Shown in pieces: positions 1-37,284 of a stretch of DNA of 37,284 nucleotides (position 1 is the first letter of the stretch; the number at the start of each line of letters is the position of its first letter). Location of the stretch: the NCBI GenBank assembly GCA_021785395.1, contig JAJYFO010000004.1, forward strand, positions 1 to 37,284, in the 5' to 3' direction. A model generated the notes under the pieces. That model did no database searches, was not told the DNA's origin, and worked only from the letters and a program-made list of their open reading frames with translations. The DNA comes from a bacterium (GTDB lineage: Bacteria > Cyanobacteriota > Vampirovibrionia > Obscuribacterales > JAKAZS01). Made by a program: the position numbers and the translations under genes.

Positions 1-7621: not shown

Positions 7622-9332
7622 CCGTATCGAATACGATTTGTTATTAATTGGCGGTTCGCCGTCTAATTTAACATTGGCCTATGAGTTTTTAAAATTAGCC
7701 AAGACAAGTTCGCGCGAATTTTCTATCGCCATTTTAGAAAAAAGCAAAGAATTTGGCGGTCATATCATGAGTGGAGCTGTATCCAACCCCCATGTTTTAA
7801 AAAAAATATTTCCCAATTATGAAGAATTAGGTTTTCCGGTCGAAGCTATTTGTGATGACAGCAATGTTTCAGTACTTGGTATCAATAAAAAATGGGACTT
7901 ACCATCTTTTGTCTACCCTAAGTCTATGGATAAAACGGGCTACATGGTATTGACCTTAAGTTACGTAACTGCTTGGCTGGCTCGTCAGGTTGAAGAGCTA
8001 GCCAAAGACGTTCCGAACGTATCTCTCGATATTTTTACTGGTTTTTCAGCGCATAGCGTTAAAATTGAAAACGAAAAAGTCGTTGGTGTAAGCGTCGTAG
8101 AAGAACCAAAATCAGATGATGACTATGTTTTTGCTAAATTTTCGGCTTTTGGTGATAAGGGCTTTATTTCTCGTGATGTCATCGACCATTTTAAACTGAG
8201 AAATAACCCACAGATCTGGTCAGTTGGTGTTAAGGAAGTATGGCAGTGCAATGCCAACTATAGTGGTAAAGTTTGGCATACTTTAGGTTACCCACTTTTA
8301 GACGGCACTTTTGGTGGTGGCTTTGTTTATGGTATGAAAGACAATAAACTGACTATTGGCCTTGTAATCAGTCTTGATAGCCAAGACCCCAATTTAAATC
8401 CCCAGGAAAAATTACAAGAATACAAAAAACACCCTTGGATACAAGGTATGATTAAAGACGGCAAGTTGTTGAAGTATGGAGCAGCTCTTTTGCCAGAAGG
8501 TGGTTATTACAGCCTTCCGTCTAAGTTTTACGTTAATGGGGCAATTCTGCTAGGCGATGCTTTAGGTGTTCTGGATGTCAAAAACTTGGCTGGTATAGAT
8601 AGAGCCATGGAATGTGGCCATATAGCAGCTAAAGTAATCTATGACGCCATAATTAATGATAATTATCACAGCGACGCCTTAAAAGACTATCAGTTGAAGT
8701 TGCAAGATAGCTTTGTCATCAAAGAGGCATATAATAACCGCTATTTCCGTTATGCTTTCCAAGAAAACCACGATTTACTCGGTAAATACTTGCCAGATAT
8801 AGCTAAAAGTATCGACAAATCATCGCCTTATTTTGGTATGTTAAAAATTGGCTTTAAGCACCCTTTTAAGTCCACTAAAGATGGACTAAGGTCTTTGGCT
8901 TTGATCGAAGGTAAAATAGATATTGGGCCGATAACTTATAAATCAGATTCAAGCCATATAATCCCTGATTTTGTTAAACCCAAATACGATGAACCGGTTA
9001 ACTATGATAAGCAAACTATTTATTCAAGACCTGACGCTGTCTTTTTTGCTTCGACAAAGTACCATGAAGGTAATAAGCATATTGACGAGTTTAAGGCCCA
9101 GACCTGTGTTACCTGTATTCAAAAGTACGAAAGTCTAAACAAGACTACACCATGTGTTTCTGACTGTACCGCTGAAGTACATCGTATCGATGTTATTGAT
9201 AGCGTCAAAAGGCATGGAATGTCACTGGAAAACTGTATTCATTGTCGAACCTGTGAAATAGTATGCCCTGAACTCAATTTAAGGGTAAAACCAACCAGTC
9301 AAGGCTCTGGACCAGATTTTCAAGGCTTGTAA
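7605..9332 (+). CDS. electron transfer flavoprotein:quinone oxidoreductase (ETF-QO) with a C-terminal 4Fe-4S motif
   Basis: YDLLLIGGSPSNL FAD fold, GGHIMSGAV, PQIWSVGVKEVW, and C-terminal CIHCRTCEIVCP. TTG 7605 has GGAGGA 7 nt upstream. The track start TTG 7590 is an alternative. Confidence 0.88.
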   Translation: MSDQDNRIEYDLLLIGGSPSNLTLAYEFLKLAKTSSREFSIAILEKSKEFGGHIMSGAVSNPHVLKKIFPNYEELGFPVEAICDDSNVSVLGINKKWDLPSFVYPKSMDKTGYMVLTLSYVTAWLARQVEELAKDVPNVSLDIFTGFSAHSVKIENEKVVGVSVVEEPKSDDDYVFAKFSAFGDKGFISRDVIDHFKLRNNPQIWSVGVKEVWQCNANYSGKVWHTLGYPLLDGTFGGGFVYGMKDNKLTIGLVISLDSQDPNLNPQEKLQEYKKHPWIQGMIKDGKLLKYGAALLPEGGYYSLPSKFYVNGAILLGDALGVLDVKNLAGIDRAMECGHIAAKVIYDAIINDNYHSDALKDYQLKLQDSFVIKEAYNNRYFRYAFQENHDLLGKYLPDIAKSIDKSSPYFGMLKIGFKHPFKSTKDGLRSLALIEGKIDIGPITYKSDSSHIIPDFVKPKYDEPVNYDKQTIYSRPDAVFFASTKYHEGNKHIDEFKAQTCVTCIQKYESLNKTTPCVSDCTAEVHRIDVIDSVKRHGMSLENCIHCRTCEIVCPELNLRVKPTSQGSGPDFQGL

Positions 9333-9348
9333 AAATAATTAATTAGAT

Positions 9349-9846
9349 ATGCAATCTCTAAATTTATTTAACTGGATAAAACAAAACGAAGGTCAAATGG
9401 TACCACCAGTTGGTAACAAGGTTATTTGGCCAGATAGAGATTTTATTGTCATGATTATTAAAGGTCCAAATAATCGCAAAGATTTTCACATTAATGGTGG
9501 AGAAGAGTTTTTCTACCAGCTTAAGGGTAATATGGTATTAAAAACTTATGTCGACAATAAGTTTCGTAATGTTGAAATCAAAGAGGGTGAAATTTTTTTA
9601 TTACCGCCTAATACCCCACATAGCCCTCAAAGACCAAAAGATTCTATTGGTATGGTTATCGAAAAAAGAAGAGGAGCTAATGAAATAGACTCTTTTGCCT
9701 GGTATTGCGATAATTGTATGTCAAAACTTTATCAAGAAGATTTTCATCTCACAGACATAGCATCGCAATTTCCACCAATTTTTAAGAGGTTTTATGCAAG
9801 CGGTTTTAATAAGTGCAAGAATTGTGGTTTTGAATTAATCGAATAA
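9349..9846 (+). CDS. 3-hydroxyanthranilate 3,4-dioxygenase
   Basis: Cupin core RKDFHINGGEEFFYQLKGNM...PPNTPHSPQR. C-terminal CDNC...CKNC rubredoxin-like site typical of this enzyme. Confidence 0.9.
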   Translation: MQSLNLFNWIKQNEGQMVPPVGNKVIWPDRDFIVMIIKGPNNRKDFHINGGEEFFYQLKGNMVLKTYVDNKFRNVEIKEGEIFLLPPNTPHSPQRPKDSIGMVIEKRRGANEIDSFAWYCDNCMSKLYQEDFHLTDIASQFPPIFKRFYASGFNKCKNCGFELIE

Positions 9847-9866
9847 ATTTAAAATTGAGGTAGATT

Positions 9867-10871
9867 TTGAAAATTGATATTCATACCCATATTTTACCAA
9901 AATCAATACCTGATTTTAAAACTAAATTTGGATATGGCGGTTTTATTCATTCGCCAGATTTAAGCGAACCTAATAAAGACGTTAAATTATACAAAGATAG
10001 CGGGGATTTCTTTCGAACTGTTCAATACAATTGTTTTGACCTGGCGACCAGGGTACTTGACTGTAAAGAAAATAATGTAACTTGTCAGGTTTTATCTACC
10101 GTACCGGTTATGTTTAGTTATTTTGCCAAACCAGACGATGGTTTATATATTAGTCAGTTTTTAAATGATGATTTGGCTCGTAGTATTGGCGATTATCCTC
10201 ACAATTTTAAAGGGCTTGGTACATTACCAATGCAAAGTATACCTTTGGCTGTTACTGAATTAGAGCGCTGCATTAGAGATTTAAAATTATTAGGTATTGA
10301 AATAGGGACACATATTAATGAATATAATTTAGACGACGAAATATTTTATCCATTATATGAGGCTTGTTCAGACTTAAACGCCGTGATATTTATCCATCCC
10401 TGGGATATGCTAGGTCAAAAACAAATGCCCAAGTACTTTTTACCTTGGCTTGTGGGTATGCCTATGGAATTATCGCTGGCTATTTCATCGATGATATTCG
10501 GTGGAATTTTTGTTAAATTTCCCAAGCTTAAAGTTTGTTTTGCCCATGGTGGCGGGTCGTTTAGTTTTACGCTAGGTCGCATTGACCACGCTTATAGTGT
10601 TAGACCCGATTTATGCGCTAAAAATATTGATTTATCGCCCAAGCATTTTGTTGATAAATTTTACGTCGATTCGCTGGTGCATAGTCAGGAATCACTAGAT
10701 TTTATTGTAAAAATTTTTGGTTCAGATAGAATTATGGTAGGATCTGATTATCCCTTTGTTCTGGGTGAAAATAAGCCTGGTCAAATTATAGAAGAAAATA
10801 AAAATCTAAGTTGGCCTGATAAAGAAAAAATTAAATTCAAAAATGCCAAAGCCTTTTTGAATTTGTCTTGA
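9867..10871 (+). CDS. 2-amino-3-carboxymuconate-6-semialdehyde decarboxylase (ACMSD, amidohydrolase_2 family)
   Basis: KIDIHTHILP, IHPWDM, FAHGGGSF and GSDYPF metal-ligand motifs. TTG start with gagg upstream. Sits between the dioxygenase and kynureninase genes. Confidence 0.85.
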   Translation: MKIDIHTHILPKSIPDFKTKFGYGGFIHSPDLSEPNKDVKLYKDSGDFFRTVQYNCFDLATRVLDCKENNVTCQVLSTVPVMFSYFAKPDDGLYISQFLNDDLARSIGDYPHNFKGLGTLPMQSIPLAVTELERCIRDLKLLGIEIGTHINEYNLDDEIFYPLYEACSDLNAVIFIHPWDMLGQKQMPKYFLPWLVGMPMELSLAISSMIFGGIFVKFPKLKVCFAHGGGSFSFTLGRIDHAYSVRPDLCAKNIDLSPKHFVDKFYVDSLVHSQESLDFIVKIFGSDRIMVGSDYPFVLGENKPGQIIEENKNLSWPDKEKIKFKNAKAFLNLS

Positions 10872-10887
10872 AATTAAGGATTGCATA

Positions 10888-12168
10888 ATGACTATATTAA
10901 CCAAATTTGACAATACCCTTGAATCTGCTAGATTACTCGATAAAAATGATGAATTGTCGGCATACCGTGATTACTTTCACATTCCCAAAAATAAACAAAA
11001 TCAAGACGTAATTTATTTGGCTGGAAATTCTTTGGGACTAGCTCCAAAAATTTGTTCTGAGTATATCAACGAAGTTTTAAGCGACTGGCGCGATTATGGT
11101 GTCGAAGGTCATTTTAAGGCTAAAAATGCTTGGATGCCATATCACGAACTGGTAACTGAAGGGCTAAGTAATTTGACTAAAGCAGTTCCTAATGAAGTCG
11201 TAGCCATGAATTCTTTAACCGTAAATTTGCATTTGATGCTCGTATCGTTTTATCGACCTAATTCTAACCGCTATAAAATATTAATCGAGTCCAATACATT
11301 TCCGTCAGATAAATACGCTGTAGCAAGTCAGGCTAGGTTTCATGGCTATGACGATAAAGATGCTATAATTGAATTTAAAAGTTCTAACGGTGATTTGATT
11401 ATTCCAACGGTAGATATTATTGATACTATTGAAAAAAATAAAGATATCCTGGCGTTAATATTAATCGGCCAACCTAATTATTTAACAGGTCAAGCTTTTG
11501 ACCTAGATCCTATTATTGAAATGGCTAGAAAATATAAAATTCCGATAGGTTTAAATTTGGCTCATGGTATCGGTAATTTGAACCTTGATTTGCACGCATT
11601 AAACGTAGACTTTGCCGTGTGGTGCAGTTATAAATATTTAAATTCAGGGCCTGGCGGTATAGCTGGATTGTTTATACACGAAAGGCACCATAGAGACGTC
11701 GACAGGCCAAAATTTTGTGGTTGGTGGGGGCATAATCAGCGTAACCGTTTTACTATGCCAGGAAATTTTGAGTCTGAGCCTGGAGCCTATGGTTATCAGT
11801 TAAGTAATCCGCCAATATTTCAGTTGGCTGCCTTAAGAGCCAGCCTTGATATTTTTAACAAAGCCAAAATCGATAATTTGAGGCGTAAAAGTATAAATCT
11901 AACAAATTACCTTGAGTTTTTATTGAAAAACAATCCTAAAACCCAGGCATTAATTAAGGTCATAACGCCGTCTTCGTATTTAGAGCGCGGCAGTCAGTTA
12001 TCTTTACAAATATTAAACACTAATAAAAACTTTGTCGAAAACTTACAGCAAAACGGTATTATAGCTGATTTTCGTGAACCTGACATTATCAGATTCGCTC
12101 CGGTAGCCCTTTATAATACATATACCGATGTTTATAATTGTGTCAAAATCCTTGGAGATATTTTATAA
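10888..12168 (+). CDS. kynU: kynureninase (PLP-dependent)
   Basis: YLAGNSLGLAP, and WCSYKYLNSGPGG containing the PLP lysine. Typical length of 426 aa. Confidence 0.92.
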   Translation: MTILTKFDNTLESARLLDKNDELSAYRDYFHIPKNKQNQDVIYLAGNSLGLAPKICSEYINEVLSDWRDYGVEGHFKAKNAWMPYHELVTEGLSNLTKAVPNEVVAMNSLTVNLHLMLVSFYRPNSNRYKILIESNTFPSDKYAVASQARFHGYDDKDAIIEFKSSNGDLIIPTVDIIDTIEKNKDILALILIGQPNYLTGQAFDLDPIIEMARKYKIPIGLNLAHGIGNLNLDLHALNVDFAVWCSYKYLNSGPGGIAGLFIHERHHRDVDRPKFCGWWGHNQRNRFTMPGNFESEPGAYGYQLSNPPIFQLAALRASLDIFNKAKIDNLRRKSINLTNYLEFLLKNNPKTQALIKVITPSSYLERGSQLSLQILNTNKNFVENLQQNGIIADFREPDIIRFAPVALYNTYTDVYNCVKILGDIL

Positions 12169-12169
12169 A

Positions 12170-13591
12170 ATGACCGATAAATCTAAACACCTAACGCTAA
12201 TTGGTGCTGGTTTGGTAGGCAGTTTACTGGCCATAGTTCTAGCTCGGCACGGGTATAAGATTAAATTATTAGAAAAACGACCCGATATGCGCAAGCTAAT
12301 CGTCGACCGTGGCAGGTCTATTAACCTGGCTATTTCTACCAGAGGCATCAAGGCTCTAGATATAATTGGCCTAAAAGACACTATTTTAGCTAAAGCTATC
12401 GCTATGTATGGTAGGGCTATTCATAATATGGGTGGAAATGTGACGTTTCAGCCGTATGGAATTAATAATAACTACTATATCAACTCTATTTCTCGAAGCG
12501 CTTTAAATATTGACTTGTTAAATGAATGTTCAAAATATAACGATATTGAAATTTTATTTGGTCAAAATGTTGTTGAGGTTGATTTTGATAATTCTAAGAT
12601 TATTACTGACAATAAAGACCAATATAGTTTTAATACCCTAATTGGCTGTGACGGGTCGGCTTCGGTAATTAGAAGTTTCTATAAATTTAAGCCTGGTTTT
12701 AAGCAAAGTATCGACGAACTTGATTACGGCTATAAAGAATTTACGATTAGACCAAATCCTGATGGTAGTTTTAAAATGGCTGAAAATGCTTTGCATATCT
12801 GGCCAAGGGGTAATTTTATGCTAATTGCTTTGCCTAATTTGGAAGCAAGTTTTACCGTCACTCTATTCTTACCCTACATTGGTGATATAAGTTTTGCCAA
12901 ATTAAAAACTAAACCCGATATAGAAGCATTTTTTAAAACTTACTTTAAAGATACGATTGACCTAATCGACGATTACGCCGATAATTTCCTAAATTCTCCT
13001 ACTGGCCATATGGTTACGGTCAAATCTGACCCATGGAGTATCGGCGATAAGGCTCTATTAATTGGCGATGCGGCTCATGGGATCATTCCTTTTTATGGCC
13101 AGGGTATGAATTGCGGTTTTGAAGACGTTAGTGTACTGGACTCTTTACTTGGGTCAAACAATGATACTTTAAGTAATTTAGACCTTACCAGTTTATTTGC
13201 CGAATTTTTTGCCAAGCGCAAGCCTAATTGTGACGCTATAAGCGATATGGCGTATGAGAATTTTATTGAAATGCGCGATAAAGTTGGTGATACAAAATTT
13301 TTATTCTTTAAAAAAATAGAAGCTGTCCTTGAACATAAGTTTAAAGGTGAATACTTTTCGCGCTATACTTTGGTCAGTTTTAGTAATCTGCCTTATAATT
13401 TCGCCAAATTAATGGGTGAAGTCAATTATGAGATTTTAAACGAATTGGCTCAAAATATTTCTGACCACAACGAAATAGACTTTGATTTAGCCAGTGAATT
13501 GATTAAGTCTAAGACAAAACCTTTGATAAATAAATACGCAAGTGAATTAAAAGACTTAATAAACGACGACCCTTATAAACAGAATAAATAA
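12170..13591 (+). CDS. kmo: kynurenine 3-monooxygenase (FAD-dependent)
   Basis: LIGAGLVGSLLA dinucleotide fold, CDGSASVIR, and LIGDAAHGIIPFYGQGMNCGFED. ATG 12170 lies 1 nt after the kynU stop with ggaga upstream. Track start 12128 overlaps kynU and was rejected. Confidence 0.9.
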   Translation: MTDKSKHLTLIGAGLVGSLLAIVLARHGYKIKLLEKRPDMRKLIVDRGRSINLAISTRGIKALDIIGLKDTILAKAIAMYGRAIHNMGGNVTFQPYGINNNYYINSISRSALNIDLLNECSKYNDIEILFGQNVVEVDFDNSKIITDNKDQYSFNTLIGCDGSASVIRSFYKFKPGFKQSIDELDYGYKEFTIRPNPDGSFKMAENALHIWPRGNFMLIALPNLEASFTVTLFLPYIGDISFAKLKTKPDIEAFFKTYFKDTIDLIDDYADNFLNSPTGHMVTVKSDPWSIGDKALLIGDAAHGIIPFYGQGMNCGFEDVSVLDSLLGSNNDTLSNLDLTSLFAEFFAKRKPNCDAISDMAYENFIEMRDKVGDTKFLFFKKIEAVLEHKFKGEYFSRYTLVSFSNLPYNFAKLMGEVNYEILNELAQNISDHNEIDFDLASELIKSKTKPLINKYASELKDLINDDPYKQNK

Positions 13592-13612
13592 AATTAGCCA
13601 TAATTTAAACCA

Positions 13613-13897
13613 ATGAACGATTTTGAATGTCTAAAAATTATTGTAAGTGGTAAAGTTCAAGGCGTTTTTTTTCGACAATCGACGCATAAACTGGCTAATG
13701 ACCTTAAGCTAATGGGTTATGTTAAAAATCTGGCCACTGGCGACGTCGAAATCTTAGTTTATGGTAGCACCGATAATATTACGCGGCTCTTGTCTTTTGT
13801 TAATATAGGTCCACCGTCTGCTTACGTTTTTAGGCTAAGGCTTAGCGTTGCCGACGGTAAATCGTTCGATTATACTGATTTTAGAATAGAAAGTTAG
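13613..13897 (+). CDS. acyP: acylphosphatase
   Basis: 94 aa. VSGKVQGVFFRQST...GYVKNLATGDVEI matches the acylphosphatase signature. Confidence 0.85.
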   Translation: MNDFECLKIIVSGKVQGVFFRQSTHKLANDLKLMGYVKNLATGDVEILVYGSTDNITRLLSFVNIGPPSAYVFRLRLSVADGKSFDYTDFRIES

Positions 13898-13900
13898 TAG

Positions 13901-14212
13901 CTATTTTTCCATATCTGGTAAAAAGTCGTTATTATGTTCTATCTGCGAAATGTAAGATAGGCGTCTGCGCTCAGCTTCGGAGAAAGAACTCGATTCTGTG
14001 GTTAAAAGCTTTATCATACTTAAGGGTATGATATGTTTTTCGTAGTCGCGGTCATTGGGGTTGTCTTCGTTGCCGTACGATTCAATTTCGAGATAATCGT
14101 GACCAATTCTAAATATACGGCCGATGATAACTGAATTATCCATGAAATGCACTCTAACCCATGATTTATTATCAGCCAATTTTTCCATCCGTAATTTTAA
14201 ATTCATGACCAT
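13901..14212 (-). CDS. hypothetical small protein (possible Sm-like/beta-barrel core)
   Basis: ATG 14212 with AGGAG 7 nt upstream on the minus strand. VRVHFMDNSVIIGRIFRIGHDYLEIES resembles small beta-barrel proteins. No family named. Confidence 0.55.
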   Translation of the reverse strand: MVMNLKLRMEKLADNKSWVRVHFMDNSVIIGRIFRIGHDYLEIESYGNEDNPNDRDYEKHIIPLSMIKLLTTESSSFSEAERRRLSYISQIEHNNDFLPDMEK

Positions 14213-14329
14213 AATTAACTCCTAAATGTATTTTAGTTAAGTTCTCAGAATTTTTCTGACAGCTTCAATTTAGTTATTGCAAGAATAACTAGAAAACTTC
14301 GTGAAAAAGCATCAGACTCACCATTGACA

Positions 14330-14357
14330 ATTATAGCAAAGTTGTCAAGAAAATCAA
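14330..14357 (-). promoter_or_regulatory. candidate sigma70-type promoter for 13901..14212 (TTGATT-16 nt-TATAAT on the minus strand)
   Basis: Minus-strand reading gives ttgatt (14352..14357), a 16-nt spacer and tataat (14330..14335). It overlaps the inverted repeat TTGACAA-n11-TTGTCAA (14324..14348). Confidence 0.3.
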
Positions 14358-14547
14358 CGATCATTAGCAAATATTAATTCTAATTTAATTTTTGTTGTAA
14401 ACCAAAATTTTATTTCAATTTTAATCTTTTTTGCCGTTTCAATACTTCAAATAAATCCAAGCAGGTTAAACTTAATTTATCTATGGGTAAATTAAAGTTA
14501 AGGCTAGCTATAAAATTTGAGCTCAAAAATTAGAGGTCAAGACATTT

Positions 14548-15357
14548 ATGAAAAATCATAGGTATTTTAACAGACAACTTAAACCTTTGACGGCTATTTT
14601 ATTAATAGTTTCATTTATTTTAACTGCCTCCGTTAAAGCTAACGAAGAATGTTACATACTAACGCAAAAGAGTCAGTCTTTGGGTGATTTGTACTTGTAC
14701 TTATGCCAAGATGCCATCAAGGTTTTTATCCCGAAGCGCAATTATGGAATGATTTCTAGAGCCCCAAATTGGCAGATTGTTTTGTTCAATACTTCAACTA
14801 AAAAGTATTTTATAACTAATATGGAAAAATTCAAGGGTAATTTTGCTGGTAAATTGGTAGCTTTTAAAGGCGACGCGGATACTTCTAAAAACTGGATTGC
14901 CCGAAAATCATCGGTAATTTGCGGTTTAGCGGCTAGGGAGTATTGTTTGGAAAACATAAACACAAAGTCCAATATAACTAATTATCGTGGTGTTAGAAGG
15001 AATGTCGCTAATTTGAAAGATATAAATTATTGGGTATGCGAAAAAATTAATATAAGTGACAAAATCTCGCAAATGCTGACCAAATTTTACGGGCTACCGG
15101 ATATTAAATTTTTGCCCTTAAAACTTGATTACGTAAGTACCAATAATGAAACGACTAATGTTTTAACCACGTACAGGATTAATAAATATCTAGCACCATT
15201 GAATTATTTTAATATCCCAAACGGTTTCTTGGCTGTGGCTAGCGAGTCGGAAGTTCTGTTAGATAACGAATCACAGCAAATGATAAACGATTTGGCCAAG
15301 GATTTGGGTAATTCTGACCCAACTGTTATTGATTCGTTGACTAAGAAAGTTAGATGA
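14548..15357 (+). CDS. hypothetical secreted protein, probably co-transcribed with the downstream histidine kinase
   Basis: Signal-peptide-like N-terminus (LKPLTAILLIVSFILTASVKA). agagg upstream. 19-nt gap to the kinase gene. No family recognised. Confidence 0.6.
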   Translation: MKNHRYFNRQLKPLTAILLIVSFILTASVKANEECYILTQKSQSLGDLYLYLCQDAIKVFIPKRNYGMISRAPNWQIVLFNTSTKKYFITNMEKFKGNFAGKLVAFKGDADTSKNWIARKSSVICGLAAREYCLENINTKSNITNYRGVRRNVANLKDINYWVCEKINISDKISQMLTKFYGLPDIKFLPLKLDYVSTNNETTNVLTTYRINKYLAPLNYFNIPNGFLAVASESEVLLDNESQQMINDLAKDLGNSDPTVIDSLTKKVR

Positions 15358-15376
15358 TAATTATTCGCTTCAAACT

Positions 15377-17614
15377 ATGAAATTACAGCTTAAACTATCG
15401 CATAAAGGAATAATATTAGTAACTGTACCGTTAGTTTTTGCAACTGTGTTTTTGCTCATTTTAACACTGCTATTAAACCAGGCTGAAAAAGAAATCCAGG
15501 CTCAAATAAGAGCCAAGGCTCTGGTGACCGAAGCAGGAGAACTGCAAAAGTCCTTTTACGACGCTGGTGTGGCTATGGCTGGCTATAGTATTACTAAAAG
15601 CCCACTATTTGCTGATAGATTCGATAATATTCTAAAACAAATACCCAAGATTTTGGATAGTTTAAATTCTCTGGTCGGTGATAACCCCAAACAGCAACAG
15701 ATATTAGCCGAGTTAAAATCTATCGCTAATTCAGCCTTGAAAATTCTGTCTGAGGCTAAGACGGCTTTGGCTACCGATGAAATCGATATAGCTCAAATGA
15801 AGTCGCGCAATGTTTACCAGCAGGCCAGAGCCTTAACCGATAAATTAAAGGTTACCATTAATGATTTAACAGCCGACGAAGAGCAACTTGTAAATAAAAA
15901 AAATAGTCCGATAGATTCAAAATTACAGGTTAAAATTTTCCTGGCCATAGGCTTTTTGATAAATATTATAATCGCCGTATTGCTAGCTTTATTTTTTAGC
16001 AAAGGAATCGGTAAACGTATTGAAATTTTAACCGATAATTCTATCCGATTAGCTAGAGGTCAGGAATTAAATGCACTAGTATCGGGTAACGATGAAATTG
16101 CTCAGTTAGATAAAGTTTTCCATGCTATGGCTGTAAATTTACAAGAAGCCATGGAAAAAGAGCGGGCTATCGTTGAAAACGCAGCTGATGTGATTTGTTC
16201 GATCAATTCAGAAGGAAAATTTTCGGCTATAAGTCCAGCCTGTAAAGAGTTGTGGGGTTATAGTCCTGATGAACTTTTAGGCCGTAAATTTGTCGACCTC
16301 GTTTGCAACGATGATTTGCCAGAAACCATAAAATCTGCCCGTCAAGTCCGGCAAAGTAAAGTTACCACAGCCTTTGAAAATAGAACTTTAAAAAAAGACG
16401 GTAGTCTGGTTACCGTTTTATGGTCAGCTTACTGGTCAGAACGTGAGCGGTCCATGTTTTGCGTGGCCCATGATATAACGCAGCGTAAATTGGCCGAAGA
16501 GGCTATTAAAGCAAGCGAAGAGCGAATTAGAACTATTATTGAAAACATGATGGTGGGTCTATTAATAATTACGCCAAGTGGTATTATAGAAGCCGTTAAT
16601 CCGTCTAGTGAGAGAATTTTTGGGGTTACGGCTAAAGAACTAGTAGGCAAACATATATTGGCTTTGTTTAGTGAATCTCGTTTTATGGATTACAGTAAAG
16701 ACTATGATAGAAATCAGTTTTTAGAAACGTTTTTTACCAAGTCTTTAAATCGGGTTGGTGAATTTGACGCCATAAAACTAATCGGTAATGACGAAGATTT
16801 CCCGGTTGAAATTTCTTTAACCGAGTTTAACGTTGGCGGAAGTTTAAAATTTATGGCCAATATACTCGACGTTTCGGAACGCAAAGAATTGGAAAAAATG
16901 AAAAAAGAATTCGTCGCTACCGTATCCCACGAATTACGCACACCGCTTACTTCTATTCGTGGGTCGTTAACCTTACTGTCAGTTGGAGCTTTGGGTGTTT
17001 TACCCGAAGGTGTCAAAAAAGTAGTTTCGATAGCCGAACGCAATACGATAAGACTTATTGGCTTGATCAATGATATTCTTGATATTGAAAAACTAGAAGC
17101 TGGCAAACTTGATATGGTCATGGACGATTTAGCTTTAAGCAATGTTATAGAAAGGTCACAAGAATCGGTCAAGTCATTTGCCGAACAGCATGGTGTCAAT
17201 TTAATCATGGCTCAAACGGATATCAAAGTCCACGCTGACGGAGATAGGTTAGTCCAGGTTTTAGTCAATTTACTATCTAACGCTTGTAAATTTTCACCTA
17301 AAGGTGGCAATGTAAGGGTAGACGTTATTGACATTCCGAACTGGGTGGAAGTTAGGGTAATCGATCAAGGCCGCGGTATTCCTGAAAAATTCAAGAATTT
17401 ACTGTTTCAGAAATTTCAACAGGTTGAAGCTTCGGATTCCAGGAAAAAAGGAGGTACGGGTTTAGGTTTGGTAATTTGTAAGGGTATAATCGAGCAACAT
17501 GGTGGTATAATTGGGGTGGATAGTGTTGAGGGTCAAGGTAGTACTTTTTATTTTAGAATACCTAAAATAAAAGAGCCTACCGAAATTAATAAAGTAATCC
17601 TAAAGCAGGCTTAA
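15377..17614 (+). CDS. sensor histidine kinase (2 TM with CHASE3-like extracytoplasmic domain, HAMP, 2 PAS, HisKA, HATPase_c); no receiver or Hpt domain
   Basis: TM helices at aa ~12-33 and ~185-206. PAS-like ENAADVICSINSEGKF and IENMMVGLLIITPSGII. H-box VSHELRTPLTSI. N/G boxes LLSNACKFSP, DQGRGIP, GGTGLGLVICK. Confidence 0.9.
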   Translation: MKLQLKLSHKGIILVTVPLVFATVFLLILTLLLNQAEKEIQAQIRAKALVTEAGELQKSFYDAGVAMAGYSITKSPLFADRFDNILKQIPKILDSLNSLVGDNPKQQQILAELKSIANSALKILSEAKTALATDEIDIAQMKSRNVYQQARALTDKLKVTINDLTADEEQLVNKKNSPIDSKLQVKIFLAIGFLINIIIAVLLALFFSKGIGKRIEILTDNSIRLARGQELNALVSGNDEIAQLDKVFHAMAVNLQEAMEKERAIVENAADVICSINSEGKFSAISPACKELWGYSPDELLGRKFVDLVCNDDLPETIKSARQVRQSKVTTAFENRTLKKDGSLVTVLWSAYWSERERSMFCVAHDITQRKLAEEAIKASEERIRTIIENMMVGLLIITPSGIIEAVNPSSERIFGVTAKELVGKHILALFSESRFMDYSKDYDRNQFLETFFTKSLNRVGEFDAIKLIGNDEDFPVEISLTEFNVGGSLKFMANILDVSERKELEKMKKEFVATVSHELRTPLTSIRGSLTLLSVGALGVLPEGVKKVVSIAERNTIRLIGLINDILDIEKLEAGKLDMVMDDLALSNVIERSQESVKSFAEQHGVNLIMAQTDIKVHADGDRLVQVLVNLLSNACKFSPKGGNVRVDVIDIPNWVEVRVIDQGRGIPEKFKNLLFQKFQQVEASDSRKKGGTGLGLVICKGIIEQHGGIIGVDSVEGQGSTFYFRIPKIKEPTEINKVILKQA

Positions 17615-17617
17615 CGC

Positions 17618-17986
17618 ATGAAAGTACTTATAATCGATGATGATGAGGATAGCCGGTCAATAGCCCGCTTAAGCCTAGAAAGTCTTGCCAATGCGCAGGT
17701 AAGCGAAGCGTCTGGCGGTCAAGAAGGTTTTGACCTGGCTAATAGCGATAGACCTGATGTTATTTTGCTCGATTTACTAATGCCAGAAATGGACGGTCGC
17801 CAGACGTTTCAGTTATTAAGGAGCAACGCTAATACAGCCAGCATACCTATTATATTTTTGACGATCAAAGGTATGTTTGACGAGTTTGATGATTTAAAGG
17901 CTAATAGTGATGTCTTAGTAGATTTAATCGTTAAACCTTTTGACCCAACTTTTTTAGCTCAGCAGATTCAAAGAATTTTAATATAA
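17618..17986 (+). CDS. single-domain response regulator (CheY-like receiver) 1
   Basis: IIDDDED, ILLDLLMPEMDG, IIFLTIKG and VKPFDP: all receiver signature residues are present. Confidence 0.9.
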   Translation: MKVLIIDDDEDSRSIARLSLESLANAQVSEASGGQEGFDLANSDRPDVILLDLLMPEMDGRQTFQLLRSNANTASIPIIFLTIKGMFDEFDDLKANSDVLVDLIVKPFDPTFLAQQIQRILI

Positions 17987-18086
17987 AAATAATTAAAAAA
18001 CTTAACCCTTGAGTTGCAATTAAGGGTAAAATATTAATAGTAAATATAATACACTTGGCGTCCCTTTTTTAATTCGTAGGTGATAA

Positions 18087-18452
18087 ATGAAAGTATTAAT
18101 TATTGATGATGAAGAAGATACTCGCTCTATAGCTAGTATGAGTCTGAGTCTGCTTGGCGGGATAGACGTTATTGAGGCAGATTCTGGCGCTGAAGGCATA
18201 AAAAAGGCCTCTAGTGAAAACCCGGACGTCGTATTACTTGACATGATGATGCCGGTTATGGACGGGGCCCAAACTTTAAACCAGTTACTTACTAACGAGC
18301 AAACCAAACACATCCCTGTTATTTTTCTCACTGCCAAAGCTATGTCGACGGAAATCGACCGATTGAAAAGGCTAGGCGCTAAAGGTGTCGTTACTAAACC
18401 ATTTGACCCGACTATGTTGGCTTCTCAGGTGCAGGCTATTTTGGAGTCGTAA
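18087..18452 (+). CDS. single-domain response regulator (CheY-like receiver) 2, paralog of 17618..17986
   Basis: IIDDEED, VLLDMMMPVMDG, VIFLTAKA and VTKPFDP. Shares the N-terminus MKVLIIDD.ED.RSIA with receiver 1. Confidence 0.9.
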   Translation: MKVLIIDDEEDTRSIASMSLSLLGGIDVIEADSGAEGIKKASSENPDVVLLDMMMPVMDGAQTLNQLLTNEQTKHIPVIFLTAKAMSTEIDRLKRLGAKGVVTKPFDPTMLASQVQAILES

Positions 18453-18459
18453 ATAATCT

Positions 18460-20142
18460 ATGCAGGCTTGGCAGAGTTCGTTTAAAGAAATTCAAGAACA
18501 GTATTTAAAAAACTCGAGAGAAAGAGTTAGTAATTTAATTGAATTACTAAGCCTGGTCAATCAAGACCCGGAAAATTACCAAATATTGAAAAAGCTAGCC
18601 CATCATTTTCATGTTTTGGCCGGTTCAGGAACGATGTACGGTTTTCCCAAAGTTTCTCAACTAGGCTTAGATGGTGAAAAATTTTGCGAACAGTATACGT
18701 CTAAATCTTATTCTACTAGCTTAAAACCAATTGATACGGAAAAATTGAAAGAGATTATAAATGGTATAGTAGCAAGTTTTGAGAACTCAGCTGGTACCAC
18801 TCAAACTACCCCTGATACTTTAAACATAATTGGTAATACACAGAAAAAACTAGCCAGTAAAAGTACCATTTTATTTGTCTGCGATAATCCTGAAGAATCG
18901 ATTCTAATTCGTGAACCTCTCTCTAAACTGCCATGCGATTTGTTGATCTCGACGACTTTGAATCATGCTTTGAACGAACTAAGAAAAACCAAAGTTAGTG
19001 CGATGATTATTAAACTCCCTCATATTAGTGGCGACGTATACGATTTTGTAGAAAAAATCAGGTCTAACGAAACACTTAAAGACTTGCCAGTTTTGTTTGT
19101 AAGTGACCGGGCGGAATTCTTAGATAAAGTGCGTTCGATACATTGTGGCGCTGACGGGCATTTTGATTTTAGCCTTAACCAACAAGCTTTTACTAATAGA
19201 TTGTTGCATTTATTAAAAAAACAATCGCGTGACCCTTATAAAATATTATCAGTAGAAGACGATATAGACCAAGCCGCTTTTATAAGGGTGTTTTTAGAGT
19301 CGGTTGGTTATCAAGTTAAAACCTGTCCCCATCCAAAAGATTTTGAAAATACTTTGTCGTCTTTCCAGCCCGACTTAGTGCTATTAGACGTTAATTTACC
19401 AGAGGTTAACGGTTACGAATTGGCTAAATATTTACGTCAGGATGAGCGCTATGCCACTTTGCCAATTTTATTTTTAACTACCGAATCAAAATTAGAAGCC
19501 AGGGTCGAATCGGCCTTATCTGGAGCTGACGACCATTTGGTCAAGCCAGTGCCACCAGCTTTGTTACTTTCTTCGGTCTCAGCTAAATTAGAGCGGTCAA
19601 GCTTTTTAAAATCGTTACTGCAAAAAGACGCTTTGACTCAATTGTTGAATCACTCAGCGCTTATGGAATTTGCCAAAAAACTTATATCCAAGGCCAACCG
19701 TAATAATCTGCCTTTGGTTTTAGTAATGTTTGACCTCGACTTTATGAAATTAGTCAACGAAAAATACGGTTTTACGACTGGTGACAGAGTTTTAAATAAT
19801 TTGGCTAATTTATTAAAAAAACGCATCCGTCAGTCAGACGTTGTTGCCCGCTATGGCCTTGATGAATTTGCCATTATAGCTGAAGGTATTAACCTAGAAG
19901 AGGCATTGGCTTTGTCTAATCGTATAGTCAAGGAATTTGCCGCAATTAAGCAAAGTGTGGCCAATCAGCCCGGCTTTTTTGTAACTGTAAGTGCTGGTAT
20001 CAGTTTGTTTGACCAAAATAATATGAATTTGGTTAAATGGTTTGAATGCGCCAACCAAGCTCTTAAAATAGCTAAAACATCTGGTCGAAATCAGGTTATA
20101 GTTTATGACAGCAATAAATCAAATTTGAGTTTATTTTCTTGA
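18460..20142 (+). CDS. Hpt - pseudo-receiver - receiver - degenerate GGDEF (GLDEF) protein
   Basis: Hpt-like HHFHVLAGSG (His51 at 18610..18612). First receiver has Lys185 where the acceptor Asp should be (AMIIKLPHISGD, 19012..19014). Second receiver is canonical (LVLLDVNLPEVNG, Asp310 at 19387..19389; LVKPV). GGDEF domain reads RYGLDEF (19855..19869) with RQSD five residues upstream (19828..19839). Confidence 0.85.
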   Translation: MQAWQSSFKEIQEQYLKNSRERVSNLIELLSLVNQDPENYQILKKLAHHFHVLAGSGTMYGFPKVSQLGLDGEKFCEQYTSKSYSTSLKPIDTEKLKEIINGIVASFENSAGTTQTTPDTLNIIGNTQKKLASKSTILFVCDNPEESILIREPLSKLPCDLLISTTLNHALNELRKTKVSAMIIKLPHISGDVYDFVEKIRSNETLKDLPVLFVSDRAEFLDKVRSIHCGADGHFDFSLNQQAFTNRLLHLLKKQSRDPYKILSVEDDIDQAAFIRVFLESVGYQVKTCPHPKDFENTLSSFQPDLVLLDVNLPEVNGYELAKYLRQDERYATLPILFLTTESKLEARVESALSGADDHLVKPVPPALLLSSVSAKLERSSFLKSLLQKDALTQLLNHSALMEFAKKLISKANRNNLPLVLVMFDLDFMKLVNEKYGFTTGDRVLNNLANLLKKRIRQSDVVARYGLDEFAIIAEGINLEEALALSNRIVKEFAAIKQSVANQPGFFVTVSAGISLFDQNNMNLVKWFECANQALKIAKTSGRNQVIVYDSNKSNLSLFS

Positions 20143-20194
20143 TTTTTTAGTCTACAAATTCACTATCTGTTTTTTTTTGCTAATTGTTTTATTG

Positions 20195-21367
20195 TTATAT
20201 CGTGTTGATGTTTTTCAAAGCGTAAAATTGCCCAAGTTTTATGATAGCGTCAAAATTACCTTTTTTGGCTGCTTCATAGTACAGTTCTTCCGCTTTGGAA
20301 AAACTTTGGCTAGCTCCGCCGATACCTTCTAAATACATTTGAGCCAGAAGGTACTGCGCACTTGGGTCATTTTTGGAACTGGCCTTTGATAATAGGTCAA
20401 AGGCTTTAGTGTAATCCTGATTAACGTTATCACCGTTAAAATATAATTTACCTAAAACCGTCTGTGCCTTTTCGTCATTTTGCAAACTAGCCTTTGTCAG
20501 TAATTCGACACCTTTTTTAGGGTTATCTTTAACAAAGATACCTCTTAAATACAATACCCCAAGGTCTCTTTGAGCCCTTGAGTAACATTGGTTGCTCGAT
20601 AATTCAAGCTCTTTGATGGCCATATCAATATTTTGTTTGACACCACTGCCTTTTAGATACATAAACGATAATTCATACTGAGCCTCAGATAGGTTTTGTG
20701 AACTAGCTTTATTAATAAGGTCGAACGCTTTTTTGGGGTCTTTCTTGACCACTTGTCCATTTAAATACAACATCCCCATTACTAATTGAGCGTAAGAACT
20801 GGTATTAACGACTTTATTTAGTAATGATAAAGCTTTTTCGTTATCCTGTTTGCAGCCAATACCAGACAAATAAAACTGTGCTAACGATACTATACCTATC
20901 GGGTCGTTTTGCTGGCTTGCTTCCTTAGAATATTCAAAGGACTTTTCATAGTTTTGTTCGACTAATTTACCGTCGTAATACATGGTACCAAGCGAAACTT
21001 TGGCATAAGGGTCATTTAGTTTTTCAGCCTTAGTATAAAAGTCAAAAGCCTTTTGAAAATTGACTTCTACACCTTGTCCTCTATAATACATGTCACCTAG
21101 GTAGCACAATGCTTTTGAATTACCTAATTTGGCGGCTTTATTGAACCAATAATACGCTTTTGTATAATTCAGTGGTACATTATCGCCCATGTAATATTTG
21201 AAGCCGAGGTCAAACTGAGCTGTAGCATTATTACTGCTAGCCAATTTTTCAAGTTCAATTAAACTTGTGTTGTGATTATTATCCTGCGCTTGAACATAAT
21301 TTGGCAGTAAAAAAGCCAAACTTATAAATAGCATAAACAGTTTCTTGAGCTTATTAAAAGTTGTCAC
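20195..21367 (-). CDS. secreted Sel1-like repeat (SLR/TPR-family) protein
   Basis: GTG start with AGGAG 6 nt upstream. Signal peptide LFMLFISLAFLLPNYVQAQ. About nine ~36-aa repeats of the form A..LG.MY..G.GV..N..KA...Y.KAA. Confidence 0.85.
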   Translation of the reverse strand: MTTFNKLKKLFMLFISLAFLLPNYVQAQDNNHNTSLIELEKLASSNNATAQFDLGFKYYMGDNVPLNYTKAYYWFNKAAKLGNSKALCYLGDMYYRGQGVEVNFQKAFDFYTKAEKLNDPYAKVSLGTMYYDGKLVEQNYEKSFEYSKEASQQNDPIGIVSLAQFYLSGIGCKQDNEKALSLLNKVVNTSSYAQLVMGMLYLNGQVVKKDPKKAFDLINKASSQNLSEAQYELSFMYLKGSGVKQNIDMAIKELELSSNQCYSRAQRDLGVLYLRGIFVKDNPKKGVELLTKASLQNDEKAQTVLGKLYFNGDNVNQDYTKAFDLLSKASSKNDPSAQYLLAQMYLEGIGGASQSFSKAEELYYEAAKKGNFDAIIKLGQFYALKNINTI

Positions 21368-21420
21368 GTTAATCTCCTTGGTTTATAGTAGGAATATGTA
21401 TTAAACACGTAAAGACAATT

Positions 21421-21918
21421 TTATGACTCGGTATTTTCGTTATCTTTAGCTGTTGGATTTTCAGATGAATCGCTACTTTCTGATTCAGATATGTCAATTC
21501 TTTCACCACATACCGGACAGAAATTCTTATCTAAGCTAATATCACTTTTACAAGATTTGCATTTTGAACCTGGTGTCGTTCGGTAACCAGCTTTAGCTTT
21601 AGCTTTTTGACTGGCTGGGGCATTAGGGTCGTTTTGCGCTTTGATTTTATTTAACTCTTCATTAAGCAAAAATATTTCATCGTCAATTTTATTGATATCT
21701 TTAACTTTTAATTTAATTTCTTCTTCGTTCAAGCTATCGTTTTTGTTAAATTTATTAAGTACATACCTGCCGATATCAATTAATATTGTGAGCCGTTTTC
21801 TCTCTAAGTCTTTGATTTGATTATTTAAGTTGAAAGTTTGCAGCATATCTTGAGATAGGTTTTTGACTTGATTGACTTCTTTGGTTATTCCTTGAAAGAT
21901 TTCTTCGATTATGGCCAT
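21421..21918 (-). CDS. coiled-coil protein with a C-terminal zinc ribbon
   Basis: N-terminal heptad-like K/E/L-rich region. CKSC-x10-CPVC at aa 120-137 (nt 21508..21561), then an acidic/Ser tail. ggagaa upstream. Confidence 0.65.
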   Translation of the reverse strand: MAIIEEIFQGITKEVNQVKNLSQDMLQTFNLNNQIKDLERKRLTILIDIGRYVLNKFNKNDSLNEEEIKLKVKDINKIDDEIFLLNEELNKIKAQNDPNAPASQKAKAKAGYRTTPGSKCKSCKSDISLDKNFCPVCGERIDISESESSDSSENPTAKDNENTES

Positions 21919-21944
21919 ATAGTTTTTCTCCTCATTTAAAATAA

Positions 21945-23528
21945 TTAAATACTGGCTAGATTTTTAGCAATTTTAACCTGATTTCGACCGTTTTTTTTAG
22001 CTTCGTAAAGTGCTTCATCAGCCAGATTGAAAAGGGATTCCATGTCGTTTGCTTGGGTTGGGTAACTGGCTAGACCAAGGCTGGCTGATATTAGTCCTGG
22101 ACCATCTATATACACTTCATTTATTAATTTTCTTATTCTTTCAGCAATTTGTAAGGCCATTTCGCCATCGGTATTAGGAAGTATAAGGCAAAATTCTTCG
22201 CCACCGTATCTGGCTGTAAAATCATTGGTCCGGCAGTTGTTTTTTAGTACTTTGGCAATTGCTATTATGGCTTCATCACCATATTTATGGCCAAAATTGT
22301 CGTTAATTTTTTTTAGATGGTCTAAATCAATTACAATCAACGATAATATTTCCTGGTATCTTCTGGCTCGTTCAAATTCTTTGGTTAGCGCTTCGTTAAA
22401 GCTTCGACGGTTAAAAATTCCGGTTAAACCGTCTGTTACTGCCTGCTGTTTAATAACGTCACGCAAATAGGCGTTTGTTAAAGTTACACCTAAAATGCCT
22501 GATAATGTCGTTAATAATGATATTTGGTCAATTGACCAATTGACATTGTTATCGATGTTATTTAGAATAAGCACTGCTTGCGTTGTATCACCGGAAATTA
22601 TGGGAATTATTAAACTGGAATTTAAATTGAGTTCACTCACAAAATCTTTGTTTATAGAATCTAGACCTTCGATACTATAAAATTCTTGCGGTGATTTTAG
22701 TTTAAATAAAACTTCTACTAAATCATTTGTGTAAGTATGTTCAAGTATTTTGGCTATAGAATTATCTGAGTTTCCAGTAAACTCAAAAATATTATTCTTG
22801 AGTTTATTTTCGATATTTTTACTTAGGATTAAAATACAATTACTTAGATTATATTCCTTGCCAATAGACCCGACAATTGCGTTAGCCACATCTTCAATCT
22901 CTTGATATTCTGCGGCTTTACTGCTAATAAAATAAATTATTTTTTCACGGCGTAAATTTTCAAAAATAAAACAGTCTTTGTAATTTAATTTATTGATTAT
23001 ATTTCTGGTATCTTCGGTTAATTTTAAATTTTGGTTTTCTAAATCTTCGTATCGGTTTCTTAGTCTATTGGTTGCATTCCTTAATTCATTAAATTCGTAT
23101 ACATTGCTAAAAGCTTTGGCTAATGGGAAAGAATTTAATAAATTGATTAATTTTTCACGGTCTAGAGTTTTTAATTCATTAAAAACTAAACCACCTAACA
23201 ATTGGTTTTCGAAATTAAATACTTGATACAAAACAGTTTTTGTTTTGTTCTTAATATCAATTATTTTGTTTAAATCAGTTAAACTAAGGTTCGATTCTAT
23301 AAAGTCTTGTTTTATGAAATATTTACTGTCGCCGTAATTAATTATTTCTCCCACGCTTTCTAAATCTGGGTCGTAAAAAAAAACTTGCAAAAAAATTAAT
23401 GAATCATCTATGGTTTTAAAAAATTGCCATAAATTTTCACCGAATTTGCTAAACTCAAGGTCTAGTAATAAATTAGCTTTATAATCAAGTAAATTTAATT
23501 GTGGATTAGAATTTGAAGTGATATTCAT
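21945..23528 (-). CDS. GAF-domain diguanylate cyclase (GGEEF active site, RxxD I-site)
   Basis: GAF-like end SLIIPIISGDTTQAVLIL...LLTTLSGILGVTLTNAYL. TDGLTGIFNRR, DLDHLKKINDNFGH, and RTND-x5-GGEEF (GGEEF at nt 22191..22205). Confidence 0.85.
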   Translation of the reverse strand: MNITSNSNPQLNLLDYKANLLLDLEFSKFGENLWQFFKTIDDSLIFLQVFFYDPDLESVGEIINYGDSKYFIKQDFIESNLSLTDLNKIIDIKNKTKTVLYQVFNFENQLLGGLVFNELKTLDREKLINLLNSFPLAKAFSNVYEFNELRNATNRLRNRYEDLENQNLKLTEDTRNIINKLNYKDCFIFENLRREKIIYFISSKAAEYQEIEDVANAIVGSIGKEYNLSNCILILSKNIENKLKNNIFEFTGNSDNSIAKILEHTYTNDLVEVLFKLKSPQEFYSIEGLDSINKDFVSELNLNSSLIIPIISGDTTQAVLILNNIDNNVNWSIDQISLLTTLSGILGVTLTNAYLRDVIKQQAVTDGLTGIFNRRSFNEALTKEFERARRYQEILSLIVIDLDHLKKINDNFGHKYGDEAIIAIAKVLKNNCRTNDFTARYGGEEFCLILPNTDGEMALQIAERIRKLINEVYIDGPGLISASLGLASYPTQANDMESLFNLADEALYEAKKNGRNQVKIAKNLASI

Positions 23529-23669
23529 TATAAGTAACTAAAAGGGCTTTTAGAATTACAATAGACAAATTTACGAAAACTTTCACCTATTTAAAATTTA
23601 TATACCCTTTAAAATTATTTCTTAACCATAAGTTTTAATATTTTTAAGTTTTTAACTGGCTTGTTTTGA

Positions 23670-24485
23670 TTAGTTATTTACTAATTCTCGAGCCCTTTTA
23701 GCTGCCAGAACGACCGCCTTGATTAATGTGACCCTAAGTTTTCCCTCTTCCAGCTCCATTAGACCATCGATTGTGCATCCAGCTGGCGTTGTTACCATAT
23801 CTTTAAGCAAGGCAGGGTGAGATTTTGAGCTTAATACCATGGAAGCAGCTCCCAACATAGTTTGGGCTGCAAGTTTGGTTGACACTTCACGAGAAATTCC
23901 AAGTTTGACGCCAGCTTCTGCCAAAGATTCGATAATCACATAAAGGTAGGCTGGTCCACTAGCTGATAGGGCTGTTACCCCGTCCATTAGGTATTCGTCG
24001 ACAATTACGGTTTCGCCTACGACTTCGAAAATGGAGCTAGCCAATTGTAAATCTTCTTTGGAGCAGTTGGCTGAGGCGCTCAGAGCCGTCATACCTTTAT
24101 TAATTACACAAGGTGTATTGGGCATAGCCCTTATAATAGGAATTTTTTCGGTTAGCCTCTGGGCTATAAAATTTGTTGTAATACTGGCAGCTACAGAAAT
24201 TATTAGTTTAGACCCATCAATATATGGGTTGATTTGAGTCATTAAGTCAGACATATTTTGCGGTTTAACTGCAATAATCAAAACGTCACTATTTTTTACC
24301 AAATTAATATTGTCGTTGCTGACGTTTATGTTAAAAACCTTTTTTACTTTTTCAATCGATTCCAAGTGGTTGACTGTGCCAATGATATTATTGACAATAC
24401 CAGGATTATTTTTAATAAGTCCAGAAATTATGGCCTGTCCTAATTTACCTACGCCAATTACGCCAATTTTTTTTGTAACTTCCAT
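23670..24485 (-). CDS. proC: pyrroline-5-carboxylate reductase
   Basis: KIGVIGVGKLGQAI Rossmann N-terminus, IRAMPNTP, and the C-terminal dimerisation motif VTTPAGCTIDGL. Confidence 0.92.
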   Translation of the reverse strand: MEVTKKIGVIGVGKLGQAIISGLIKNNPGIVNNIIGTVNHLESIEKVKKVFNINVSNDNINLVKNSDVLIIAVKPQNMSDLMTQINPYIDGSKLIISVAASITTNFIAQRLTEKIPIIRAMPNTPCVINKGMTALSASANCSKEDLQLASSIFEVVGETVIVDEYLMDGVTALSASGPAYLYVIIESLAEAGVKLGISREVSTKLAAQTMLGAASMVLSSKSHPALLKDMVTTPAGCTIDGLMELEEGKLRVTLIKAVVLAAKRARELVNN

Positions 24486-24691
24486 TAAAAACCTCTCTTT
24501 TATTAATATTGTTAACTTTTTATACTTAAGATTAGCATTATTTTTTAAATTTTACTTAATAAAAATGTTTGATGGTGCAAAATTTACGCTAGTTAACCTC
24601 GAAAAATAATATAATTGTGTAAAATCATTTAAGTTTGAAAATTTTTATGGTTGGGAACAAATGACTTGTTAGATTTAAAGGAGAATAAGTT

Positions 24692-25108
24692 GTGAAGATA
24701 TCCAAATTTATGTTTATATTTAGTTTAGTGCTTTGTCAAGTGACGCCTAGTTTTGCTGAAAGTAGCAGCGAACCAATGGATATGATTGGCAATACGGCAG
24801 CTATTCCGACACGGGTTAGTGGTGTCGCGGCTGGAATGTTATTAGGTTGTCCAATAGCAGCTCTTAGGTATTCGTTAAAAAACTATGTAAATTACACCGA
24901 AGTTTCAGCGGATAAAGTAGGTTCAAAAATTGGCGGTAAAGACAATGGGCCAACTTGTGCTGTGGTTAGTTTAGCCACTTTACCAGCTGGTGTAGTTGTT
25001 GGTTCCTTACAAGGTGTTTACTATGGTACGAAAAACGCCTTTACCCACGGTTTTAACGAACCATTTAATGCTGATTCGTTCACGCTTGGTAGTTTAGACG
25101 AAAAATAA
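24692..25108 (+). CDS. hypothetical secreted/membrane-associated small protein
   Basis: GTG start with AAGGAG 8 nt upstream. Signal peptide MFIFSLVLCQVTPSFA. Gly/Ala/Val-rich hydrophobic segments. Followed by a strong terminator. Confidence 0.55.
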   Translation: MKISKFMFIFSLVLCQVTPSFAESSSEPMDMIGNTAAIPTRVSGVAAGMLLGCPIAALRYSLKNYVNYTEVSADKVGSKIGGKDNGPTCAVVSLATLPAGVVVGSLQGVYYGTKNAFTHGFNEPFNADSFTLGSLDEK

Positions 25109-25139
25109 AAATTGAGTAGATTTTAATTGATTAAACAAA

Positions 25140-25174
25140 AAGCAAGGCATGCGAATTTATGTCTTGCTTTTTTT
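25140..25174 (+). terminator. rho-independent terminator after 24692..25108
   Basis: 11-bp stem aagcaaggcat / atgtcttgctt (one G-U pair), 8-nt loop gcgaattt, then a T tract to 25174. Confidence 0.8.
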
Positions 25175-25320
25175 GATCACATATTTATTACTTCAAAAAC
25201 TGCTATCATGCCATTTTATACTTTTGTAAAATCTGAGCTTTGTGGAAACAAAATATTGAATTTATACGTCCATATTAAAATATGATTAATTCAGGATGCA
25301 AATAACTTAAGGAGTTCGAT

Positions 25321-25992
25321 ATGGCGAAAATACTTTTAGTTGAAGACGAATTAGACCTTGCCATGCTAATCAAAAATTGGCTTACCTCAGAATCTCACTT
25401 AATTGAAATAGAAAATGATGGACAAGAGGCCATGTACCGGCTGTCGATAAATTCTTACGATTTGATAATATTAGATCTAATGCTACCAAACCTAGACGGC
25501 GTCAGGATTTGTCGCCAATTTAGAGAAAAACAAGGTTCTATTCCTATACTCATGATTAGTGCCAAAAATACAATCGACGATAAAGAAGTCGGGTTAAATG
25601 CTGGAGCCGACGATTATTTAACTAAACCATTTCATTTAAAAGAATTAGCAGCCAGAGTTAGAGTCTTATTGAGAAGGCCTCCACAAATGCAAAATCAAAA
25701 ACTTACAGTTGGCGAAATTACTTTAGATACGCTTGCTTGTACCGTAAGTAAAGGCGAACAAGTTGTCCATTTATTGCCAAAAGAGTACCGTTTGCTAGAG
25801 TTCTTAATGCGTCATCCCAATCAGGTATTTTCATCTGAATCTTTATTTATGCGTGTTTGGGAATCTGATACTGCTGCTAGCCTTGACACTGTCCGAGGTC
25901 ATATTATGAGAATTCGCAGTAAACTTGATGATTCAGCGCAAGACTCGATAATTCAAACTGTACGCGGATTAGGTTATAAAATTCGTAACTAA
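25321..25992 (+). CDS. OmpR/PhoB-family response regulator (receiver + winged-helix DNA-binding domain)
   Basis: ILLVEDE, LIILDLMLPNLDG, LTKPF; C-terminal LLPKEYRLLEFLMRHPNQVFS...VRGLGYK. AAGGAG upstream. Confidence 0.92.
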   Translation: MAKILLVEDELDLAMLIKNWLTSESHLIEIENDGQEAMYRLSINSYDLIILDLMLPNLDGVRICRQFREKQGSIPILMISAKNTIDDKEVGLNAGADDYLTKPFHLKELAARVRVLLRRPPQMQNQKLTVGEITLDTLACTVSKGEQVVHLLPKEYRLLEFLMRHPNQVFSSESLFMRVWESDTAASLDTVRGHIMRIRSKLDDSAQDSIIQTVRGLGYKIRN

Positions 25993-26005
25993 TTAAGATG
26001 ATTAC

Positions 26006-27241
26006 ATGCTTTATAAATTAAGACTCAGATTAACGCTATGGTTTGTTAGTCTTTCTATTTTGCTGTATTTAATCTTAAGCATTTTATTTATATTGGTATT
26101 TAATCATTTACTTACCGATTTGTTGAATGAAGAATTAAGAGGATTACTGCGAGAAATCAGACCATCTATCGTCTATATTGATAATAAGCCGACTTTAAAA
26201 ACTTGGGCCAGTGTTGCAAAATCTTTTTCAGTTAAATTGCTTGCTACTATACAACTTTATGGAGCTGATGGCAAGTTACTAGAAGAATATGGACCAAGTG
26301 GAGCTAAAGGTCTGTATAAAGGTGTTATTAATTTTAGACCTAAGCAAGATTTGCCAAGCATTTTATCGTATTACCGGGATTTAGAAATCAACGATAAATA
26401 TTGTGGCTTTTTACAAATTCAATTGTCGACTAAAACAAGAGACGATGCGCTTAACAGGTTAACCTGGACGATTGCTATCATTGCGCCATTTCTGCTAGCT
26501 GGCTTGGGTATAACCGGTTATTTCTTCTCGGCTACGGCTATTGAACCAACTGAAAAGAGTTTTCAGGTCCTACGCCAGTTTATGGCCGACGCTGGCCATG
26601 AATTAACAACACCTTTAACAGTAATACAAGCTTCAATAGAAACTATAGAAAATGGTCAGTCAACGAATAATATGGATCCTGAAATAATTTCTGTTATGCT
26701 ACGCTCAATTACTAGAATGTCAGATTTAGCCAGAGATTTAATGCTGTTGGCTAAAATGGAAATACCGCAACTAGTGTTAGAAATGAAACCAGTTAGCTTG
26801 GCAAATGTATTGAAAATTATTTATCTCGATTTTAAAGAATCTTTTGAACAAAAACGTATTAATTTTAACCTTACTATAAATACTGAAAAATCAATTTTAG
26901 CTCATGAAGAATCTATAAGAGCGCTTATCAATAATTTATTGCAAAATGCTTTAAGGTATACTGATAACGGTGGTAGTGTAAGTTTAAGTCTGGAAGAAAA
27001 AAATAACCACATAATACTTAAGGTTAAGGATACCGGAATTGGTATTCCGAAAGAAAATATACCTTATATTTTTAATCGTTTTTATCGTGTGGAAAAATCA
27101 AGGTCTAGAGCACAAGGAGGTTCTGGTCTGGGATTGGCCATTGTTAAAGCTGTCTGTGAAGCGCATAATGCTTTAATTAAAGTTGATAGCGACATAAATA
27201 TTGGTACTACTTTTACAGTCAGTTTTGCAATTATAACATAG
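26006..27241 (+). CDS. sensor histidine kinase partner of 25321..25992 (2 TM, HisKA, HATPase_c)
   Basis: H-box ADAGHELTTPLTVI. NLLQNALRYT, KDTGIGIP, and GGSGLGLAIVK. 13-nt gap after the regulator gene. Confidence 0.9.
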   Translation: MLYKLRLRLTLWFVSLSILLYLILSILFILVFNHLLTDLLNEELRGLLREIRPSIVYIDNKPTLKTWASVAKSFSVKLLATIQLYGADGKLLEEYGPSGAKGLYKGVINFRPKQDLPSILSYYRDLEINDKYCGFLQIQLSTKTRDDALNRLTWTIAIIAPFLLAGLGITGYFFSATAIEPTEKSFQVLRQFMADAGHELTTPLTVIQASIETIENGQSTNNMDPEIISVMLRSITRMSDLARDLMLLAKMEIPQLVLEMKPVSLANVLKIIYLDFKESFEQKRINFNLTINTEKSILAHEESIRALINNLLQNALRYTDNGGSVSLSLEEKNNHIILKVKDTGIGIPKENIPYIFNRFYRVEKSRSRAQGGSGLGLAIVKAVCEAHNALIKVDSDINIGTTFTVSFAIIT

Positions 27242-27380
27242 ATTTAAAAATTTGTACTTAATTGACTATTGTAAAAGCTTGCTGTAAAAGGTATAACTCT
27301 TTAACTAGAGTTATCAGTGGCGTAAATATTGGTATTATTTATAGTGTCAGTTTTGTAATTAAAAAATAGATTTAAAAATT
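27195..27380 (+). repeat. 58-bp imperfect direct repeat: copy 1 at 27195..27252 (3' end of the kinase gene plus stop) and copy 2 at 27323..27380
   Basis: taaatattggtactacttttacagtcagttttgcaattataacatagatttaaaaatt vs taaatattggtattatttatagtgtcagttttgtaattaaaaaatagatttaaaaatt, 50/58 identical by my count. Copy 2 translates to a relic ..NIGIIYSVSFVIKK* matching ..NIGTTFTVSFAIIT*. Confidence 0.85.
27293..27314. terminator. possible bidirectional hairpin between convergent genes (ataactct-ttaact-agagttat)
   Basis: Perfect 8-bp stem with a 6-nt loop between the two repeat copies. AT-rich with no clear U-tract, so weak. Confidence 0.3.
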
Positions 27381-28238
27381 ACTATTATCGTTACTAGAAT
27401 TATTGCCGTTCTGATCTTGCTTTATTTTCATCATTAGTTGAAGTTTTTTACCACGGTAGGCTGCTAAATCTTGTAAATCGGCCTGACCTAATTTTCGGCT
27501 AGCGTCCCAGACCATTGCATAATCTTGAACGGTTGATGATTCATCGAGAGCTTTTTTTAATAAATAACGGTTTAAATCTGGCATTTCAAAACTTTGCACA
27601 CTGGTAAGTAGTATACAAAGGCTGCGGGTATTGTTATCATCGTCGATTAGAGCTTTTAACATTTTGTGGCATAAATCGTCCATACCAAATGCTTTGGCTT
27701 TATTAGCGTATTCGATACCAGCTGGAACAGTATTTATTAAATTAAAGGCTTTTTTCATACTTAATTGGGCAATATCATTTAAAGCAAATTCCTGACATTT
27801 TACGCATAGGTCGTAAAGAGATTGTGGGGTATTTTCTTTGGCCAGTAAATTACTTATGGCTTCTTTGGTAACTTCGTAGAAGTCGAAGGATCTGGCTATT
27901 TTAGTAACCTGAAGAATATCACTTTCACTTTGGGCTAATTTCAAGGCTTTTTCTAGGCATTGCCTACGTATATCTATAAAAGGATAGCCGAAGTCTTTGG
28001 TATATTCGACGATTGTTAGGCATTTATCGACAGAATTTGCGTTGTTTAAGACATCGTTTAATAATTCATTGGCTCTTTGAGAATTATGGTTGGATATCAA
28101 ACTTTTAGCCTTACGTAATTGCTTTTTGGTTATCTCATCTATGTATAGTGGCGAATTTTTATCCACTGTTTTAGCCAAACTAAAACCAAAGCATAAATTT
28201 AAACTTATAGCTATTAATAAGAGTCTTGATATTTTCAT
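27372..28238 (-). CDS. hypothetical secreted alpha-helical repeat protein with an N/S-rich tail
   Basis: Signal peptide LLLIAISLNLCFGFSLA. Three loosely similar ~60-70-aa helical segments. Lies 45 nt downstream of the FHA gene on the same strand. Confidence 0.6.
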   Translation of the reverse strand: MKISRLLLIAISLNLCFGFSLAKTVDKNSPLYIDEITKKQLRKAKSLISNHNSQRANELLNDVLNNANSVDKCLTIVEYTKDFGYPFIDIRRQCLEKALKLAQSESDILQVTKIARSFDFYEVTKEAISNLLAKENTPQSLYDLCVKCQEFALNDIAQLSMKKAFNLINTVPAGIEYANKAKAFGMDDLCHKMLKALIDDDNNTRSLCILLTSVQSFEMPDLNRYLLKKALDESSTVQDYAMVWDASRKLGQADLQDLAAYRGKKLQLMMKIKQDQNGNNSSNDNSNF

Positions 28239-28283
28239 ATTAGTTTTAATAAAATTAAATTAATAAGCTAAAATAAACAAATA

Positions 28284-28610
28284 TTACTCAAGCATAAATA
28301 CTAATTCGGTTTTACCGATGGTAATGCAGTCGCCAGGCTTTAGCAGTTTTCGCTCGACCAAATCCTCGCCGTTATACAAGGTTCCATTGGTGCTTTCAAG
28401 GTCTTCGACGTAATATTTACCCTGCATCAATACCACTCGGGCATGATGTCTTGAAACATATTGGTCTTCCATTAAATACACGGCGTTGGACTCATCGCGA
28501 CCGATTTTGTTGACAGAATTTTCCAGATTATACCTTTGATTTGTTAGTTTATCAAGCAAATAAGCCTGTCCACGGACTGATGGCTTTGTTTTATTTGAAG
28601 ATTCCGACAT
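28284..28610 (-). CDS. FHA-domain protein
   Basis: IGRDESNAVYL..QYVSRHHARV......YYVEDLESTNGTLYNG matches the FHA signature (GR..S-xx-H..NGT). Confidence 0.88.
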   Translation of the reverse strand: MSESSNKTKPSVRGQAYLLDKLTNQRYNLENSVNKIGRDESNAVYLMEDQYVSRHHARVVLMQGKYYVEDLESTNGTLYNGEDLVERKLLKPGDCITIGKTELVFMLE

Positions 28611-28652
28611 AACTTTAAAATCCTTTAATTATAATAATTAATTATAAACAAA

Positions 28653-29417
28653 TTATTTTTTCCCGTTTTCGTGACTTTCGTCAAAATAATTAACGACGAC
28701 AACGGTGACATTGTCTGGCGCCCCACCGGCTCTAGTTTCTTCAACCAATTCTTTGGCTAGTTCATTGGGGTCATGATGTTTAGAAACTATTCTGGCGATT
28801 TGCTCATCGAGTAAGACGGTAGTTAAACCGTCAGAGCAAATTATAATCCAGTCATTGGGTTCTAAAGCTACTGGGTTAAAGTCAATCTCCACTTTTTCGT
28901 CGTGACCTAAACACCTGGTTATAAGGTTTTTATATGGGTTTATACGTGCTTGTTCTTCAGTAAGCCTGCCGGCTCTAACCATTTCTTGAACCACCGAATG
29001 GTCATTAGTCAGAAGTCTGTGTTTTTTGTTGCGGACCAAATAAGCTCTAGAGTCCCCTACGTGCCCAATCAACAAAGAATCATTATCGACGACAACTCCA
29101 ACCACTACAGTAGTTCCCATACCTTTGTAACTGGCGTCTTTTTCTGATTGATTATAAATTTCTTCATTAGCAGCGCTAATTGAATTTTCAATCCAGGCCT
29201 TGACAAGTTCCATGTCCGCATAGCTTGGAGCTTGCGACTTGAACTTGGCTTCAATAGCCTCAACAGCTAAGGAGCTGGCTTTAGCTCCACCTAAAGCACC
29301 ACCCATCCCGTCAGCAACCACATAAACCCTTTCATTAGGACTTATGTAATAATTATCCTCATTTTTTTGTCTTTGGCACCCTACGTCAGTTAATGCAGCG
29401 CAACGCCACTTAAGCAT
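28653..29417 (-). CDS. PP2C-family Ser/Thr protein phosphatase
   Basis: VVADGMGG, GTTVVV, HVGDSRAY, ICSDGL and GAPDNVTVVVV motifs. GGAGA 6 nt upstream of the ATG. Confidence 0.92.
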   Translation of the reverse strand: MLKWRCAALTDVGCQRQKNEDNYYISPNERVYVVADGMGGALGGAKASSLAVEAIEAKFKSQAPSYADMELVKAWIENSISAANEEIYNQSEKDASYKGMGTTVVVGVVVDNDSLLIGHVGDSRAYLVRNKKHRLLTNDHSVVQEMVRAGRLTEEQARINPYKNLITRCLGHDEKVEIDFNPVALEPNDWIIICSDGLTTVLLDEQIARIVSKHHDPNELAKELVEETRAGGAPDNVTVVVVNYFDESHENGKK

Positions 29418-29576
29418 TATGTATCTCCATAAAAAAACTCACTTACTAATAGTAACAAAAAATATTAAAAATAGATCCATTTAATAAAAGCCATTAATTA
29501 ATTATTTAAATATATTTTATTAAATTTATAAAAATGTTTAATTGACCAAATAATTTATATATTTTAACATTGTTTT

Positions 29577-30926
29577 CTAGCCCTTTTGAACAATAATATT
29601 AGGAATCAAATCCTTTACAACTTCAAAAATTATATATTCAATATTGGTTTTGTCTTTAATAGAAATTAAAAAGCCGCTCAAATAATAAGTGGTCTTAAAT
29701 AGCAAATATAACTGAGGTGGTATTGACCAGTTGTTGTCTAGTTCTTTTAGAAGTTTAAACAACTTATTCATATCGTTTGATTGAAAGTTGTTTTTTTCTT
29801 TCGAATGGACGATGATTCCAAGAATCTCTTTAACAGTTTCTGGATTAACACCAGTACAGATTATATTTAATTCGTATAATATGTCTGTGGCTTTATTTAC
29901 GTCTTTGTTGATCGCACTTAAAATTAAATTAATTATTTTATGCCTGACGTCGTTTTCTAGTTTACCCACAATGCCAAAGTCATAGATTACTAGATCGTTA
30001 CTTGAACTTATGCCTATATTACTTTCATGAGGGTCAGCGTGAAACAGGCCATATATTAAAGCTTGTTGCAGATAACAAGAAAAAGTTTTAACAATAAAGC
30101 TGTCAATATTTCTTTTAAGGGTAATTTGGGAAATTTTGGCTGATTCTATATATTCCATACAAATTATATGGCGCCCAGTCAAATTCCAGATTATTTTGGG
30201 AATTTTGACATAGTTCAAAGATTTTAAATTTTGCCTTATTTCATTGGCATTTTTAGCCTCTTGGAGGAAGTTTAATTCGTCAAATAAAATACCACCCAGC
30301 TCGTCAATCAATTCAAAAAAATATTTTAGGTTAAGCTTGTTTATAAAGCCATTATATATAACTATCGAATACTTGACTAAAATTAGGTCGATATAAAATT
30401 GGCCAGGTAGGTATGGACGCTGTATTTTGACGACAATGGTTTCATTGCTATCTTTAAGTTTTGCCTTGTGAACCTGAGCAATACTAGCACTAGCCAATGC
30501 GATAGGTTCAAAATCGACAAAAATGTCTTTATACGACTGGTTAAAATCGTGTTTAAAAGCTGCGTCAATATTGGCTATAGGTTCAGCTGGGACTTTGTCA
30601 AGTAAAGTTTTTAGCTGGCAGGTTACTTCGGTACTTAAAAAGTCAGCCCGAACCGATAAAAACTGACCCAATTTTATAAAAAAAGGGCCCAGCTTAATGA
30701 ATGAATCGGTTAATAATTGGCCAAGCTTGGTATTAAATTCACTAGTATTTAAGCTTTTTTTAGAATCAATTTTAAACTTGATAATTTCAAAAATAACCGC
30801 CAAAAAACTAAATAGTCGCTTTAAAAATAATTTATTGAATAAAAGCGCGTAACTTAGTTTTAAGTTACGCGGGTCATAAGTTCCCGAAAATGACCATTTG
30901 GAATTGATTAATGTGTTAACTTGCAA
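29577..30926 (-). CDS. ABC1/UbiB (AarF)-family atypical protein kinase
   Basis: LGQFLSVRADFL, ASASIAQVHKA and FHADPHESN motifs. TTG start 17 nt after the upstream ORF. Confidence 0.88.
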   Translation of the reverse strand: MQVNTLINSKWSFSGTYDPRNLKLSYALLFNKLFLKRLFSFLAVIFEIIKFKIDSKKSLNTSEFNTKLGQLLTDSFIKLGPFFIKLGQFLSVRADFLSTEVTCQLKTLLDKVPAEPIANIDAAFKHDFNQSYKDIFVDFEPIALASASIAQVHKAKLKDSNETIVVKIQRPYLPGQFYIDLILVKYSIVIYNGFINKLNLKYFFELIDELGGILFDELNFLQEAKNANEIRQNLKSLNYVKIPKIIWNLTGRHIICMEYIESAKISQITLKRNIDSFIVKTFSCYLQQALIYGLFHADPHESNIGISSSNDLVIYDFGIVGKLENDVRHKIINLILSAINKDVNKATDILYELNIICTGVNPETVKEILGIIVHSKEKNNFQSNDMNKLFKLLKELDNNWSIPPQLYLLFKTTYYLSGFLISIKDKTNIEYIIFEVVKDLIPNIIVQKG

Positions 30927-30943
30927 TTAAATTTATTTAAAAG

Positions 30944-31309
30944 CTAGACAGATACTTTATGATTGGCTTTTAAATCAGACAATTCAGCCCTTAACGTCGC
31001 TATTTCAGCTCTCAATTCATTAATTTCTGAACTGTCGCCTAGAGCACCAAGTGAAAACTCGGCTACTTGACGTCTGATCGAATCGCGCACCTGGCTTTCA
31101 AGAATTTCTGAGCGATGCCATATTTGTTGGCTAATATCATTAGCCACTTTGGTAAATTTTTCTTTAGTCTCATGTAAATAATCGTTAGACTGACTTCGAC
31201 ATTCATCAGCTTTGATAGTGAATAAATCTAAATAGTCTTCAATACGTTCACGGCCAACTTCAATCGTTGCTTTAGATAAGAAAGCAACCTTTAATAATGT
31301 TTTAAGCAC
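30944..31309 (-). CDS. phasin-like coiled-coil protein (resembles the ~110-aa COG3937-type 'PHA synthesis regulator phasin' pattern)
   Basis: GTG start with GGGGGA upstream. LLKVAFLSKATIEVGRE N-terminus. C-terminal SEINELRAEIATLRAELSDLK coiled coil. The assignment is pattern recognition only. Confidence 0.5.
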   Translation of the reverse strand: MLKTLLKVAFLSKATIEVGRERIEDYLDLFTIKADECRSQSNDYLHETKEKFTKVANDISQQIWHRSEILESQVRDSIRRQVAEFSLGALGDSSEINELRAEIATLRAELSDLKANHKVSV

Positions 31310-31499
31310 TTTTAGTCCCCCATTGGCTGAATTTAAGGTCAGTTAACTCTTTATACTACTATACTAACCTTTATGCCCGGGAAAGTCATTAAATTTTAAT
31401 GAAAGCTTATAGATTTAATAAAAATGCGATACATAATTAATATTGTGCTTTAAATTACCAGAAATTATAAACTTAATATTAAATTTTAAGGGGTAAAAA

Positions 31500-32423
31500 T
31501 TGATAATCACAAAACAAACCAATGTAAGTCTAATTTACGTTCCCATTCATTATGGAGGAGGACATTCTGGGGCCAGTCTTGGACCTGCGGCGGTCAAGGC
31601 TACGAATTTAAATAAACTATTAAATTTTCAGGGAATAACCGTTGTCGGTGAAGTCGACATCGAAGTCCCTAGTGTCGAAGATATCAATATTAAAAATCCT
31701 AAGTTGCGCTACCTTGACCAAATCGTCCAGGTCTGTAATTCGGTTGCCTTAGCTACGCAAAAAGCTCTTGAACAGGGTTCTTTTCCGGTTATAATAGGTG
31801 GCGACCATAGTTTTGCCATAGGCAGTATTGCTGGGGCTAGTAATTTTTATCGCAAGCAAAATAAAGAACTCGGTCTTATATGGTTTGACGCTCATGGCGA
31901 TATGAATACGCAAGAAACCAGTCTCAGTGGCAATATTCATGGTATGCCATTGGCTAAGACGGTTGGCTTTGGTGACAGTAACTTAACCCAAATATACGGC
32001 TATAAGCCCAAAGTTAAATCTGAAAACACGGTTCTTATAGGTCTTAGGGATGTAGACGAGGAAGAAAAAAAGATAATCAAAAAAAGTGAAATTATTTCGT
32101 ATACCATGTCTGACATTGACCATATAGGAATTAACGAAATATTGGAAAAATCTGTTAAGGCCTTAAATCAAAACGTCGAAGCTATTCATGTGTCTTTTGA
32201 CCTTGACGTGATTGACCCACAATACGCACCTGGCGTTAGCACACCGGTTGATGGTGGGATTAATTTTCGCGAGTCTATGCAAATCATGTCATACTTAGCG
32301 CAATACGGCAAAATATGTTCGCTTGACATTGCCGAGCTAAACCCCTTAAACGATATTAAAAATAAAACGGGTGAATTAGCCTGCAATTTAATCTTGACCT
32401 GTTTAGGTAAAAATATGCTTTAA
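31500..32423 (+). CDS. rocF: arginase (ureohydrolase family)
   Basis: GGDHSFAIGSIAG, WFDAHGDMNT, SGNIHGMPLA and SFDLDVIDP. TTG start with aagggg upstream. Confidence 0.85.
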   Translation: MIITKQTNVSLIYVPIHYGGGHSGASLGPAAVKATNLNKLLNFQGITVVGEVDIEVPSVEDINIKNPKLRYLDQIVQVCNSVALATQKALEQGSFPVIIGGDHSFAIGSIAGASNFYRKQNKELGLIWFDAHGDMNTQETSLSGNIHGMPLAKTVGFGDSNLTQIYGYKPKVKSENTVLIGLRDVDEEEKKIIKKSEIISYTMSDIDHIGINEILEKSVKALNQNVEAIHVSFDLDVIDPQYAPGVSTPVDGGINFRESMQIMSYLAQYGKICSLDIAELNPLNDIKNKTGELACNLILTCLGKNML

Positions 32424-32483
32424 TAAATAGTATAATTATAAATATGGTAAGTTTCAGTTCTGTAAATAGCCGAGGTATAAATT

Positions 32484-33236
32484 ATGTCAGTTCAATTAGA
32501 AAAAAAACATGAAAAGATGATGGAAAAAATTCAAAATGGTGAAAAGTTGGAGTCACCAGCTGAAATTACTGATGAGTATAAAGAGCATTTGCTAACCTTA
32601 CTTATTGCCCAGGCTGACTCTGAATTAGCTGGAGCTTACGGTTATATTCCGTGGATAGAAGGAGCCCCTAATGTAGCTGAAAAGCTTGTTATGGCCAATA
32701 TTGTCAAGGACGAATGTCGCCATGCCAAGGCAATTTACGATTTAATCGACCGTTTTGGCATAAATGTTGACAAGTTGATTCATGAAGATAAAATGAAAAA
32801 TCGCATGAAAGTATTTTACGAGCCCATCAGAACTTGGGCTGATTTGGTGATGTTCAATTTTTTAATGGACAGAGCCGCCGGACACCAATTGCAAGATGCG
32901 GCTCAATGCAGCTGGGGTCCTTGGTCGAGAGCCATGCAGCAAATCGAAAAAGAAGAATGGATGCATGTAAAACATGGTGAAACATGGGTTAAGAAGTTAG
33001 CTATCGACGTCAACCAAAAGGCAAAAATTCAAGAAGCCCTAGACTTCTGGTTTCCTAAGGTTAATCGGGTATTTGGCAAACCAGGCACCGATTCCAATAA
33101 TGCTTTTCAAAAATTTAAACTTAAACAGCGCGACAACCATGAAGTAAGAGTCGCCTGGTATAAGGAAATCAAAGAACTATTAGAGTCTTATGGTTTGACT
33201 GTTCCTGATATTTCTGTTGTAGAAAGAAGCAAGTAA
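32484..33236 (+). CDS. PaaA-like diiron acyl-CoA oxygenase subunit (phenylacetic acid catabolic protein family), short 250-aa form
   Basis: Candidate carboxylate/His ligands are present: E47 (DSELAG), E77-x2-H80 (DECRH, nt 32712..32723), D129 (LMDRAAGH), E158-x2-H161 (EEWMH). Length is closer to PaaC but the ligand set is like PaaA. Confidence 0.75.
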   Translation: MSVQLEKKHEKMMEKIQNGEKLESPAEITDEYKEHLLTLLIAQADSELAGAYGYIPWIEGAPNVAEKLVMANIVKDECRHAKAIYDLIDRFGINVDKLIHEDKMKNRMKVFYEPIRTWADLVMFNFLMDRAAGHQLQDAAQCSWGPWSRAMQQIEKEEWMHVKHGETWVKKLAIDVNQKAKIQEALDFWFPKVNRVFGKPGTDSNNAFQKFKLKQRDNHEVRVAWYKEIKELLESYGLTVPDISVVERSK

Positions 33237-33251
33237 TTAAATTTCACTAAA

Positions 33252-33713
33252 ATGAAAAATTTAGATATCCTGGGTGTGACGAAAAATACTGAAGTCATAG
33301 TTAGTGATACCATGGTTGCTACATTAGGCGGTAGAGTAATTCATCCTTTGTTGTCTTCTTGCGCCTTGATCCAAGAAATGGAATGGGCATCTAGGTTAAC
33401 TATAATCGATTATCTCGACAATGAAGAAGATGCCATGGGGACAAAAATAGTTTTGAATCACAGAAAACCCACTCCTGTAGGTATGAAAATTAAAATCTGC
33501 GCTACAATTATCGAAATTGAAGGTGAAAAAATTAACTGTAAAGTTGAAGCATTTAGCGATTTTGGGCTAATTGCTGATGGCTGCGTTGAACAGACCGTAG
33601 TAAAAAAAAACTGGCTTGAGGCCAAAATTCAAAAATTAAATACATTAGTTAAGGCAAATAAGGAGGACAATCATGATAAAAATGATGGCGATATACAAAA
33701 AACCACTAAATAA
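33252..33713 (+). CDS. hotdog-fold thioesterase (FlK/PaaI-like) with a charged C-terminal tail
   Basis: VSDTMVATLGGRVIHPLLSSCALIQEMEWAS...GTKIVLNHRKPTPVGMKI pattern. 15 nt after the oxygenase gene. Confidence 0.7.
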   Translation: MKNLDILGVTKNTEVIVSDTMVATLGGRVIHPLLSSCALIQEMEWASRLTIIDYLDNEEDAMGTKIVLNHRKPTPVGMKIKICATIIEIEGEKINCKVEAFSDFGLIADGCVEQTVVKKNWLEAKIQKLNTLVKANKEDNHDKNDGDIQKTTK

Positions 33714-33981
33714 AGATGAATTTGATAATTATTATTTTAACACCCACTTACCGCTGGCCAGTAAAATGCCAGGTCTAAGGCGCGTTGAAATCGATAAAAT
33801 ATATGGAACTCCGTTTGGTGAAACTAACTATTATATGATCGCTAACATGTATTTTGATTCTAAAGAAGATTTAAATTCGGCCTTGTCTTCGCCCGAAGGA
33901 AGAGCCTGTGGTAAGGATCTTAAAAATTTTACAACCGATAACGTAGAACTCGTGTTTAGTCAGGTTGACAGTAATAACTAA
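33673..33981 (+). CDS. EthD-domain protein
   Basis: MIKMMAIYKKP..DEFDNYYFNTHLPLASKMPGLRR.E resembles EthD-family proteins. AGGAGG lies 6 nt upstream of the ATG, inside the thioesterase tail (41-nt overlap). Confidence 0.75.
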   Translation: MIKMMAIYKKPLNKDEFDNYYFNTHLPLASKMPGLRRVEIDKIYGTPFGETNYYMIANMYFDSKEDLNSALSSPEGRACGKDLKNFTTDNVELVFSQVDSNN

Positions 33982-34001
33982 GAATTTTTTATGGAGATGA
34001 A

Positions 34002-34952
34002 ATGAATTCATGTACACTAACAGCTGATAAAACTATAAAATTCGAGCGTTTGATATACGAAAAAAAAGATTTTACAGCTAAAATAACTATTAATCGGCCT
34101 AAAGTATACAACTGTTTTGATTATTTGACTTTAAAAGAACTAGCCAAAGCCTATGAGGACGTAAGCTACGATGATAATATAGCCGTTTTGATAATAACCG
34201 GATCTGGTCGAGAAGCCTTTTGTACTGGTGCTGATTTAAAAGAACAGGCCACGTTTACGCTCGACCGAGGCGATAATTACTACAAGTGGATGTACGCTTT
34301 TATAGAAATGCACGACCGTTTGCGTAATATAGGTAAGCCTACTATTGCTCGTCTTAACGGCATGGTCGTGGGTGGTGGTAATGAATTGAACATGGCCTGT
34401 GATTTGGCTATAGCTAGTAATCATGTAACCATTCGGCAAGTTGGAGCCGCACGTGGATCGGTAGCAGCTGGCGGAGCTACCCAGTGGCTGCCTTTAATTG
34501 TTGGCGACCGTAGGGCCCGTGAAATATTAATGACTTGTGAGCCTATTTCGGCGCAAAAAGCTTTAGAATGGGGGCTGGTTAATGAAGTCGTTCCGTATGA
34601 TGAGTTGGATAAAGCTTGCGAAAAACTGGCTCAAAAGTTATACAATAAGTTACCTGGCTGTATGCGTTATACCAAACAGCAATTAAATTTCTGGCGCGAT
34701 TTTTCATGGGGAATGACGATTGGTCACGCTAGAGACTGGTTAACTGTTCATGCCAACGCCTATGAAACCAAGTATGGATTGCAGGCGTTTATCGATAAAA
34801 GTGAACTCGATTATGCAAAAGTTAGAGCCAGGCATGTTATGGGTGAATTACCATATCAAAATGCTATTGACTTAATAGTCTGTAAAAAATGTGATACTAA
34901 AAACCCCAGCAATTTTAAATTTTGTGGAAACTGTGGTAATGCTTTGATTTAA
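34002..34952 (+). CDS. enoyl-CoA hydratase/isomerase superfamily protein (MenB/BadI-like) fused to a C-terminal zinc ribbon
   Basis: ITINRPKVYNCF, ITGSGREAFCTGADL, NGMVVGGGNELNMACDL and GLVNEVVP. C-terminal CKKC-x10-CGNC at nt 34881..34934. Confidence 0.85.
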   Translation: MNSCTLTADKTIKFERLIYEKKDFTAKITINRPKVYNCFDYLTLKELAKAYEDVSYDDNIAVLIITGSGREAFCTGADLKEQATFTLDRGDNYYKWMYAFIEMHDRLRNIGKPTIARLNGMVVGGGNELNMACDLAIASNHVTIRQVGAARGSVAAGGATQWLPLIVGDRRAREILMTCEPISAQKALEWGLVNEVVPYDELDKACEKLAQKLYNKLPGCMRYTKQQLNFWRDFSWGMTIGHARDWLTVHANAYETKYGLQAFIDKSELDYAKVRARHVMGELPYQNAIDLIVCKKCDTKNPSNFKFCGNCGNALI

Positions 34953-34963
34953 GGGAGTATTTT

Positions 34964-35746
34964 ATGCAAACAAATTATGAATTTATTAAATCGTTAATCC
35001 TTGATGATTCAATAGGATTAGTAGAATTGAACCGTCCCAAACTTCTCAATGCCCTTAATATTGGTCTTATGAAGGAATTAGCTAAAGAGTTAAAGGAACT
35101 AGATGATAACGAAAACATAAAAGTCATAGTCTTGACTGGTAACCAGAAAGCCTTTGCGGCCGGAGCTGATATTGGCGAAATGGCAAATGAAGATACCGTC
35201 TCTATTATGCTCAAAGACAATTTCAGTACCTGGGATTCAATAGCCAATATCAAAACGCCAATTATTGCAAGTGTAAGTGGCTACGCTTTAGGTGGTGGCT
35301 TAGAATTAGTTATGACCTGTGATATCATTGTGGCTGGCGAAGACGCAAAATTTGGCCAACCAGAAATTAATTTGGGGGTTATACCTGGCGCTGGTGGCAC
35401 GCAGAGATTAACTAGAGCCATTGGTAAATATAGAGCCAGTGAACTTATTTTAACCGGTGAACTGATTACAGCACGACAGATGTATGATTACGGTTTAATT
35501 AATAAGGTAGTTCCAAACGAACTATATTTAACAGCTGCTTTAACTATAGCTAGAGAAATAGCTAAAAAATCAAGGATTGCCTTAAGGCTTGGTAAGGAAG
35601 CAATAAATAAATCTTTTGATTTAAATTTGAAAGAAGGTCTAAATTTGGAGCGAAAAAACTTTTATATGTTATTTTCCTCACAAGACCAAAAAGAAGGGAT
35701 GAAGGCTTTTATTGAAAAGCGCAAACCCCAGTTTGTTGGACGTTAA
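34964..35746 (+). CDS. enoyl-CoA hydratase (short-chain crotonase, PaaF/Ech-like)
   Basis: LNRPKLLNAL, LTGNQKAFAAGADI, GYALGGGLELVMTCD, GAGGTQRL and EGMKAFIEKRKP. Confidence 0.9.
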   Translation: MQTNYEFIKSLILDDSIGLVELNRPKLLNALNIGLMKELAKELKELDDNENIKVIVLTGNQKAFAAGADIGEMANEDTVSIMLKDNFSTWDSIANIKTPIIASVSGYALGGGLELVMTCDIIVAGEDAKFGQPEINLGVIPGAGGTQRLTRAIGKYRASELILTGELITARQMYDYGLINKVVPNELYLTAALTIAREIAKKSRIALRLGKEAINKSFDLNLKEGLNLERKNFYMLFSSQDQKEGMKAFIEKRKPQFVGR

Positions 35747-35771
35747 ACTTAATTTTATTAAAGAGGTAAAT

Positions 35772-36569
35772 ATGACAGACCAAAATATTTTGACTTACGA
35801 TGTTAAAGATAAAGTTGCTACTATAACATTAAACCGACCCGATAAACTAAACGCTTTTAACGATGAACTTACTTTTGCTTTACAAGACGCCTTAGATAGC
35901 GCCAATAAAGATAAAAACGTTCGCAGTGTTATTTTGACCGGATCTGGTCGTGGGTTCTGTGCTGGTCAGGATTTGGCCAGTCGCAATATAAAGGATAATG
36001 ATACGAGTTTTAATCTAGGTGACTCGATTCGCAAACGCTATAACCCTATAATAATTAAAATTAGGCGCATAGAAAAACCAATTATTGCGGCGATTAATGG
36101 GGTTGCAGCCGGAGCTGGAGCTAGTCTTGCCTTTGCCTGTGATTTTAAACTATGTGTTAGTAGTGTAAAATTTATCCAATCGTTTAGTAAAGTTGGTCTT
36201 GTACCAGATTCAGGCTCAACATTTATGCTTCCAAGACTAATCGGCCTTACTAAAGCTTTCGAGCTTATGCTTTTAGCTTCGCCGTTAACGGCTGAAGAGG
36301 CTTTGAAACTTGGTTTAGTTAATAATGTTTATGATACACCCGAAGAGTTAATGCTCAAAGCGTCTGAGTTAGCGATTAACTTGGCTAATGGGCCTAGTTT
36401 TGCCTATGGACTAACTAAAAGAGCCGTTAACCGGAGTCTATTTCCTGATTTAGAAGAACTTTTAGAATACGAAGCTTGCTTGCAAGAATTAGCTGGTAAA
36501 AGCGACGATTTTAAAGAAGGTGTTCAAGCCTTTTTAAATAAACGAGAACCCGTTTATCAGGGTAAATAG
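35772..36569 (+). CDS. enoyl-CoA hydratase/isomerase, PaaG-like
   Basis: ATITLNRPDKLNAF, LTGSGRGFCAGQDL, NGVAAGAGASLAFACD and EGVQAFLNKREP. ATG 35772 with aagagg upstream is preferred to track start 35712, which overlaps the previous gene. Confidence 0.85.
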   Translation: MTDQNILTYDVKDKVATITLNRPDKLNAFNDELTFALQDALDSANKDKNVRSVILTGSGRGFCAGQDLASRNIKDNDTSFNLGDSIRKRYNPIIIKIRRIEKPIIAAINGVAAGAGASLAFACDFKLCVSSVKFIQSFSKVGLVPDSGSTFMLPRLIGLTKAFELMLLASPLTAEEALKLGLVNNVYDTPEELMLKASELAINLANGPSFAYGLTKRAVNRSLFPDLEELLEYEACLQELAGKSDDFKEGVQAFLNKREPVYQGK

Positions 36570-36684
36570 TATTAATATTTTTTATAAAGTTTATCTAAAC
36601 TTCAAAATTACTTATTTATTAAATTAGGCTTAAACTAAATGTTTGTTTTTAGCCTTGATTCTTTATTCTACTATGGAGATACAT

Positions 36685-37242
36685 ATGGCCAACAAGGTAC
36701 TTTTACTTATGGATTTACAAAACGCCATTTTACAGATGGCCAATGCTAAAGACAATTACTATGAAAAAATCAATAATGTAATTTCATACGCTCGCAAAGA
36801 ATTAATTCCGGTTATATTTGTAGTAGTTAAATTCCGCAAAAATTATCCTGAAATTAATTCTAATAACAAAAGTTTCAATTCGATAAAATCGATGGGATTT
36901 TCTTTTGAGGATAACAGTGAGTTGGTTCAAATAAGTCCCAAAATTGATTGTAATCCAGATGATATAATAATTACAAAACGCAGAGTAAGTGCCTTTAGTG
37001 GGTCTGATTTAGAAATTATTTTAAAGTCACAAAATATTAATCATTTGGTTTTAACAGGTATTGCTACCAGTGGTGTCGTTCTATCTACTATAAGAGAAGC
37101 TTGCGATAAAGATTATCAAGTAACAGTAATTGAAGATTGCTGTTTGGATATGGATGATGAAGTTCATAGGGTTTTAACTGAAAAAATATTTCCTAAACAA
37201 GCTAGTGTAATAAAAGCTGAACAGTTTATTTTAGGTAAATAA
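36685..37242 (+). CDS. isochorismatase-family hydrolase lacking the usual nucleophilic Cys
   Basis: VLLLMDLQN (Asp), ITKRRVSAF (Lys), and LVLTGIATSGVVLST with Val (nt 37075..37077) where the family Cys normally sits. ATG 36685 with ggaga upstream is preferred to 36643. Confidence 0.8.
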   Translation: MANKVLLLMDLQNAILQMANAKDNYYEKINNVISYARKELIPVIFVVVKFRKNYPEINSNNKSFNSIKSMGFSFEDNSELVQISPKIDCNPDDIIITKRRVSAFSGSDLEIILKSQNINHLVLTGIATSGVVLSTIREACDKDYQVTVIEDCCLDMDDEVHRVLTEKIFPKQASVIKAEQFILGK

Positions 37243-37284
37243 GCTAATAAATTTACTTTTTATTTTTGTATTTATTAATTAACT

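Follow-up and report, generated by a model that had tools for sequence, protein, structure and literature searches.

How might the ring of an aryl-acetyl-CoA be oxidized by a single small di-iron protein in place of the usual five-protein ring oxygenase? This question is raised by a gene cluster close to the end of the window, i.e. the whole stretch of 37,284 nucleotides analysed here, which is one entire contig of an Obscuribacterales (Melainabacteria) MAG, from an uncultured bacterium related to cyanobacteria but non-photosynthetic. Seven ORFs are present on the + strand, and their coordinates and profile matches agree with the gene families assigned to them in a preliminary description made from the sequence alone:

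32484..33236, + strand: lone PaaA-type diiron oxygenase of 250 aa, candidate aryl-acetyl-CoA ring epoxidase (PF05138, 150 bits)
33252..33713, + strand: FlK-type hotdog acyl-CoA thioesterase (PF22636, 92 bits)
33673..33981, + strand: EthD-family protein of 102 aa (TIGR02118, 111 bits vs cut-off 30.5)
34002..34952, + strand: ECH1, MenB/BadI-like crotonase with C-terminal zinc ribbon (ECH_1, 172 bits; Zn_Ribbon_1)
34964..35746, + strand: ECH2, PaaF-like enoyl-CoA hydratase (NF007239 PaaF, 309.5 bits)
35772..36569, + strand: ECH3, PaaG-like isomerase-type crotonase (TIGR02280, 297 bits; ORF possible from TTG 35712)
36643..37242, + strand: Cys-less isochorismatase-family protein (PF00857, 123 bits)

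The first six genes, from the PaaA-like protein to the PaaG-like crotonase (32484-36569), form a conserved Obscuribacterales cluster or operon, in which the thioesterase and EthD genes share 41 nt. For the PaaG-like gene, ATG 35772 is the more likely start over TTG 35712 because AGAGG precedes it. We propose that the six genes specify a reduced, non-canonical aerobic phenylacetyl-CoA (paa) pathway, i.e. a minimal Paa-type route for aryl-acetyl-CoA ring oxidation, and we hold this reading with about equal measures of confidence and doubt.

The lone PaaA-like diiron protein

In profile searches, the 250-aa protein falls into the PaaA_PaaC family and scores higher with PaaA (TIGR02156, 131 bits) than with PaaC (61 bits) or BoxB (36 bits), but far under the PaaA equivalog cut-off of 280 bits. 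The preliminary description had recognized a full diiron ligand set in this PaaC-sized protein, and the alignment bears this out: E47, E77xxH80, D129 and E158xxH161 occupy exactly the columns of E42, E72, H75, D126, E155 and H158, the iron ligands of E. coli PaaA (PMC4498308), and thus do align with a diiron site. In addition, Phe108, the residue of PaaA that orients the ring (PMC4498308), is kept as F111. The AF2 model of the protein has a pLDDT of 96.3 and its best fold match is PaaA (3pw8_C, TMq 0.89, rmsd 1.7 Å), with lower values for PaaC (TMq 0.77) and BoxB (TMq 0.72); aldehyde-deformylating oxygenases are also among the fold matches, weakly, with TMq about 0.6. Judged by its sequence and model, the protein looks functional. 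Moreover, no protein encoded in the cluster is better conserved (71-92% identity across the order), which argues against a decaying remnant. In the phylogeny that had been suggested as a check, it is placed in a separate "short" clade (97% SH-aLRT), and a literature search found no publications on this clade. Thus, this is a conserved enzyme type for which we found no earlier study.

The closest well-described counterpart is PaaA of the E. coli PaaABC(D)E phenylacetyl-CoA 1,2-epoxidase (PDB 3PVR, 3PW1, 3PW8, 4IIT), which has the same Pfam family, fold, six ligands and Phe, and the window protein type is clustered with PaaK-, PaaG- and PaaF-like genes. However, the two proteins are only about 26-29% identical and differ in length (309 aa in PaaA vs 250 aa); the window protein stops ~60 residues short of the PaaA C-terminus, without the Leu286 door, and in the alignment it lacks the Lys68-Glu49 "lysine bridge" that has been proposed as the entry point for electrons from PaaE. 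E. coli PaaA is insoluble on its own, and activity needs PaaB, PaaC and PaaE (PMC4498308). While PaaA pairs with PaaC in a heterodimer, the window protein is predicted to be homodimeric: the ipSAE was 0.80 vs 0.00 for the best control, a value reached, when the method was calibrated, by 20 of 30 proteins solved as one-chain pairs and by one of 23 solved as single chains, with 100% contact agreement among three runs and a partner pLDDT of 91. Because related complexes have already been solved (PaaA-PaaC, and four chains in 4mud), the homodimer prediction may mirror likeness to these. A second short (235 aa) protein of the PaaA family, SSO1313 of Sulfolobus solfataricus (PDB 4MUD), was deposited alone with four copies in the entry; compared by sequence and structure only, it matches the window protein with an E-value of 4e-21, a TMq of 0.78 and about 25% identity. 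The PDB entry bears the structural-genomics label [quoted passage not shown].

The genes that accompany the oxygenase

The three crotonases differ in how closely they follow known enzymes. ECH2 shares 45% identity with E. coli PaaF, scores 309.5 bits vs the PaaF cut-off of 371 and, in the alignment, keeps both catalytic Glu (GGGLE, GQPE) as in PaaF. Similarly, ECH3 and E. coli PaaG have 45% identity; ECH3 scores 297 bits vs a cut-off of 345 and, as PaaG, lacks both hydratase Glu and has the Asp of GLxPD. By contrast, ECH1 lies outside every named family by profile scores. The C-C bond forming or cleaving crotonases MenB (1,4-dihydroxy-2-naphthoyl-CoA synthase) and BadI (2-ketocyclohexanecarboxyl-CoA hydrolase) are closest to it, and its best PDB matches are MenB; yet it reaches about half of the respective cut-offs (MenB 179 bits vs 343, BadI 175 bits vs 468), D163 and Y97 of MenB are not conserved, the first hydratase Glu only is retained (GGGNE), and a zinc ribbon with the pattern CxxC-x10-CxxC is added at the C-terminus. 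ECH1 is a candidate ring (oxepin-CoA) hydrolase. For the thioesterase, the structure matches are PDB 2cwz and FlK (3kuv), and a PaaI-like role may be assigned to it. It is also paired with EthD at the Planctomycetota locus L064, and in Aneurinibacillus (L063) it is encoded near EthD. The EthD protein matches PDB 2ftr (BH0200) and is 55% identical to Bacillales EthD. EthD proteins recur in CoA-thioester and paa clusters.

As described previously, the window holds no gene for PaaB/C/D/E, a ligase, a thiolase or a dehydrogenase: tblastn with the E. coli Paa set found no homologue of PaaB, C, D, E, I, K, Z, H or J. In the genome (88.5% completeness), which contains one PF05138 gene only, PaaB, C, D, E and K were likewise not found, and the cluster has no linked ligase, aldehyde dehydrogenase partner or identified reductase. 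The proposed genome-wide search for the missing components did, however, recover a PaaJ-like thiolase (55% identity to PaaJ) and PaaH-like dehydrogenases, one of 397 aa, elsewhere in the genome. Together with the lack of PaaB in all 61 genomes of the order, the missing PaaBCDE uphold the view that the cluster differs from an ordinary paa operon.

Two further systems help to delimit the cluster. In Exiguobacterium sp. RIT 594, the paa cluster has EthD between paaD and a hydratase and its gene list names no paaE, while PaaA, B, C, D, an aldehyde dehydrogenase, a dehydrogenase, a thiolase and PaaX are kept (PMC9416434). Unlike this Firmicute cluster, the window cluster combines a lone PaaA-like protein with the extra MenB/BadI-like crotonase. 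The BoxB/BoxC benzoyl-CoA epoxidase pathway of Azoarcus evansii (PDB 3PM5) is similar in that a diiron enzyme epoxidizes a CoA ester and a ring-cleaving enzyme of the crotonase family acts next. However, BoxB has about 470 aa and its cut-off of 499 bits is far above the score of the window protein, there is no BoxA or BoxC equivalog here, and the ligase of the relatives is of the PaaK type rather than a benzoate-CoA ligase.

A proposed pathway and its alternatives

In 22 of 26 related loci, the PaaA-like gene is directly followed by a gene for a near-orthologue of PaaK (PaaK profile 610 bits vs cut-off 646), which places it between the PaaA-like gene and the rest. A ligase therefore is part of the system, which points to phenylacetate-like substrates; thus, of the earlier suggestion of a different aromatic or alicyclic route, the part that stands is that the pathway is not ordinary paa, while an unrelated route is not supported. 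In the pathway that we propose, the ring of an aryl-acetyl-CoA, probably phenylacetyl-CoA itself or a near analogue, would be oxygenated by the stand-alone, homodimeric PaaA-type enzyme. This enzyme would work without PaaB, PaaC, PaaD and PaaE and would receive its electrons from a non-dedicated donor, possibly EthD, or else a ferredoxin or flavoprotein of general use. The PaaG-like crotonase would isomerize the epoxide, and the zinc-ribbon crotonase ECH1 could take the role of the PaaZ hydratase domain in hydrolytic ring opening. Subsequently, the PaaF-like hydratase, the scattered PaaH-like dehydrogenases and the PaaJ-like thiolase would finish a beta-oxidation-like breakdown, and the FlK-type thioesterase would, like PaaI and PaaY, release CoA where intermediates have stalled. 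In most relatives, the free acid would be activated by the PaaK ligase; the genus of this MAG has lost the PaaK gene and, therefore, the CoA ester must have another source.

The main caveat is the distribution of the oxygenase. An orthologue of the PaaA-like protein is present in 17 of the 61 genomes of the order vs 55 for the ligase, and the gene is accessory within the order; 44 of 61 genomes have the ligase-EthD-crotonase core but not this oxygenase, with gene order sampled at six loci, all of which have the ligase and three crotonases together and five of which have EthD. In 16 genomes, 11 of them at least 90% complete, there is no PF05138 protein whatever, while the ligase is present in all 16; consequently, the core cannot depend strictly on a PaaA-family epoxidase. 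These data lend weight to an explanation that we nevertheless consider rather unlikely, namely that the core of ligase, thioesterase, EthD and three crotonases is self-sufficient, with a main substrate, perhaps not phenylacetate, that is processed without PaaA-type oxygenation. The PaaA-like protein would then be an optional add-on that lets some lineages use more substrates, by hydroxylation or epoxidation of some other aryl- or alkyl-CoA. In the same direction, each of the thioesterase, EthD and the three crotonases has a 1:1 orthologue at the Planctomycetota locus L064 (64% identity for ECH1), where neither an oxygenase nor a ligase lies within 9 kb; the closest PaaA-like relatives outside the order are found in mixed contexts, e.g. 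beside sugar-modifying genes or a GGDEF protein, and ECH1 belongs to no named family. However, the ligase is nearly a PaaK equivalog, ECH2 and ECH3 resemble PaaF and PaaG, respectively, in sequence and share their catalytic signatures, and the PaaA-like gene, where present, is almost always within the cluster directly upstream of paaK. Moreover, we know of no non-oxygenolytic fate of phenylacetyl-CoA that uses crotonases alone.

Relatives in other phyla bear on the proposed pathway and also on a further explanation. There, the gene neighbours of PaaA-like proteins of 46-48% identity include a PaaG-like crotonase, split PaaH-like dehydrogenases and a thiolase; PaaB-E are again missing from the genes called in the 10 kb on each side, and these Paa-like partners speak for the proposed pathway. 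In the Bacteroidota-type loci, an enoyl-CoA hydratase/isomerase, 3-hydroxyacyl-CoA dehydrogenases and a thiolase are present and no acyl-CoA dehydrogenase is called, as would fit an O2-dependent diiron acyl-CoA desaturase/hydroxylase that replaces the acyl-CoA dehydrogenase and feeds a beta-oxidation-type sequence. Ferritin-like diiron enzymes include acyl desaturases, and the weak fold matches to aldehyde-deformylating oxygenases agree with this idea. We regard it as improbable, because the Bacteroidota crotonase is of the PaaG (isomerase) type and 49% identical to ECH3, the trio of dehydrogenase, thiolase and isomerase equally makes up the lower paa pathway, and the conserved Phe108 and, in Obscuribacterales, the adjacency to PaaK point to an aryl-acetate.

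Finally, that the contig breaks off shortly after the last gene and that kynurenine genes lie at 9349-13591 had suggested an ordinary paa operon with paaBCDE, K, Z, H and J past 37284 or a kynurenine-derived (anthranilate-type) CoA-ester route, but both are largely refuted and hardly credible: in the closest relative, L003 of the same genus, the cluster stops at the third crotonase and is followed by a convergent mutS2, and the kynurenine genes are separated from the cluster by 19 kb that include unrelated signalling genes on both strands and do not occur beside the related clusters examined (L007, L012, L041 and L043).

In L003, mutS2 occupies the place of the isochorismatase-like gene. Previously counted among the cluster genes, this gene is absent from 30 of 30 related loci and is a lineage-specific local neighbour outside the conserved cluster. 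Its product does lack the nucleophilic Cys, as described, with alignment to solved members of the family placing a Val there in the motif GIATSGVV, and ATG 36673 or 36685 is its more likely start; the gene ends 42 nt before the end of the contig.

Gene content and surroundings of the cluster

The window is one complete contig (C266, 37,284 bp) from an assembly of 2.83 Mb (88.5% complete, 36.6% G+C). The seven + strand open reading frames proposed in the preliminary description are present at their coordinates, and the family assigned to each is borne out by profile scores.

32484-33236 (+), PaaA-like protein (250 aa, PF05138)
33252-33713 (+), FlK-type hotdog thioesterase
33673-33981 (+), EthD
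34002-34952 (+), ECH1, MenB/BadI-like crotonase, C-terminal zinc ribbon
34964-35746 (+), ECH2, PaaF-like crotonase
35772-36569 (+), ECH3, PaaG-like crotonase
36643-37242 (+), isochorismatase-like protein

The EthD gene starts 41 nt inside the thioesterase gene; for the PaaG-like gene, ATG 35772 is a more probable start than TTG 35712. An Rfam search of the window gave no match, and a promoter and terminator scan of this AT-rich DNA yielded nothing informative. An arginase gene (31500-32423, TIGR01229 above cut-off) lies on the same strand 60 nt upstream of the PaaA-like gene, a position that is kept only within the genus (loci L002 and L003); farther upstream are unrelated signalling genes.

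The 30 related loci are all from Melainabacteria-type MAGs or bins labelled otherwise, and 26 of them continue past the PaaA-like gene. A 448-aa ligase is the very next gene in 22 of these 26; in L012 (10784-12130) it scores 610 bits on the PaaK model TIGR02155 (cut-off 646.3). The order runs straight from the PaaA-like gene to the thioesterase only in L002 and L003, which are from the window's genus, and in L007 and L022. A PaaK-family ligase was not found in this genome, by family search and tblastn, or in its genus; the PaaK ligase is lost in this genus. EthD and the three crotonases come next wherever the contig is long enough, and ten loci have the thioesterase. In L028 and L029, the tblastn matches for the PaaA-like gene (10001-10728) and the ligase region are split, which fits frameshifts or assembly errors. 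The isochorismatase-like gene, which had been counted as a member of the cluster, is missing from all 30 loci and is therefore a local insertion. Its product scores within the PF00857 family (123 bits) and is indeed Cys-less: the sequence at the GxxTxxC motif is GIATSGVV, in which Val takes the place of the nucleophile Cys.

The canonical partners, noted before as missing from the window, are not found in the genome either: at 88.5% completeness, it has no PaaB, no second PF05138 gene and no PaaE above cut-off. When 13 E. coli Paa proteins were searched against it by tblastn, PaaB, C, D, E, I and K were not found, and the only matches were PaaA-, PaaF-, PaaG-, PaaH- and PaaY-like, PaaJ-like and generic ALDH-like. 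Scattered elsewhere in the genome among unrelated genes are a PaaJ-like thiolase (55% identity) and a PaaH-like dehydrogenase of 397 aa, the C-terminal domain of which is duplicated. It had also been suggested that the cluster might continue past the contig end. In the same-genus relative L003, which is collinear with the window as far as the PaaG-like gene, a convergent mutS2 comes after ECH3, and the stretch downstream in L003 falls on a different contig (C204) in the window's assembly. A truncated canonical paa operon is, therefore, rejected on the single PF05138 gene, the lack of PaaB and PaaE, and the mutS2 boundary in L003.

The lone PaaA-like oxygenase

The PaaA-like protein carries the PaaA_PaaC ferritin-like fold (PF05138, 150 bits) and, in an alignment with solved structures, is matched over its full length by E. 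coli PaaA. The six diiron ligands of PaaA (E42, E72, H75, D126, E155 and H158; PMC4498308) coincide column for column with the residues previously put forward as candidates, i.e. E47, E77, H80, D129, E158 and H161. Phe108 of PaaA, which orients the phenyl ring, is retained as F111, and a basic residue is retained near Lys103. By contrast, the “lysine bridge” between Lys68 and Glu49, the proposed path of electrons from PaaE to PaaA (PMC4498308), is absent: K68 is replaced by I73 and E49 by Y54 in all six Obscuribacterales sequences aligned, and the same two residues are the most frequent ones at these sites among the 16 closest relatives from other orders. Because its sequence stops at the equivalent of PaaA position 246, the protein lacks the C-terminal “door” (Leu286). 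It is the most conserved protein of the cluster, with 71-92% identity across the order.

On the equivalog model for PaaA (TIGR02156) the protein scores 131.1 bits, under the cut-off of 280. On the BoxB model it also scores below the cut-off (TIGR03225, 36.3 bits vs a cut-off of 499; TMt 0.40), and the ~470-aa BoxB architecture is lacking. On the PaaC model TIGR02158 it scores 60.8 bits vs a cut-off of 133. At the ligand columns E. coli PaaC reads CLQDAH and the window protein EEHDEH, so the degenerate PaaC site is not shared and the 250-aa size is the sole PaaC-like feature. In Foldseek, a confident AlphaFold model of the PaaA-like protein (pLDDT 96.3) matched PaaA best (TMq 0.89, rmsd 1.7 Å), followed by the 235-aa Sulfolobus protein SSO1313 (0.78), PaaC (0.77) and BoxB (0.72). 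A tree of 144 rows separates the short proteins from a group that holds the canonical ~310-aa PaaA proteins together with PaaC, and the SH-aLRT support is 97% for either group; the window protein falls in a 6-row Obscuribacterales group (96%) within an 11-row group (95%).

The PaaA-like protein is predicted to form a homodimer through residues 48-99, with an ipSAE of 0.80 vs 0.00 for the best control. In the calibration of the tool, 20 of 30 proteins solved as one-chain pairs attained this mark, compared with 1 of 23 that had been solved as single chains. Contacts agreed at 100% among three runs, and the pLDDT of the partner was 91. The prediction may echo likeness to known structures, because the PaaA-PaaC complex and 4MUD have already been solved.

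Distribution of the oxygenase and of the ligase-EthD-crotonase core

Among 61 sampled genomes of the order, 17 have an orthologue of the lone PaaA-like protein, 28 have no PF05138 protein other than a second, weaker type and 16 have none at all; PaaB was found in none of the 61. The ligase is present in all 16 genomes without PF05138 proteins. In six loci sampled from genomes without the orthologue, the ligase, ECH1, ECH2 and ECH3 stand without an oxygenase in all six, with EthD in five and the thioesterase in two. Conversely, of six genomes in which the ligase was not found, five have retained the PaaA-like orthologue, and one (G059, 76% complete) is limited to the second PF05138 type. On the strength of the core without oxygenase in the sampled loci and of the 16 genomes lacking PF05138 proteins, the lone oxygenase is an accessory of the ligase-EthD-crotonase core rather than its obligate first step. 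In genomes without the PaaA-like gene, either another oxygenase would serve or the function of the core needs none. We considered the second PF05138 type as an alternative epoxidase in genomes without the orthologue. In most cases two tandem genes encode it, one for a liganded subunit (EEHTEH) and one for a degenerate subunit (e.g. QKMAEH), like PaaA and PaaC; the loci of this type (L046:5912-7584; L047:5335-6981, - strand; L048:5497-7078; L049:6595-7374) are without PaaB and lie among unrelated genes. In the large family of the order, the gene for a protein of ~300 aa that has a hydrophobic helix at its N-terminus and matches no Pfam family (L041:8316-9239, L007:8968-9801, L045:6790-7719) is conserved upstream of the cluster, whether or not the PaaA-like gene is there; it is absent from the window's genome.

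ECH2 is 45% identical to E. coli PaaF (NF007239, 309.5 bits, cut-off 371), and both hydratase Glu residues are present in the two proteins. ECH3 is 45% identical to E. coli PaaG (TIGR02280, 297 bits, cut-off 345); neither protein has a hydratase Glu, and both keep the Asp of the GL(V/I)PD motif. ECH1 falls short of both MenB (TIGR01929, 179 bits vs 343) and BadI (TIGR03210, 175 vs 468). It retains the first hydratase Glu only, and the catalytic D163 and Y97 of MenB align with Ala and Asp, respectively. Among the best 120 matches to ECH1, all homologues are from Melainabacteria; outside its class, it was seen through one Planctomycetota locus, L064.

EthD belongs to the TIGR02118/PF07110 family (111 bits vs 30.5) and matches PDB 2ftr with an E-value of 1e-25. 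EthD also occurs in a Firmicute paa cluster: in Exiguobacterium, the gene order is paaK-paaA-paaB-paaC-paaD-EthD-hydratase-aldehyde dehydrogenase-dehydrogenase-thiolase-hydratase-paaX, and paaE is not named in the gene list shown (PMC9416434). This was the only paper found that ties EthD to phenylacetate. The window EthD shares 55% identity with its counterparts in Brevibacillus, Aneurinibacillus and Collibacillus, and is thus as near to these as to other Obscuribacterales EthD proteins. In Aneurinibacillus (L063:9001-10684), the genes after the EthD orthologue (55% identity) encode two 4HBT thioesterases and an FlK-type one. This suggests that EthD may partner thioesterases more generally. 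In L064 (8600-16007), from a Planctomycetota MAG, an FlK thioesterase adjoins EthD, and 1:1 orthologues of the three crotonases (ECH1 64%, ECH2 54% and ECH3 47% identity) lie within 7 kb; a PaaA-like gene, another oxygenase or a ligase was not found within 9 kb. Because L064 holds the thioesterase-EthD-three-crotonase set with no oxygenase or ligase nearby, the set is a separate module that is shared between phyla.

Relatives of the oxygenase occur in varied settings. Homologues with ~50% identity are found in three further families in a 301-genome sample of the phylum, and a set of 123 small genomes, all from a single family within the same class, contained none. Proteins with 46-48% identity, one of them labelled Bacteroidota, adjoin 3-hydroxyacyl-CoA dehydrogenase genes without PaaB-E; one comes after a PaaG-like crotonase, and for two of them the cluster includes a thiolase. 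In L066 (2476-5478), the genes after the PaaA-like relative encode a 3-hydroxyacyl-CoA dehydrogenase, an FMN reductase, which is a possible electron donor, and a peroxiredoxin; a neighbour has a Por secretion tail, typical of Bacteroidota. Other relatives lie in unrelated contexts, and those of the nearest relatives outside Obscuribacterales (P0121, P0122 and P0125) are short or unrelated. In a clade of long PaaA-family proteins of ~316-320 aa (L056:19-1706, L057:384-1738), the next gene in both loci encodes FeS_assembly_P (DUF59, PaaD-like). L056 has a second such gene upstream, the upstream gene in L057 is without a Pfam record, and both contigs are short; the small neighbours being DUF59 proteins, EthD beside this clade is dismissed. 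PaaA-domain fusions comprise NTP_transf_5 with a PaaA-like domain (P0128, 637 aa), PaaX with PaaA (P0213, 648 aa) and PaaA with PaaB (P0218, 379 aa); as Rosetta stones, the fusions to NTP_transf_5, PaaX, PaaB and Wzy_C gave no functional clue for the lone clade.

A proposed reduced Paa-type route

Based on these data, we suggest a model in which the cluster represents a reduced Paa-type route with a stand-alone diiron enzyme acting on aryl-acetyl-CoA. Sequence evidence supports this model: PaaK-, PaaG-, PaaF-, PaaH- and PaaJ-like proteins and EthD recur alongside, and the PaaA-like protein combines the full ligand set, Phe108 and 71-92% conservation. In this model, the lone diiron enzyme would oxidise aryl-acetyl-CoA, epoxidation of phenylacetyl-CoA being a candidate activity. 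ECH1 might act as the ring hydrolase, EthD could be an electron mediator and the thioesterase a putative proofreading enzyme. As for a source of phenylacetyl-CoA without the ligase, a search for indolepyruvate:ferredoxin oxidoreductase gave weak, generic 2-oxoacid oxidoreductase matches only.

The phenylacetyl-CoA epoxidase is the textbook case of a multicomponent diiron oxygenase with a CoA ester as its substrate. We tentatively speculate, with the balance somewhat against it, that a self-sufficient homodimeric PaaA-type epoxidase without PaaB, C, D and E, together with an ECH1-type replacement of PaaZ, makes up an undescribed minimal aerobic phenylacetate pathway in several phyla, its electrons coming from a non-dedicated donor, maybe EthD. 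A literature search found no publications on stand-alone PaaA proteins, and E. coli PaaA is insoluble alone and requires PaaB, PaaC and PaaE (PMC4498308). A stand-alone, fully liganded and conserved PaaA would reveal the minimal size of the oxygenase and its route of reduction, and, for aryl-CoA epoxidation, the step that leads into oxepin and tropone chemistry, it would offer a simpler catalyst. In addition, the finding yields testable roles for EthD, which is recurrent in paa clusters, and for the zinc-ribbon crotonase, and indicates that aerobic degradation of aromatic acids is possible in non-photosynthetic relatives of cyanobacteria. To this picture, the comparisons add an accessory oxygenase, the loss of PaaK in the genus, the disappearance of the lysine bridge in the lone clade, an EthD shared with a Firmicute paa cluster and an isochorismatase-like gene outside the system.

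A link between the cluster and the kynurenine pathway, raised in the preliminary description, is unsupported: the kynurenine genes form a separate unit 19 kb away.

5596-13591 (+), unit of ETF beta, ETF alpha and ETF-QO, then the kynurenine genes
9349-13591 (+), kynurenine genes: 3-hydroxyanthranilate 3,4-dioxygenase, ACMSD-like amidohydrolase, kynureninase and kynurenine-3-monooxygenase-like flavoprotein

This unit looks like a complete kynurenine branch in a Melainabacteria genome.
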